A DNA stretch of 64,000 nucleotides, from positions 83,698 through 147,697 of the IMG/VR virus record IMGVR_UViG_3300037010_003037. One strand, written 5' to 3'. Each line of letters begins with the position of its first letter. Positions within the stretch are counted from its first letter, which is position 1. The notes beneath the pieces are model-generated. The model did not search any database, was not told the DNA's origin, and was given only the letters and a program-made list of their open reading frames with translations. Both the position numbers and the translations under genes were made by a program. Positions 1 to 64,000 of this stretch are shown here, piece by piece. The stretch is from a virus.

Positions 1-1
1 T

Positions 2-148
2 AATAACGGTGATGTTGCGAATTATGAGCTAGTAAAAATACGCGCAATTGAAGAATTAGAAGCTTTTGATAATGAATACGTGTATGACGTAATCATGGCT
101 GATGATAGCACGCCATGGTTTTTTGCAAATGGCGTGCTCGTTCATAAT
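2..148 (+). mobile_element. Intein C-terminal splicing region (blocks F/G) in DNA polymerase
   Basis: EYVYDVIMADDSTPWFFANGVLVHN followed by S: canonical His-Asn end with Ser+1. The extein SCYY fits insertion in motif C (YGDTD/S). Confidence 0.9.
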
Positions 149-976
149 TCTTGTTATTACAAATGCATTGGGGCTACTGACAAAGCGTCAGCTATTGAAA
201 TTGCTGACTTAACAGCTGAAGGGGTGAACGATTCATTCCCCGCTTTCATGCGAGAAGCATTTAATTGTCAACCAGAATTTGACACACTTATTAAAGCAGG
301 TCGTGAAATTGTTGGATCACGAGGGTTATTTCAAGCTAAGAAAAAGTACATTATCAAGGTTATTGACGCTGAAGGTTTACCCGTTGACAAGCTAAAGTCG
401 ATGGGATCTGAAATAAAGAAGGCCGACACTCCTAAGATCATTCAGGATTTTCTGAAGACAACAGTTGACATGATCCTGGATGGTAAATCATATGATGAAC
501 TAGCAGAGTATGTGAATGGTCAGAGACGTGAAATTCTGAAAAAGAAGGTAAACGTATTTTCTTTGGGTGTTGCAAAGCAAGTAAATAATCTTGAAAAGTA
601 CATGGCTGAGTATCGCGCACCTGGTACTTTTAGATCAAAAAATGGTGGCAAGCTAACTATTCCAGGACATGCTCGTGCTGCTTGCAACTACAATGCTTTA
701 CTTGAAGAATTTGACAAAGGTGCAAAACCTATCAAAAGCGGTGACAAAGTTCTAGTTTATTACCTAAAAAAGAACGATAGAGATTTTAAGTCGATTGCTT
801 TTCCTGCAGAATTTACGCGCTTTCCAGATTGGTTTACCGAAAACTTTCAAGTTGACATTAAGAAAACCGAGGAACGCATGTTTGACAGCAAGCTTAGCGG
901 TATGTTTGCCGCAGCGTTTAATAAAGAAGTTCCAACACCACAATCTGTCTTAACTAATAGTTTGTTGGAATTTTAA
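2..976 (+). CDS. gp43: Family B DNA polymerase, C-terminal part (5'-truncated by the window), including the end of an intein
   Basis: Frame is open from position 2. PolB C-terminal motifs KKKY, KSMGSEIKKADTP, IPGHARAACNYN and IKSGDKV; ends in NSLLEF (clamp-binding-like). Confidence 0.93.
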   Translation, partial: NNGDVANYELVKIRAIEELEAFDNEYVYDVIMADDSTPWFFANGVLVHNSCYYKCIGATDKASAIEIADLTAEGVNDSFPAFMREAFNCQPEFDTLIKAGREIVGSRGLFQAKKKYIIKVIDAEGLPVDKLKSMGSEIKKADTPKIIQDFLKTTVDMILDGKSYDELAEYVNGQRREILKKKVNVFSLGVAKQVNNLEKYMAEYRAPGTFRSKNGGKLTIPGHARAACNYNALLEEFDKGAKPIKSGDKVLVYYLKKNDRDFKSIAFPAEFTRFPDWFTENFQVDIKKTEERMFDSKLSGMFAAAFNKEVPTPQSVLTNSLLEF

Positions 977-1044
977 CAATTAAAACATAAAAATGTATAA
1001 AACTGTAATACTACATAGTATAATATACTATTAGATGAAGGAAG

Positions 1045-1287
1045 ATGAAAATGATTCTACACGCTGAAGAACCAAATGATCCCGTGGTTGGGGATGCTTA
1101 CATTGGCAAAATGACCCGCACAGTAAATGTGTTTGATGGAAATGCATGGTAAACATTCAATGAATATGAGCTTTTAGAAATGGAAATGATTCATCTACTT
1201 ATGACAACAGGTAGGACACGACAACAAGCTGAGCGTGCAATTCACATGCTACAACATGGGCACATTCACAATGGAGACAAAGAATGA
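1045..1287 (+). pseudogene. Small ORF interrupted by one in-frame TAA (1150-1152)
   Basis: MKMILHAEEPNDPVVGDAYIGKMTRTVNVFDGNAW*TFNEYELLEMEMIHLL...GDKE*. The frame stays open after the TAA and ends in an ATGA overlap with the clamp start. Confidence 0.5.
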
Positions 1288-2024
1288 AATTATCGACAGA
1301 GAATACTGCTAAACTTACGTCTCTGCTCAATACAGCAAGTATTTGCGGTATTGAGAGCATCATTATAATTGATGATAAGGCCCGTGGTATCAACCCAGCA
1401 AAAACATGTTTTTTAGTATCAAGTGATAATCTTCCAAAATTTCCTCAGAAGATCGGTCTTGGTCGCTTAAAGGATCTTCAATCACGCATCAATGTTTTTG
1501 CAGATAAATCTGATGTCGTTATTGATGCAAAAGAATCAGAGCGCGGCGAGATTACATCACTTGAAATTTCTTCTGGGCGTAATAAGGTTCAATATCGTTG
1601 TCAATCCACTATGATGCTGGCAGATAGCATTCCTAAGAATGTTCCTGACGCATTCAACCCTGCGTATAAGCTGTTCATCAATAAAGACGAGATGAAAATG
1701 ATTCTTGATGCAGTACGTGTTATGAACAGCAAGCGAATTACTGTTGCTATCAAAAATGATCGCACGGTAAGTTTTACAGTTAGTGATGCATCTAATGACA
1801 ATTTTACAGTAATTCTTTCTACCCCTGCAGAGCGAATTACTGAAGATGAAGATACCGTTGTAAATTACTATGTAACAGAGGTGTTCTCGCCAGTTGTTAA
1901 AGAGCTTATGTCTCTTGACACCGCGGTGGTTCATGTCGGTGAACGTGGAACTATGACGGCAAAGATCAATCAACATAATGTCGTGCTACTCCCGCAAGTG
2001 GGTGACGACGGAGAGGAAGAATAA
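1284..2024 (+). CDS. gp45: Sliding clamp (gp45-like)
   Basis: 246 aa; MKLS...L..L N-terminus as in T4-like gp45; next to the polymerase; GGAG SD. Confidence 0.7.
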   Translation: MKLSTENTAKLTSLLNTASICGIESIIIIDDKARGINPAKTCFLVSSDNLPKFPQKIGLGRLKDLQSRINVFADKSDVVIDAKESERGEITSLEISSGRNKVQYRCQSTMMLADSIPKNVPDAFNPAYKLFINKDEMKMILDAVRVMNSKRITVAIKNDRTVSFTVSDASNDNFTVILSTPAERITEDEDTVVNYYVTEVFSPVVKELMSLDTAVVHVGERGTMTAKINQHNVVLLPQVGDDGEEE

Positions 2025-2383
2025 TGGCAGCAGAAAATATGACCATCACTGAAGCTCTAACAATGATTAAAGCACAAGGTGATAAGCTTAAAGAGTGTTA
2101 TGAGCAACTAGCAAAATGGAAATTGGAGTTTTCTTTTGAAACCGATCCAACAACGCTCGAGGTAAAAATTAAAGCACTTAAGCCATTTGGTGGGGGTGGT
2201 GTTATTCGCACTCTCACAAAAGAGGATATCCTCCATTACGCAAATGATATGGACACGCTCATTCGTGAAGTCGCGGAGCAGTTTTATGAGGTTCTCTTGA
2301 AAAAACAAATTTTTGAAGAACTCGCGCCAGGCGCTAGAAGGGTACTTGAGAACACGGCAAGCATTGCAAAAAGAACGGTATGA
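2024..2383 (+). CDS. Hypothetical protein
   Basis: 119-aa ORF coupled to both neighbours; GGAGAGG upstream. Confidence 0.75.
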   Translation: MAAENMTITEALTMIKAQGDKLKECYEQLAKWKLEFSFETDPTTLEVKIKALKPFGGGGVIRTLTKEDILHYANDMDTLIREVAEQFYEVLLKKQIFEELAPGARRVLENTASIAKRTV

Positions 2384-2682
2384 AAAAGAGCACTCTAATT
2401 AACATGAAGGAGCTGCTTGAAAGCCGCTCAAAAAAACCTTGGGCATGCTTTGAGACTGAAGGAATTACTGAAAATGGTCTTGGCGTAGCAATGCATTGGA
2501 ATGAAGCCTTCGTTAAACACCTTCACACACTAGGAATTCAAGGCGCTAATGATCATGAGACCCTTCAACTGTTTTTTATGTATATGTCTAGCCGAATCGC
2601 AGATGGTTTAATTGGTGAGGACACTATTAATCCTGAGGCAATGCCTAATCTAACTAGTGAAGCTAATAAGTTTGTTAGTTAA
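2380..2682 (+). CDS. Hypothetical phage protein
   Basis: 100-aa ORF with an ATGA overlap to the upstream gene. Confidence 0.75.
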   Translation: MKKSTLINMKELLESRSKKPWACFETEGITENGLGVAMHWNEAFVKHLHTLGIQGANDHETLQLFFMYMSSRIADGLIGEDTINPEAMPNLTSEANKFVS

Positions 2683-2712
2683 GTTTATTAGTTGTTCATA
2701 ATAGGATATAAT
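2683..2712 (+). promoter_or_regulatory. Sigma70/T4-early-type promoter
   Basis: GTTTATT-17 nt-TATAAT upstream of the RNase H gene. Confidence 0.55.
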
Positions 2713-2816
2713 TTAAATTATATTGAAAATTCTTTTGATTCAGCAGTGTTTTTAAAGTATGGTGAGACTGACACGCTGATATAAAAGCTAAGTGATAACT
2801 TATAAGGAAAAACCTA

Positions 2817-3812
2817 ATGCGTCGAATGATCGTTGACACGGCTAACCTGCTATTTCGAGTGGCAGCTGCGCACGGAAAATACAATACATCTGGAACACCG
2901 GAAGAAAAAGCAGGGTTGGCCATGCACATGGCGCTTAATACTCTAAACAAGTACTATAAAAAATACCAGCCAGACCAGCTTGCTTTAACTTTTGAGGGTC
3001 GGAATAACTGGCGTAAAAAGTATACTCAATCACCCCAATGCTTGTCTGGTAAGGTATATAAGTCAAACCGCGTCAAAGACCCGTCTATGATTCCATTCTT
3101 TGAGCTGATTGCATCGTTCGAAGAGTTGGTACGTAAGCACACATCTATAGTATGCCTTTCACACCAAGAGTTGGAAGGTGATGACTTGTTTGCGGGATAT
3201 GTTCAGCGTTTTGATGCGGTAGGTGATGAAGTAATTGGTATTTCTGGCGATAAGGACTTTGTGCAACTCCTGCGTCATAAAAATTTCATCTTGATTGACC
3301 CTGACAAAGGTAAACCCCGAAAGGTTGAAGATGTTTGTGGCATTGATGATGCTGATTTTTTTATGTTTGAAAAAGCCTTTCGCGGTGATAAAGGTGATAA
3401 CGTTTTCCCAGCATACCCGCGTGTTCTGAAAAAGCGATTGTTGAAAGCATACACAGATGAGTACGAACGTGTGAAGATCATGAATGAAACGTGGCAGTTT
3501 AAAGATCCTGATACCGGTGAAGAAAAGACTTTTCGCGTTGGTGATTTGTTTGAAGAGAACATGTTGCTTATGAATCTTGAAGCGCAGCCTGATTATATCA
3601 AGGCTATCATTAACGAAACTTTAGATTATGAGCTTGAGCATCATGGTAAGTTCTCATTCTTTCATTTTCAACGATTCTGTGGTCAGTTTGGACTAAAGCA
3701 AATTTCAGAAAATTCAACTAATTTCGTGAATATGTTTAGCGTTACGGGACAACGGTCGCCGAATCGTGAAGGTGGACGTAAGAAAAATTCTGCTACATTG
3801 CTGGAGTACTAA
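2817..3812 (+). CDS. rnh: T4 RNase H-like 5'-3' exonuclease/flap endonuclease
   Basis: IVDTAN, YKSNR, LEGDD, SGDKDFVQL and GDKGDNV motifs. Confidence 0.9.
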   Translation: MRRMIVDTANLLFRVAAAHGKYNTSGTPEEKAGLAMHMALNTLNKYYKKYQPDQLALTFEGRNNWRKKYTQSPQCLSGKVYKSNRVKDPSMIPFFELIASFEELVRKHTSIVCLSHQELEGDDLFAGYVQRFDAVGDEVIGISGDKDFVQLLRHKNFILIDPDKGKPRKVEDVCGIDDADFFMFEKAFRGDKGDNVFPAYPRVLKKRLLKAYTDEYERVKIMNETWQFKDPDTGEEKTFRVGDLFEENMLLMNLEAQPDYIKAIINETLDYELEHHGKFSFFHFQRFCGQFGLKQISENSTNFVNMFSVTGQRSPNREGGRKKNSATLLEY

Positions 3813-3877
3813 GTAGATTTTTGTGATTCCTTATGATGTGATATAAAACGTAATGTGATAGGTTTACTGCTATCTTC

Positions 3878-3885
3878 TATAAATA
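3878..3885 (+). promoter_or_regulatory. T4-type late promoter TATAAATA
   Basis: Exact gp55 consensus in an intergenic region upstream of ORF 3974. Confidence 0.75.
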
Positions 3886-3973
3886 CTTAGCGTCATTTAG
3901 ACGTAAGTGTTTTATTTTCGGGGTTTTTAAAACGTAAGCACGTTATCCCTACAGATTAAAAAGGAGATCCACC

Positions 3974-4408
3974 ATGGCAGTAAAAGATACTATTGAACTA
4001 CAGCCTACCAGCCTTCCACATATTTTTCTTTGCGACGTTGATGATTCAGGTTTGCTTAAGGAAATTGCGCTTGTAAAGCGCTTTAGCGACGGTTCCATTT
4101 ACTATATTGAAATCGACTCACTTCATGCAATTGATAAGAGCCGTATTAAGAAAATTGTTACATCTCAACATGCGGATAAGTATGAGTTGTGGGAACTGAT
4201 GTCACAAAGTAAGCTATCTAATGGAATGAATGCCCTAGATTTTTTCCACAGCAACAATGTAAAAGTTAAGCGTCCAAAGGGAGCTCGTGCTTCTTCTGGT
4301 AGTCTAGAAACAGTACCTGCATATGGTACTGATAAGATGATTGGTTCTGATTTCGTAAACCCAGCTGAAGCAACCTTAGATCCCGCTACTAAGAATTTTA
4401 GTTCATAA
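3974..4408 (+). CDS. Hypothetical late protein (monocistronic)
   Basis: 144 aa; AAGGAG SD; own late promoter and terminator. Confidence 0.85.
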   Translation: MAVKDTIELQPTSLPHIFLCDVDDSGLLKEIALVKRFSDGSIYYIEIDSLHAIDKSRIKKIVTSQHADKYELWELMSQSKLSNGMNALDFFHSNNVKVKRPKGARASSGSLETVPAYGTDKMIGSDFVNPAEATLDPATKNFSS

Positions 4409-4422
4409 GCTGTTTTTCTTGT

Positions 4423-4458
4423 AGAAACTGGGACCTGTTCAGGTCCCAGTTTCTTTTT
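4423..4458 (+). terminator. Rho-independent terminator
   Basis: AGAAACTGGGACCTG-TT-CAGGTCCCAGTTTCT followed by a T run. Confidence 0.85.
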
Positions 4459-4480
4459 AGATATTCATAGTTTATAATAA

Positions 4481-4488
4481 CATAAATA
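4481..4488 (+). promoter_or_regulatory. Late promoter variant CATAAATA
   Basis: NATAAATA box upstream of the SLT-like gene. Confidence 0.55.
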
Positions 4489-4571
4489 CAGTTCATTCTG
4501 TTTTTATAAAAGCTCTGCTCTCTATTCAGAAAGTAGACCTACCAACCCTTAAACAAGGAAGGAGATCACTC

Positions 4572-5237
4572 ATGAAACTGAGCAACTATATGCTCTCTTT
4601 GGTCGCTGTCGTTGTAACTTCAGCAGCTGTATTTGCAACAACACATATTATTAGTACTAACCCGACAACAGTTATTAGCATACCCAAAGAAGAAAGAGAC
4701 GGAACTTTTGCAGGTGATAACATTACATTAAAACTTCCAGAAAATTTATCTGACCGGCAAGCAAAACTTCTTTCCATGGCATATCAAATAGCTAAGGAAG
4801 ATGGGCATCGATACCCGCAAATTTTGCAGGGAATTATTCTTCAAGAAACTCATGCTGGTGAACTTCGTCATTACAAGGTAGCTGGGCAAGAATTTGGCCT
4901 TAAAACCAATGAACGATACTATGGCGTTGGGCAAATTAAACTTTCAGTTGCAAAGGATGTTCTTAAGCGTTATCCGCAGCTGAAAGATAAATTTAATTTC
5001 AATACGGAGATGGATGAAGAAATTATCGCGAAGCTGATTGAAGATGATAGATTTAATCTTACAGTAGCGAGTAAGTATCTATTGATTTTGCGTGATCATG
5101 GATATGATACAATAAAACAATTAGCTCTGGCATATAATCAAGGACCTGCTGGTGCTAAACGATTTGATTCAGATACACATCACTATTCGAATGGGGTTAT
5201 GAAGTATATTCAAAAGCTTAATGTTGTCAGTAAGTGA
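4572..5237 (+). CDS. Lytic transglycosylase (SLT-like) with N-terminal signal/TM segment
   Basis: Catalytic-type ILQET, YGVGQI and ALAYNQG motifs; hydrophobic N-terminus LSLVAVVVTSAAVFA; strong SD. Confidence 0.8.
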   Translation: MKLSNYMLSLVAVVVTSAAVFATTHIISTNPTTVISIPKEERDGTFAGDNITLKLPENLSDRQAKLLSMAYQIAKEDGHRYPQILQGIILQETHAGELRHYKVAGQEFGLKTNERYYGVGQIKLSVAKDVLKRYPQLKDKFNFNTEMDEEIIAKLIEDDRFNLTVASKYLLILRDHGYDTIKQLALAYNQGPAGAKRFDSDTHHYSNGVMKYIQKLNVVSK

Positions 5238-5279
5238 GTAAAGAATAGTTTATCATCTATCATCGTTAGAGCGTGTTTC

Positions 5280-6260
5280 ATGTTAAAGTCAGTAACACTT
5301 GAGAGTTTGATTAAGGAACGTCTACATCTTAGACGTTCCCGTACTGGTTGGGATGTTGGAAAGTGTCAGGTTTGCAATGATTATAAGGATCGTGCTGGCT
5401 TTAAATTTGAAAATAACTATGTTGTTTATAATTGTTGGAACTGTGGCACTACTTCTCGTTATGAGGAAGGTAGTGGGCATATTTCAAAGAACATGCGACG
5501 CATCCTAAATGCGTATGGATTTGACGATACTGAGATTAGTGATGTAGTTAACTCAACATTTTTCAAGCCAATACAAAAGGCAGAAGTTATTACTCTAAGC
5601 TCTATTTCAAAAATAAACACTAATACTCCTACTGTTAAACTTCCACCAAAATCTTATCGTATAGGGTCAGATGAATTTACTGATTATCAAGAAAAGTTAG
5701 TATCTTACTTAATCAATCGAAAAATTGATTTGATTAAATATCCATTTTATTTTTCAATGGAAACTCGATTTATTAATCGTGTTATAATTCCTTTCTATCG
5801 AAATGGGCATTTGATTTATTGGCAGGCACGCTCAATAGACGAGTCTGAAAAGAAACGGTATGATAATTCGCCAGTTTCTCGTAATGCTGTTATTTTCAAC
5901 TTTGATCAGCTTTACACATATTCTCCTGGACCATTATTTGTTACTGAAGGGGTATTTGATGCGATGATCGTAAATGGTGTCGCGATTCTTGGAAGTAAGC
6001 TAAATGATGCAAAAATTGAACTGTTTTCTAAGACTAATCGACGATTAGTTTTTGTGATAGATAAAGATAAGAATGGTAAGCAATTAGCTGAAGACGTTCT
6101 TTCAAGAGGATGGGAGATTGCATTTGCACCAGATGGTGCAAGTGACATCAACAATGCTGCTCAGCGCTTTGGAAAAATTTGGACAATTCAGCAGCTCTTT
6201 AAGAGCATTCCCAAAACAACAAGTGAAGCACAATTAGCAATCAACATAAACTGCAAATGA
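5280..6260 (+). CDS. gp61: DNA primase
   Basis: Zn ribbon CQVC...CWNC, RVIIPFY, WQAR, TOPRIM EGVFD and DKD. Confidence 0.9.
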   Translation: MLKSVTLESLIKERLHLRRSRTGWDVGKCQVCNDYKDRAGFKFENNYVVYNCWNCGTTSRYEEGSGHISKNMRRILNAYGFDDTEISDVVNSTFFKPIQKAEVITLSSISKINTNTPTVKLPPKSYRIGSDEFTDYQEKLVSYLINRKIDLIKYPFYFSMETRFINRVIIPFYRNGHLIYWQARSIDESEKKRYDNSPVSRNAVIFNFDQLYTYSPGPLFVTEGVFDAMIVNGVAILGSKLNDAKIELFSKTNRRLVFVIDKDKNGKQLAEDVLSRGWEIAFAPDGASDINNAAQRFGKIWTIQQLFKSIPKTTSEAQLAININCK

Positions 6261-6532
6261 ACAACAAATACGACTATACAAATCTTATTGAACTTTTATT
6301 GGTAGCACCTGAAGATCAACTTGATCCATCAGTACGTTCTTTGATTGAGAAGTGGAACCGACCAATGCCAAAGGCAGTACAAGTTCTTGAGGTGCTTTAC
6401 AAATGTGTTTTCTCTTCACGGTGCTCTGATTTTGTTGTTGGTACACTTGAAACAATCTATGAGCGGGCGCTTGAGAATGAAAATGTAACTCGCGCTGAAA
6501 TTGAAAAACTTGTTGCATGGTATGATCTATAA
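6257..6532 (+). CDS. Hypothetical protein
   Basis: 91-aa ORF overlapping both the primase stop and the helicase start. Confidence 0.7.
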   Translation: MNNKYDYTNLIELLLVAPEDQLDPSVRSLIEKWNRPMPKAVQVLEVLYKCVFSSRCSDFVVGTLETIYERALENENVTRAEIEKLVAWYDL

Positions 6533-7872
6533 TGGAACTTGAAAAACAAAAACTGCTAGTTAGCGCTCTCGCTAGTAATCGCGATCTTATGGCGCTGTGT
6601 TCTAGTATTATCAAACCATCATACTTTGATCCATCTCTCAAGAAGTCAGTTCGCTTCTTGAAAGAATACTTTGAGAAATATAAGGATGTACCTCGTGCTC
6701 AAGTAATACGAGCTGAAACAGGTATTATCCTGGATGATGTTGGAGAGATTAACAAAGCTGAAATGAAGTTCGTCTCTGAGGAGATTGAGACATTCTGCCG
6801 TAATAGGGCCATGACAGAAGCAATTCTTGCTGGTCCAGAACTTATTCAAAAAGGTGACTTTGGCAAAATCCTGAATGTTCTTAAAGATGCCATTTCAGTA
6901 GGGCTAGTTAAAGACCTAGGAATGGATTATTTCTCTAATCCAGAAGAGCGTTTAAAGAACACCCTTGTTACACAAGCTAGAATATCAACTGGTTGGGCTG
7001 AACTAGATGATCTTACAGGTGGGGGTCTTAGTAGACAGGAACTTATCATGTTTGCTGCTAACTCTGGTGGTGGTAAGTCAATGACAATGCTGAACTTAGG
7101 AAAAAACCTTCTTGCGCAGGGATTGAATGGTGTTTATATCTCTCTTGAAATGTCAGAGTCAGTAGTTTCTAAACGTCTTGACTCAATGATTTCAATGATT
7201 GGGCAGGATAATCTTCTCAAGGAAATGCAAAAGGTAGCTTCTATCATTGAGAAAGCTAGCGGTAAGATGGGTAAGTTCATCATCAAGCGGATGCCTGAAA
7301 ACAGAACTAATATCAATACGATTCGTTCGTACTTGCTTCAACTAGAACAAGCAACAGGGTTTCGCCCCGATTTCATCATTATTGATTACATTGACATCAT
7401 GGGAACTACCATGAGCATTTCAATGGATAACTTATTCATCAAGGACAAATACGTTACTGAAGAAGTTAGAAGCTTAGGATATGATTTTGATTGTATCATG
7501 ATAAGTGCTTCACAGCTTGGGCGTGGAGCAATTGATGCAGAAAAACTAAGTCAGGCACACATTCAAGGTGGAATTTCAAAGATAAATACATCTGATTATA
7601 CCATCGGTATTAAGCAAGATGATTTGATGAGAGCCTCTGGTGAAATCTACTTTGAAGGGTTAAAGACCCGAAATTCAGCTGGAACTGGGGTACGAAAACT
7701 TTTAGGATGGGATCCAATTTCCCTGAACATTATCTCTCTTCAGAAAAAAGAGAATCAATTACAACTTAACCGCAAATCAAAACCGGCAATTTTGAATTCT
7801 AGTAGTACACTTTTTGAACGAGAAGATGCTACAAAGAAAGATGAAGGCATTTTTAGTTTGATGAACACGTAA
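6532..7872 (+). CDS. gp41: Replicative DnaB-like helicase
   Basis: STGWAELD, Walker A ANSGGGKS, YISLEMSE, IIIDYID, SASQLGR, KTRNS. Confidence 0.93.
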   Translation: MELEKQKLLVSALASNRDLMALCSSIIKPSYFDPSLKKSVRFLKEYFEKYKDVPRAQVIRAETGIILDDVGEINKAEMKFVSEEIETFCRNRAMTEAILAGPELIQKGDFGKILNVLKDAISVGLVKDLGMDYFSNPEERLKNTLVTQARISTGWAELDDLTGGGLSRQELIMFAANSGGGKSMTMLNLGKNLLAQGLNGVYISLEMSESVVSKRLDSMISMIGQDNLLKEMQKVASIIEKASGKMGKFIIKRMPENRTNINTIRSYLLQLEQATGFRPDFIIIDYIDIMGTTMSISMDNLFIKDKYVTEEVRSLGYDFDCIMISASQLGRGAIDAEKLSQAHIQGGISKINTSDYTIGIKQDDLMRASGEIYFEGLKTRNSAGTGVRKLLGWDPISLNIISLQKKENQLQLNRKSKPAILNSSSTLFEREDATKKDEGIFSLMNT

Positions 7873-7886
7873 CAAGGAGAAAACAT

Positions 7887-8135
7887 ATGAAAATTGAAAC
7901 ACCAACTAATCTAACAATTGATGGTAAAGACTACGCTGTCGCTGACTTTAGTGACAAGGTTAAAAATTTGGTTGCAATTCGCACTGAATGGCAGAATGAA
8001 GCACAAAAAGAGCGTTTAGCACTTACAAAAACTGAAGCCGCTATCAGAGCTCTTGATGCTGAACTTGCACAACTAGTTAGTGCTGAACTCTCAGAAAAGA
8101 ATGGTGCAGCAAATGATGCTGAAATAGCATCATAA
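7887..8135 (+). CDS. Small hypothetical coiled-coil protein
   Basis: 82 aa; AAGGAG SD; LTIDGKDY N-terminus. Confidence 0.8.
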   Translation: MKIETPTNLTIDGKDYAVADFSDKVKNLVAIRTEWQNEAQKERLALTKTEAAIRALDAELAQLVSAELSEKNGAANDAEIAS

Positions 8136-8157
8136 AAGCATAACTTTTTATTAAAAT

Positions 8158-8180
8158 CAGGGGCCTTAAGGCCCCTGTTG
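8158..8180 (+). terminator. Probable terminator hairpin
   Basis: CAGGGGCC-TTAA-GGCCCCTG with a short T tail, after the replication operon. Confidence 0.65.
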
Positions 8181-8199
8181 TGCATGAAAATACATTATC

Positions 8200-8207
8200 T
8201 ATAAATA
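8200..8207 (+). promoter_or_regulatory. T4-type late promoter TATAAATA
   Basis: Exact consensus; implies the downstream gene starts at ATG 8249 rather than GTG 8180. Confidence 0.75.
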
Positions 8208-8248
8208 CATTGTTGACTCTTAACCTTCTACTATATCATTATTATTTC

Positions 8249-11200
8249 ATGGCACATCTTCTAAAAAATGTCGTCTTATTTGAAGGCATAACTCATCTTG
8301 AGGATTTACCACTCGATGAGTTTATTCGCACGGTTGAAACACTAAAAGATAAGATAATTACTGAAAAGTTAGATGGAGCAAACCTTTGGTTTGGTCTAGA
8401 TGAGAACGGGCTATTTACATCTAGAGAAGGTAAAACACCAAAGAATTCTCGATTCTATAGTGTTAGTGATTATGCCATGGTGGCGGCATATAATGGATTT
8501 AGAGCAGCCCATTTAGCCCTTGAGGCAGTCGAACCAATCATTCGAAAGTATTTTCAACAGGGTGATACTGCTGAAATTGAAGTTCTGTTTGGTCGTCAAC
8601 CAAACACAGTACCTTATGGAGTTAATGACAAGAATTTCATTGTTATTCTAAGGGCAGTTAATGACACACCAGATGAGCGGATTCAGAAACTTGCAAATGC
8701 TTTACAAAATAAGGTAGTTACTGTAAAATCAACAGTAATATCTTCACCAGATGGTGAACAACTTCAACAAGAAGATGTAAAAATGAAGTGGGAGTTCACT
8801 AAAACAACTCCTATCAATACCAAACAGGTTAATACTAAGGAAGCAATGAAGCTTCTTAGTGAACTTAAGATGTATCTAAAGCAGAAGAACAACGTTCTTC
8901 CAGAAATGACGAATGCGCAAGTTGCTGAGCTCAAATTATCATCAGTACCTAAAGATCAAAGAGAAGAAGCTAAAAAAGAACGTGAAAGAGTCAATGCCTA
9001 CATTATGACCAATTTCAAAGGTCCAATAAAAGAGCTATTGCTCAACAACCTTGTTCGTAAAATTAAACCATTCTTACAAGCAAAAGATCTTGACTCATCT
9101 GAGGAAATTGGTGTAGAAGGTGTTGTTGTTCGTGATCCTGTTTCTGGTTCACAGATAAAGATTGTTGATAAAGACGTGTTTACAGCCATCAACTCCTTCA
9201 ATAATGAAGTTCGCAATATTATTTCTGGTCTTGTAAGAACAACAGATCAAGATGCACCTATTGAAGCACGAGGCGGAGTGTTCGGACAAGCAAAAATTCG
9301 TATTGCTAATCTTCTAGGTGTTAAAGAGCTGGCAGCATCTTCGTCTGCTAAACGCTTTATCAGTAAATTTAAGCAGAATGATCCAATATCAACAGCTGAT
9401 GCTTTAGCTAAAAGTCTAAAGATTACAAATCTTTCATCAATTAAAACAAAGATATCAGCTATTCTCAAGAGCACACTTCAAGATATTGATGAAATATTGA
9501 ATGATTTCAAACAAGAAGCTGGAAAGCTTAAACTTAAACTAAAAACTGGAAAAGAAATCGGTATAAGTCCTGAAGTTATGAACCGCACGCTTACCGCATT
9601 TGCGGAAACTAAAGCTGATATCAATAGACTTAACAAATTAGTGCAAAAAAGTAGTACTCCAATAGAACTTATACTGGCTTTGTATGGTAGAACAATCGAA
9701 TCACTCTTTAATGGAGATAAAACCGAAGTGAAAGAATCATTCAACTTAATAAAATCTTTACAAGAAGAAGGTGATAGTGGTAGTGTAGATTCAGGAGCTG
9801 CAAACAATGGAACAGAAGCTCAACTTTCTAATCCTGCCGGGTATATATCATCTGTTCAAACAGGTGCTATTGCATCTGTGCCATTCAAGCTTCTTAAAGG
9901 CTCGAAGATTGTTCAACGCAGAAAGAGAAATTTCACTCGACCTAAAAAGTTCCCCACACCGCAATCACGTTCAGAGTTTAAGCCGACCAGTGAAGGTGGG
10001 GATTTTTCACTGATTAAGACTATCAGTGAAGACTGGTCACATGTAAAAGACATGAAATTTGCAACTGATGTTGATGATTCTGCATTAGCTAAATCTGATG
10101 TTGAATTTTCACGGTTAAGAAATAACCTTAATATAAGTGATAACGTTTCAGCGATGGACGTTGACCGTTATTTAGACAAAGCACATGAACTAAATAATGA
10201 AGTTGACAGTATAGTCTTTGGCATGGAAACAGATGATGGTAGTATTGTAAAGGTATGGGTAAATGCGCAAGAGGCAGATAACTTTGAAGCAGCTCTAGCT
10301 AAATTACTTGGTCAAGAAGATGATGTAGAAAAAGTCATTAATATGTTAGCTGATAAGTTTGATATCGTTGATGTTGAATGGCCAGAAAGCATGCAACATG
10401 GAACAGAAGACTCTACTGATAAATCTTTAGATAATTATTCACAGGATAATAGTGATATAAAAGATGATGATAATTTTGATTCAAATAAAGAATTGAGTCC
10501 TGAAGATAATACTGAAGACGCCTCTGAAAATGATGACATTTATCTTGGAACAGAATCTGATAAGGATGAAGAGAATGAAGATGAAGAGAATGAAGATGAA
10601 GATGAAGATGAAGAGAATGAAGATGAAGATGAAGATGAAGAGAATGAAGATGAAGAGAATGAAGATGAAGACGAAGAGAATGAAGATGAAGATGAAGATG
10701 AAGAGAATGAAGATGAAGAGAATGAAGATGAAGAGAATGAAGATGAAGAGAATGAAGATGAAGACGTTTTTCTTGGAACAAAATCTGATAAGGATGAAGA
10801 TGAGGAAGAAATTTCTTCTAAAAAGGAAACTAAGTCCAATATAATTGGTAAAGAAAAACCAAAAAGTAAAAAAGCAAAAGACATAAAAAAGGAGTCAGTT
10901 ATGTTAACATACGGTCAACGATTTAAGGAAAAAATTCTTTCTGAAGAAAATCAAAAGAAAGATAGAAACAAAAATTATAGGGAAAAGAATGATCTTGAAC
11001 AACAAGAAGACCCTATTGTTATTGCTTCTCGTGCAAAGAATAAGAAGCAAGTTGATGATCTTATAAAATCATTTCCAACGGCGAGCCAAAAAGCAATAAT
11101 CACTTTAATGCTTACACTCGGCGCACCAGCGAACGCGATGAAGATTCATAAAACTGATCTTCGCGAAAATATTGAACCTGTTGCAGAAAAGTATCGCAAG

Positions 11201-11815
11201 AACAGCGCATTTAGAACCTGGGTTCATAAGCTTATGTCTGCTATTTCGTCAAATTCATCTTCAATGAATGAAGAAGCTGTTCTTGAAGATAGTCATTTTG
11301 AAAGTATGCTTTCTAATAAGTATCAGCGCGTCATTTACTATATTCTTAAAGCGCTTGGTTTACCAGAATCAATTGAAATTACTGCAGCACGTGCCCTTAA
11401 AAAGGGTATTCGTTCAACAGCCGAACTGATTATGGACGATAGTCGTGCACGCTTGTATCTTATGTCTGTTGCTGAACAACTTGGGATAAATGATAAAGTT
11501 GAAAATGATTCTGAACCTTCGGAATACGTCAAAGAAGAAACTGTTTTAGAACATAACAATGTAGAAGAAGCGATTGCTGTGCTAACTGATCTACTTACCA
11601 CACTTGGTTTTGATACTACTCGTAATTCGTCAATAGCTATGCAGGCACAACGAGTTAACGCGCGTAAAGCCTTTTTTAAACTTGCAGCTAACCCAACATT
11701 ATTGAAGCGTTTGACTATGATCACTAACATGATTAAAAACAAAATCGCTGATCATACACAATCTCCATCTTCATTTTCATCTCCACAGACTATGAATGAT
11801 AATATTCAAAGATGA
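8249..11815 (+). CDS. Giant late protein: N-terminal RNA-ligase-like nucleotidyltransferase domain plus Asp/Glu tract; probable head-internal protein
   Basis: ITEKLDGAN (KxDG, motif I), FTSR, EIEV, VEGVVVRD...IKIV (motifs IV/V); long E/D/N tract; several hydrophobic-x-E sites. Confidence 0.6.
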   Translation: MAHLLKNVVLFEGITHLEDLPLDEFIRTVETLKDKIITEKLDGANLWFGLDENGLFTSREGKTPKNSRFYSVSDYAMVAAYNGFRAAHLALEAVEPIIRKYFQQGDTAEIEVLFGRQPNTVPYGVNDKNFIVILRAVNDTPDERIQKLANALQNKVVTVKSTVISSPDGEQLQQEDVKMKWEFTKTTPINTKQVNTKEAMKLLSELKMYLKQKNNVLPEMTNAQVAELKLSSVPKDQREEAKKERERVNAYIMTNFKGPIKELLLNNLVRKIKPFLQAKDLDSSEEIGVEGVVVRDPVSGSQIKIVDKDVFTAINSFNNEVRNIISGLVRTTDQDAPIEARGGVFGQAKIRIANLLGVKELAASSSAKRFISKFKQNDPISTADALAKSLKITNLSSIKTKISAILKSTLQDIDEILNDFKQEAGKLKLKLKTGKEIGISPEVMNRTLTAFAETKADINRLNKLVQKSSTPIELILALYGRTIESLFNGDKTEVKESFNLIKSLQEEGDSGSVDSGAANNGTEAQLSNPAGYISSVQTGAIASVPFKLLKGSKIVQRRKRNFTRPKKFPTPQSRSEFKPTSEGGDFSLIKTISEDWSHVKDMKFATDVDDSALAKSDVEFSRLRNNLNISDNVSAMDVDRYLDKAHELNNEVDSIVFGMETDDGSIVKVWVNAQEADNFEAALAKLLGQEDDVEKVINMLADKFDIVDVEWPESMQHGTEDSTDKSLDNYSQDNSDIKDDDNFDSNKELSPEDNTEDASENDDIYLGTESDKDEENEDEENEDEDEDEENEDEDEDEENEDEENEDEDEENEDEDEDEENEDEENEDEENEDEENEDEDVFLGTKSDKDEDEEEISSKKETKSNIIGKEKPKSKKAKDIKKESVMLTYGQRFKEKILSEENQKKDRNKNYREKNDLEQQEDPIVIASRAKNKKQVDDLIKSFPTASQKAIITLMLTLGAPANAMKIHKTDLRENIEPVAEKYRKNSAFRTWVHKLMSAISSNSSSMNEEAVLEDSHFESMLSNKYQRVIYYILKALGLPESIEITAARALKKGIRSTAELIMDDSRARLYLMSVAEQLGINDKVENDSEPSEYVKEETVLEHNNVEEAIAVLTDLLTTLGFDTTRNSSIAMQAQRVNARKAFFKLAANPTLLKRLTMITNMIKNKIADHTQSPSSFSSPQTMNDNIQR
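10543..10800 (+). repeat. In-frame microsatellite (GAAGATGAAGAGAAT and GAAGAT units) bracketed by a 30-nt direct repeat
   Basis: TCTTGGAACA(G/A)AATCTGATAAGGATGAAGA at 10543-10572 and 10771-10800; encodes an EDEEN-type acidic tract. Confidence 0.95.
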
Positions 11816-11961
11816 TACTATTTTGAAATATTTGTTAAGTGAAATGTAATACTTGCTTTAATAGCTTCAAATGATATTGCTATTATTGAACAAGAAATGT
11901 AAATTAAGCTTTAATGTTGAAGAAGCAAATAAATTGAGATTTGATCTTAGTGTAAAATAAA

Positions 11962-12624
11962 ATGAAATTTGCTTACCCAGATCTTCAGGCGACATCAGTT
12001 CAGGGTTTACGCCTTTACGAAACTCCTGAGGGAAACTTTTATCCTTCAATCACTACTATTTTAGGCAAGACTATGCCTAAGGAAAAGGCTGATGCATTGA
12101 AGAAATGGCAGCTTTCTCTGGGTCCTTTGGCTGATAAAAAATCTAAAGAGGCTACCGATAAGGGAACCGCAGTGCATTTACTTGCAGAGCGGTTCCTTAA
12201 AGGTGAAGAGCTTATTAAACCTGGAGAAAAATTTGATACTAATTCCATTAGCTCTTTTAATGGACTTAAATTGAAGCTAAAAAAGGTTGAAGAGGTATGG
12301 GGGCAAGAAGTTGCCCTTTATTCTGACATTATTCACGTTGCAGGTCGATGTGATTGTATTGCAGTATACAAAGGTAAACCATGTATTATCGACTTTAAAA
12401 CGTCTGGACGTATTAAGCGGGATGAAGATATTGAAGATTATCGTCTTCAGCTTACAGCATATGCCATAATGCACAATGAGATGTTCGGAACTGAAATTTA
12501 TGATGGTGTAATACTTATGTCATCTGATAATGGTTTTCCACAAGAGTTTAATGTAAATCTTTTAGAATACATTGAACCTCTTATTGAGAGAGTAAATGAA
12601 TTCTATGCTAATCTTCAACTATAA
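11962..12624 (+). CDS. PD-(D/E)XK exonuclease (T4-like phage type)
   Basis: YPSITTILG, GTAVH, AGRCDCI, IIDFKTS and LQLTAYA motifs. Confidence 0.88.
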   Translation: MKFAYPDLQATSVQGLRLYETPEGNFYPSITTILGKTMPKEKADALKKWQLSLGPLADKKSKEATDKGTAVHLLAERFLKGEELIKPGEKFDTNSISSFNGLKLKLKKVEEVWGQEVALYSDIIHVAGRCDCIAVYKGKPCIIDFKTSGRIKRDEDIEDYRLQLTAYAIMHNEMFGTEIYDGVILMSSDNGFPQEFNVNLLEYIEPLIERVNEFYANLQL

Positions 12625-12633
12625 AGGCTTCAT

Positions 12634-12885
12634 ATGAGTAGAACAAATAAACGTGTGTTTGCTGAAGAACTTCATGATTATATTTGGCAATTTGCTAAAG
12701 ATAAAACACCGAGTCCATCAGAGATAGAAAAGTTCATAAATGATTTTGAACAAAAAATTGGTTTTCCAATTTTTATTAAAGAAGAACAAATAGATAAAAA
12801 AACAGCCGTTCTTCTTAAACCATCAACAGAATCAAAACGCCTTCGTGAGCTTGCGGGTATACCACATAAAGGAAACTTCATATGA
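12634..12885 (+). CDS. Hypothetical protein with ESKRLRELAGI motif (possible head-internal protein)
   Basis: 83-aa ORF; R-x(0-2)-LAGI motif shared with the ORF at 63533. Confidence 0.65.
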   Translation: MSRTNKRVFAEELHDYIWQFAKDKTPSPSEIEKFINDFEQKIGFPIFIKEEQIDKKTAVLLKPSTESKRLRELAGIPHKGNFI

Positions 12886-13574
12886 AAACATTCATAGTGC
12901 AATGTGATAATACAGAATTAGAAAACAAATTAGTTGATACTATTATCCAGTATCTGGCTAATAATAATTGTGAATCGCAAGTAGAATCAGTTGGTGATTT
13001 CACCGTGCATTTTATTAATGCTAAACAGCGTGATGCCTCAGAACAATCATTTGATGATAATGGACAAGATAATGTGACCACTGATGAACCATTACCAGAA
13101 CCTGTTATTGAACCGGCTGAAGTATCGCAAGATCTATCAGCTGAAATATCTTCAGAGACGGAACTTCAACCATCACCTACTTCATCAGTTGCACCATTTC
13201 AATCAATGTGCAAGCTATGGGATTTGTCTTCAAACACACAAGTTCCGTGTGTGCATGATCCACTTAGCAAAATAAGTTATCTTTGTGTTAAGCAGTGTGA
13301 AGTAGTTGGTGATTATGTTATGTTTACTTATGCTGGCATGATGCACAAGGTTCCTCGTGCAGTTTCAAGTGATCCGTGCTGTAATAAAGATGCAATTATT
13401 ACACCATCATCAGTATGTGTTTCGCTTTCTATCGCTGATGGAGCTATTTTTCGTTGTCTTTTAAGTGTGAAATGTGATGATGGGGAAGAACGCGTTGTAA
13501 TAGGAAATGATCTTGAACATGAGATACCATCAACAGATATAGAGGTGATAAATGGTTCTATATCAACCAAATAA
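12882..13574 (+). CDS. Hypothetical protein (acidic linker, Cys-rich C-terminal domain)
   Basis: 230 aa; ATGA overlap; AAGGA SD. Confidence 0.75.
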   Translation: MKTFIVQCDNTELENKLVDTIIQYLANNNCESQVESVGDFTVHFINAKQRDASEQSFDDNGQDNVTTDEPLPEPVIEPAEVSQDLSAEISSETELQPSPTSSVAPFQSMCKLWDLSSNTQVPCVHDPLSKISYLCVKQCEVVGDYVMFTYAGMMHKVPRAVSSDPCCNKDAIITPSSVCVSLSIADGAIFRCLLSVKCDDGEERVVIGNDLEHEIPSTDIEVINGSISTK

Positions 13575-14307
13575 TATCTTATTTAGAATAACATCAGCTG
13601 CAGCTATCAGTAAGTTCAAAAGTATTCAAGCTCATTCACTTGGCCAACTAAATCGAAAAGAACTTGACTTTGATACTAGTGCGCGAGAAGTCGTTCTAAT
13701 TACGTATGACAGATTTTCCCAATGGATTTATCGGGTAGAACGCATATGTTTGACTGCGACTTCAAACAAATATGATACACCTACACTTATACGAGCTCTT
13801 ATAGCATCATTTATTGATGAGCAGCGAATCACACAAACCGTAATTGAAAGTCATGGTGATATTTTTAAGAACGGTATTGATGCATACGTTAGAATTATTC
13901 ACAACTACACATCACGTATCATTAAACACTTCTTTGAATCATTATGTGACAAGAAAATTATAGAAATCTATGCTGAAATAGTTGACATAACAAGCATGTA
14001 TCTTCAGCACATTCTAGTTGCTATGCATGAGTTTAATAACAATTGTGTCACTAACAAGAAACAACCATTTGTATCAATAGCTGACTTTTGTTTAAATATT
14101 ACTAAACCAGAACTGAAGTTGATACCATGTTTTGAGAGAATTAAGTTTTTTGCTAAATGTTCAAAGCACACTGAATTTTTATTAAAGTTTTATGGATCAG
14201 ATGAGCACACGTTTGATGAGGCATTTGAAAAGCTACAAGAAATGTGTAAACAATTAAATATTACTCTTGTTAAAGAAGAACTTCTAATTGCGCATGAGGA
14301 AAAATGA
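13552..14307 (+). CDS. Hypothetical protein
   Basis: 251 aa; GAGGTG SD; overlaps both neighbours. Confidence 0.75.
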   Translation: MVLYQPNNILFRITSAAAISKFKSIQAHSLGQLNRKELDFDTSAREVVLITYDRFSQWIYRVERICLTATSNKYDTPTLIRALIASFIDEQRITQTVIESHGDIFKNGIDAYVRIIHNYTSRIIKHFFESLCDKKIIEIYAEIVDITSMYLQHILVAMHEFNNNCVTNKKQPFVSIADFCLNITKPELKLIPCFERIKFFAKCSKHTEFLLKFYGSDEHTFDEAFEKLQEMCKQLNITLVKEELLIAHEEK

Positions 14308-14966
14308 CAGAATTTCTACTAGGACTCCTTAGACAACTTGCATCAACACTATCACCATTTGACTTTATAGTGGTGTTGTTCTTAATAGCAAGCGGAACAT
14401 TTTTTACCATGAAATTCATTTTTAAAAATACTAGGAGTTCTGGTGGGCTACTTGATCTTTTTGCTGGTACATTAAATGATGAACGAATAGAGCAATTAAC
14501 AAAAAAGCTGGATGAAACTGCATCAAAAAATGAGCTTATTGCAGTAGAAAAACGAATTATTAATGTTCTCGATGAAATGCGACGCGAAGCGCAAAACCAT
14601 AGCAGTGATTTAAGTGAGCACGTTAAAGCAATTTCAATCATAAAGGTTGAGCTTGAAAATTCATTTGATCAGATTAACAAACAGATAGATTCCATTCAGC
14701 AGCAAATAAAAATGCATGACATGCATGATGATGCACAATTTGCTGTTATTAAAGATAACATTACACGCAGCCAAGAGCTAATGAATAAAGTTTTATCACA
14801 AATAGAAAAAATAGATGAGTTCATAAGAACAACAGTTCCTGAATTCAGAAGTTATCATAAAGAACTAACTAAGGAAGTTAGTACTCTTAACAGAGATATT
14901 AATGTGATGGATCGTGTTCTACAGGCGCAAATAAATACAAATAAAGAAGGAATTACCCTTCGTTAA
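14304..14966 (+). CDS. Membrane-anchored coiled-coil protein
   Basis: TM segment FIVVLFLIASGTFFTM followed by heptad-rich sequence; GAGG SD. Confidence 0.75.
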   Translation: MTEFLLGLLRQLASTLSPFDFIVVLFLIASGTFFTMKFIFKNTRSSGGLLDLFAGTLNDERIEQLTKKLDETASKNELIAVEKRIINVLDEMRREAQNHSSDLSEHVKAISIIKVELENSFDQINKQIDSIQQQIKMHDMHDDAQFAVIKDNITRSQELMNKVLSQIEKIDEFIRTTVPEFRSYHKELTKEVSTLNRDINVMDRVLQAQINTNKEGITLR

Positions 14967-14991
14967 CTTATATTATAAGATAAAAGATAAA

Positions 14992-15627
14992 ATGAGAAGC
15001 CCTTTTTTAATTGTACAAGATTTCCTCTCTCCCTTAACCTGTGAGAGAATAATTAATGAAAATACTGTTGCTACTCCTGATGTAGACGAGAATGGTGACC
15101 CGAAAAAGCTGGAGCACCATATTTCTAAATTTGATGCTGAAATAGCAGAACGATTTAGAAATCTTATCCCAACAATAGAAGAGCGATATGATTGTGTATA
15201 TCGTGGTTTAGAAAAACCACTTTTACAGTACTATCCAGAAAATTCAAAGGCACCGGCTGAACCACCTGGTTGTGAAAACTCTAAGTACATTCGAAAGAAA
15301 TGGGTGATGTATAAAGATGTCGACCTAGTTGGTTTTGTATGGTTAAAGGATTATAATGATAATGTTCCTCTTGATCCACGCCATGAAGTTTTTGGTGGCA
15401 AAATAGAATTCCCAGCATATAACTTTAGTTTAGTTCCTCAGCGGGGGACCCTTGTCCTATTCCCTGCTGGACCACATTTTATTACAGTGATTTCACCTAT
15501 TCTCCTTGGTGATTTATATCAAATCAAACTTAATGTGTGCATTAATTCAAAGAACGGTGGTCGTTGGTTTTATCAACCACAAAACTTCCCCGGTAAATGG
15601 AATGATTGGTTAGAAGAGTTCATGTGA
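14992..15627 (+). CDS. 2OG-Fe(II) oxygenase-like fold, apparently lacking metal ligands
   Basis: QDFLSP..CE start, WLKDY, FGGKIEFP and PQRGTLVLFP of P4Hc-like proteins; no HxD/E motif. AATAAATA box at 14930-14937. Confidence 0.7.
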   Translation: MRSPFLIVQDFLSPLTCERIINENTVATPDVDENGDPKKLEHHISKFDAEIAERFRNLIPTIEERYDCVYRGLEKPLLQYYPENSKAPAEPPGCENSKYIRKKWVMYKDVDLVGFVWLKDYNDNVPLDPRHEVFGGKIEFPAYNFSLVPQRGTLVLFPAGPHFITVISPILLGDLYQIKLNVCINSKNGGRWFYQPQNFPGKWNDWLEEFM

Positions 15628-15662
15628 GCATAAATTATTCTTGAGCTTCAATCTATTTTCTA

Positions 15663-15692
15663 GTTTACTTAAAATTAATTATTGTATATAAT
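15663..15692 (+). promoter_or_regulatory. T4-early-type promoter
   Basis: GTTTACT-17 nt-TATAAT. Confidence 0.7.
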
Positions 15693-15740
15693 TTTTAATC
15701 ATAGATTGAAAGCGCAACGGTGTATTAGCAAAAACAACAG

Positions 15741-16292
15741 ATGAACATTTCATTCAAAAATCTTAAACCTGATGATCAAGCTGCTATCGCTGATCGACTT
15801 GAAGTACGCAAACAGCGGTACCTTGATCTTCTTAGTGAAAAAACAGTTATTACAGATTTTCTTCTAATTGGAGATAGACCAGGGCCGGCGGCACCAACAG
15901 ACCCCAACTATCATCACACCCCATTCTATTCTACGAAGCATTGTTCTGGGTGGTTGAATGCATATCTTCACGTTGAAGAAATCCCTGAGGAAAAATTACT
16001 TTGGATAAATGCGTATGATCGCTTAGGAAATCCAATGAGTGCAGACATATCAAAACACATAAAAGCAAAAACAGTAATTGCTCTTGGAAATCATGCTAGC
16101 AAATGGGCTAAAATGGTTGGTTTTTCTAAACATCCTCGCTTTATCCAGGTTCCTCATCCTCAATGGCACAAGCGTTTCATGCACAGTGAACCATATGATT
16201 TGATTGAAGTAATTAAATGCTGTTCGCTTAAATCTAGCGTTAATTTTAAAAAGTGTGTGTTTGAAGTGTGTCCATTGCACACTAGAATGTAA
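15741..16292 (+). CDS. Uracil-DNA glycosylase superfamily protein
   Basis: Motif A IGDRPG, PF....SGWL, WINA, VIALGNHA, motif B VPHPQ. Confidence 0.7.
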   Translation: MNISFKNLKPDDQAAIADRLEVRKQRYLDLLSEKTVITDFLLIGDRPGPAAPTDPNYHHTPFYSTKHCSGWLNAYLHVEEIPEEKLLWINAYDRLGNPMSADISKHIKAKTVIALGNHASKWAKMVGFSKHPRFIQVPHPQWHKRFMHSEPYDLIEVIKCCSLKSSVNFKKCVFEVCPLHTRM

Positions 16293-16318
16293 ATCTATTC
16301 AAAAGAGCATTTCTTCAT

Positions 16319-17923
16319 TTAACCAATTGCTCTTATACTTCTTCTATAATAGTCAACTCCCTGCATATCTCTACCTTGTATTGCATTTCCAACACCATCA
16401 TGATGAATTAAGCCATATGTAAACTCGCCTTGTGTTAAGTTTTGATATCGTGCAGCAACAGCAGGATCAAGTTGTTTGCCTGCTATTGTTCCACGCGTTC
16501 TAAACTCATCATAATAAGGTTTTTGTTCACTCTTGTAAAATTCTATCTGCGCCTTGGTTGCAAGATATGGGTCATTACGCTGTTCTTCTGTGGGGTTTGG
16601 ATAACCAATCTTAGCGTAGTAAGTGTTTGCAGTTTTATCAAGCATCTGATATACACCACGCGCTGATGAATAAGGATTCTTAGCGTCTGCTTTGTAATTA
16701 CTCTCGATACCGGCAACAAACATCAAATATTTTTTATCTTCAGGAGTAAGTGAAGGATCTTCATCTAATGCTCGTTGAATTTGTCTCTGCACTTCGGCTT
16801 TAGAGGCATTAGAACTCATTGGAATAGATCGTGGTTCAGTACTTGATTGATTAGATGCTTGCCCACCCAATCTTTTAGAGCTAGGTTCTGCATCCTCATT
16901 AATACGTGGTGCACCAAATTGACTTGGCAGCTCACCTCCGCATGGTCCCGTGTTTTGCTCACCAGCAACCATTACTGAATCTTTTACTACAATAGGATCT
17001 TCTCCTTCAATTTCATGAACGCCATTTATATATGGCAATGGATCAACCGGATTACCTAGCTTACCTTTATGTAGTTCAAAGTGAAGATGCGGACCAGTTC
17101 CAACCCCGACACTACCTTCTTTTGCTATCTTTTGACCAGATGAAACTGTTTGCCCAGCTGTAACATAAATTTCACTCATGTGGCCATAGACAGTTGTAGC
17201 AACAACATTACCATTTGCATCACGGTGTTCAATGAAAACCGCGTTACCATAACCGCTTGCTGGACCTGCGCGCAAAACTACTCCATCTGCAGCAGCTACA
17301 ATATCACCAAGGCTACCACCAGGAATAGCAATATCTACACCTTTATGAATGCTGCTGGCGCCAGGGGTCGGTGACTTTCGCGGTCCAAAACCTGAAGTTA
17401 CTACTCCCTTTGGTACTAAAGGCCATACAAATTGAATATCTTCACCCTTTGCTGGTAATTTAGGATACATGTTGTACTGTCGTGAATCAATCAAGTCACC
17501 ATTGCTATCAAAAGCCTTAACTTCAACTTTATAGTTTTTGTTTCTCGCTGACTCAGGTACCTGCCCGCTTAATTGCCCAGTAGTGGTATTAAAGTTTAGC
17601 CCTGTCGGTCCAGTTCCAGGTTGATCATCTGTCCAAATTCTCCAAGAAGCTACTACTTTATCAGAATTCGGCGTTAACTTAAACGTAGTGTCAACATTTC
17701 CATTTTTATCTACAACTATAGCTGTGTTTTCAATAAGGTTTGAAATTTTTTCTCGTGCATCATCTTTTCCATTTTCTGGTGCTCGTTTAGCAAAGCAGTC
17801 TATGTTTTCACCGGGTAAAGGATAATGTGACGGCTGTGCTCCATAAGCTGATGTGCTGACTCTAAATGGTGGAATAGGAGTCCACAATGGGGTACGCTGT
17901 GGTTTACGGCATCCACATGACAT
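16319..17923 (-). CDS. Modular peptidoglycan hydrolase: Ig-like + M23 peptidase + SLT-like domain
   Basis: PTGLNFNTTTGQLSG (putative Ig), HKGVD/YGHMS/PHLHFE (M23), IESN...SSARGVYQM (SLT). Confidence 0.88.
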   Translation of the reverse strand: MSCGCRKPQRTPLWTPIPPFRVSTSAYGAQPSHYPLPGENIDCFAKRAPENGKDDAREKISNLIENTAIVVDKNGNVDTTFKLTPNSDKVVASWRIWTDDQPGTGPTGLNFNTTTGQLSGQVPESARNKNYKVEVKAFDSNGDLIDSRQYNMYPKLPAKGEDIQFVWPLVPKGVVTSGFGPRKSPTPGASSIHKGVDIAIPGGSLGDIVAAADGVVLRAGPASGYGNAVFIEHRDANGNVVATTVYGHMSEIYVTAGQTVSSGQKIAKEGSVGVGTGPHLHFELHKGKLGNPVDPLPYINGVHEIEGEDPIVVKDSVMVAGEQNTGPCGGELPSQFGAPRINEDAEPSSKRLGGQASNQSSTEPRSIPMSSNASKAEVQRQIQRALDEDPSLTPEDKKYLMFVAGIESNYKADAKNPYSSARGVYQMLDKTANTYYAKIGYPNPTEEQRNDPYLATKAQIEFYKSEQKPYYDEFRTRGTIAGKQLDPAVAARYQNLTQGEFTYGLIHHDGVGNAIQGRDMQGVDYYRRSIRAIG

Positions 17924-17926
17924 TTA

Positions 17927-18292
17927 TTATTCTGCCTTTGTAGGTTTTAATTCATTTAGAACGGTTTCTGCGTTTGAATTTTTTTCAGCTGCATCCTTAT
18001 CGAGCTTTATTTGTTCATCTCGTAGAAATCTTCCAATGAGAATTAATTGTTCACGTAGCTTTAACATATATCTTTCATTGTCGATTATCCATTGTGCAAC
18101 AGTAGCTTGAGTTGCATTTTCAACATCTATTTTAGGTGGCATCGGTGGAAGTTCAGTTAACTCTGCAGGAGGAACACGTACAACATATTCTATTTTTTCA
18201 ACAGTGTGTGTTTCAACCGATGGTAGTTTAGATGTTGTTCCGCATGCCGTTAAAGCAACAGCCACCAATGGTATTGTAAGTAGCTTTATCAT
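17927..18292 (-). CDS. o-spanin (outer-membrane lipoprotein, Rz1-like)
   Basis: Lipobox ALTA-CG; Pro-rich PPAELTELPPMPP; directly downstream of the i-spanin. Confidence 0.85.
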   Translation of the reverse strand: MIKLLTIPLVAVALTACGTTSKLPSVETHTVEKIEYVVRVPPAELTELPPMPPKIDVENATQATVAQWIIDNERYMLKLREQLILIGRFLRDEQIKLDKDAAEKNSNAETVLNELKPTKAE

Positions 18293-18762
18293 AGCTTGTC
18301 CCTTTCTTTTTGAATTTCTCTTATGACTTCTCGCAGAACAGGTGCTACTGGCCCATCAGATTTTGGATCTTTTAATAATTCTTCTATTTTAGCGTTCAGA
18401 CGATCAAGAGTTTGCTTGTTATTTAAGTTGGTATTAGCGAGCGCTTTAACAGCATCAATCGCCTTTTGTCTTTCCTCATTAAGCTTACGAATAGTTGCTA
18501 CATTAGTAGAATTCGCTGTTTCTAGATCCTTGTTATTCTTTTGCAAAACAGCATTATTGCTCTCAAGAATTTTATTTGCTGCTACAAGAGAATTGTTAGT
18601 TTCAGTTAAGTCATGAATAGTAGATTTAAGCTCACGAACATAAAGCCAAAATCCAATAGCAGCTGTTATGATGATAGTACCAACAATAACAACACTAATA
18701 AACTTTATTTTGTTTTCAATAAAAGATGAAACGGCACTAGTGCCAAGTGAGAAAAAATTCAT
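18289..18762 (-). CDS. i-spanin (Rz-like)
   Basis: N-terminal TM, long coiled coil, C-terminal DGPVAPVLR; AGGAG SD. Confidence 0.85.
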   Translation of the reverse strand: MNFFSLGTSAVSSFIENKIKFISVVIVGTIIITAAIGFWLYVRELKSTIHDLTETNNSLVAANKILESNNAVLQKNNKDLETANSTNVATIRKLNEERQKAIDAVKALANTNLNNKQTLDRLNAKIEELLKDPKSDGPVAPVLREVIREIQKERDKL

Positions 18763-18902
18763 GTATGTCTCCTATTGTGTCAACTAATAGTTTTAAAATA
18801 TGTGTCAAATATTATCACATACCTTTTTAAATGCTAATTAATGATAGTAGCTTCAAAGATATTAATTGTATTAAGCAAGCATTCTTTCAAATGTAATTAA
18901 AA

Positions 18903-19154
18903 TTACAACATACTTGTTGCAAAACTAACAAGGCCAGCGCGTGGTGATGTCCAATTAATTTCAACATTGTTATCATCAATGTGTATCACAGACAATGGAA
19001 ATGCTTTTGTCAAAATACCATTATCATGCACAAAAATATCAATCAATGGTTTTTTGCCAAATGCATGATAAATTGACCACGTAGATGCCGGAGTATCCTG
19101 CTTATATTGCCAAAGCTTTATTCCACCGCCCTGTGATAGTGTTAGAAACGACAT
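18903..19154 (-). CDS. Small structural protein, single 'HNLG'-type domain
   Basis: YKQDTPASTWSIYHAFG...DDNNVEINW; paralogous to its neighbours. Confidence 0.75.
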   Translation of the reverse strand: MSFLTLSQGGGIKLWQYKQDTPASTWSIYHAFGKKPLIDIFVHDNGILTKAFPLSVIHIDDNNVEINWTSPRAGLVSFATSML

Positions 19155-19165
19155 ATTTAATCTCC

Positions 19166-19408
19166 CTAAACTATGATATGCGCAACACCAGTAAACGCGC
19201 CAACGTCAAATTCAATAACAACAGTGTTGTTATCTTGTATAAGAATTTTACTTGGCATAATCTTTGCAAGATTTCCATCTTTGTTTACAAAGACATCTAC
19301 AATAGGAACCCCCTGGCTCCCATTATTTCCTAAGTTATGAACAATCGTCCATACTGAAGATGGAGTGATCTGTTCATAACGAAAAGTAGAAGGTATAAAC
19401 AGTGACAT
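19166..19408 (-). CDS. Small structural protein, single 'HNLG'-type domain
   Basis: YEQITPSSVWTIVHNLG...DNNTVVIEF. Confidence 0.75.
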   Translation of the reverse strand: MSLFIPSTFRYEQITPSSVWTIVHNLGNNGSQGVPIVDVFVNKDGNLAKIMPSKILIQDNNTVVIEFDVGAFTGVAHIIV

Positions 19409-19418
19409 GTTATTTTCC

Positions 19419-20021
19419 TTATATCAGCTTAGCTTGACCAACTTGTGGAGATGTAAACGTGATAGTAACTTGATCAAGAGTATCAAATGTAATAGAAGCT
19501 GGTTGAACTTCTTGGTTACCAATAAACACACGAATTATTGGATAACGGCCTAAGGAATGAGAAATAACCCAGGTATCAGATGGTGTGGTCTGATAGTACT
19601 CATAAGCGTATGTAGGTTTAGTTTGCCCATCAAAGTGACCAGATAGCACTACCGCTTTACCCTGTGCTGGTGTTCCAAAATCAATAGTTATGGAGCTAGG
19701 ACCATTAACAGTAATTTCATTTGGTATAACAACCTGATTAGAAGTGTTATACACTGTAACGCTTACATGTGATGTATTCAAGGGATGGGTTATATTCCAT
19801 ACTGGAGCGGCTGTTCCTTGAACATGTGTGTAAGCTGTAATTTCATTTGTAAGTGGAACCCATACAGGAAGTCCTCCTGTAATTTCTACGCAAATGTAGA
19901 GAATACGATCCTTAAAGACTATCTGTCCAACTTTTGGTGATTGGGGGAAGGCTGTATCAAGAAGAATAACTGCATCTTTAATATAATTTTGTTGTAAGTG
20001 CGCTTCACCATAGAATTTCAT
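19419..20021 (-). CDS. Structural protein with two 'HNLG'-type domains
   Basis: WNITHPLN and WVISHSLG repeats; late box CATAAATA at 20074-20081 (-). Confidence 0.8.
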   Translation of the reverse strand: MKFYGEAHLQQNYIKDAVILLDTAFPQSPKVGQIVFKDRILYICVEITGGLPVWVPLTNEITAYTHVQGTAAPVWNITHPLNTSHVSVTVYNTSNQVVIPNEITVNGPSSITIDFGTPAQGKAVVLSGHFDGQTKPTYAYEYYQTTPSDTWVISHSLGRYPIIRVFIGNQEVQPASITFDTLDQVTITFTSPQVGQAKLI

Positions 20022-20113
20022 TTGAAATTTCCTTTGTAAGATATACTAATAACACTATGCCAGTAATATTAGTTATTTATGTTGTCTATTGACATTTTTA
20101 AACTTCTGCATAT

Positions 20114-20143
20114 AAAAATAGGCGACCAAATGGTCGCCTATTT
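20114..20143 (-). terminator. Rho-independent terminator
   Basis: AAATAGGCGACCA-AA-TGGTCGCCTATTT; T run on the minus strand, downstream of the 804-aa gene. Confidence 0.85.
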
Positions 20144-20165
20144 AGTGAACATCAGACAACAGGTG

Positions 20166-22580
20166 TCATGATGGTTGTGAACTAATGTTCAATGGTGTTG
20201 CTGGATTAATGCTCATGCCCATGACAACAACCTTACATGACAATGGCGTTGTAAAGGTTACTGTTAATTGGTTAGCATTATCAAATGTAATTGATTGTGG
20301 AATAACCACTTCATTTGAAGCATCAACTACAGTAACGTTACAGAACTGTTGACCAAGGTTGTGATTAACAGCGTGCGAAGTAGCTGCAGAAGATGCAGTA
20401 TACAGATAGTACAACGGCTGTGGTAAAAATCCGCTAACTGCGCCTTGATATGTTAGAACTTGACCACTGTTACCACCTGGTCCAGCACTCAATGTTCCAA
20501 TTTGAACATCGCTAAGGTTGCTTAGGCCTGCAGCTAGAGCAATGTCAATGTTATTATTTGTTACAGCAACAGCAATACCATTAGAACCACCAATGGTGAT
20601 ATTTTCACCAAGGTTAACATTGTCAGTACCACTGTCACCAGTTAAACCGATGTAACTGTATTGTAATTTGCTGTTAGTTACGTTACCATCAGCGATCTTT
20701 GCAGTTGTTACCCCAGAATCGCGAATAGTTAAAACATTGCTTGTAACTTCGAGATGCACCGGGTCAACATTTAGTGCAAGCTTTGAACCAGAACCACCAG
20801 TAATACCAGCATTTGTTGCGATAGCAGAGCTGTTAATTTCAATTTCAGTAATACCACCAGCCGCAACTTTGAGACCATTACCTGATTGTGAAAGGGTATT
20901 ACCATCTAAGAACAGAGCTATCTTATCACCAGAAGCTGCACCACCTTCAGTTAATACACGACCATTAATTCCAGCATTGTAGAAACCGATGGCAGAACCG
21001 GTGTAATTGTGAATATCAATGCCAATTTCAGTTCCTGGCAGGAAGGTAAGACCTGCACCAGCCAAAACACTGAACACAGTACCATTTAAATCAAGACCTG
21101 CGCCGGCGCTATATGTACCTGCACCGGAGAACTGTGTGAATGTAATATCATCTGTTCCAACAGTAAATGAAGCTGGATTATTAACTAATGCTGCCCAACC
21201 AGTTGCCTTGTTTAAGGTACCATCTTGAACGAAAACGAACATTGAAGGAATTTCAGATGCTTCATCGCAATAAGCGCAGCGTGTAAGAATCCAATCTGTA
21301 CTGCCGTTACCAACTTGTGAAACATAGTAACGTCCATTTTCAAATTTGTTAGTTTGATCCTTAACAAGGACACCCTCATTCAGCGTAGTAATAGCAACTC
21401 CATCAATAACCAGCGAAGCAGATGGGCCAAGGTTTAAAGTTGCTCCAACACCAGAAGCTCCATTATTGTAAGTCGCAGTCAATGGAGCAGTAGTTGCTGC
21501 AATAACAGCTGGCTTGATGGAAAGACCTTGTGCAGTAGCATCAACATATGCCTTTGTAGCAGCATCAGCTGCATCCGTTGGCGTACCAAGAGCAGTGATC
21601 TTGTTTCCATTCATGTTCAAGGTACCAGTCATGGTATCACCAGAAACGTTTACATAAACGTTATCAACTAGACCCGTGATGTCTGCTTGGACGACGTTAT
21701 TTACACCGGTTACTCGACCATATGTATCATATGTGAATTTCAGGAAGTTACCAACGTTTGTTGGAATAGTTAGTGTTTGAAGGTCAAGCGTTGGATCACC
21801 GGCGACACCGTTACCATGATCAACAACGATAGTACCAGTAGTACCACCAGTAATTGAACGAACAGCCCATGTATCTGCTGCAGTACGAGCTGCTAAACCA
21901 GTTCCTGTTAAGCCTTCAACTGCTGCAAGGTCATTTGCAAGAGATATAACTGAATTACCACCACCAGAAGTGTTGGTCATTGTAATACCTTCTGAAGGCA
22001 TTTGGAAAGAGCTAGCAACAAATGTATTTCCATCTGCACTTACAGAAACATAACCTGGACCAGTAATATTAGCCAGGTTAGCAAGACCAACATCATATGG
22101 TTGAACACCAGTTGATTTTCCTGGTGAAGCATTTACCCAATTTGTTCCATTATAGTATAAAATCTGACCAGCAGTTGCTGCATTAATTGAAACATCACCA
22201 AGTTCTGCAAGAGTATCAGTACCTTGTGCTTTTCGAGCCAAAGCATTAATTATATCTGTCCAGTTCGTTGGAGTTGAACCAACGATAGCTGTAACATCTG
22301 AACTAAATGTTCCTATCGTGCCATTGCCCTGAATACCAGCACCAAGTGTAGCTTCAATATTATCAACTTCTGCTTGAATAGCTGAAGCATTACCACCTGT
22401 AGCAAATGGAACCCATGAAGTTCCGTCATTGAAGTAATAAAGCGCGTTAGTTGTATTGTAGTAAATGCGTCCAGCTTCTGCACTGTTGAAAACTGGTGCA
22501 GTTGCTAGGCGCTCGATGTACGCGTTCTGGATTTCACCAGTTGCGTCTGAATTAAATACTAAATTACCGTTAATTTTCAT
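20166..22580 (-). CDS. Fibre/decoration structural protein (G/T/A/N-rich)
   Basis: 804 aa; fibre-type motifs YDTYGRVT, GDTMTGTL, DAATKAYVD, VLVKDQ..ENG.Y; C-terminal HNLG domain; AAGGAG SD. Confidence 0.8.
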   Translation of the reverse strand: MKINGNLVFNSDATGEIQNAYIERLATAPVFNSAEAGRIYYNTTNALYYFNDGTSWVPFATGGNASAIQAEVDNIEATLGAGIQGNGTIGTFSSDVTAIVGSTPTNWTDIINALARKAQGTDTLAELGDVSINAATAGQILYYNGTNWVNASPGKSTGVQPYDVGLANLANITGPGYVSVSADGNTFVASSFQMPSEGITMTNTSGGGNSVISLANDLAAVEGLTGTGLAARTAADTWAVRSITGGTTGTIVVDHGNGVAGDPTLDLQTLTIPTNVGNFLKFTYDTYGRVTGVNNVVQADITGLVDNVYVNVSGDTMTGTLNMNGNKITALGTPTDAADAATKAYVDATAQGLSIKPAVIAATTAPLTATYNNGASGVGATLNLGPSASLVIDGVAITTLNEGVLVKDQTNKFENGRYYVSQVGNGSTDWILTRCAYCDEASEIPSMFVFVQDGTLNKATGWAALVNNPASFTVGTDDITFTQFSGAGTYSAGAGLDLNGTVFSVLAGAGLTFLPGTEIGIDIHNYTGSAIGFYNAGINGRVLTEGGAASGDKIALFLDGNTLSQSGNGLKVAAGGITEIEINSSAIATNAGITGGSGSKLALNVDPVHLEVTSNVLTIRDSGVTTAKIADGNVTNSKLQYSYIGLTGDSGTDNVNLGENITIGGSNGIAVAVTNNNIDIALAAGLSNLSDVQIGTLSAGPGGNSGQVLTYQGAVSGFLPQPLYYLYTASSAATSHAVNHNLGQQFCNVTVVDASNEVVIPQSITFDNANQLTVTFTTPLSCKVVVMGMSINPATPLNISSQPS

Positions 22581-22635
22581 AAAAATCTCCTTGCAAGTTT
22601 GATTTCAATCATCCTGTTAAGTCATTTTATCATCT

Positions 22636-22866
22636 TTACATTGTTCTGCGGCTAGCAGTAGTTAGTGCCTTTATAGCAGAATTAAAAGCTACAGGTTCTA
22701 CTCTAATATTTCCTAGATCATAATCATTGATAACATCATCATCAACATTTGAAAAGAAAAATATTCCTTTGTTGCCAACTTTTTCGATGGTTTCAAGACG
22801 ATAACCTAAAACTTTCAAAGCTGCAGCAAGCACGATGTCTTGCGTTTCTATTGTCCGTTTTGCCAT
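22636..22866 (-). CDS. Small protein, DUF5659-like
   Basis: TQDIVLAAALKVLGY pattern (family recalled from memory); GAGGA SD; late box CATAAATA at 22911-22918 (-). Confidence 0.6.
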   Translation of the reverse strand: MAKRTIETQDIVLAAALKVLGYRLETIEKVGNKGIFFFSNVDDDVINDYDLGNIRVEPVAFNSAIKALTTASRRTM

Positions 22867-22930
22867 GTTGTTTCTATCCTCTTATTAAAAATACGGGTTG
22901 AGATCGAAACTATTTATGATAAAACAAACT

Positions 22931-23893
22931 TTAAAACGCTAAAATCATTGCTCTTCCTACTGTTGCTGCTACAAATGTTATAAGTATAGTTGATGAATCT
23001 ATGATTTTAACGCTTTCTGGGATTATCTGCTCCCATGATGCATCATACACCGTGACTTGTGCTCGTGTAGATGATAGCGGGTGATTAATCATCCACGACA
23101 TTTGTGGAGTAAGTTGAACATGTTCATAACCTTTAGCTAAACCAGATGATTCTGCATCAACTTTAGTATTTAGCGCTTCCAGCGCTTCTTGAACATTGGA
23201 AGCACCTGGAAGTGAAGTTATTGAAAGAATATCTATATCAGTAGCTTTGTGCCGAAGTGGTGCTGATCCTGCGATATGAGCATCAAAATCATTTTTAAGT
23301 GCAGCAACATCTACACCATTTAGCAATCCACCAAGTGTAAAGTTTTGTGTGGCAATTAAATTGCCATTTTTATCGACACGAAAAACTGGAGTAGTACCAA
23401 ATGTTCTTCTGACTGTAATTAAATCAACTATAGGAGTGACGCCTAAATCTGGCTCTATCTTCAATGCTGTTTGTGCACCATTTTTAGGGGAGATAACCCA
23501 GTGATCACTGTCTTGAACAACTGACTCAATAATTGTTGAACTTCCAAGAACCTCTAGATCACCAGTAATTGTAACCTTACCTGTCTCAGCATCTACCTTA
23601 AAGAATAGATTATCATCAGTATCATCCTTTAGAACAAAATCTTTACCAAGAGTCAACTTAATGACGGCTTCACCGTTGACAGCATTAGTTAAGTCATAAA
23701 TTCTTTGTAGTGATAGCCTACTGCTACCACTTGGTGCTGTTGATGCACCATCATCAAATAATAGCCCACGACCATTTACTGTCCATGTATCATGAGAAGT
23801 ACCGCCAGCATTAATAATGGACCCATCTAACATGTGCCCAAATATACCATCATTTTCTAAAATAATTAGTTTAACGGGCTGAATTGTCATCAT
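22931..23893 (-). CDS. Structural protein with C-terminal 'HNLG'-type domain
   Basis: H.A..I....NVQEALEAL fibre motif; WMINHPL domain. Start position uncertain. Confidence 0.75.
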   Translation of the reverse strand: MMTIQPVKLIILENDGIFGHMLDGSIINAGGTSHDTWTVNGRGLLFDDGASTAPSGSSRLSLQRIYDLTNAVNGEAVIKLTLGKDFVLKDDTDDNLFFKVDAETGKVTITGDLEVLGSSTIIESVVQDSDHWVISPKNGAQTALKIEPDLGVTPIVDLITVRRTFGTTPVFRVDKNGNLIATQNFTLGGLLNGVDVAALKNDFDAHIAGSAPLRHKATDIDILSITSLPGASNVQEALEALNTKVDAESSGLAKGYEHVQLTPQMSWMINHPLSSTRAQVTVYDASWEQIIPESVKIIDSSTILITFVAATVGRAMILAF

Positions 23894-23913
23894 AATCGTA
23901 AGAAAAAATTATT

Positions 23914-24978
23914 TTAAGAATGAAGTCTGACAGGCGGAAAAAGATGCATGTAAATGGACTGACGATCGTATACGAATCCTATTTGCTGAGATACCCCTGT
24001 AATTGGTGGGTTAAGCGTTACTTCTCCAGATGGCCCACAGAAAAGTGGTTTGTTAATTTGCGAATCATCCCAGTTCCATTGTTCATTTCGAACTACACCG
24101 CTTGTAATTACGTGTCCAACATCATCAGCATAGAGATTATCAACAACAATACCACTTACAAAATTAAACTCATTGTTACACGATGCGAGTACAATCTTTC
24201 TGTTACCAGTCATTGAGACTAAGTAAAATGCTGGAATAGATTCTTCAGCCTGTGCTATAGAGATCGCCGAGTCAAATTTTACGTTTAACCCAGAATAGTT
24301 AGATACAACCAGAACAGTTTCAGTCGTTACGAATTTAGAATTTCTTCCTTGCCGTAGCGGTTGACCATTTGCCGCCGAGAACATAATTGGCCCTGAGACG
24401 CAATCATCAATTGTTAGGCCAGGATATGTGCCAACATCTAATCCTACTTGAGAGCCATTAACCCACTTAGAATTGCTATAAACATTTAGTGGGTATGGGG
24501 GATAGAAATTACCACCCTCATATTTTGCAGCAAACACCCGAATTACATCGCGCCAATGTGGGACTGGAGATGTTGCATCATAAACCTTCATAGTTTTGAC
24601 ACTCATATCGAACCAGTGCGCACCATTAGTGATAGATCCAGTAGGAGCGTCTCCTATGATTGGAGAAATATTTGTCCAACCAAATGTTCTAGCTCCTGTA
24701 TTTAGGTTAATGTCCCAGTACAACCACTTTGCTTCAGTAGTCGTCATTAGAGGACCATTATTTGGCCCACCACCACCCCAAGCAGAAACAACTGTTGTGT
24801 TTTCTTCAAAAAGATAATTTGCATCATAATGCGCAAATGTAACTTTCACAGGGCGGGTAAACGAGTTACTTATGACAAGATCAACAGTATCTCCTGCTGA
24901 TGTAGTTTTCTGCAGGAACGGAGGCCCTGCTAAAAATGTAGGAGCTAAAATACCCTGTCGAAAGCTAATGTTCTTCAT
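23914..24978 (-). CDS. Putative virion structural protein
   Basis: 354 aa within the tail operon; P....G.HWFD...MKVYD motif. Confidence 0.65.
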   Translation of the reverse strand: MKNISFRQGILAPTFLAGPPFLQKTTSAGDTVDLVISNSFTRPVKVTFAHYDANYLFEENTTVVSAWGGGGPNNGPLMTTTEAKWLYWDINLNTGARTFGWTNISPIIGDAPTGSITNGAHWFDMSVKTMKVYDATSPVPHWRDVIRVFAAKYEGGNFYPPYPLNVYSNSKWVNGSQVGLDVGTYPGLTIDDCVSGPIMFSAANGQPLRQGRNSKFVTTETVLVVSNYSGLNVKFDSAISIAQAEESIPAFYLVSMTGNRKIVLASCNNEFNFVSGIVVDNLYADDVGHVITSGVVRNEQWNWDDSQINKPLFCGPSGEVTLNPPITGVSQQIGFVYDRQSIYMHLFPPVRLHS

Positions 24979-24986
24979 ACTTTACA

Positions 24987-25586
24987 TTATGATACTGAAA
25001 TTGTTAGTGTGTAAGTAATAACTAACTCGCGGTTTGCTGTCTTTAAGATCGGTGAAAAGATAATATGTGTCAACAACAAATTATCAAACGTGAAAAGCCC
25101 AAGTTCATCAAATGCATATTGAGCATTTGGATCAGGGTCACCAGGAGAGTCAGTGAGGTCTTGACCTGATGGTTCGCCAGCAGCAATAGTTGCAGTAACA
25201 ATTACTACTGTTGTTTCACTTGGTGCTGGACTTTCTTGATATGTGACCGAGTTCTCGCTTGGTGTTGATGCAATTGATTCATCAACCTGCTCTTCATATG
25301 TTGGAGACCAAAGATCAGCTGTAGCTCCAGTTACGTTAGGTGCAAGATAAGTAATCTCATTTGATGAGTTAATAGTTGAACCACCATTACCAAGCTTAAT
25401 CTTAAAAATCTGATGTTTTCCAATGTTATATGTAGTATCTGGTGGCTCATTAGAAAGCCCACGGGCAATTGCAATTGCCATGTTTTTATTATGGACAGCA
25501 TTGTTCTTATCTAACAACACCTCACCAGTGTGCTTGTCAACAATACGAACGTGACCTTTTACTTTGATAGCTGCTTCAGTAGTCAT
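24987..25586 (-). CDS. Putative baseplate/fibre-attachment protein
   Basis: FDELGLF...LLTHIIFSPILKTANR pattern; late box AATAAATA at 25627-25634 (-). Confidence 0.65.
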   Translation of the reverse strand: MTTEAAIKVKGHVRIVDKHTGEVLLDKNNAVHNKNMAIAIARGLSNEPPDTTYNIGKHQIFKIKLGNGGSTINSSNEITYLAPNVTGATADLWSPTYEEQVDESIASTPSENSVTYQESPAPSETTVVIVTATIAAGEPSGQDLTDSPGDPDPNAQYAFDELGLFTFDNLLLTHIIFSPILKTANRELVITYTLTISVS

Positions 25587-25637
25587 TGGATCTCCAATTT
25601 TTAGCTCATTGCACTTAATTGTTAGGTATTTATTATA

Positions 25638-28600
25638 TCAAGTAATTCTAAGCCTAAAAGGCGCGGTGAATCCTGATGGAAGTGTAAATGAAAATGATTG
25701 TAAGCTTATAGCAGATGGAAACTGTTGAAATGGCATCATGTTTGGAATAGGTGAAGCATAAACACCTGGGTTATTAACTGACTCAACAATCAGAGTAGGT
25801 GTTACAGGTGGGCCATTATGAGTGATAAGATATTCATCAGCATTCTGTGTAATCAATAAGCCTTCCAAAGGAACTTTTGTAAAATCATACATCTTACTAA
25901 CACGATTAACTTGATTTTCTGTGACAGTAATTGTTCCTGTAAGGCTTGAAAATGGTGTAATAAGAACATGATTTGGATCCAAGTAGTTGACTGTATATGC
26001 ACTTGGGTTAACTATGTTGTTAGTTCCGTCTCTAACAGTAACAGAGACATTCAAGGTATTTAGATTGTGCGTTACTAAAATAGGGTTATCACCTGGAACC
26101 CATGAAAATGTGAACACCGGTGCAGCTAGCTTTTCTACAAGTGTAAAATCTTCTAAAAATTGCGTACCTGTTGTTTCAGTAGATTCTTCAGAAACAAATG
26201 TTCCTAATGATCCATTAATTGGGTGTGGCAGGATTATTTGCGCATTTTCATCATACTCGTATACCCCAGGCGCTATTTCGATGGCATGCTGAATGATTGC
26301 TGAATATCGTTGATCGTAATCGAATATATCATATGGCATTTCATCATAGCCAAAAACGATAGGAAGCGCGCCACCTTCGATTAGTGTGATATTCAACGTG
26401 TCATCAAGAGCAAGATTACCAACAACATTAATTCCTGAGATATTCTCAAATGAGAACAACACAGGTATGTTGTCAAATAAATTCAACCGTACGCGAGCGT
26501 ATGCGCGCAGATTCTCTGTTACCTTTACTCTAATATTTTGCCCATAAGAAGCATCAGGTTGAAATCTGAACGCAAATTTAGTATTAAACGGAACGTAGTT
26601 CTTAAAAAAGTTTTTATCAAATATAATGGTTGCAGAACCATTCCTGTTAGTGCACTGATATCGAGGTTGCTCGATTGTAAATACCTTGACTGTTGGATCA
26701 GAACAAAGATATGCTTCAATTTGAGTAGTAAGGTCAGGAAAATGAGCAGTCTTCCCATCATATAGAGATGCTGGGGAAGTTGGCCTATCGAAATAACGAA
26801 ACTCAAGTGGAATCCAGTCATTTACTGAAGCAAGTTCTGGGTAAATCTTACCAGCATCATTAATTCTAAAGCGCATCACATCTAACAACGCTTTGTCAAT
26901 TATGATGCGATCTCCATCATTTACACCATTTTTAAAAATGACAGAACCATAGCTGTGATACAGTGGGAAATATTCCTCATTGTACAACCACGGAACAGTA
27001 ATGTCTTCTATACCAGTATCATATCGAGGAATTTCATAGTTAAGCTCATCATACCATCCTTCGGCAGCATAGGTATACTCTGGTGCAAGATATACTCTAA
27101 TTGTGTCACCAGCTTGATACTCGAACTCTCCAGGAATATAGTCAATTTTGAATGAACAGAACTCATCTTCCCATACTTCATTCAATGTTAGAACTTTTCT
27201 ATATCCATAAATGTTGTTTACAACTGTTGCATACTTAACAACAGTATTTGGTTTAACTGGAGGTTGGAACGTAATCGTATACACTGATGGTTCAGCAATA
27301 GAATGTACATCTTTTATCTTTGTGAACAACAATGATGTTGTTTCAGAACCACCAACAGCTACAAATAAACCATTTCCATACGCGATAGAGTTATATGAAT
27401 TCCCTTTATAACGCGTCCAGGAAATGCCACCATCTTCTGATGAAGCAATAAAACCATCTGGTCCAACGGCAACGAATTTTCCATTACCATATGAAACTGA
27501 AGTCAAAATTCCAGTATCTCGCTCAACTGGATTATCCCAAGTATTAGCTACACGTGTCCATGTTAATCCACCATCGGTTGAGCGAATAATAACTCCATTG
27601 CTGCCAACTATAATAAAGGTGTTAAGATCTTTGACATAAATGATGTCATTAAAATCTACGCTTTGTTGCTGGAGTGTTCCTAGCACAGATAAACCAAATG
27701 AAACCGGTGTCCAATTAATTCTATCATTAGAACGAAGAATCGTACCTTTATTACCAACAGCAATTATCGCATCATTAGACCATGCAATACCATTTAAGCT
27801 ATCATGTGTACCACTTAATCTCTTTACCCACCCAAACCCAGTTGTAGATGTAAGGATTGTTCCATCATCTCCAACAGCTATAATACAGTTTTTTAAACTT
27901 AAACTATATGACACTATTACAGTCTCACCAACAGTAAATGGAATAGTAGCTGTTGGCGGAAAATTTGGGTCATAGAGATAAATTACATCAGTGTTGGTAT
28001 CATACCAGAAAGGAACAGTTTCTTCCTGTGGAACTCCACCAACAACTTTCCAGATTGATATACCTGACGGGTCTAGTTCATTACCACTGTTCAACACAAT
28101 AGAAGCATTATCAAGTTTGTCATTCGCTGTTTGCGTAATAACAATTGGTCCGCTGTTAGTTTTTGACACTAGAAAATTAGGAATAACTGTAGACGCGTGC
28201 AGAGTAGAATTAACCCCAGTTGCTTGACGAACCCAGTGTTCACCGTCGGATGATGTAGCAATTAGCCCATTTTCGCCAACGATAACAATTAGTTCACCTG
28301 GAGGTGGTGGAACAACTTCTTGATACCACGTGTTCCCATCAGGTGATGAACCAACTATAGAATCTTTACCAGCTACGTAAAATGCACCATTAAATGAAAT
28401 AGATGTTAAGATTTGCGCGTTAGAAACTACTTGGCGCCATGTCCTATCATTTCCATCTGGTGACACCGAAACAGTAGCACGATAGATGCTCGCGAAGTAT
28501 TTCAGTTTGGGGATCTTAAAACCAATCTTTCCGTTCCAATACCATTCCCCAATCTTTGCATTAGGTTGCCAGCCTGAAACGCTTCCATATACTAGAAAGT

Positions 28601-29852
28601 TTTCTACACGATCTCCAACAGTGAAGTTAAATGTGTCACCTTGGAAAAATCCTTCAATTGTAGGAATAATAGTGAAGTGAATATCATCGTTCTTGAATGA
28701 GCAACCATCCTTAAGATCAATATTTTCAATAGTATAAGGATTAACGCTGTCTATCTTAGAAAGATTGTATGTTCCATCTCCATTAAACGTAATGGACCAT
28801 GATGATGGAATACTTACCCTATCAAGAGAACGGGTGTGAATTTCTAATGCAGGTTGATACAGCCGTGATGGTGAACCTGCTCCAGGCATAAATGATGGTT
28901 TAGACTGTACAACGATAGGGTTTGTTTTAATAATCGACCAAACTTCTTGTGGTGCGTCTTCGGCAACTGTGATCTTATGATATGGCGTTAAAACAAACGT
29001 GTCACCAATAATAAGTAGATGATCAGTTTGACCTGGTGCTGGTTCAAAGTCGAATTTTAACAGTGGGTGATTAAATGTAGTTCTAAATTGTGATGTTCCA
29101 ATTAAGCCATTATATTTGCCTCTAACCTCGACAATACCATTAACATCATCTATGCACGTGAGAGTCCATTCATCATAAGCACCACGCTCTATGTTACGAA
29201 TGCATGCGGCAGCTTTAATTACGTCTTGATATAATAAAATGCCGGTACTTTCAGCAAAAGCTGGTATACTGGAAACGTTTTGTTCAATCCAACGCTGATT
29301 GGGACGTGTTTCAAACGTGTAAACACCATGACTTAGGAAATAGTCAAATGATTCTTGTTGGTGTTCACCATTCTTACGAACATTTGTTACGCTTGGACCA
29401 TCCCATCTTCGTGGGTTAAATGCTCTACCGCCATGATTTTCAATTCCAGGAATCTGTAAATCATCATTTTCACCAGCAATGAATGTTTCTTGACTAACAT
29501 GGCTTAAAAACTTATGTACAGATGTAAATGGTACTTGCCATTGTGTTCTATTACCATCAGATATCAGTTCTTTCCACCAGGAATTTGAACGACGTGTTCT
29601 TACTCCTGGATATGGTGATGATGATTCAAGAAGATCAGCTCCTAGAAATGCTAAAAGTTGATGATTTTCTGTAATTTTTACGTTTACATCATCATTGATT
29701 TCATATCGTTCTTCAATTTCTGAAAGCTTAGTGTGGTATGGTTTTACGTCTAAAACGTAATTATTCAGAGCATCAGTATGCCCATTTGCTACGACAAGAT
29801 AATGGCTTTTAGTAGAGTTCATCTTGTTGCTCCACTTGTGTTGCTTGGACAA
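25638..29852 (-). CDS. Large baseplate/tail protein with BNR/beta-propeller repeats (start may be 29822)
   Basis: Repeated VG..G.I..S.DG..W motifs; VKPYHTKL N-terminal motif; C-terminal HNL domain. Confidence 0.8.
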   Translation of the reverse strand: MSKQHKWSNKMNSTKSHYLVVANGHTDALNNYVLDVKPYHTKLSEIEERYEINDDVNVKITENHQLLAFLGADLLESSSPYPGVRTRRSNSWWKELISDGNRTQWQVPFTSVHKFLSHVSQETFIAGENDDLQIPGIENHGGRAFNPRRWDGPSVTNVRKNGEHQQESFDYFLSHGVYTFETRPNQRWIEQNVSSIPAFAESTGILLYQDVIKAAACIRNIERGAYDEWTLTCIDDVNGIVEVRGKYNGLIGTSQFRTTFNHPLLKFDFEPAPGQTDHLLIIGDTFVLTPYHKITVAEDAPQEVWSIIKTNPIVVQSKPSFMPGAGSPSRLYQPALEIHTRSLDRVSIPSSWSITFNGDGTYNLSKIDSVNPYTIENIDLKDGCSFKNDDIHFTIIPTIEGFFQGDTFNFTVGDRVENFLVYGSVSGWQPNAKIGEWYWNGKIGFKIPKLKYFASIYRATVSVSPDGNDRTWRQVVSNAQILTSISFNGAFYVAGKDSIVGSSPDGNTWYQEVVPPPPGELIVIVGENGLIATSSDGEHWVRQATGVNSTLHASTVIPNFLVSKTNSGPIVITQTANDKLDNASIVLNSGNELDPSGISIWKVVGGVPQEETVPFWYDTNTDVIYLYDPNFPPTATIPFTVGETVIVSYSLSLKNCIIAVGDDGTILTSTTGFGWVKRLSGTHDSLNGIAWSNDAIIAVGNKGTILRSNDRINWTPVSFGLSVLGTLQQQSVDFNDIIYVKDLNTFIIVGSNGVIIRSTDGGLTWTRVANTWDNPVERDTGILTSVSYGNGKFVAVGPDGFIASSEDGGISWTRYKGNSYNSIAYGNGLFVAVGGSETTSLLFTKIKDVHSIAEPSVYTITFQPPVKPNTVVKYATVVNNIYGYRKVLTLNEVWEDEFCSFKIDYIPGEFEYQAGDTIRVYLAPEYTYAAEGWYDELNYEIPRYDTGIEDITVPWLYNEEYFPLYHSYGSVIFKNGVNDGDRIIIDKALLDVMRFRINDAGKIYPELASVNDWIPLEFRYFDRPTSPASLYDGKTAHFPDLTTQIEAYLCSDPTVKVFTIEQPRYQCTNRNGSATIIFDKNFFKNYVPFNTKFAFRFQPDASYGQNIRVKVTENLRAYARVRLNLFDNIPVLFSFENISGINVVGNLALDDTLNITLIEGGALPIVFGYDEMPYDIFDYDQRYSAIIQHAIEIAPGVYEYDENAQIILPHPINGSLGTFVSEESTETTGTQFLEDFTLVEKLAAPVFTFSWVPGDNPILVTHNLNTLNVSVTVRDGTNNIVNPSAYTVNYLDPNHVLITPFSSLTGTITVTENQVNRVSKMYDFTKVPLEGLLITQNADEYLITHNGPPVTPTLIVESVNNPGVYASPIPNMMPFQQFPSAISLQSFSFTLPSGFTAPFRLRIT

Positions 29853-32800
29853 TTGTTGTAGATGAACTTACAGTAATATATGATGTCTTGAAAATGTCGC
29901 TAAACTCAAAATTGTTAGCAAGCGCATCATCTAGAACTGCAAAGAAGATTTCATTAACTTGACTTGCTCTAGCAGTTTTGTAAATTATGCTCATTGTTTC
30001 ACGTGCTTTTTCAGGTGTTGCAAACCATTCACTAGACTTAGAGAAGTCCAGTGCAGTTATATAGTCAGTAATAACTTTATTTCCAACACGCAATGTACAT
30101 TGTGTATTCAAGATAGTATTAATAATAGATTTCTTTACTAGCTCCGTATCAGCAAAAATTTGACCTTTACCAAAACCAAACCGAGTACGTGTACCATTTC
30201 GATTATCATAGTCAATTCGTGCTTGAGATGGAACTGGATTTCCACCTGCATCAATTCCAGAAACAGCAGCAGTAATTAACTCCCATAATTGAGCTGGAAT
30301 TTTATTTCGTTGGCTCTTTCTGATAAGTTTCCACTCACTGTGCGTGTTCTTTAAATTAATTTCTTCTGGGTCATCCCTTAATGTAAAGTCTCTTACAAAG
30401 CGCAGTTTGAACGCAGAGTCCTTAGTAACAAACGCGCTCAATCCAGCAATAGCACAGGAATCAAACTTAGCAGGATATTTTTTATCGTTAGAAGGCAAAG
30501 CGCGTACAAAGATAGTATACGTGCTTGGACCAACTGTTAGAATATCTTGTGCTTGAGCTAGCGACATTGTCTTGTTTACTTGAGGAATTGTCTTATCTTG
30601 TACCCAGAAATAATACTTAGCCGCTGTAATATTACCATCAGCATCACGCTGTTGAATTACTGTGTACTGGTAATCCAACTTGTACTGTGTTTGAATGGTA
30701 TAGTCTTCAGCTACATCAGGATCAAATTCTAGTTCTTTACTTGATGGAACATAAGCTCGGTATAGAACTAAAACGCTTGAACCTTCCTGTGGAGTATTTA
30801 CAATCTGAAGTAGATATCCCGAAATGACATATCCGCTTGGATTAACCTGAATTCCATTTACGTAGACAGATACACGGTTATTGTCAATTTCTTCTGGAAG
30901 AACAAACAAGATAGGATCTACACCATTAGATATTTTATTAAGACGCAGATCATTAAGTAACTTCCACTCTGTCCAACTTACAGTATAACGAGCTATACTT
31001 TCGCCAGTTCTTAAAACTAGTGTATTAATGGGGTTGTACATTTCACTAATTATTGAAGAAGTGGCAGAAACTATTTGCTCGTCACCAACATAAGGCTTCC
31101 ACATGTTAAACGGAGGCACTAAATCAGAATCCAGTTCTTTCTGAGTTGGAGTTTCCCAGGTTTTCCACTCATATTCAGATTCTGAATAATCAATATCATT
31201 TTTATCATTTATGAAAATATCATCTGGTAGAGGAATTATCTCTTCAAATGAAATACCTTCACGAATATAAATGTCCTGCTCACCATTAACTATTGAATCA
31301 ATAATTTCCTCACTAGTCAGTGGGGTGTTGCCGAATATCGCTCTTTTGATTCTAACTGATAATCCAAAAGTTTCAAATTTCACGATAAGCAAGTTATCAT
31401 TTACAGCATCAGTAGAAACCCAATCATTAACTTGTGTATCTTCATAATTTCCTAGAGCATCAGACATTCTTAGCGCAAATACTCCAGCAGAAATAGTTTT
31501 CTTAGAAAGCTTAATCGCTCCAATTTTTGAACCAAATGCTGGGATTTTAAGTGGCTCTAGTTCAATTGACGCAAGTTTAGTTCCACTTGGAACAATCATA
31601 GGTTGATCAAGAAGAACACTTGAGCCAATAACATATTGTATATTATCAACAATTTTGACCTCACCTACTGGCTTATTATTTTTCCAACCTCCAAAATGAC
31701 GGTCAGCTACTAGTGTTTGATCTTTACAACGACCTTTATCAGCAACTAACAGATTACCAGAAACAAATACTTTTATTAATGTAGACCCAAATGATGGGTG
31801 CGCATTAGAATTTCCAACACCAGCTTTTGACCACGCAATAGGCTTTCTTTTGATAATGCGATCACGTTTATAGTATTTTTTCAGAGCGGCACGCCCTGAT
31901 GCCTTTAATCTTGGGTCAATTTCAGCACTACCTTCTTGTTTAGCAGCAAGATCATCATATTTAGCTGGGTGAACAGGACTTTCAACCCATTCATATAGAT
32001 CAATAGAAGCCCAATCAGCTAGCAGACCCCAGCGCTGTAATCGTGCATCTCTGTTTGGGAAAATTTTTGCATCATAGTACGGGATATAGCCAAGATTTGC
32101 AGTATTCCACCAAACTCGTCCAACCTCGCGTTGAGCCCATGGTTTTAAAGTATGATAATTTTCATTGTTAGTTGTTTGCATTGAGTAGTTATATCTAGCA
32201 GGGTCAGCATGTGAAATAATATCAACTACTTCCAGCGGTGCTTGTGCGTGTATACCGATAGCTGGATGCCATAATGAAATATCATCAATTAGAATTGAGT
32301 CTTTATAGTTAATTAGCTTTATTGGTGAAAGCTTAGTAGGATTAATCCACGTAAAGCCTGTTACTTTGTATGTTCCTGGACCATCAACTTTAATAAGGCT
32401 AGCGTTTATAACTTTACAGTTAAACGGACCAGTGACAGAAGGCTCAACACCATCACCATTGTGATAAATGTTGGATAAGCGAATATAAGCTGGAAATGTG
32501 TTTGACGCATCTACAACAACAGTCTCAGAAATTCGTTCTGCTTCAAAATACAAGCCTTTGCCCAAGTCATTAATGCTAAACCAGCGCGTATCATCACCAC
32601 TTTCTATGTGGGTAAACAGTGGCATTAAGTCAACACCATCACCATTTGTATAGAACTGAAGTCTAAGATACTTCTGAGTTGTATCTGTTGGTTCAATCTT
32701 AAGCTCAGGAGATGACTTTTCTCGAGCATCTCCATACTCAGCTATCTTATATGCCCAGTACTCATCCACCGAGGCATCATTAAACTTCTTGTAATTGACG

Positions 32801-35800
32801 AATGCATCAATCGTCATGTTAGTTCCTTTGGCTTGGATTAGGCCACGCCAAAAATTAAACTGTGTAGAATTGTTAACATCGATTTTGTCAAAATAGGACT
32901 TCTTACTATAGCCAAGAAGCGCAAGCGCGTGTTCTGCAGTTGTAGGTTCATAGAAAGTTTTGGCTGCATCATAATAAGATGCAGAAGCATCAACAGATGA
33001 CATTAGGTTTCTACGAACATTATTACCACTTAAGAAAAAGCCTTCAAATGTCGGTTTGCCATTTGGCTCTTCTTGTCGAATATAGTTTAAGTACGCAGTT
33101 TTAATTCGCGCGCTGGTAAATGGATCAAACAGCGTAGCTGCCCCATTCTCATCACTGAACTTCTTATTGAATAGAATAGCGTGCTCATATTCATCAATAA
33201 ACACGTGTGCAGAAAAGATCGGCGTGTTAGTGTAAGTTACTGCATACTCATCTGTTCTGATTACGTGTAGTTTATCAACTGGAATTAGCGCACCAGTCAC
33301 ATCATAAGCGCCTTGTGCTGAGTATGCATCAATGAATACTCTGTCACTGTAACGCGCCATTAAACCATATGGTGTGATTAGAGTCAAATTTTCCATGAAT
33401 GGGTTAAGAATATGGGCATCCCCAGCATTCATGCCCTTGTATACACGGTCAATAAATTTCTCAATTTCAAGCTGCCAATCCAGATTGCGTCCTGTTTCTT
33501 CATCAGTAACTGGCATCCCCTCTGAATAAATTCTCCATCCAAGATCATGCAATCTATCAACATAACCAAAGATGAAATTAATAACGTTTTGCAGCCCAGT
33601 AATGATCTGTGGAGTTGTTACTGTTTCAATTGACAACTTTTCGGTATAGCGTTTCCATTCAAGGGGTGTTGTTATCTTACTTAGTGCGTTAAATGTTAAG
33701 TATTCACCGCTTGTGTTTAACACGTATTTTTCAATAGTCGGGTTTTGATTGCTATAACTTTCAATTCTAAATACCCAATCACTTGCATCAGTTTTTGGTG
33801 CTTGATACCCATATTGATTTATAACTCGTGAGCCCATGGATACTAACTGCACACGAAGGCCAGTAATCCATAGACTGTCATTATTAGAGTTCTTTTTCAA
33901 TAGAAGATTATACGATGTTGTTGGTAGTAATCCAAGAGTTGTATTAATGCTTAAAGTATCTTGACGTATTAGAGCACCAATGCGATGCGCAAGCTTAAGC
34001 TGCCAATTTCTGTATGCTTGTGTGGCAGAAGAGAATTCTGTGTCAATAAAGCTAAAGCGCAGCAGGTTTGTGAACCACTGACCAAGTCCTTTGAACTTTT
34101 TAACAGTAGCTGCAACATGTGTAAATTTAGTTGGAACAGGTTTCATCGGTTGTGTAGGATGAACAACAGCTGCACCATCTGCAACGCATCCTTCACAAAA
34201 ATCATTAATGATTAGACTTGGGTCAACATAATTTGGGCTATCTACATCGACCACGTCGTCATAGAGATTGATAATAAGTTTTTCACCAAGTTCAAAAGGA
34301 ATTCCCAGATCATCAATGGTTACATTGTTAAAACTAACACCATCAGTTACAATGCTAAATGGTAAACCCTCTTCAACATACGCTTTTAGTTGTCCATTTA
34401 TAAACAAGCTAAAAATAGTTAAATTATCTTCAACATGGCTAACTTCAAAAATTATCTCACGTGTTTTATCATTAGGGTTAACAGCATTAATGGTTCCTTT
34501 AATTCTTTGTTGAACTTCATCAGAGGTGTAAGTGTTGATAATGTTTAATCGTTCACCATGCATTAAGAATGAAGTGTGTGGCTGAAGAGCAGATAGGTTT
34601 CTTTCGAGCCGCGCGCCACCAGGATATGCTGTAACGAATGTATCTCCCCATGACTTACTTAAAAACTCAAGTGGTTGGAGTCTAAACGCAGTGCGGGCGA
34701 GACCGTATAGGTATTCTAAAGATTTCTTCCATACTATTTCAACAGGTCCATTATCACCAAACCTATATACATCAGAAATTCCTGATGGTATATAAGTTAA
34801 AAGAGCTTCTGAAGAAGCACTTTCCAGTGGTGAAACATATGGTGGAAGAACTGCATCATTGTAAATGTTAACGCATAGCTTGAGAGATGGATTAGCAGCC
34901 TTGATATCTGCCCACATCTGTTGTTTCCACATGCGCACCTGTTCAATTGTTACAGGTGTAACGTTAGGAATAATAGTGCCTGATGTGGTAATTACCCACA
35001 CTGTATTTGCCCTAGTGTCACCTTCAAGGCAACCAACTGTTAAACCTTCAGCTAAAATGTCAGATGAACGTGTCCAGCTACTTGCAGCAGCTATGTAAAT
35101 TCCATTCATTTCAGGTAGTGTCTGTGCTATCAGTAGAATACGATCACCGTTAGCAACTTGTATTCCATCAATAACTGGAAAACCTGCCAATGTAGGCACA
35201 TTTTGCCATGCAACAACACGAACAGGAGTTGCAATATTATTTGTTCCACTTACTGTGCTTGCATAAAGAGCATCCCATGTGGGTGGTTTAATAGCAAAGT
35301 TTAGTAGCTTCCATGGCTCAAGGTTAGGACGACATGTAGAAACGGTTTGTCCAGGTCTGTTAAAATGCTGCTTGTAAATATCATACCATCTTGCAGGCAC
35401 TGTTGTGAAGCCAGGAATAATTGCGTGGGAATAATTCCATGTAAAGGCATCGTTCTGCTTAAAATCGGGAGCGTATGTATCATAACCATACTTAAGAGCG
35501 AACCGCGCTAGTTCTATTTCTGAGTAACGCGAAACATTTGCATTGCTCAGATATGAGCTTACACTTTGTGATGGGTGAACACTCTCAAATAGTTTTTGCT
35601 CTACCGCAATAACAAGACTATTACGAATAGTTTCAATGCTGAATGGCAACCATCTATTAGCAACCGTGACAGAACTTACAATCCACGTGTTACTAACATT
35701 ATCCCATTCATGCATCTGGCGTGTTGAACGGTTAAACCAGAACTGTCCAGTTGATCCGTTTGGTGGTGTTGTAGGCGTGTCATAGTTTACAGAGAAAACT

Positions 35801-38610
35801 CTTAACTCCATTGTAGATGGCTTTAGCCACAGTTGCCCCGCATATGGGGTGCTTGGCATAGCCTCTACAAAATAGCCACCAGAAGTAGTTCCATCTGAAC
35901 GTAAAACCTGTGTTTTTACAAGCTCACGATCAACATCAAAACTGCGTTGAATAATTGGAGAAATATGACCATCATGGTGAACAATGATGCTTATGCCAAG
36001 CTCTGGATCAAATGAAACATTCGGATGAACAGCTGGAATTAAACCGAACATTGGAAGCGTAGCTGGCCAATTAGGTATTTTTGCTGTTGTGTCACCAAAA
36101 ACATCACGGAGGTTTTGGTTATTTTCTCGTGATTTACAATATTCATCGAGTAATGATTGAATTTCGACAGAAAATGGATCAATATGAGAAATTGTAAGCG
36201 TGTTACCACGCGTAATATAAGATGGTATATTTTCTGAAACAAATTGATCAATACTTGCAAGAGCAACGTTGTATTGTTGTTCAGCAAAGTCAATGAGCGT
36301 GATAGGACTCATGTCTTGCTGAATAAGCATGCTTGCTAGCAATGGAAAGTTTAGGTTAAAATCTCTTATGGTGCCACCATAAGCTGGATTAAACTCTAGC
36401 AAGCGAACGTTATTGTTTCCAAGAGACCCTCCTTTGAAACCATCCTGGTTACGTACTATGCTTCTAGCATGTTCAACTATATCACCATAAAATAATTCAT
36501 CACGTGTTTCACGTTCCATGTTTTGGAACATTCGAAGTGGTGTCATCCAAACACCATCAATATGATTATCAAGAGCATCAGCGCTAACACCACCAGGATA
36601 GTTAATGATTTGATCATTAATTTTCTTAATGTAACGCGGAGACAGCTTATTCATCACATTGAATGAAATAACATCACCATCTGAATATGCAGCTGGAGTT
36701 ATTGTGATAATAAAATCATCGCATTCAAACGCTGTTCCAGGCAGAGCATTACCAACATTTCCAGAACGTTCACCAACAACTGTAAATTTTCCACCTGTAT
36801 ATGTAAGTGTCCATGTCTGAACATCAGCTGTCTGTTTAAGCATATCAAATGTTATGTTAGCACCAGCTACGTTAGGAAGTGTTACTGATTTTGCAACAGC
36901 ACCAGTTACACCAGGCACCCATATTGTTTCAAGCTTAGCATTTGCAGCATCACCATCTGGCACCTTCTTGTAAAATAACAGACGACCTTGCTCGTCCTTC
37001 AATCCATGGCCAAAAACAAAGTCATAGTCAGATGTTGTTTTAAGGCGTCTTTGAATAATCGGGTCAACATCAGAGCTCGCATCTTCAGCATAGAAGAAAA
37101 TAGATGAGGTTTTACCAGCATGAGTGCCATCATATCTAAAAAGATCAAATTGTGGTAGCTGGTTTTTAGAAGAAATATGCTGCGTTATTTTAATGGGACC
37201 ATCTTGAGTTGGTTCACCATCTAAAGTAATAGAAGAGTTAAGCTGAAGATCCTCATCATATTCTATAATTGGTCTTTTTGCCTGTTCAGCCTGATCAATT
37301 GAAAAACCATATGATCCAAAAAGTGCATCAAAATCATCTTTGTGGTACCATCTATTTCTAATTTGCCAATCATTTACGTTGATAGGTGGATTAGTAGGAT
37401 CAAGCGTAAATGTGATAGCTGAGGAAATTGGGGTATCATCATCTAATAGTGGGGTTTTTGCTGTTACTTCAAAAGTTTGCCCTGTAAAAGAGACATATAC
37501 ACGTGAGCCTATTTTTAAATGACTTTCTAGTGTAGCATTTGAGGCACGTTTCCATTTAACATTATCAATAATATAGATTCCGTTTTCATGTGGATCTGGT
37601 TGGTTTATTACAAGTACACCACGTCCGCGAATAACTTGATTTCCATTAAGATACATTAACGGAAGAGTTGATTTTACACCAAGCAATGCACCCTTACCAG
37701 AAGGAGAAATAGAATTAAAAGAAACAAAAATATTGCTTGTGCGATGAGAAACGCTAATAATAAATTCATCGTTGGCAGAGAATGGAATGGCTCCATTTTG
37801 AATTGTCAATTCTAGAACTTGATCATTTGGTTCAGGGAAATTAGTATCATATGGTTTACCAATTCCATAGCCAACAATGCTCTTACCACGCACGAAAAGC
37901 TTAACATGTGTCTTAGCACCAGAAGTAATAGATGATAAAGTACCTGTAGTAAGGCCACTTGGATCAGTGCTGTTAACAATGATCTTGCCACTATCTACTG
38001 GATTTGACGATGTCACAACAAAGTCAGCACTTGATGTAAATTTAACAGTTATAACTTCATCTTCACGATCAGTACCTGTTAACTTAACTGGGGTTGTAGC
38101 AAGGTATGAAACAGGAAACTTAATCTTAGACTTTGGGTTTGGTCTAGCAATAGTGTAGTAATCTGGATCATTATGCGGATTACCGGGGAAAGTATTTGGT
38201 GCGACTAGTATCTTACCTGCCCAATAATAGTTCCCATAGTTAATGAATTTGTCATAGTTAATAGGAACGTGAAAGTTGAAGTACTGCTCACTCATCCATG
38301 AGCGCATGTTCTCAATGTCAGCGTTCAGAACTTTTAATCGATTAACAAAATCATTAAATGTGTAAGCAGACTCTTCTGTTCCTGTCTTTACATAAAGAGC
38401 TGGAACAAGTGCGTTTACTTCTCGCTCTAAGTTTGAAGCAAAAATTTGCGGTTCACCATCAATTTGCTGTCCAATTCGTCCATCAATAAGCACGCTTCTT
38501 TCTTCTGCTACAAATCGATTGAACAGGTTTGAAACGAGACTTGTTAATGTCTCATTTTTAAGAGTTAAAGGAAGAAGTCTATTGAAATCTAAGTATTGTT
38601 TCTTTGCCAT
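29809..38610 (-). CDS. Giant (2933 aa) baseplate wedge-type structural protein (gp7-position gene)
   Basis: Follows gp6; INYDKFINYGNYYW, YYFWV and IFKTSYI motifs; uninterrupted 8.8-kb ORF. Confidence 0.75.
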   Translation of the reverse strand: MAKKQYLDFNRLLPLTLKNETLTSLVSNLFNRFVAEERSVLIDGRIGQQIDGEPQIFASNLEREVNALVPALYVKTGTEESAYTFNDFVNRLKVLNADIENMRSWMSEQYFNFHVPINYDKFINYGNYYWAGKILVAPNTFPGNPHNDPDYYTIARPNPKSKIKFPVSYLATTPVKLTGTDREDEVITVKFTSSADFVVTSSNPVDSGKIIVNSTDPSGLTTGTLSSITSGAKTHVKLFVRGKSIVGYGIGKPYDTNFPEPNDQVLELTIQNGAIPFSANDEFIISVSHRTSNIFVSFNSISPSGKGALLGVKSTLPLMYLNGNQVIRGRGVLVINQPDPHENGIYIIDNVKWKRASNATLESHLKIGSRVYVSFTGQTFEVTAKTPLLDDDTPISSAITFTLDPTNPPINVNDWQIRNRWYHKDDFDALFGSYGFSIDQAEQAKRPIIEYDEDLQLNSSITLDGEPTQDGPIKITQHISSKNQLPQFDLFRYDGTHAGKTSSIFFYAEDASSDVDPIIQRRLKTTSDYDFVFGHGLKDEQGRLLFYKKVPDGDAANAKLETIWVPGVTGAVAKSVTLPNVAGANITFDMLKQTADVQTWTLTYTGGKFTVVGERSGNVGNALPGTAFECDDFIITITPAAYSDGDVISFNVMNKLSPRYIKKINDQIINYPGGVSADALDNHIDGVWMTPLRMFQNMERETRDELFYGDIVEHARSIVRNQDGFKGGSLGNNNVRLLEFNPAYGGTIRDFNLNFPLLASMLIQQDMSPITLIDFAEQQYNVALASIDQFVSENIPSYITRGNTLTISHIDPFSVEIQSLLDEYCKSRENNQNLRDVFGDTTAKIPNWPATLPMFGLIPAVHPNVSFDPELGISIIVHHDGHISPIIQRSFDVDRELVKTQVLRSDGTTSGGYFVEAMPSTPYAGQLWLKPSTMELRVFSVNYDTPTTPPNGSTGQFWFNRSTRQMHEWDNVSNTWIVSSVTVANRWLPFSIETIRNSLVIAVEQKLFESVHPSQSVSSYLSNANVSRYSEIELARFALKYGYDTYAPDFKQNDAFTWNYSHAIIPGFTTVPARWYDIYKQHFNRPGQTVSTCRPNLEPWKLLNFAIKPPTWDALYASTVSGTNNIATPVRVVAWQNVPTLAGFPVIDGIQVANGDRILLIAQTLPEMNGIYIAAASSWTRSSDILAEGLTVGCLEGDTRANTVWVITTSGTIIPNVTPVTIEQVRMWKQQMWADIKAANPSLKLCVNIYNDAVLPPYVSPLESASSEALLTYIPSGISDVYRFGDNGPVEIVWKKSLEYLYGLARTAFRLQPLEFLSKSWGDTFVTAYPGGARLERNLSALQPHTSFLMHGERLNIINTYTSDEVQQRIKGTINAVNPNDKTREIIFEVSHVEDNLTIFSLFINGQLKAYVEEGLPFSIVTDGVSFNNVTIDDLGIPFELGEKLIINLYDDVVDVDSPNYVDPSLIINDFCEGCVADGAAVVHPTQPMKPVPTKFTHVAATVKKFKGLGQWFTNLLRFSFIDTEFSSATQAYRNWQLKLAHRIGALIRQDTLSINTTLGLLPTTSYNLLLKKNSNNDSLWITGLRVQLVSMGSRVINQYGYQAPKTDASDWVFRIESYSNQNPTIEKYVLNTSGEYLTFNALSKITTPLEWKRYTEKLSIETVTTPQIITGLQNVINFIFGYVDRLHDLGWRIYSEGMPVTDEETGRNLDWQLEIEKFIDRVYKGMNAGDAHILNPFMENLTLITPYGLMARYSDRVFIDAYSAQGAYDVTGALIPVDKLHVIRTDEYAVTYTNTPIFSAHVFIDEYEHAILFNKKFSDENGAATLFDPFTSARIKTAYLNYIRQEEPNGKPTFEGFFLSGNNVRRNLMSSVDASASYYDAAKTFYEPTTAEHALALLGYSKKSYFDKIDVNNSTQFNFWRGLIQAKGTNMTIDAFVNYKKFNDASVDEYWAYKIAEYGDAREKSSPELKIEPTDTTQKYLRLQFYTNGDGVDLMPLFTHIESGDDTRWFSINDLGKGLYFEAERISETVVVDASNTFPAYIRLSNIYHNGDGVEPSVTGPFNCKVINASLIKVDGPGTYKVTGFTWINPTKLSPIKLINYKDSILIDDISLWHPAIGIHAQAPLEVVDIISHADPARYNYSMQTTNNENYHTLKPWAQREVGRVWWNTANLGYIPYYDAKIFPNRDARLQRWGLLADWASIDLYEWVESPVHPAKYDDLAAKQEGSAEIDPRLKASGRAALKKYYKRDRIIKRKPIAWSKAGVGNSNAHPSFGSTLIKVFVSGNLLVADKGRCKDQTLVADRHFGGWKNNKPVGEVKIVDNIQYVIGSSVLLDQPMIVPSGTKLASIELEPLKIPAFGSKIGAIKLSKKTISAGVFALRMSDALGNYEDTQVNDWVSTDAVNDNLLIVKFETFGLSVRIKRAIFGNTPLTSEEIIDSIVNGEQDIYIREGISFEEIIPLPDDIFINDKNDIDYSESEYEWKTWETPTQKELDSDLVPPFNMWKPYVGDEQIVSATSSIISEMYNPINTLVLRTGESIARYTVSWTEWKLLNDLRLNKISNGVDPILFVLPEEIDNNRVSVYVNGIQVNPSGYVISGYLLQIVNTPQEGSSVLVLYRAYVPSSKELEFDPDVAEDYTIQTQYKLDYQYTVIQQRDADGNITAAKYYFWVQDKTIPQVNKTMSLAQAQDILTVGPSTYTIFVRALPSNDKKYPAKFDSCAIAGLSAFVTKDSAFKLRFVRDFTLRDDPEEINLKNTHSEWKLIRKSQRNKIPAQLWELITAAVSGIDAGGNPVPSQARIDYDNRNGTRTRFGFGKGQIFADTELVKKSIINTILNTQCTLRVGNKVITDYITALDFSKSSEWFATPEKARETMSIIYKTARASQVNEIFFAVLDDALANNFEFSDIFKTSYITVSSSTTIVQATQVEQQDELY

Positions 38611-38614
38611 GAGC

Positions 38615-38666
38615 TGATTGCTGGATAAATCATGAATAATATAATATCTTATTTATCCAGCAATCA
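38615..38666 (-). promoter_or_regulatory. 16-bp perfect inverted repeat containing late promoter GATAAATA (38650-38657, -), ending 4 nt before a start codon
   Basis: TGATTGCTGGATAAAT (38615-38630) and ATTTATCCAGCAATCA (38651-38666), with a 20-nt loop. Confidence 0.8.
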
Positions 38667-38686
38667 AAATGCTTAGAAAGTCATTT

Positions 38687-41600
38687 TTACTTGATTTGTC
38701 TTAGAACGGATGGAGTAAGTGCATCAACTATTTCGATGTCATTAATAGTTGCTGCTGATTGAAGAATTTCATCAAATCCTGACTCGATCGTAAACAATGA
38801 ACCAAATGAGTTCACTGAATACATTGGAACTAGAACAACAGAGGAAATTTGAGAGGTTAAGCGCTGGTGAATTAAAGAGATTAGTTCAGTAGCGTAGAAT
38901 GTATCTCCAAAATCCCATCCTTGAATGTCAAAGAACTTATCTATAACAGCTATGATCTCTTGTTTGATGCGCTCATCAGAGAACGTAGCTGTTGGTGACT
39001 TAACAACCCTAAACTTAGCGCGGAACCTCTGATCTGCTTTTTCACCAAACAATAACTTTATTTTCCCAGGATGCAAAACAACAGTGTCAGACAACATCTT
39101 GTTCTTCAACAAATAACCATATGCTGTTCTTAGTTCTAGAGGTGTTGGAGGTATAGGCTCAATAGAGCTAAACCCCTTTATGTAATCCCTCATGCTTATA
39201 TAGTACCCACGAGTTAACAAAAATGCATCATGTATATTAGTAACTGATGGGTCAATAAGGTTAGTGACAGGAGAGAAGTGCTGCCACATAAAATCAAGAC
39301 CTTTAATCAAGTTGCATCCATCTATTCCATTATCTCCTGTTGGAGATACTGGTGCTGGTACCATTCTTCTTCTAACAATAGTTACATTTACGGCTGATGG
39401 AGAGATAAGTTTACCAACGTAGTTTCCATATTCAAATGCGTAAAAAACTCCACTACCAGCAGGGAACTCGATTCCCATTCTGTCATACACTGTTGTGTCA
39501 TAATCAGGGATATCATATCCATCTATCAGCGTATATCTATAATTTGGATCTTGTTCATCACATGCCAGCCAACGAATTGTGGTACCATCTGCAGAAACAA
39601 TTCCGTATTGATAAGAATCTTTTGAGAACGCTTCAAATTGTAAAATATTATCTGGAGTAGCATCTCCAGAACGAATGAAGTTTATTGTATCTGTTGGTGC
39701 AACTTCTAATTGATTGAAATTTATAACTCCATCTGAGTTATATACAAAACCTAGTGCATCATAAATGTGCGCGCTTACAAGTGGTTTACCAAATTCATCT
39801 AAATTTGAACGTAGAATTCTGATTTTGTCAACAACTGGTTTTTTAGTTTCAGAATCCAAAATCTGATCATTTTGATTGTACCAGAACTTTGTTGTGTTGC
39901 TTTGAACTATAGTCTTAGTATTTCTGTTAAAAATCTTCCATGATGTTGTTGTCCCACCATTATCTTCACGAACAATCATGAAGATCCATGATTGGGCTTT
40001 TATCGCTTGGTTAAAAGTCATCTGTTGTGCAAGATCTGGGCCATTCTCATCAAGTCCTGCCCCTCCAATGTATGGTTTAAGGTTAATCATCTCAGCATCC
40101 GCAGGAACTGATGGATTAGCTCTCATAACTGCATCAGGAATTATTTCCCACCAACCTGTAAAGTTTACTTTATATTTGAGACCATGAATTTTTCGAACAG
40201 TTGCTGTGAAATCACCACTCGAAGGATAAGACTGTTTTTGAATATCAATAACAAAGCCATCTCCCGTTTGGAATGGAGAATTTACATCATTAGTAATAGA
40301 GAAATCTACTGGAAGATTATGACCATGTTGATCAGACCACCGAGCTCCATTTCCAATAACATAATTAGGTAATCTTCCACGTAGATTTGAAATAACGGTA
40401 AAGGTGACACCATCAGAAGTCATCTCGATGGTTATTACTTCTTTCTTATGCGCGAACTGGTCAAGCCCGTTCGCCTTTGGAGCACCTGCACTACCGTCAC
40501 CATATCCCCATATGCTTTGTGAAGGATCAGTTGGTGGCAGATTGTTGTCAAAGCTGTGGAGTCTAATATCACCACCACCAAAACAGCGAATAAATGGGTT
40601 AAAGCGCAAGCCAAAGATCTTTTGTGGTGGAACTTGCTGAAGACCAGAACCCACATCGCCAGGAGGATAGGTGTTTACACCATCAATAGTTCTTGGTAGA
40701 TCTGGCTGGTAAATTTTTCCATCATCTTCAGGATAAAGTATTGGATCCTTAATGATACCATGGCGAACGCCATTAATTATAGCGTACTGCTGAACATCAC
40801 CATACCAGTGCTGGTCAAGTGCTCCTTGAATAGCTGTTTTCTCGTTTAAAGAACCATCACCACCGTTTATTAATGTAGATTGAACCCACGCATCATAAAG
40901 CTCACCATATGGTGCGACAACAGTATCATCAAGACGATAGTATCTTGTCTGGTTATCTTCTACAAAAACTCTGCGTGGGTATGAAATAATGCCATCGGCA
41001 TCTGGTGATGTTGCAATAGCGTGTACAATGCTATTAAACACACCAGGACTTTGAAGCAAAGGCTCAATGAAAGAGTCTATTATGGTTCTGGCTGATAAGC
41101 GCGTTTCAACCATATCAACTGATATATCAGAAAACATTATAAGATCATCACCAAATAACTTAACGTTCTCATAATGACGTGATGCGTCATTCCATTCAAT
41201 ATATTTTGGTTGACCAGCAAATGTTCTGTTGATCGTTTTAAGACGTAAGATTGTTGGGTCCTTCAACATGAAGGTGTTATAATCTTGGCCATTTACCATT
41301 CTGTTCTGCGCGTAGTACGTAGAAGGTGCGGCCTGTCTTATTTGCTCAGTAGTTTCAGATTGTGAGTTGTTTTGAATTGCTGCAGTTAGAGAGAACGTAA
41401 TGTTACACGTGTGCGTATTGTTTTGCTGGTTAGTGTAGACAAAGCTCATTGGCTGACCAGCGATTCTATTCTTTGGAATAAAGATGTTTTGGTTAGTGGA
41501 CACTCTAGTCCAGATTTGGAATTTTCCGACTGGAGCATCGCTAAAGTTTCCATCACCAAATAACAACGCGATTCGATCGTTTTCTAACGTTTCAACCTCA

Positions 41601-42568
41601 AATTTTTTACGGCCACTTTGATCATTGAACTGAAGGTTTTGTTCACTTAGTGTCTCAACTTCATGCCACACTTCAGTAATGACATCATCATCATTTACTC
41701 TGTAAACCCATACGTCAGTGTTGTTTATATTGATAGCTTCAAGCTCAAGACGCCGGTTTGCTGTTGGTTCAAGAATAGTGTAATCTGTTCTTATAAGAGT
41801 ACCTTGCTTCACAAACATCATGAAGCCAGTAAAGTCGGATCCATCACCCTTTCCATCATTAGCATAAACTATGTTGAACTGTGCGTTCAAATCTGGGGAA
41901 CGTTCAAATGGACCATTTTCGTCTATGTCAATAGGTACAGCTTCCATTTGAAACTGTTCATTGGCACCTGATGCAATAAATGAGTAGACGCCGTTTCTAA
42001 ACGAGTTAGTATGATTATTAAATGTGTAGAGCTGCATCGACACATCACCAATTTGTACAGCCTTAATTGGCTGCCCAAAGTGTGTGGTTAAAACCTTGTT
42101 AATTACTAAAAAGAACTGTTCTTTCCAATTAGTATTGTTTGGATCATTCCACGTGATAGTAACATTTGAAAGGTTGTTGCCTAGAGAGTCAAATACCGTT
42201 TCAGATGTACTGATAGAGTTAATTTTTACTAACCCGCGAGCAGGAATATTTCTAGAAGCTTTATATGAAATCAACCGGGCTAGACGAAGAATTGATTGCT
42301 TGCGCTGAGCAGTTGTGATAAAGTTTTCATGCGCCATCGTGTCAACACGGTACGCAAGCTGTTCAGCTACGTATGCAAAAAGTTCAAGGATAGCAATAAG
42401 CTCTGATGACTCAATAAAGTCATTAAAGTGTTCAGCATGATAGATTTTAAGATACTGTATTAGGGATTCTTTAACAGTATCATAATCGTATGCCGTGAAG
42501 TTTATTTGTTGAAAGGCGTTATAAACCTTGTCCCAAGCTTCAGCTGCGTATGTTGTTCGAAAGGTCAT
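38687..42568 (-). CDS. gp6: Baseplate wedge protein gp6-like
   Basis: YDYDTVKESL, ENFITTAQRKQS, LLFGDG, QNRMVNGQDY; follows gp25. Confidence 0.88.
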   Translation of the reverse strand: MTFRTTYAAEAWDKVYNAFQQINFTAYDYDTVKESLIQYLKIYHAEHFNDFIESSELIAILELFAYVAEQLAYRVDTMAHENFITTAQRKQSILRLARLISYKASRNIPARGLVKINSISTSETVFDSLGNNLSNVTITWNDPNNTNWKEQFFLVINKVLTTHFGQPIKAVQIGDVSMQLYTFNNHTNSFRNGVYSFIASGANEQFQMEAVPIDIDENGPFERSPDLNAQFNIVYANDGKGDGSDFTGFMMFVKQGTLIRTDYTILEPTANRRLELEAININNTDVWVYRVNDDDVITEVWHEVETLSEQNLQFNDQSGRKKFEVETLENDRIALLFGDGNFSDAPVGKFQIWTRVSTNQNIFIPKNRIAGQPMSFVYTNQQNNTHTCNITFSLTAAIQNNSQSETTEQIRQAAPSTYYAQNRMVNGQDYNTFMLKDPTILRLKTINRTFAGQPKYIEWNDASRHYENVKLFGDDLIMFSDISVDMVETRLSARTIIDSFIEPLLQSPGVFNSIVHAIATSPDADGIISYPRRVFVEDNQTRYYRLDDTVVAPYGELYDAWVQSTLINGGDGSLNEKTAIQGALDQHWYGDVQQYAIINGVRHGIIKDPILYPEDDGKIYQPDLPRTIDGVNTYPPGDVGSGLQQVPPQKIFGLRFNPFIRCFGGGDIRLHSFDNNLPPTDPSQSIWGYGDGSAGAPKANGLDQFAHKKEVITIEMTSDGVTFTVISNLRGRLPNYVIGNGARWSDQHGHNLPVDFSITNDVNSPFQTGDGFVIDIQKQSYPSSGDFTATVRKIHGLKYKVNFTGWWEIIPDAVMRANPSVPADAEMINLKPYIGGAGLDENGPDLAQQMTFNQAIKAQSWIFMIVREDNGGTTTSWKIFNRNTKTIVQSNTTKFWYNQNDQILDSETKKPVVDKIRILRSNLDEFGKPLVSAHIYDALGFVYNSDGVINFNQLEVAPTDTINFIRSGDATPDNILQFEAFSKDSYQYGIVSADGTTIRWLACDEQDPNYRYTLIDGYDIPDYDTTVYDRMGIEFPAGSGVFYAFEYGNYVGKLISPSAVNVTIVRRRMVPAPVSPTGDNGIDGCNLIKGLDFMWQHFSPVTNLIDPSVTNIHDAFLLTRGYYISMRDYIKGFSSIEPIPPTPLELRTAYGYLLKNKMLSDTVVLHPGKIKLLFGEKADQRFRAKFRVVKSPTATFSDERIKQEIIAVIDKFFDIQGWDFGDTFYATELISLIHQRLTSQISSVVLVPMYSVNSFGSLFTIESGFDEILQSAATINDIEIVDALTPSVLRQIK

Positions 42569-42573
42569 GATGT

Positions 42574-42945
42574 TTACTGTGTTGGTACTTCAATTCTAAG
42601 AACGTCTCTTACATTGAATTCAATGTAAAGCAAATCTGCAAGAGCAATAATAGCATTGTTATCAGGCAAGGATGCAACACTTAGTTTTATGAGATTTACT
42701 CTAGGATCATAGTTAAAGACTTCTGTTAAGTCATCTTCAACTATTTTTCTGCTACGCTCATCATTTGGTTCAAAAACAAGTGTTGGAATACGTGTACCAA
42801 AGCCTGGCATCATCACGCGCTCACCTTTTTCAGTAAAAATGTGATTTAAAAGGTCACGTTTTACGAGCTCAATGTTCTTAAGCCCAAACGTTCGTCTATT
42901 TTTCCAATCTGCTGTTGAAAAACCTTTGTAAATTGCGCGTGACAT
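42574..42945 (-). CDS. gp25: Baseplate wedge/sheath initiator gp25-like
   Basis: LLNHIFTEKGERVMMPGFG and YDPRV; late box AATAAATA at 42970-42977 (-). Confidence 0.92.
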   Translation of the reverse strand: MSRAIYKGFSTADWKNRRTFGLKNIELVKRDLLNHIFTEKGERVMMPGFGTRIPTLVFEPNDERSRKIVEDDLTEVFNYDPRVNLIKLSVASLPDNNAIIALADLLYIEFNVRDVLRIEVPTQ

Positions 42946-42999
42946 GTGCTTACCTCTTGTTTATCAAAGTATTTATTTGCACAACAGATAGTTCAAAAA

Positions 43000-44250
43000 T
43001 TACGGTTTCCAGTTTGGTCCCCTTGGATTTGGTGATGGTGGTCTGTCCCATGGTTCATGACCTGGTACAATCGACGGTGAGTCTGCTATTAACGCGCAAA
43101 CTTGATTATCATTAATCGATGATCCACCGCCAGTGCCCGAACCACCATTTAAGTAAATTACCTCAGCTGACTCGGTGATATGAGATCCACCAATTAGATC
43201 CATTCCTGTATTTGCTTTGATATTAACACTAAGCTCACTAGACATAAAAATATCTTGACAAGCTGATAGAATGAACTTTTCTTTAGTATTCACGTACATT
43301 GACTTACCGGTGCTCATTTTAATGTTGTCTTCATTCGCCTTTACATTAAATGCTTTATCAGCTTCAATGTTGATGTTTCTGTCAGCATAAAAATTAATGT
43401 CCTCTCCAGCACGAAAGCTTATGGACAGAGCTGAGAACACGTGAATATGTCCATCTAAATCCATTTCAATCCAAGATTTTCCTTTTGCGGTGCTTATATA
43501 AATTCGCTCGTTCGCATCATCAAAAATCATCTGATGACCTTCTGCGGTTTTAACACGCAGCCGGGCAAATTTTGGATGATCTTGCATAATGATTGCATGC
43601 CGACCAGGAGTTACCCAGCAATAAGTTTGTGGATCAAGATATCTAGGATTTTTAGCTCCTGCTGGATACCCTTCTGCACCATCTTTATCTGTCTTAGCTT
43701 GCGCTACTTGCCGTTCATAAGCTCCACGAGTAATTGCCTGAGAAGCATTAAGCTTATCCTGGAACTGTTGTCGTAAATTATCAAATGCTGGCTGAATTGG
43801 TTCGAGCTTACCAGTTCCATCACCTGCATCACCCCATGGCCCAGGCATTCCATCTTTATCAAAGTTTCTTCCTGCAGGTAACGATCTATTTCTGTGAAGT
43901 CGAAGAGATGATGCGAAGTAACATCTTTGATTAGGGTTAGCATTCAAAAAGAACACATATACAGTCGCACCAATCTTTGGAATCGCCCAAAAACCATATG
44001 CCGCATGGGATGTATTTTCAACTGGTATACCACCTGCTGGGTATTCAACAGTAAAACCAAAGAATGGTGATGCGTACTCTGCCCATGGAATTGCATCTAT
44101 GTCAATGTTTTCGCCATCAAGTGCTGGAATCCAAACCTTCACGCGACCCATCTGATCTGGATCTTCAGTGAAGATTACTTGTCCTTCCATGATGAACGGA
44201 ATTCCATCATGAAAAAATTCTGAAGATTGCTGAAATTGTTTATAAATCAT
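43000..44250 (-). CDS. gp5: Baseplate central spike gp5-like (OB fold + beta-helix, no lysozyme domain)
   Basis: DPDQMGRVKVWIP, PWA, P.IGA.V.V.F, KTAEGHQMIFDD. Confidence 0.82.
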   Translation of the reverse strand: MIYKQFQQSSEFFHDGIPFIMEGQVIFTEDPDQMGRVKVWIPALDGENIDIDAIPWAEYASPFFGFTVEYPAGGIPVENTSHAAYGFWAIPKIGATVYVFFLNANPNQRCYFASSLRLHRNRSLPAGRNFDKDGMPGPWGDAGDGTGKLEPIQPAFDNLRQQFQDKLNASQAITRGAYERQVAQAKTDKDGAEGYPAGAKNPRYLDPQTYCWVTPGRHAIIMQDHPKFARLRVKTAEGHQMIFDDANERIYISTAKGKSWIEMDLDGHIHVFSALSISFRAGEDINFYADRNINIEADKAFNVKANEDNIKMSTGKSMYVNTKEKFILSACQDIFMSSELSVNIKANTGMDLIGGSHITESAEVIYLNGGSGTGGGSSINDNQVCALIADSPSIVPGHEPWDRPPSPNPRGPNWKP

Positions 44251-44256
44251 GTTCTT

Positions 44257-46428
44257 TTACACTGTCCGACGTAGTTGACTATTGTCATTATCTCTTGATT
44301 CAGAGAATGATCCGGTAACATCAAACGGTATCAAGTTAAGTGATTGGTAAAATTCACCCTCAGCAAAATGATGTTTGATAAAAATTATCATGTATAATCC
44401 TTTGAAGAAGAATTCATCGGTGAACATTAATTCACCTTTTTTGTACTGACCAGTAAAATCTACGTTTGGCGCCAAAATGTTTATCTTAATAAAAATCGGA
44501 GATGTTGCAACATCAGCACCATTCAATAGCGTGTCATCTTGTGGATTTGATGGAGCTATTAGTTTTTGAAGACGCGGACCATAATATTCAGAATAATATT
44601 GCGCTTTAGCTGATGATAGTCTACCTGCTATGTAATTCAAATAGTTGCTTTCAGCCTCTGTTTGAGTCTGCCTATAGAATTTTTCAAGCGTTGGGGTGTC
44701 AATGATTTCTCCATGTGGTGCAATACCACCACGCTCTTCCCTGCCAGCGTATTTTTCCAAAATATTTGGATTACCACGAATAATCATATCTAGGTTTAAA
44801 GAGCTAATGAAGTGCATGTACGCGAGAGTGCGTGTATATTCCTGCTTAGCTTTAAACACAGCAACTGCATCTTCACGCTTTATATCTTCTGTACTTTGTG
44901 AATTGTTGTTTTGAATTTGATCTTTTGTTTGAATAGGTGGAAAAATTGGATCATTAGGGCGAAGAATAGGGGCAAAGTCTTTAGATGTCGGTCTACCTTT
45001 AGCTACTTTCTTTACGTCATCTACTGTATTGCCTTGAGAAGCATTAGTAGCAAATCTGTTGCCACCAATATCAACTTCAGTATCTAGCGCTATTGCGCTT
45101 TCTGGCAAATATTGAATCCTCAAGTCTTTAATATGGCTGTTAAATCCAGTAAAAATGTAATCATATGTAATGACGTTTTTAACACCATGAAGGTTTCTTA
45201 AGGCAGATGGATTTTTATTTGTAGATGTTTGATCTTTTGAAATAGGCTTAGGAATTTTAACGGGATAGATATCAATGTGAATAAGGTATGTATTGTGATT
45301 AGTAGTAATATTAGTTACTGTTTTAAACGTATAACCATTTCCAGATTTGATTGCTTCTTGACTTGCAAGTTTTAAGAATTGAGGAGAGCTTTCAAGAATT
45401 TTCTTGATAGCATCTGTGATCGTAGTCGTGTTAGAAAATGATAGTTCATAGTAGCGGTCTGACTTTTGCTGCTTTTCTTCTTCAGAATAAGGGTTTTTTG
45501 TTTTTTCTTGCTCGACCTGTGCATTTGCTTTAGCGATAAACATCTGCTCTTCTCGTTTAGATGGAAGAGCTGTTGTTACTTTAAAATCATTTGCCCAGTT
45601 GAATGGGTGTTTGTCTGGTAAAGTAATCATGTATTGGACCAGCTTACCAAACTTTACATCATTAGTGTTTGTATTTCCATCAGTACTGCTTGCATTAAAT
45701 GCATCATTAGTGTATTTTTGAAAATATTGAAGTGACTGAATGTTAAGTCTTTTCTCTAAATTCAAAATCATTTGACCAACAGTTGGCGGTCCACCCTGAG
45801 TCGTAACAGAATTCACATTGTAAAGGCTGTTTATGTGTTCAAGTGCTTGTCCCAGTTGAGGAGCACCTTCTGATTCCATAAATTCAATATCATAGACAGA
45901 CCCACTGCTGGTAAATTCAAAAGCCATCAACAAAAGAATCAACGGAATATTTGTAATTGCGACAGTTTCAGTAGTACCATCGTCCTTATGACCAATGAAA
46001 ATAATAGACAGTAAAAAGAATGCTGATGCACGAGTTGTTTTTAGCTTATTACGAAGAGTGTCAGCAAGAAAATTAAAGAACGTTAAACCTGTTGTGTCTA
46101 TTAGCTTTACGCGCGTAGATGTTGCCGGAACGGAAGGATTTACACGATTTCCAGTACCATAGATGTGTTCCATTTCCAGCTCGATGATCGAATACTGGGA
46201 AAATCGACGAGTATCAAGCAAAAGATAAGCAGATTCACCGTCAATATCAATTTTATCACCAAGTGATGCGCTCTCAACAGCAGAAAGAACACGTGCCTTT
46301 CCATTAACCGGCTGAATCATTTTTCTAAAGGCTTCAGTCGTGTTAGCTACTGTCATTATGTAATGATATGAGTATGTTCTAAAATTATCCAGCGGGTTTG
46401 GATAATTACTTCCAAGTGGTCCTGACAT
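44257..46428 (-). CDS. Putative baseplate hub protein (gp27-like position)
   Basis: 723 aa between gp53 and gp5; IRGNP and C-terminal GLYMI..IKHHF..GEFYQ.L hub-type motifs. Confidence 0.6.
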   Translation of the reverse strand: MSGPLGSNYPNPLDNFRTYSYHYIMTVANTTEAFRKMIQPVNGKARVLSAVESASLGDKIDIDGESAYLLLDTRRFSQYSIIELEMEHIYGTGNRVNPSVPATSTRVKLIDTTGLTFFNFLADTLRNKLKTTRASAFFLLSIIFIGHKDDGTTETVAITNIPLILLLMAFEFTSSGSVYDIEFMESEGAPQLGQALEHINSLYNVNSVTTQGGPPTVGQMILNLEKRLNIQSLQYFQKYTNDAFNASSTDGNTNTNDVKFGKLVQYMITLPDKHPFNWANDFKVTTALPSKREEQMFIAKANAQVEQEKTKNPYSEEEKQQKSDRYYELSFSNTTTITDAIKKILESSPQFLKLASQEAIKSGNGYTFKTVTNITTNHNTYLIHIDIYPVKIPKPISKDQTSTNKNPSALRNLHGVKNVITYDYIFTGFNSHIKDLRIQYLPESAIALDTEVDIGGNRFATNASQGNTVDDVKKVAKGRPTSKDFAPILRPNDPIFPPIQTKDQIQNNNSQSTEDIKREDAVAVFKAKQEYTRTLAYMHFISSLNLDMIIRGNPNILEKYAGREERGGIAPHGEIIDTPTLEKFYRQTQTEAESNYLNYIAGRLSSAKAQYYSEYYGPRLQKLIAPSNPQDDTLLNGADVATSPIFIKINILAPNVDFTGQYKKGELMFTDEFFFKGLYMIIFIKHHFAEGEFYQSLNLIPFDVTGSFSESRDNDNSQLRRTV

Positions 46429-46438
46429 ATGCGTTTAC

Positions 46439-46816
46439 TTAAATTATGATTGGAGAAATTGTATTTACCGGTTGCTTCTTGCTTGGAATTCCACCCTTAC
46501 GATTATTAAGCATTAATGGTAACCTGGATTTAGATGGTATTAGAAGAATTCTTCCTGCAACTACTTCTGAAAAAGGATTTAGAATGTTGTTGTACTGAGC
46601 CAATACCCACCACCATCTTGGTTCATTGTAGAAAACTGAAGAAATCAGATCAAGTCTTCCTTCATAGAAGTTTTCTACAGTGTAAACGATGTCAGATGGA
46701 TCTTGCTCAAATAACGAGCGTTCCCACCACTCAATAAAGCCATTTGCAGTTTCAGTTTCGCCACCGCCAACGTATCGTGAATACTTATTAAAAAGGGAAT
46801 TAGAATTGTTCGACAT
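46439..46816 (-). CDS. gp53: Baseplate wedge gp53-like (LysM-type)
   Basis: YEGRLDLIS..FY....WWVLAQYNNI..P....G..L.IP. Confidence 0.8.
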   Translation of the reverse strand: MSNNSNSLFNKYSRYVGGGETETANGFIEWWERSLFEQDPSDIVYTVENFYEGRLDLISSVFYNEPRWWWVLAQYNNILNPFSEVVAGRILLIPSKSRLPLMLNNRKGGIPSKKQPVNTISPIII

Positions 46817-46849
46817 TTTTTCTTTTAAATATTAGTTAAGTTTAACTAA

Positions 46850-47947
46850 TTAAAACGTAGAAGGTGCTTCAGGATTAAAGCTTTCAGATGGAATGTTAAT
46901 ATCATTATTTTCTTCTACATTAATATTTGCTGGTTGTGAAGTATCTAGAGAACTTGGATTTGTTTCTGACATAACTGAAGTCTGCGGTTTTTTATCTTGT
47001 CCAGTACGATTTATCGCGCTAAATGCTAATGGCATATTTCCAAACTGATAATCACGAATGCTAAAGCCACTATATTCGGCTGGCGACCATGCTTCTTTTA
47101 AGTTAACTGTAACATTAAGAACTACTGGAAATGGTCTATTTTCACCAGTATCAGCATCAGTTGCTGGAAGATAATCTACATCATTTGGCCATGAAATACT
47201 ATAACTTTCAAGCACGCACTTCACTGGGCCTATCATGTTCTTTCCATACGCTGTAAGCGTAAGAATTGGTGGTGGTGCGCCAAGAAGATATGGGTCAGTT
47301 CTTTTTGTCCCCTCACCATAATATGGCATTACCCACGTTCTGATAGTATTTACCATCATAAGGTTTTTTGTTGCTTCTTCTACATTACGAGAAATCAGCC
47401 TGCCATTAACAGTCCATGATCTTGAAGACGTTGACTTGTACTTTAGAATTTCACCAGGATGATGAAGAGGTGAAAATGGGTCATATTGAGCTGAACGGCC
47501 TTCATCAATCGTTGGCATTACGTCAAACACCACATCCATGAAGCCAAAAGGTTCCTGGGTGATGGTAACCTTCATTTCGCTCATTGGTGGTGTTTTTTTA
47601 CTATTAAGGAAATTTGCTGGTGGATGAGGAGGGTCTTTTTGACCAACTTTTCCAAGCAACCTGTTTGTAGAAGCCTCTTTAATCGCTATCTGATTATTTT
47701 CATAAACCATTTTCACTTGTTGAGTAATACTATTGAAATTTTTAGCATTACCCTGGTTTACTACTTTATCAATAGCTTCCCCAGCTTTTTGTGCTGAAGA
47801 CGGAATTCCATAATTTGAAGTTATTAGTGATGGAGCACTTTCGGTTTGAGAAATAACCTCACCTACAGTTTGCGAAGCATCATTTATTCCTTGTTGAACT
47901 GGAACATTTAATGCTTGTTTTATGGTATCAGCAATATTGAATGGCAT
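46850..47947 (-). CDS. Tail tube initiator-like protein (gp48/gp54 type)
   Basis: GAPPPILTL..YG, CVLESYSISWP.DVDY, P....V.V.L.E. Confidence 0.6.
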   Translation of the reverse strand: MPFNIADTIKQALNVPVQQGINDASQTVGEVISQTESAPSLITSNYGIPSSAQKAGEAIDKVVNQGNAKNFNSITQQVKMVYENNQIAIKEASTNRLLGKVGQKDPPHPPANFLNSKKTPPMSEMKVTITQEPFGFMDVVFDVMPTIDEGRSAQYDPFSPLHHPGEILKYKSTSSRSWTVNGRLISRNVEEATKNLMMVNTIRTWVMPYYGEGTKRTDPYLLGAPPPILTLTAYGKNMIGPVKCVLESYSISWPNDVDYLPATDADTGENRPFPVVLNVTVNLKEAWSPAEYSGFSIRDYQFGNMPLAFSAINRTGQDKKPQTSVMSETNPSSLDTSQPANINVEENNDINIPSESFNPEAPSTF

Positions 47948-47949
47948 GA

Positions 47950-48651
47950 TTATTCACTTAATGATATTTTAATCTTTTCAAACATTCTTTTAGCCAGGGT
48001 CGGGTTATGCTCTAAACCAACAATTTTAGCAAATTCTTCTTCAAATCCAAGCTCAACAGCCCGTCTAGCAAGAGAACCAGATACAAGATCTGTGTCAATA
48101 TCACCATTGCTTTTTAATGCGTTTAGCGCTTTATCCATAGCTGATTGTTTAACATCTTTAGCTGTTTCAATTGCTTTAGCATCTCTGTCAAGAAGAATCT
48201 TGTAATGATGAATTGGTTTACCGTCAGGATAAGTAAAATGCTTGTCTAAGATCCGCGCATAGTCATCAATTCTATCTGTTCCAGCAGCAATTGCAATTGG
48301 TTCCATTCCTTTGTCTCTTAGCATTGCTAGCGCGTTAAACGCGTTAGTAGCTGTCATAAAATTTACCCCATTTGCGTGACCAGAAGATTTCATAAATAGT
48401 ATACGATCTTCTACTGATAATGGGTTTCTTTTTTTATCAGAATCAGATTTACTTCCACCAATTACAACCACAACAGGATTTGCATCAAGGCCTAGTTTTT
48501 TATGGGTTCTGATAAATTTCTTTACCTTATCAATAACTGCATAATGACCTCGGGTTGGTGGGTTGAATCGTCCTATGATGACAGCAACCTTTTTTGAACC
48601 CATAGGTGGCAAATTTTCAAAAAGTTGTGTAAGTTGCAATTGTTCGTCCAT
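47950..48651 (-). CDS. Cytidylyltransferase-like (HxGH superfamily) nucleotidyltransferase
   Basis: IGRFNPPTRGH, RNPLS, AGTDR, VSGSLAR; late box CATAAATA at 48681-48688 (-). Confidence 0.85.
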   Translation of the reverse strand: MDEQLQLTQLFENLPPMGSKKVAVIIGRFNPPTRGHYAVIDKVKKFIRTHKKLGLDANPVVVVIGGSKSDSDKKRNPLSVEDRILFMKSSGHANGVNFMTATNAFNALAMLRDKGMEPIAIAAGTDRIDDYARILDKHFTYPDGKPIHHYKILLDRDAKAIETAKDVKQSAMDKALNALKSNGDIDTDLVSGSLARRAVELGFEEEFAKIVGLEHNPTLAKRMFEKIKISLSE

Positions 48652-48716
48652 GTCTTTATCCTAAAACAGATTGACATAAGTATTTATGGTCTAAACAAAT
48701 CATTCAAAAACATGAA

Positions 48717-48746
48717 GTTTACATAAAGGGAATAACATGGTATAAT
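48717..48746 (+). promoter_or_regulatory. T4-early-type promoter for the gp55-47-46 operon
   Basis: GTTTACA-17 nt-TATAAT with an extended -10 TG. Confidence 0.8.
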
Positions 48747-48787
48747 GAAATTATTCTCCTTGTGTAACACTATAGGAGAACTTTACT

Positions 48788-49639
48788 TTGATTTCACGTT
48801 CCAAAACTAAAACTAAAACTAAAACTAAAACTAAAACAAAAAGAGAAAAGTCAACGACAACCATAGGTCACTATGTACGTAATGCAGATTTACTGCCAGC
48901 TGTCATAGAAGCAAAAGAACTTGGGGTGGTTACTGATAAGCTAATCAAGATGATCTGGCTTATCGCTGAACGATACTCTAGGAAAGCAAATTTCGTAGGA
49001 TACTCTTTCAGAGAGGATATGGTCTCAGCTGCAGTTGAGAACCTATGTAAAAACGCCCTTAAGTTTGATCATGAAAAGTATTCTAATCCTTTCTCTTTCT
49101 ATACTACAGCGATTCATAATTCTTTTCTGCAATTTATGGCAGAAGAGAAAAAACATCGCACGCTTCGTGATACCCTTTTAATTGATGCAGGAGCAAATCC
49201 AAGCTTCAACTTCATGGAAGATGAACTTGATGAGACACAGTTAGAAATTAAAGAATCAGATGAATATTACGTGGCCAAGAAAAAATCTATCAGTGAAGAA
49301 GATGATAATATTGAGATGTTAGATGAACGGGTACCACGCGTTCCATATGAAGAAAAGATTCGTTATCGGGATCGTATTCCAAGTGAGGTTAAAATATATG
49401 GACCAGATGATGTTGAGATTGATCCTGTAACTGGTGATATCATCATCAAGTCTAAGGAACAGGTTAATGGAATTCCAGCGTATGAAAGGAGCGTGAGTAA
49501 GCCAGAACAGGTTGAAGAAGTCAAGACAAAGCGTAAGCCACAAACGGTAAAGACTGATGCTGAAAAGAAACCTACGGTTAAAAAGACCGTGAAAGGTGAT
49601 GTTGCTGAGAAAAAGACAAAAACTACTAAGGTGAAGTAA
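48788..49639 (+). CDS. gp55: Late sigma factor
   Basis: HYVRN, IAERYSRKANFVGYSFREDM, KFD.EKYSNPFSFYT; TTG start with AGGAG SD; upstream of gp47/gp46. Confidence 0.92.
   Translation: MISRSKTKTKTKTKTKTKREKSTTTIGHYVRNADLLPAVIEAKELGVVTDKLIKMIWLIAERYSRKANFVGYSFREDMVSAAVENLCKNALKFDHEKYSNPFSFYTTAIHNSFLQFMAEEKKHRTLRDTLLIDAGANPSFNFMEDELDETQLEIKESDEYYVAKKKSISEEDDNIEMLDERVPRVPYEEKIRYRDRIPSEVKIYGPDDVEIDPVTGDIIIKSKEQVNGIPAYERSVSKPEQVEEVKTKRKPQTVKTDAEKKPTVKKTVKGDVAEKKTKTTKVK
48803..48838 (+). repeat. (AAAACT)5+ in-frame microsatellite encoding KT repeats
   Basis: Five perfect copies plus AAAACA. Confidence 0.95.
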
Positions 49640-49641
49640 CC

Positions 49642-50697
49642 ATGCAAGTACGCAATAAAGGTTCTTCACTGAAGAAGGTTGCGATGTTCACTGATATTCA
49701 TTTTGGTAAGAAGAATAATTCTATTCAGCACAATCAAGACTGTTTAGATTTTGTTACATGGTTTTGTTCAAAGGTTAAAGAAGAGCGTGATGTAAGTCAT
49801 GTTGTGTTCTTAGGTGACTGGTTTGAAAACAGAAATTCAGTGAACGTCATGACTATGAATTTTGCCTATGAAGCGCTGAAGCTTCTGAATGGTTTAAATG
49901 TTCCAATTTACATTATTATCGGCAACCATGATCTTTATCATCGCGAAAACAGAAAAGTCTTCTCAACAAAGGTCTTTGAACAGTTTGAGAATGTTACACT
50001 TGTAAATGAACCGACTGTAATTGATAACACTGTTCTAGTGTGTCCGTTTTTGTTCAAAAATGAATATTCAGAACTGGCCAAGTATTCCAAGCTCCCATAT
50101 TGGATGGGTCACTTTGAATTTCGTAACTTTGTTGTGACTGGATCTGATAGACGCATGGAACATGGCCCAGATCACAAACAGTTCAGTGAGCCTACATACA
50201 TTTTCTCTGGACATTTTCACAAACGTCAAGCAATTGACAATGTCGTTTATATTGGTAATGTTTTTCCCATGGACTATGGTGATGCTTGGGATGATGCACG
50301 TGGTATGTGCATTCTTAACACAGAAGATGATGATGTTACGTTTATTGATTGGGAAGACTGCCCAAAATATCGTAAAGTAAAATTGTCAGATGTAATTAGT
50401 GATAACGCTCCAATTTTTCCGTCAAAATGTAGAGTACGTTGTTTAATTGATATTGATATTGGATATTCTGATGCTCAAATCTTAAAAGAAGAAATGGTGA
50501 AACAGCTTGAATTAAGAGAATTTTCTCTTGAAGAAAACTTAAATGAGCGCAAGGATGCTATTGCTGGTGAAGATGTTCTGGAGAACTTTGATCTAAGCTC
50601 ACTTAATGATGCTGTGATCAAAATGCTTCAAACTGGCATATCAGGTACAGCCACAATTGATCCAGAACGTTTAGTAGACATTTACCAGCAATTATAA
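49642..50697 (+). CDS. gp47: Mre11/SbcD-like recombination nuclease
   Basis: Phosphoesterase motifs TDIHFG, LGDWF, IGNHD, GHFE and SGHFH. Confidence 0.93.
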   Translation: MQVRNKGSSLKKVAMFTDIHFGKKNNSIQHNQDCLDFVTWFCSKVKEERDVSHVVFLGDWFENRNSVNVMTMNFAYEALKLLNGLNVPIYIIIGNHDLYHRENRKVFSTKVFEQFENVTLVNEPTVIDNTVLVCPFLFKNEYSELAKYSKLPYWMGHFEFRNFVVTGSDRRMEHGPDHKQFSEPTYIFSGHFHKRQAIDNVVYIGNVFPMDYGDAWDDARGMCILNTEDDDVTFIDWEDCPKYRKVKLSDVISDNAPIFPSKCRVRCLIDIDIGYSDAQILKEEMVKQLELREFSLEENLNERKDAIAGEDVLENFDLSSLNDAVIKMLQTGISGTATIDPERLVDIYQQL

Positions 50698-50774
50698 TGA
50701 TGAATAATAGTGTGTTGAATCTCGTACAAAACTGTGTGTAAATGATTAACAATATCAAATTAGCTTAACACAAT

Positions 50775-51038
50775 ATGAGTAAACCAGTTAATTTTAAACA
50801 ATTACAGATTCGAAATTTTTTGTCTTTCGGAAACAATCTTACATCAATTGACCTCACGCATTGTGGCTCAACACTAGTTATGGGAGAGAATGTAGACGCT
50901 AACAGTAACAACGGTGCTGGAAAATGTGTACAAGGTAAAACTCTTATAAAAATTCGAAATAAACGAACAGGAGAAATCCAGACCGTTTCAATTGGAGATT
51001 TTTTTGAGAGCTTACAAAAGCCTAAAGAAAAAAGTTGA
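50775..51038 (+). CDS. gp46: Rad50/SbcC ATPase N-extein (50 aa) fused to split-intein N fragment (37 aa)
   Basis: RNFLSFGN...GEN...NGAGK followed by CVQGKTLIKIR...SIGDFF (intein block A); stop TGA. Confidence 0.92.
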   Translation: MSKPVNFKQLQIRNFLSFGNNLTSIDLTHCGSTLVMGENVDANSNNGAGKCVQGKTLIKIRNKRTGEIQTVSIGDFFESLQKPKEKS

Positions 51039-51437
51039 TATATCTAAAACATTCATCTCAATAATAAAATGCACCAGCTTTCAGATATTGTAAATCGTAA
51101 GTTCACTGACATCATTGACATAGATGATTATGAGATTGAGACGGACACAGGGTGGGTACCAGTTACACATCTTTGCAAAACAATCCCATATGATGTTTGG
51201 CAAATTGAGACAATAAATGGGTCAAAATTAGAATGTGCTGATGATCATATTTTGTTCACAGCAGATCTAAAGCAAGTTTTTGCTAAAGATCTACATGTAG
51301 GCGATTTGGTTTATACTAGAAATGGACCTCTTCCCATCAGCAAGATTCAAAAAACTGAACGTGTTGAGCAAATGTTTGACGTGCAAGTTGATCACCATAA
51401 TCATAGATTCTGGTCAGGTGATTATCTTTCGCATAAT
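50925..51437 (+). mobile_element. Atypically split mini-intein: IntN 50925-51035, IntC 51069-51437
   Basis: Cys1; block B ECADDH; block F MFDVQV..NHRF; block G SHN then Thr+1; no endonuclease domain. Confidence 0.92.
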
Positions 51438-53045
51438 ACTACGATCATTAACGCGCTGTGTTACGCTCTATACAACAAACCTTTTGACAATATTTCACTT
51501 CAACGACTGATTAACTCTACCAACAACACTAAGAATACCTTGATGGAAGTTAGATTAGTGTTTAGCAAAGGTGATGATGAGTTTGAGGTATATCGTTGTC
51601 GTGGTGAAACATTCAATATTCAAGTCTATATGAATGGAGAGGACATCACCCTTGACAGTGTTGCTGAAAATGACAAGCTTGTAGAAGAGCTAATTGGTAT
51701 AAGCTATGAGCTCTTTACGAAGATTATTATCTTTTCCGGAAATTCCATTCCGTTTCTGATGATGCCAGTTTCACAGCAACGTCAGCAGATTGAAGAATTG
51801 TTCAACATTACTCTTCTCACAGAGAAGGCTGTTAAGCTTAAAGAAATCATAAAGGCAACTGAGAACAGTATTTCAATTCAAGAAGCTGTTATTCGTGAAC
51901 AAGAAGCTGCGGTGAATCTGTATAATAAACAACTAAAGGACGCAGAAAACCGAGTTGCTAAATGGGAGTCTGATAGAAACGCACAAGTCATAAGTCTTCG
52001 TGAACAACTTCAACTCATGCAAACGGTTGACATTGAAGTTGAGAAAGAGCTTCATGTTTTAACTGCCGCGCTAAAGGAAGAAGAAAACACCTTGCAACAC
52101 AAGCTAAGTAGTGCTAAGAAGGATAAAGTGACAATTTCTGCAGAGATTAAGAAGTTATCAGACGAACTTGTACACTTATTAGAAGATAAATGCCCTTACT
52201 GCTTACAACAATATGCTGGCGCGGCTGAGAAGTTAATTGAAAAACAAGATCTTCTCGAGCAAAAAAAGACTAAACTTGTAAGTCTTGAGGAAATCATCAC
52301 GACTACATCAGCTGAAGTTGCAGAACTAGTTGATCAGCGCCTGCGAGCTGCCAAGCTTATGAAGTTTTCAAGCCTTGCTGATGCTGTACGAGCAGAATCT
52401 TCTGCACAAACAGCTCAACAACGAATTGATGAATTATTGAACACTGTTAACCCGCACAGTGAAGCGCTTCAAGCTTTGCGTGAGAGCGCTGTTAAAGAAG
52501 TTGACTACGCTCAGTTAGATTTACTTAAGAAGGATTTGGATCATCAGCAGTTTCTGTTGAAATTGCTTACAGATAAAAACTCATTCATCCGGCGTCGAAT
52601 TATCCAAAAAACAATTCCATTTCTAAACAATCGTCTAATCCATTATACTAAAGAGCTTGGACTTCCACATGTTGTCATGTTTGATGATGATATGAGCTGT
52701 ACCGTATCTGAGTATGGTCGAGAACTTGATTTTGGTAACTTGTCTAGTGGTGAAAAGAAACGAGTAAATCTTTCATTATCACTTGCTTTTAGAGATGTTC
52801 TTCATCATCTGCACTCAAAGGTAAATTGTTTGTTTATTGACGAGATAGATGCATCACTCGATAGTTCTGGAGTTGAAAATGTCTTTAGATTATTAAAAAA
52901 TAAATCTCGTGATGAAGGGCTTGGACTCTGGATAATCTCACATAGACCAGAAGCTATTGGTCGATTCGACCGTTCAGTAATTGTTCGCAAAGAGAATGGG
53001 TTTAGTCGTATCGTATCTGAAGATGGAGATGAGTTTGAAGAATAA
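51069..53045 (+). CDS. gp46: Split-intein C fragment (123 aa) fused to Rad50/SbcC C-extein (535 aa)
   Basis: After SHN: TTIINALCYALY, coiled coils, Zn hook CPYC, signature LSSGEKKR, Walker B LFIDEID, H-loop ISHR. Confidence 0.93.
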   Translation: MHQLSDIVNRKFTDIIDIDDYEIETDTGWVPVTHLCKTIPYDVWQIETINGSKLECADDHILFTADLKQVFAKDLHVGDLVYTRNGPLPISKIQKTERVEQMFDVQVDHHNHRFWSGDYLSHNTTIINALCYALYNKPFDNISLQRLINSTNNTKNTLMEVRLVFSKGDDEFEVYRCRGETFNIQVYMNGEDITLDSVAENDKLVEELIGISYELFTKIIIFSGNSIPFLMMPVSQQRQQIEELFNITLLTEKAVKLKEIIKATENSISIQEAVIREQEAAVNLYNKQLKDAENRVAKWESDRNAQVISLREQLQLMQTVDIEVEKELHVLTAALKEEENTLQHKLSSAKKDKVTISAEIKKLSDELVHLLEDKCPYCLQQYAGAAEKLIEKQDLLEQKKTKLVSLEEIITTTSAEVAELVDQRLRAAKLMKFSSLADAVRAESSAQTAQQRIDELLNTVNPHSEALQALRESAVKEVDYAQLDLLKKDLDHQQFLLKLLTDKNSFIRRRIIQKTIPFLNNRLIHYTKELGLPHVVMFDDDMSCTVSEYGRELDFGNLSSGEKKRVNLSLSLAFRDVLHHLHSKVNCLFIDEIDASLDSSGVENVFRLLKNKSRDEGLGLWIISHRPEAIGRFDRSVIVRKENGFSRIVSEDGDEFEE

Positions 53046-53118
53046 ACAAGTGTAGTTTCAAACTATTTTGTTCAAATTACATAAGTTGAATGTATTTGTA
53101 TTTTCACGATTGGGAAAA

Positions 53119-53126
53119 GATAAATA
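53119..53126 (+). promoter_or_regulatory. Late promoter variant GATAAATA
   Basis: Intergenic box upstream of the resolvase-like gene, overlapping a hairpin arm. Confidence 0.55.
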
Positions 53127-53177
53127 GAGAGTGAACGTCTTCAGGTTCAATCTCTATCAACTTACAATTCGTGAATT

Positions 53178-53762
53178 ATGAAAAAATCACAACAAAAAGG
53201 TGGTGATGAAAATTTATCTGTCACTAAAAGAAAACGTCGTCCTGGTATGGGCAAAGCAAAGGGAAATAGCTTTGAAAATATAGTTGCTAAAAAACTTACC
53301 GCAGCTTTAACACCACTCAAATTCATCAGAACACAAGGTTCAGGTGCTAGAGTTGGTGGAAAGAATTTTGAAACTATTGGTCAAATGTTTGGCGAGGATG
53401 CACTTAAGCTCTTCGTCGGCGACGTAGTTCCTGTAAATGAAAAAGATTCAGGAGTGGTGTTTAACTTCTCAATAGAGTGCAAATCATACGCAAAATCTGA
53501 TAGTTTTGAAACGATGGTCGCTGGTAATGCGAACATTTTCAAGTGGATTCATGAAGCTATTGACGACGCAGCGAAGGTTAATAAAGTTCCTTTACTTATT
53601 TTCAAGTGGAACCGCTCTCCTATCTATGTCGCCATGTTACATGGTGATAATATTATGCATCAACCACGCATTAGTTTATCTCAAAATGGGTGTATAATTG
53701 ATATCTTTTACTTGGATGATTTACTTCCATCACAAAATTTTTGGATTACTAATAAAGAATAA
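53178..53762 (+). CDS. Hjc-type PD-(D/E)XK Holliday junction resolvase-like nuclease
   Basis: KGNSFE..VA, R..GSGA, GDV, SIECKSY, PLLIFK.NR. Confidence 0.8.
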   Translation: MKKSQQKGGDENLSVTKRKRRPGMGKAKGNSFENIVAKKLTAALTPLKFIRTQGSGARVGGKNFETIGQMFGEDALKLFVGDVVPVNEKDSGVVFNFSIECKSYAKSDSFETMVAGNANIFKWIHEAIDDAAKVNKVPLLIFKWNRSPIYVAMLHGDNIMHQPRISLSQNGCIIDIFYLDDLLPSQNFWITNKE

Positions 53763-53768
53763 AGTATT

Positions 53769-54413
53769 ATGGCACACGGCGATTTTTTACCACGTTGGTT
53801 GGCGCGTGTAAATGTTTACAGACCAACAACTGATTTTTCAGATCTACTTAGAATAGTAGCAAGCTACTATGATATGTATGCTAAAGCGTACACTTATATG
53901 GGACCATGGATAGCAAAGCAGAACGCCATGAATTTCTCAGTTCCAGATAAAGATGAAATTATGGCTGGTATTGGTAAACCAAGATCAACAATAAGCTATA
54001 CAACCTACTCAAAGTTCATTGATGCATTATTTGATTTTGCTATTATGTCTAAGGGTAGAAAGGCTCTTATTAATCCTAACCCATCAACTCATCATTCGGC
54101 TCAGTTTTCACAAAGCACATTTAACATTACTCCTGTTACTGATAATGTTGTTTTACGAGATGAACGAGCTGTTAGAAAACCAGCCAAGACGCTGCATAAG
54201 ATTGAATTTTTTGGAGCAGATCTTCCAGTATACATAGAAAATTTAACCATTAATCCAGATCAAATCAAGTTTATTATTTTACGTCCCAAGCTTGGTAAGC
54301 TTGGGTGTCCTAGCACTAATAAGTGGGAAGTCCTGTTGTACAGACAACCTTATACATATCTTATTGACCATATTGATTCAAATCTAAACCCTCGTTGGAG
54401 CGGAATTATGTGA
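53769..54413 (+). CDS. Hypothetical protein
   Basis: 214-aa ORF directly after the resolvase. Confidence 0.75.
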   Translation: MAHGDFLPRWLARVNVYRPTTDFSDLLRIVASYYDMYAKAYTYMGPWIAKQNAMNFSVPDKDEIMAGIGKPRSTISYTTYSKFIDALFDFAIMSKGRKALINPNPSTHHSAQFSQSTFNITPVTDNVVLRDERAVRKPAKTLHKIEFFGADLPVYIENLTINPDQIKFIILRPKLGKLGCPSTNKWEVLLYRQPYTYLIDHIDSNLNPRWSGIM

Positions 54414-54539
54414 GTTTGTTTAATGAGCACTTCGTTTTCAAAATCTGGACATGATTATCAGTATGTTTCAGCGTGATATAATTGTTTAGTACATCCCATC
54501 ACTTTAAATTATTTCATATATACTATAAGGAAATGAAAA

Positions 54540-54725
54540 ATGAATTCTAAGCGAGCAAAGAAGTTACGTGCTCTTGTTAAACATTTGCAAGCAAAAGGTG
54601 CAATTAATGAAAATTGGGTTGTCACCGGGAGTGATAAGCAGACTGGTTCACGATTAAATGATCCAGCATGTGGGCGTTCAATCTATCAAGCAATGAAAAA
54701 GCGTGATCTTCTAAACTCTAAATGA
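54540..54725 (+). CDS. Small basic hypothetical protein
   Basis: 61 aa; TAAGGA SD; TG-n-TATAAT at 54474-54482; ATGA overlap with the next gene. Confidence 0.7.
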   Translation: MNSKRAKKLRALVKHLQAKGAINENWVVTGSDKQTGSRLNDPACGRSIYQAMKKRDLLNSK

Positions 54726-56062
54726 TTTATTTTCATCCGGTTCTTACTACAGTTGAAATAGACCATAAACATCCGCTTCATGTGAGTAAGTTCTTTGACT
54801 TAACACGCATGTGGTGGAGCAAACGAAAGGAGCGCCAAGCGATGGTGCTTTCTATCGCTGTTGCATGGTACAACACAACACAACGGTATAGGAAAGCTCC
54901 AGGCTTTATTGAGGAAGAGGTGCTTCTAACGTCTCTTACCAGCAAGGTAAAGGATGCTAAACACATATTAACTAAGTTCTTTATTATCAAGAGAACCGGA
55001 TATAACTTCAATGATGGGAACAAAAGCCCAACGATTGTAAGTCCAAGAAAACTGCCTCAAAAGATGGTTGATGCCATTGAAGGTATCATTAAAGATGTTT
55101 GCTTTTATCCCGGTATAGAACCATTATCTACTAAGCTCACAAAATCAAAGGTGAAAGTGCGTAAGCACCGCTGGTACTATATTCATGAAAGACTGATTAG
55201 TGAATCACGTGAAGATTTAATGCCAGCAGTAAAGTGGCTTTGTGAACAGAATGATCCAATTTATTTCTACTTCCAGCCATCAGGTAAGCTTCAAGCACGT
55301 GACACTTCTGTGTGGCCTATCAAAAGCATTGAAACATGGCCAGGGTGGTTAAGACGAGAGCTATTTGGGAGCGTTGTAGATATTGAAAATGCCTACTGTC
55401 AGTTTCTTGTAAATCACTTGTACAAAAAGTACACTGATAATGAAAATCGTTTAAAGCTCAAGTATCCAGACATTCTAAGAGCAGATCAAGATAAGCAAAA
55501 TTTTCGTGAAGAACTATGTCGGGATGTATTGCGCCTTCCGGTAACAGTTGAAAACATATCTATCGTAAAACGCTTAATTATGGCGCTCGCGAACGGTTCA
55601 AATGCAACTCCGGCTCTTATGGTAAATGGATCAGGGCGATCTGAAGCTGTTAGAATTGTTCTTCAAGCAAATCCTAACTTGAAACCATCAGATCTACTAG
55701 AGATTGGAAAGCGGTTGTCATTTATCGCGAAGCAGTTTAGGGCTGCTAAGAAGGACATTTGCATGTTTGTTCTTGGTTTAAAACCAACCGCGCGAAACTT
55801 AAAGAAAGTGTTTGAGCTTTACTTTGAATGGGAACGTGATGCCCGTTATAAGATGTGGGAAATGACTGGTTTTACAGGCTTAGCACTTCATGATGGGTTA
55901 GATGGAATTCTTATTGATGATTCTGAAGCATTTGTTCGAGAAGTACTAGTGAAGCATGGGCTAAAAGTGCATGTAGAAAATTGCGAAAATGATCCAACTC
56001 TATTAATCAGCACGAATCACAGCCATGATAAAGTAGAAACACTAGAACTAGTGACAGTTTAA
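54722..56062 (+). CDS. PolA-superfamily palm-domain-like protein (TV-Pol-like)
   Basis: SGKL..R, LRRELF, motif A-like DIENAY, motif B-like VKRLIMALANG, motif C-like LHDG. Confidence 0.55.
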   Translation: MIYFHPVLTTVEIDHKHPLHVSKFFDLTRMWWSKRKERQAMVLSIAVAWYNTTQRYRKAPGFIEEEVLLTSLTSKVKDAKHILTKFFIIKRTGYNFNDGNKSPTIVSPRKLPQKMVDAIEGIIKDVCFYPGIEPLSTKLTKSKVKVRKHRWYYIHERLISESREDLMPAVKWLCEQNDPIYFYFQPSGKLQARDTSVWPIKSIETWPGWLRRELFGSVVDIENAYCQFLVNHLYKKYTDNENRLKLKYPDILRADQDKQNFREELCRDVLRLPVTVENISIVKRLIMALANGSNATPALMVNGSGRSEAVRIVLQANPNLKPSDLLEIGKRLSFIAKQFRAAKKDICMFVLGLKPTARNLKKVFELYFEWERDARYKMWEMTGFTGLALHDGLDGILIDDSEAFVREVLVKHGLKVHVENCENDPTLLISTNHSHDKVETLELVTV

Positions 56063-56095
56063 GTTATCTGTGATATTATCCTTATTTGTTTCAGG

Positions 56096-56168
56096 ATTTT
56101 TAAGCATTAACAAGTAAACGTTAATGCTTAAAAATAAAAAATGGGAGATCTAAAGATCTCCCATTTTT
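56096..56168. terminator. Two adjacent hairpins; bidirectional terminator between convergent operons
   Basis: 16-bp IR ATTTTTAAGCATTAAC/GTTAATGCTTAAAAAT (56096-56135) and AAAAATGGGAGATCT-AA-AGATCTCCCATTTTT (56137-56168). Confidence 0.88.
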
Positions 56169-56200
56169 ACCACCTAAAAGTGTATGAACTCGGTGGCTGA

Positions 56201-56425
56201 TTAGTACACTGGGAACATTGACTTTGATGCCACCTTTAACCGATCATTGATGAAATCAACAGCAATTTCTCTTTCAGCTTGAGACATCATCAATACCTGT
56301 TGATAGCTCCACGCACCTCGAGAATAGTAAGAGATTTCAATTGCTGATCGCACAAGCTGTTTGATTTCTGCTCCAAGGCGTGCAATATACTTTTGCACAG
56401 CTATCATATCTCCAGCTCTAATCAT
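56201..56425 (-). CDS. gp51-like small hub/tail assembly protein (possible -1 frameshift extension of the upstream gene)
   Basis: WSYQQVLMMSQAEREI pattern; lies in the -1 frame of the upstream gene. Confidence 0.65.
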   Translation of the reverse strand: MIRAGDMIAVQKYIARLGAEIKQLVRSAIEISYYSRGAWSYQQVLMMSQAEREIAVDFINDRLKVASKSMFPVY

Positions 56426-57216
56426 TCTGTGAAAAAAGACACTGGATTAATTGGAATTTCAACATCAAAGTCCTCACCACAATCACGGCAATTACACGTC
56501 CATTTTAGATCTGGCCCCCAATCATTAATGCTCTCTGATTTTTGCGCTATACGGTTGATAAATGTCGTTGGTACTTTTCTCAACCATTCCTCAATAAGCT
56601 TAGGATCAGTTACATCATCAACTTGGTTTACCACTGCCAAAAGCATCATGATAAGGTTGTTCTGCTGGTCTTCAACAGTAATTTCAGTCTTTGTCTGATT
56701 TGTTCGAATCAAGTCCAGAATCTGAGAATATCTGTTAGGGTTCATTTTAACTATCTGCCCATTTGGCATAACAACAGTGTAAAGCTTGTCAACCTGGGTA
56801 GGATCAAGCATCTTCATCCTGCTTATCATCTGATCTATATCAGCAATATAGCTATGTTCTTTTGCACCTTCACATGTGTGCTTTGCAGTAAATTCATAAT
56901 TCGGACCGTATGTAACAGTTCGAAGAAACATCATTATAGCGTCAACATCTTTTGAAAGTAGTTCAGAAGGTTTGTTGATTCCGCTGACGCACGTTTTAAA
57001 GACAGTATTAATAGCTGCTCCTGAAAACAGCTGATCTGGGTTCTTCAAAACGATTTCATCTAGTGCTGACATTGGCTGAACGTGAATTTCACCATCTTTG
57101 ACTGATGGATCAAGTTCGCCGTCCTTATAGAAAATTCCTCGTGATGGAAGTTGAAAAATTCTTCCAGGTAATTTAAGCTGTGCTAACAGCGGATTAGAGC
57201 CATTTTCTGACATCAT
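56422..57216 (-). CDS. gp26: gp26-like baseplate hub/tail assembly chaperone
   Basis: LPSRG..Y, PMSALDE, DVDAI...LR..TYG, C-terminal CRDC, ends SFFTE; AGGAG SD. Confidence 0.75.
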   Translation of the reverse strand: MMSENGSNPLLAQLKLPGRIFQLPSRGIFYKDGELDPSVKDGEIHVQPMSALDEIVLKNPDQLFSGAAINTVFKTCVSGINKPSELLSKDVDAIMMFLRTVTYGPNYEFTAKHTCEGAKEHSYIADIDQMISRMKMLDPTQVDKLYTVVMPNGQIVKMNPNRYSQILDLIRTNQTKTEITVEDQQNNLIMMLLAVVNQVDDVTDPKLIEEWLRKVPTTFINRIAQKSESINDWGPDLKWTCNCRDCGEDFDVEIPINPVSFFTE

Positions 57217-57299
57217 GATCTCCTATATTTTTGAAATATCTTATATTGATGAATTAATCCACGATTAAAGATCGTGTATTTTTCTCACATGACTATGAT

Positions 57300-57323
57300 T
57301 ATAAATATGCAAATGTATTTATT
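57300..57323. promoter_or_regulatory. Face-to-face pair of late promoters
   Basis: TATAAATA (+, 57300-57307) and AATAAATA (-, 57316-57323) between divergent genes. Confidence 0.7.
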
Positions 57324-57351
57324 TGCTTTCCAATATCACTAGAATCACACA

Positions 57352-60300
57352 ATGGATCAAAACCAAAGACAGTTACTTGATATTTTAAATGATCTACGAA
57401 AGAACATTGTTTTGATGACACATCACGGAACAATGTCTGGAAATTCATCATCTGCAAAATCAGCCAACAAACATTTTGGCTCAAATGCTATTGATGAAGC
57501 GGTTATCGATGAATATGAACGCGAGATTCGTTTGGGTTCGAAGACTATTGGTTTTCAAAATAAAGCAATTAAAAATGTTATTCAGGCTACTCGCAAGCTT
57601 ACTGAAGCGTATGCAAATACTGCGCTTTCAGAAAAAGATAAACAAGACAGAATTGCTGAAGCATCTAAAGTTCTTTCTGAATCCTTAATCAGATCATCAA
57701 AAATTCAACAACGACTTGCTGTTGAGTACAATAAATTAGCAAATCTTTCAGTTCCTGAGCAATTACTTGCTTTTAAGAATCTAGTAAAAGGTTCTGATTC
57801 TCTTTCTAATGAGCTAAGCAAATATGCTCGAAATTCATCTCTTCTTAGTGCTGCTCTTATAAAGCGCGCCAATGAAATTGATCATGACACAGAGTCGCTT
57901 GATTATAGTCGTTACATAAGTGATCTTGCAAAGGCAGCAGCTGTTTTACCAAAGAGCTTGCTTAAAGGAGCTGGTGTCATAGATGAATACACAGATGCGT
58001 TTGGAGAATACGTCGCGGAGTTTAAAGATAATCTACATGCTGAAGACTTTGCTGCTCTTCGAGCTAAAATTGGACAAGCAGAAGTTATTTTATCAGAGGC
58101 ATTTGATGGTATCGAGTCTCTTGGATTCGGTAACATTCAAGATATCTTGAAAAAAGGTCTAGCAAATGTCCATGCAGAAGCACAAAGTCCTGAGAATGCA
58201 GGTAATGGTGGGTCAAAACCGATTGAAGATGCCTTGTTGGCAACTGCTGTCGGTCTAAGAAATATTGGTATTAAATTACCAGAAGAAATTTCAAATGCTA
58301 TTGATAATATTTTATCTGGTAAGTCTAATGAGACCTACGCCAATGATATTGCAGCAATTGCAAAAGAACTTCAATCTTTTTATAATGCGACAGATGTTGG
58401 TAAAAAAGGTTTGGATGAGCTTGCAAAGTCAGTTAATTCTTTTAATGGAGCTATTACGAGAAATTACCTTACACTTGAAGGCATTTCAAATAATTTAGCC
58501 AAGAAGTTAGGCGATTTAGTGACATTTTCTGGAACTGTAGCTGCACTTAAAAAGGTTTGGGATAGTCTTGCTGAGGTTTACAAGGAAATAAGTTCATTTA
58601 ATATAGCGCAACTTCCTGAGACATTCTTACAAGTCCAAGGTCAGGCCATTGATATGGGCATGAGCTTTGAAGACACAGTGAAGTTTATGCAGGAAAATAA
58701 GCGCGTTATGGGCTTATATGGTAAGCAAAATTTTGATTTATTAAGAAAAGGTCTAGACAACACATTTAACCAATTTGGTTACACATTTAAACAAGCTTCT
58801 GAGATGTTTGGCCCTGCAATAGAAGCTGCTATTGATTCATCTGTTAACATTAAGGATGGTAACGCGCTCAATGATTACATAAAAGATACTATGGAATCAT
58901 TCCAGAAAATTGCTGGATTGCTTAATGTTAGTGCTGTTGAGTACCAAAAATTAAATTTAGAGCTTTATAACACCCCAGAAATTTTGGGTCAAATGCTTGG
59001 GATGACAACACAGCAAACTCGAGTATATGAAAAGAGTTTACGTCAACAGCGTGATCAAATAGCTCTTAACGGCGTAAGTCTTCAACAAGCCAATGAAATC
59101 ATTAAAGCCCAAGAAGCCCAAAAAAGAGCTAAGATTACTGATCGCTTTAGAGCGGCCGCTATGCAACAGCTGATAGGAAATATGATCGGCATGGATCCAT
59201 CTGAAGTTAGTGAGTTATCTGATCTCTCAAGACGAACAGGCAAAACTGATGAAGAACAGCAAAGATATCAAGAACTTTCGAAGAAATTTGCTGCTGGTTT
59301 TTCACAGTATGAGCAAGATGTCTATAGTACAGACAATTATGGTGGTCAAGCATTTGTTGAAAAAATGAAAGAGTCGCTTCCTCCTTTTCTTCAGCAGATT
59401 TTACAGTCTGAAATACCTGCTGTCAAAGCTGATAAAGCAAACGCTGGCGCAACTCCTGAAGAAGCCAAGCGTGCTGAAGAAGCAGCTAAAGGAAGTAAAA
59501 TGGTGGCGATTTTTGGTGATGCACTTAACACCGTTTCATCATTCATTAATAATTCTTTAGTATCTACTGTTAGTTCGGCATCTATAGCATTGTTTGCATT
59601 GTCAGGTTCAGCCACAAAAGCAGCATTAGCGTTAAATGCTATAGGTAAAGGTGGTGGACTTGGTAATATTTTTGATGATTTAGGTAAACCCGGTGGACCA
59701 GGTGGACCAGGTAAACCTACTGAACCAGGTAAACCTACTGAACCAGGTAAACCTACTGAACCAGGTAAACCTACTGAACCAGGTAAACCAGGTGGATCAG
59801 GTAAACCAGGTGGATCAGGTAAACTTGGTGGCTCGATACTTGAGGCAGGTAAAGATTTGTTTGTGAGAAATAAATTTGGCTTAGCTAGTATGGGTGTTGG
59901 ATTAGCAACAGATATTGGTAGTTACGCGCTCAATAAGACAGGACATGAAAAAGCAGCCGCAGCAACTGATTTGCTTGGTAGTACAGCATCATGGGCATTA
60001 GCTGGAGCGCAGCTCGGGTCAATTATTCCTGGAATAGGAACTGCTGGAGGTGCCGTGGCTGGTGGGATTCTTGGCGCAATCAAAAGCATTGCGTTAGATG
60101 GTACGCTCGGTACAATTTTCGGATCTTCAGATACTGCTGGTAATACTGATCAACAACCTGCTACACCTCAACAATCTATACCTCAACAATCTATACCTCA
60201 ACAATCTATACCTCAACAATCTATACCTCAACAATCTATACCTCAACAATCTATACCTCAACAATCTACACCATATGTTTTTTCTGATAAAATTCAAAAA

Positions 60301-60741
60301 GATATCAGAAATAAGTTTTTATCATTACAAAACAGCACCGATACTAATCAACAATTTACACCACTACAATCTGATACACCATATGTTTTTTCTGATAAAA
60401 TTCAAAAAGATATCAGAAATAAGTTTTTATCATCGTCTATTACTGGAATGCCAATATCGTCAGCACCGATTGCTCCATTATCTGATCAATCAGCATCAAA
60501 CGAACCTGTAAATAATAATCAAGGAATACAATCACTTAATGGTGTATTAAACGTTAATGATGCAGCTACACATGAACAATTAGCATTAATTGCACAGCAA
60601 TTAATGGAAGCTGTGAAAATTTTATCTGAAATTTCAACAGCTAATGAAGAAGCACCACAATTACCGCGCTCTCCGCTTGGAGCTAATCTAAAACCAGCAA
60701 TTCCAACATCAATATCCTACATCAGTGGTAGGGCAATGTAA
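57352..60741 (+). CDS. Putative tape measure protein
   Basis: 1129 aa; Ala/Leu/Gln-rich helical composition; glycine-zipper [21 protein letters not shown]; adjacent to the chaperone pair. Confidence 0.65.
59710..59817 (+). repeat. In-frame 18-nt tandem repeats
   Basis: (GGTAAACCTACTGAACCA)4 then (GGTAAACCAGGTGGATCA)2, encoding GKPTEP and GKPGGS. Confidence 0.95.
60166..60433 (+). repeat. In-frame 15-nt tandem repeat plus 59-nt direct repeat
   Basis: (CCTCAACAATCTATA)6+ encoding PQQSI; identical 59-mers at 60267-60325 and 60375-60433. Confidence 0.95.
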
Positions 60742-60750
60742 AAATACATT

Positions 60751-62448
60751 ATGGCACAATGGACTAATTATTTTCGAATCATAACACCAGCTTCTAGAAA
60801 AGCATCATATACCAGCCCGCCTAATTCAGTATTAGATGATGGGGTGGACGTTAATACAGCTGGATATGCAGCCTTTTCTACTGTTTCATGGTTTTCAAAC
60901 CTAATGAAAGGCGCTGCTTCAAGATTGCAACGTTATAAGCAGTATGATTCTATGGACACGGGTGATGTTACCCGTGCTCTAGACATTATAGCTGAAGAAA
61001 TTAGTAACCCAGATAAGCGCACCGGTTTACCGTTCATCATTCAATATCAGACTGAAGAAAATAAAAATGTTGCTGACACCACTGCAACAACGATTCGGGC
61101 AGCCCTTCGACATTGGGCAAAATTTCACGCTCTTAATAAGAAAGTATTCAACGTTGCCCGTTGTATGGTGAAGTATGGTGACTGCTTTTTTAGAAAAGTT
61201 TCTGACACTGAGAAGTGGGAGTACATTCACCCGACCCGTGTTATTGGTATTGAAATTAATCGTAAGGGTGAGAAGGTTGCATATCACATTCGTCCATCTA
61301 GCTATGGGCAGGCAACCAGTGCCTACGGTTCTCAACAAACTGAATCTGTTGAAATTACACCAGCTGAAGCAATGATTCATTTCACTTTATCTGATGAGAT
61401 GGGTGATTCTGCACCATTTGGTCTTTCTGTTCTTCAATCCGCTTATAAGGATTGGCAGAAATTAATTATGTTGGAAGATGCTTCCATAATCTATAGAATA
61501 GTAAGAGCACCAGAACGTCGTGTGTTTTATATCGATGTAGGTAATATACCACCACAACGGGTAAAGCAGTATTTGGATCAAATTAAAAATGACATTCGTC
61601 AGAAGAGAATGCCAAACACTAACAACGCAAACCAAACTGATTCTAAATACAATCCAGAATCTATTCAAGAAGATTATTTCTTTCCAGTCACCGCAGCAGG
61701 CCGTGGATCACGTGTTGAAACTATGCCTGGTGGTGCCACATGGGAAATCCCAGAACTTGATTATTTTCTTAATAAGGTCTTTCGTGCCCTTCGTGTTCCC
61801 ACATCGTATATGCGTGGTCCTGATGCGCAAGGCGCTCAATACTCTGATGGTAAGGTAGGTATTGCTTATATTGAAGAACTTCGCTTTGCCAACTATATCA
61901 TTCGTCTTCAGGCAGCTCTTGAAGAAGTCTTTGATGCACAATTCAAAATTTATTTGCAAGTAACAGGAATTAATATTGATCCTGAACTTTTTACGCTTAA
62001 GTTACCCGAGCCTCAGAACTTCGCATTATATCGTCAGGCAGCACTTGACGCAGATCTTATTAACTCCTTCAATTCTATTGAAGGCGTCAAGTATCTATCA
62101 AAGCGCTTTATACTGAAGCGCTATCTAGGTTTAACTGAAGATGATATCCAAATGAATGAAGCAATGCTTAAACAAGAACGTAGCATTGAAGATCAAGCAG
62201 CTGTTAGCGAGCTACAGCAGATATATGACCCGGCCGTTTATGAAAATCGTGATGAGGTTAAGGTAGAAGAACCTGAGTCAGAACCTGAGTCAGAACCTGA
62301 GTCAGAACCTGAGTCAGAACCTGAGTCAGAACCTGAGTCAGAACCTGAGTCAGAAGCAACACCCCAAGAAAAAAATCAGTCTGAAAAAAATGATGAAGAT
62401 ATAGATTTAAGTACTTCAAGTGATAAAAATGAAGAAACACCACAATAA
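60751..62448 (+). CDS. gp20: Portal protein
   Basis: LEDASIIYRIVRAPERRVFYIDVGN, EDYFFP, GRGSRVETMPGG, LRVPTSY, EELRF. Confidence 0.96.
   Translation: MAQWTNYFRIITPASRKASYTSPPNSVLDDGVDVNTAGYAAFSTVSWFSNLMKGAASRLQRYKQYDSMDTGDVTRALDIIAEEISNPDKRTGLPFIIQYQTEENKNVADTTATTIRAALRHWAKFHALNKKVFNVARCMVKYGDCFFRKVSDTEKWEYIHPTRVIGIEINRKGEKVAYHIRPSSYGQATSAYGSQQTESVEITPAEAMIHFTLSDEMGDSAPFGLSVLQSAYKDWQKLIMLEDASIIYRIVRAPERRVFYIDVGNIPPQRVKQYLDQIKNDIRQKRMPNTNNANQTDSKYNPESIQEDYFFPVTAAGRGSRVETMPGGATWEIPELDYFLNKVFRALRVPTSYMRGPDAQGAQYSDGKVGIAYIEELRFANYIIRLQAALEEVFDAQFKIYLQVTGINIDPELFTLKLPEPQNFALYRQAALDADLINSFNSIEGVKYLSKRFILKRYLGLTEDDIQMNEAMLKQERSIEDQAAVSELQQIYDPAVYENRDEVKVEEPESEPESEPESEPESEPESEPESEPESEATPQEKNQSEKNDEDIDLSTSSDKNEETPQ
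62269..62352 (+). repeat. (GAACCTGAGTCA)7 in-frame repeat encoding EPES in the portal tail
   Basis: Seven perfect copies. Confidence 0.96.
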
Positions 62449-62480
62449 TATTTCTTTTTAACGTATTATCTGTGTTAATC

Positions 62481-62488
62481 TATAAATA
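62481..62488 (+). promoter_or_regulatory. T4-type late promoter TATAAATA
   Basis: Exact consensus upstream of the prohead protease. Confidence 0.8.
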
Positions 62489-62542
62489 ATCAGACTAACT
62501 TCAGGTTGAGACGCGATTTACGCGTCATGTAAAGGAGACCCA

Positions 62543-63163
62543 ATGAAACAACAAATTCTCATTGAGCGCTTTAGTCCATCACAAGCGCAGCTCATCGAGT
62601 CACGCGACGTGGATAAAAATCTCTACCTTGCAGGTCGTATGATGGCCGCGGAGCAGAAGAATTTAAATCAGCGTGTTTATCCACGCAAAGAAATTGAGCG
62701 GGCAGTTAATTACATTAATGAAAAAATAAAAGAAGGTGCGTACATCATGGGTGAGCTTAATCACCCTGATAATCTTTCTATTGACCTTAAGAACGTGTCA
62801 CACATCATTACTGAAGCATGGATGGATGGCAACAATGCTGTAGGTAAGTGTAAAGTTCTTAATACCCCGTCCGGTCAAATCGTTAAAAACCTTATCGAAG
62901 GTGGTGTTAAGCTTGGCGTATCAAGCCGTGGAACTGGTAACGTTACAAATGAAGGTATTGTTGAAGATTTTTCTTTCGTAACTCTAGATATTGTAGCTCA
63001 ACCATCTGGCCCTGGTTGCTATCCAGATGTTATTCGTGAGTCTGTTGAGAACCCAAAAATTATGACACTTGCTGAAGCAGTGGTTCACGATGAGAAAGCT
63101 CAGAAATACCTAAAGACTGAAATTCAGAAATTTCTTGAATCCTTATTAAAAGGGAGTAAATAA
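62543..63163 (+). CDS. gp21: Prohead protease
   Basis: KNLNQRVYP, GELNHP, VSHII, LGVSSRGTG, DIVAQPS. Confidence 0.95.
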   Translation: MKQQILIERFSPSQAQLIESRDVDKNLYLAGRMMAAEQKNLNQRVYPRKEIERAVNYINEKIKEGAYIMGELNHPDNLSIDLKNVSHIITEAWMDGNNAVGKCKVLNTPSGQIVKNLIEGGVKLGVSSRGTGNVTNEGIVEDFSFVTLDIVAQPSGPGCYPDVIRESVENPKIMTLAEAVVHDEKAQKYLKTEIQKFLESLLKGSK

Positions 63164-63166
63164 ACC

Positions 63167-63451
63167 ATGCTAATTAAACAACTTCTTTCAATTCAACCGG
63201 CTCAAAAAAATGTAAGAGAGCAATATGAAGACAGTGCTGATTTCGATGCTGATATGAGTAAGATAATTAAGAATCTTGAAGAAGCACTTAAAATCGCGAA
63301 TTCTTCAAACTTCAAGAAACATATGCATGATACAGATACAAACTTTCTTACTGATGCAAATTCTTTAGCTAAAGAAATGACAGATGATATTTCTGCAGCT
63401 TTAAAGTCAGCTAAACATTTGTATGATCACATTATAGACGTGGCAAAGTAA
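63167..63451 (+). CDS. Hypothetical head-region protein
   Basis: 94 aa immediately after gp21; GGGAG SD. Confidence 0.7.
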   Translation: MLIKQLLSIQPAQKNVREQYEDSADFDADMSKIIKNLEEALKIANSSNFKKHMHDTDTNFLTDANSLAKEMTDDISAALKSAKHLYDHIIDVAK

Positions 63452-63532
63452 GCGGCATATTTAGCTTTTAACCATACTGTAATAAAAATTACAGATAATG
63501 TCTTTAAGACGTATTTCTCAAAAGAGGGGCAA

Positions 63533-64000
63533 ATGGATAAGAATCAACTCAAACGCTTAGCTGGTATTCCTGTGATAACTGAAAATAAATGGTCTGGTAA
63601 GGTTGAAACAAAGAAGACACCACCAGATGGTTTGTTTGCCGAAGGTACTAAGGCTGAAATTTGTGAATGGTTAAAAGCTAATCATAAAGATTATGCAAGT
63701 GCTATGGCTTCATTAAATTTTTACATCAATCGAGCTGGTAGAAATCTAGATGCACAACGTCGTGCTACTTTAGAATCATGTAAAAATGAATTGCGAAAAG
63801 CATATGGTGTCAAGGAAGCTCTTGAGCCATTTGACATAGAATACGTTCGAAAAATTGCTGGATTAGTTTCAACATTATCTGAAGAATCTACTGAAAAGTC
63901 GATGATTGTTAAGATCAATGGTGATACTAAGAAAGCACTTCATGATATTAGTACATACAGAACAATAAAAGTTATACCAAAAAGAGGTGGTACTGTTGCT
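63533..64000 (+). CDS. 3'-truncated ORF missing from the ORF track; DUF3175-like segment; possible head-internal protein
   Basis: GAGGGG SD; MDKNQLKRLAGIPVITENKWSGKV...SAMASLNFYINRAGRNL...ELRKAYG; open to the window end. Confidence 0.75.
   Translation, partial: MDKNQLKRLAGIPVITENKWSGKVETKKTPPDGLFAEGTKAEICEWLKANHKDYASAMASLNFYINRAGRNLDAQRRATLESCKNELRKAYGVKEALEPFDIEYVRKIAGLVSTLSEESTEKSMIVKINGDTKKALHDISTYRTIKVIPKRGGTVA

Follow-up and report, generated by a model that had tools for sequence, protein, structure and literature searches.

A jumbo-phage gp46 (Rad50-like) gene interrupted within Walker A by an atypically split intein and probably completed by protein trans-splicing

How can a phage obtain a functional Rad50-type ATPase from a gene that is interrupted in the middle of its Walker A motif? 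This question is raised by the gp46 locus of an uncultured jumbo phage, found in the 64,000-nucleotide stretch of DNA analysed here (hereafter, the window). In the initial annotation gp46 had been described as split inside Walker A by an intein with a short N-terminal fragment (IntN) and a long C-terminal one (IntC). Both ORFs, with their sizes, their boundaries and the 30-nt spacer, were confirmed, and the locus is organized as follows:

49642..50697, + strand: gene of the SbcD/Mre11-like nuclease gp47, partner of gp46 (Pfam Metallophos, E=5e-11; phrog_100 SbcD-like, E=9e-64)
50775..50924, + strand: gp46 N-extein, 50 aa, ending in NNGAGK, the first half of Walker A (phrog_77 positions 293-333; aligned to the N-terminal ends of 17 relatives without the intein)
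50925..51038, + strand: predicted IntN, 37 aa (CVQGK...KEKS) and TGA stop (block A with the Cys1 nucleophile, beta-hairpin, probable first helix)
50992..51093, + strand: 33-codon mini-ORF in another frame, in which the N-terminal and the C-terminal end of a deleted Vsr-like homing endonuclease gene are fused
51039..51068, + strand: spacer of 30 nt, in frame with ORF1 and ORF2, carrying the second stop (TAA, 51045-51047)
51069..51437, + strand: predicted IntC, 123 aa, comprising blocks B (ECADDH), F and G (SHN) (matches to TerL intein, VidaL and gp41-1)
51438..53045, + strand: gp46 C-extein, 535 aa and stop, from Thr+1 (TTIINAL, the second half of Walker A) (phrog_77 positions 334-955, E=2.5e-81; SMC_N; SbcC_Walker_B)

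ORF1 (50775-51038, 87 aa) begins with MSKP and passes from NNGAGK directly into CVQGKTLIKIRNKRTGEIQTVSIGDFFESLQKPKEKS, and ORF2 (51069-53045, 658 aa) begins with MHQLSD, reaches the end of GDYLSHN at residue 123 and continues with TTIINAL. The two ORFs share the same frame, their starts being 294 nt apart, and are separated by two in-frame stops (TGA 51036 and TAA 51045). All the features of the gp46/Rad50/SbcC ATPases are present: apart from Walker A, the C-extein contains a coiled coil with a CxxC zinc hook (C375 and C378 of ORF2, invariant in the 42 sequences aligned), the signature motif and Walker B, and the adjacent Mre11/SbcD gene lies directly upstream, a synteny that is kept in all the related loci. 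ORF1 alone gave only a sub-threshold AAA_23 match in Pfam. Neither a terminator-like site between ORF1 and ORF2 nor a clear Shine-Dalgarno sequence for ORF2 in the spacer was recognized; a Shine-Dalgarno-like 4-mer precedes 16 of the 37 long ORFs of the window, so that more than half of the long ORFs of this phage are without one.

The insertion site was defined by comparison with intein-free homologues. The PHROG SbcC profile phrog_77 breaks between its positions 333 and 334, which correspond to residue 50 of ORF1 and residue 124 of ORF2. The intein-free allele NNGAGK/TTIINA is uninterrupted in 17 relatives (65-71% identity), so that the insertion is precise and in frame; at DNA level the empty site is of the AATGGTGCTGGAAAA/ACTACG type. 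The predicted spliced product (50 + 535 = 585 aa) agrees in size with the genes of these 17 relatives (585-590 aa), as anticipated for a rebuilt 585-aa Rad50-type ATPase. Together with these 17 empty alleles, many split alleles and a contiguous one (locus L040) were found, intein-free gp46 being the form present in most close relatives. Megablast of the locus against isolated phages gave no match, and the nearest isolates, RsoM2USA and the PA5oct-like phages (36-39% protein identity), have no intein at the gp46 site.

The inserted sequence has the hallmarks of a class-1 intein, namely Cys1 in block A, the block-B His, block F, the C-terminal His-Asn of block G and Thr+1. Cys1 (Cys51 of ORF1, directly after GAGK) is invariant in 13 homologous fragments of about 87 aa, and no variation was seen among 42 sequences at IntC residues A57, D58, H60, D104, H112, S121, H122 and N123. 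T124 (Thr+1) is kept in at least 90% of these 42, some of them only 27-35% identical overall; the +1 residue is T in all 55 distinct gp46-type sequences, and the next one is T or S. The Ala at the block-B Thr position, initially regarded as special, lost that meaning because it is invariant in the family and also occurs in the Kuja TerL intein and in VidaL (CAFNH). Profile searches gave a divided answer: the Pfam Intein_splicing model scored 25.5 bits on ORF2 alone, under its 35.8-bit cut-off, and passed it (37.2 bits) only when the in-frame pieces were summed. The charge counts given at first were correct, a direct count giving 8 K/R versus 4 D/E in IntN and 8 D/E among the first 26 IntC residues. 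The sizes are those of an S2-type split, with a 37-aa IntN without block B and an IntC comprising blocks B (residues 55-60), F and G.

We consider it highly probable that gp46 is made as two polypeptides which are joined by trans-splicing of a class-1 intein placed between the Lys and the Thr of Walker A (GAGK/TT). ORF1 and ORF2 would be co-transcribed, and the HINT fold would be completed when the basic IntN docks on IntC at its acidic head and beta-sheet. The residues acting in the ensuing protein trans-splicing would be Cys1, the His of block B, the Asp and His of block F, the C-terminal His-Asn pair and Thr+1; the reaction would free the 160-aa intein and yield a 585-aa gp46 whose P-loop is intact. 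Threonine is a weaker nucleophile at the +1 position than Cys or Ser, and splicing could for this reason be slow. That trans-splicing is needed had already been claimed, and the claim is favoured, at sequence level, by the intein-free alleles, the conserved catalytic residues, a split conserved in many independent assemblies, purifying selection, homology to TerL inteins and the predicted complex of the two fragments.

The origin of the split was studied in the related loci. In five of them (L029, L032, L034, L037 and L041) an endonuclease ORF of 363-375 aa lies between the halves and overlaps both. Its C-terminus is Vsr/DUF559/MTES_1575-like (MTES_1575, E=6e-6; DUF559, E=1e-3) and, when the Vsr core (E...DxxH...D) was sought, the motifs IEYNGDYWHA...D...GYxVLVIWE could be assigned by sequence. 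These matches are weak, as are those to Vsr structures (E=0.04) and to the PHROG homing/HNH endonuclease families. This layout, in a phage DNA-metabolism context, is that of the fractured genes, in which a free-standing homing endonuclease gene of the GIY-YIG or Vsr-like type stands between the two halves of a split intein (Dassa et al., 2009, PMC2677866). However, gp46/Rad50/SbcC is absent from the eight host types listed in that work, and the window differs from fractured genes in having no endonuclease, only its fused ends being kept.

No free-standing endonuclease gene was present between the halves in the window, where the 30-nt spacer and a 33-codon remnant are all that is left. The start of this mini-ORF (AYKSLKKKVD) matches KVYKSLEEKVDH at the endonuclease start and its end (KCTSFQIL followed by the stop) matches the endonuclease end (KCINFLTQ and stop); moreover, it overlaps the IntN tail and the IntC head, and its stop lies at +24 from the ORF2 start, the same offset as in L029. 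A 66-aa endonuclease remnant was found in L030, and the breakpoints of the deletions in the window, L035 and L036 differ. The earlier statement that no endonuclease separates the halves is thus right with regard to an intact gene, but it has to be completed, since a fused remnant is present and relatives keep the gene: judging from these remnants, the window lineage has lost the endonuclease secondarily. Comparison of the loci indicates that the split arose when a free-standing Vsr-like endonuclease gene entered the loop, probably behind the first helix, and so produced a fractured gene; the later deletion of nearly all of that gene left the stop-containing 30-nt spacer.

By its sequence, the gp46 intein is a member of the P-loop intein family of the large terminases (TerL), to which the known atypically split inteins belong, and occupies the same GK/TT position. 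IntC is about 40% identical to the TerL inteins of Vibrio and Ackermannviridae phages, and IntN is 57% identical to the IntN that ends the TerL N-fragment of Vibrio phage vB_VmeM-32, whose junction reads SRQLGK/CVTGDTKITVRNKRTGEIKEMSIKDF... The TerL mini-inteins of Vibrio phage Kuja and of the Ackermannviridae (Cba120-like) phages share the GK/C...SHN/TT context and the same blocks (SGK/CVDHDT...SHN/TT in Kuja) but are contiguous, a linker of about 30 aa taking the place of the split in the window intein. The nearest solved structures by sequence were VidaL (PDB 6vgv, E=5e-5) and gp41-1 (PDB 6qaz, E=2e-4), while IntN by itself had no meaningful match among the PDB sequences. VidaL has an earlier split (S1, 16-aa IntN), gp41-1 a canonical one (88 + 37 aa), and both have other host proteins. 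A TerL gene was sought on the same contig, which represents about 42% of the genome, and was not found there.

With GOS-TerL and AceL-TerL the window intein shares a short IntN, a long IntC and a phage P-loop ATPase as host, as compared by published descriptions, sequence homology having been shown to other TerL P-loop inteins, both split and contiguous. According to the accounts in PMC11766414 and PMC13014065 (citing Thiel, 2014; Bachmann and Mootz, 2015), those inteins have an IntN of 25-37 aa and an IntC of 104-115 aa and are split after the first helix (S2 site); the fragments given for GOS-TerL (37 + 115 aa) are close to those of the window (37 + 123 aa). They differ from it in the host, TerL instead of a gp46/Rad50-like protein, and in the nucleophiles, which in those accounts are Cys1/Cys+1 or Ser1/Cys+1 and in the window Cys1/Thr+1. 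The same intein family was also detected in the P-loops of AAA+ and DnaB proteins. A tree of IntC (123 columns, 94 rows) was weakly resolved and clustered by host; its well-supported branches force at least two switches between gp46 and TerL, the donor and the direction not being given by the tree.

It had also been suggested that the split intein gates recombination-dependent replication, that is, that it has been domesticated as a conditional switch of gp46. The unspliced fragments lack a P-loop, so that activity would hinge on splicing, and inteins are known to cluster in ATPase P-loops (PMC4760082). However, no regulation-specific feature was found, an intein-free gene suffices for most close relatives, the same family resides in the P-loops of TerL, AAA+ and DnaB, and a selfish element would be expected to have just such a history, in which an endonuclease invades and then decays. 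The suggestion is speculative and we regard it as unlikely; the relic of a selfish element fits the data equally well or better.

The association of the two fragments was modelled with ORF1 and residues 1-175 of ORF2. The predicted complex had a score of 0.73, the best of three controls giving 0.00; of 80 solved complexes 58 attained this mark, as did 2 of 110 mismatched pairs, although these counts apply only roughly here, our own alignments having been used for the prediction. The score is a model confidence and may reflect likeness to solved split-intein complexes instead of being independent evidence. The runs agreed in at least 67% of the contacts, with a partner pLDDT of at least 56. IntN residues 8-13 are predicted to pair with IntC residues 18-24, Cys1 and its neighbours to touch block B, and the IntN contacts at intein residues 23-24, 26-27 and 30-31 have a helix-like periodicity in the model. 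IntC residue 18 aligns with gp41-1 residue 25 in the PDB sequence match, and the split position falls within the linker of the contiguous Kuja intein. An AlphaFold2 model of the contiguous relative P0035 (mixed alignment) was poor over the IntN part (mean pLDDT 58, below 50 for residues 1-94) and was not used to assign the split site.

Such a predicted interface would serve equally if the intein halves were only non-covalent dimerisation handles by which the gp46 pieces assemble without splicing, an arrangement with a precedent, as described in PMC3045599, in a fragmented phage ribonucleotide reductase assembled by domains derived from mobile elements. However, an unspliced 160-aa domain inside the P-loop (GK/TT) would disrupt ATP binding, and a mere handle would not need the splicing residues, which are all invariant or nearly so over deep divergence. 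We consequently give this explanation very little probability beside trans-splicing.

The maintenance of the split was evident in other sequences. At least 13 other metagenomic N-fragments of about 87 aa (62-78% identity) end at the same place, 53 of the 55 distinct gp46-type IntC domains begin at, or within a few residues of, the protein N-terminus, and in seven other loci where both halves were read the ORF boundaries were those of the window. The dN/dS values, approximate because dS is saturated, were 0.13-0.19 in IntN and about 0.10 in IntC, compared with about 0.13-0.14 in the exteins. The locus therefore presents what is expected of a naturally split intein: two ORFs, each with an extein part and an intein part, a conserved stop and start, and both fragments under selection. 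These observations bear on the possibility that gp46 is a broken pseudogene in a decaying allele and that the phage uses another gp46 or the host SbcCD. The homing endonuclease has clearly degenerated in the window lineage, and a contig of such partial coverage leaves room for a second gp46 copy. Nevertheless, no second IntC or gp46 was found on that contig, ORF1 and ORF2 are intact and constrained in exteins and intein halves alike (dN/dS about 0.1-0.2), and the split form is kept in many diverged lineages, in which the positions of the start and the stop are conserved. Decay is thus hardly probable; the split intein would persist because gp46 needs it to become whole.

Even less credit can be given to a sequencing or assembly artefact, or to stop readthrough or recoding of what would really be a contiguous cis-splicing mini-intein. 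ORF1 and ORF2 do share a frame, the spacer of L036 has a single in-frame TGA, and the re-fused intein of L040 is contiguous. The two different in-frame stops of the window, noted from the beginning and confirmed here, oppose it, as do L035, where the halves are in different frames, and five loci in which they lie about 1 kb apart, the fragments being the same throughout; a split conserved in this way is not an artefact. The use of an alternative genetic code was dismissed, as all 37 long ORFs of the window end in TAA (27) or TGA (10) and neither is plausibly recoded.

It is somewhat more likely than not that the window represents a single step in a cycle that can also run backwards. In this cycle, a contiguous P-loop mini-intein of the TerL type would be split at the S2 loop by an incoming free-standing Vsr-like endonuclease gene, the endonuclease would decay (at least four independent deletions were seen), and the halves would either stay split, as in the window, or re-fuse in frame, as in L040, which keeps the old start Met of IntC and whose split sister L041 is near-identical. 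The intein family would have moved from one ATPase family to another, at least four of them (gp46, TerL, AAA+/Clp-like and DnaB) having received it in the GK/T(T/S) P-loop, and atypically split inteins, regarded as rare, would be common in uncultured phages.

The host protein had been announced as new. No description of this allele was found in the literature on inteins in Rad50, SbcC, gp46 or a recombination endonuclease, a search that covered the papers open without subscription. However, dozens of such alleles are already present in the sequence databases, not one of them annotated as an intein. What is new is thus a gp46/Rad50-like host for a known kind of element, not the mechanism; judged from its sequence, the split intein of this jumbo phage is real and most likely functional in trans-splicing.

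Only four naturally atypically split inteins are cited in the recent literature consulted, PolB16, VidaL, AceL-TerL and GOS-TerL (PMC13014065). Inteins of this type are valued for protein semisynthesis, since an IntN of such shortness is accessible to peptide synthesis. The group is extended here by a host of the gp46/Rad50 type and by the pair Cys1/Thr+1, and the relatives of the locus offer more than 90 distinct natural variants over several ATPase hosts, which could be screened for fast or orthogonal splicing. Automatic annotation miscalls gp46, an essential recombination gene, as two genes. Finally, the empty site, the fractured gene with endonuclease, its remnants, the endonuclease-free split and the re-fused intein form a resolved series, which bears on the origin of split inteins and on the reversibility of splitting.

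The gp46 gene, which encodes a Rad50/SbcC-like recombination ATPase, was found divided into two ORFs that share one frame and are separated by a spacer of 30 nt:

50775-51038, ORF1, 87 aa: gp46 N-extein (50 aa), MSKP...NNGAGK, then IntN (37 aa), CVQGKTLIKIRNKRTGEIQTVSIGDFFESLQKPKEKS
51069-53045, ORF2, 658 aa: IntC (123 aa), MHQLSD...GDYLSHN, then C-extein (535 aa), TTIINAL...

On re-reading of the sequence, this layout matched exactly that of the initial annotation in coordinates, halves, spacer and the two dividing stops, TGA (51036) and TAA (51045). Both are genuine stops, since TAA (27) and TGA (10) between them terminate every one of the 37 long ORFs in the window; TAG terminates none of these ORFs, each at least 150 aa long, and is apparently avoided as a stop. 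The PHROG SbcC-like profile matched ORF1 residues 2-50 (profile positions 293-333) and ORF2 residues 124-651 (positions 334-955) and, as the two matches abut at 333/334, the break is exact to the residue. Splicing is predicted to rebuild Walker A and to yield a gp46 of 585 aa (50 + 535). The gene of the partner nuclease gp47 (SbcD/Mre11-like) lies immediately upstream of ORF1, and that of a PDDEXK_15/RusA-like resolvase downstream of gp46.

The search with ORF1 revealed 13 further proteins of 84-90 aa (62-78% identity), all of them with the same N-extein and with IntN ending at the identical place. The IntC search, with ORF2 residues 1-140 as query, returned 107 proteins; IntC was located at the protein N-terminus, or few residues from it, in 53 of the 55 distinct gp46-type domains. 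One gp46-type IntC protein belongs to an NCBI MAG record labelled 'Smc'. Both intein halves were read in seven further loci, whose IntC fragments all start with M(H/Y)QLS(D/N)..(N/D)RKF and end with FLSHN/T(T/S). Cys1 of IntN was invariant among the 13 ORF1 homologues. In a comparison of 42 IntC sequences, including members with overall identity as low as 27-35%, A57, D58 and H60 (block B), D104 and H112 (block F) and S121, H122 and N123 (block G) were invariant, and Thr+1 was kept in at least 90%. Pairwise Nei-Gojobori dN/dS values from eight loci were 0.13-0.19 for IntN, ~0.10 for IntC and ~0.13-0.14 for the exteins; they are approximate, with synonymous sites saturated, but still far below 1. 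Judged by these sequence comparisons, the split gp46 intein is real and maintained. That the gp46 halves assemble non-covalently, with no splicing, is unlikely, given that the insertion falls within the P-loop and that every splicing residue is conserved. A pseudogene is improbable in view of the selection and of how often the split form recurs, and an artefact or stop readthrough would hardly account for two different stops and for a split present in many independent assemblies.

The initial annotation had suggested looking for split, contiguous and empty alleles at this Rad50 P-loop site, and all three were found. Besides the 53 split-type domains and the contiguous inteins of related locus L040 and database protein P0095, an uninterrupted gp46 (~585-590 aa), reading ...NNGAGK/TTIINA... 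across the site, was present in 17 viral contigs (65-71% identity). The closest isolates by gp46 were Ralstonia phage RsoM2USA (39%) and PA5oct-like Pseudomonas phages (36%), in both of which the intein is absent from the gp46 site. The window, 64 kb long, is the end of an IMG/VR viral contig of 147.7 kb, whose estimated completeness (~42%) implies that the phage is a jumbo phage with a genome of about 350 kb.

IntC was ~40% identical to the large-terminase (TerL) inteins of Vibrio phages and Ackermannviridae. In Vibrio phage Kuja the intein is contiguous (ARQSGK/CVDHDT...ECADDH...GILSHN/TTVVA) and has the same GK/TT P-loop context as in the window. The Ala at the block-B Thr position, presented earlier as a peculiarity, is not distinguishing, as VidaL and the Kuja TerL intein have it too. 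A related arrangement was found in the cultured Vibrio phage vB_VmeM-32 (KU160494.1, Straboviridae):

L001:2455-3132 and L042/L043:1102-3216, TerL parts of vB_VmeM-32

Its TerL N-fragment, annotated 'hypothetical protein', ends with SRQLGK/CVTGDTKITVRNKRTGEIKEMSIKDFHETTKKPA (a 34-aa IntN) and a stop, and shares 57% identity with the window across NNGAGK + IntN. The IntC-TerL gene lies on the opposite strand of the record, ~79 kb from the N-fragment gene; it opens with IntC and also contains a second, contiguous intein. This TerL appears to carry an atypically split intein, unannotated in the record, and since the phage carries both halves apart, a viable phage would rely on such a split intein. 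The gp46 split is also classed as atypical because block B is in IntC and IntN has only 37 aa; its fragments (37 + 123 aa) compare with the 37 and 115 aa of GOS-TerL (PMC11766414). The S2 split site, after the first helix, has been reported for AceL-TerL and GOS-TerL (PMC13014065). The same site is probable, rather than proven, for the gp46 intein, because IntC residue 18 aligned with gp41-1 residue 25, the split point falls within the linker (~30 aa) of the contiguous Kuja intein, and the IntN contacts in a predicted complex show helical periodicity.

This complex was predicted from ORF1 and ORF2 residues 1-175, with a separate alignment for each. It scored 0.73 (best of three controls, 0.00), a mark that 58 of 80 solved complexes reached, as did 2 of 110 mismatched pairs; with own alignments in use, these counts apply only approximately. 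Contact agreement between runs was at least 67% and partner pLDDT at least 56. IntN residues 8-13 paired with IntC 18-24, block B was touched by Cys1 and its neighbours, and the extein parts were also in mutual contact. Because split-intein complexes have already been solved, the score expresses likeness to known structures, and the model is taken as support only. On the favoured explanation, ORF1 and ORF2 would be co-transcribed, as no terminator-like site was found between them; the basic IntN would associate with the acidic head of IntC, and class-1 trans-splicing would then proceed via Cys1 and Thr+1.

In related loci L029, L032, L034, L037 and L041, an ORF of 363-375 aa lies between the halves and, in a different frame, overlaps the tail of IntN and the head of IntC. 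These relatives thus have the layout of the fractured genes described by Dassa et al. in 2009. Its C-terminal domain carries IEYNGDYWHA...D...GYxVLVIWE motifs and matches the MTES_1575/DUF559 and PHROG homing/HNH endonuclease families, and weakly Vsr structures (E=0.04). Remnants of this endonuclease were identified in other loci:

L030 and L031: last 66 codons only
L035: ~12 N-terminal and 25 C-terminal codons, mutually out of frame
L036: ~21 C-terminal codons
Window, 50992-51093: 33-codon mini-ORF

At its start (AYKSLKKKVD) and end (KCTSFQIL, then stop) the window mini-ORF matches the termini of the endonuclease, and the distance between its stop and the ORF2 start equals that in L029. The earlier statement that no endonuclease lies between the halves therefore holds for a full gene but not for this remnant. 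Since breakpoints differ, at least four independent losses are indicated. At L036:3765-3803 the spacer is of 33 nt, in frame, with a single stop (TGA) and a GTG start for IntC; this intein is one substitution short of contiguous. In L040 (2501-4750), a single 749-aa gene, a deletion fused IntN in frame to the 12 nt preceding the IntC start codon, giving a contiguous intein (...ELYNNHRK-MHQLSD...). L041 (1190-4489), split as IntN, 365-aa Vsr-like endonuclease and IntC, has an almost identical IntC. By its sequence, L040 is a split gp46 intein that was naturally fused again; P0095 is a second contiguous gp46 intein, with a natural linker. [quoted passage not shown]

The same IntC family precedes TerL C-exteins, mostly in split form, an AAA+/Clp-like ATPase C-extein (+1 T[LM][LI]A[KR]), a DnaB-like helicase and another SMC-like protein. 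IntC-first proteins P0093, P0100-P0103 (411-414 aa), P0094 (362 aa) and P0099 (655 aa), with C-exteins of AAA+/Clp-like (PF07724, PF00004, PF10431), DnaB-like helicase (PF03796) and SMC-like types, may be further split P-loop hosts. TerL-type P0110 (722 aa) and P0113 (513 aa) have ~380 unrelated residues ahead of IntC, which could reflect fusion of an endonuclease to IntC or gene calls that ran on too far. In a tree of 94 IntC domains, which are too short to give the direction of switches, clustering was by host and at least two gp46/TerL switches were required on well-supported branches. Inteins are already known to insert in the P-loops of different ATPases (PMC4760082). The phage also has a predicted second intein, too distant for detection with IntC as query:

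Window 1-976 (source contig G000:C1 ~81878-84673; L004:1-2796): family-B DNA polymerase gene that crosses the window start, with contiguous mini-intein (residues 501-656 of the partial frame; 46.8 bits with Pfam Intein_splicing)

Earlier work has described atypically split inteins of the TerL type as well as fractured genes, in which a free-standing homing endonuclease gene lies between the halves. The hosts listed in 2009 were gp41, IMPDH, DnaE, NrdA, NrdJ, ligase, terminase and one unknown, with gp46/Rad50 absent (PMC2677866). In searchable papers we found no description of a gp46/Rad50-like host for such an intein, of a Cys1/Thr+1 pair or of the endonuclease-free spaced arrangement of halves. 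The novelty claimed for the host protein thus stands as regards this literature, but homologous gp46 intein alleles are numerous, although unannotated, in public metagenomes. The regulatory role also put forward, a post-translational gating of replication, has a low probability, and nothing supports it. Endonuclease invasion and decay, together with abundant intein-free relatives, fit a selfish element that is now losable only by precise deletion.
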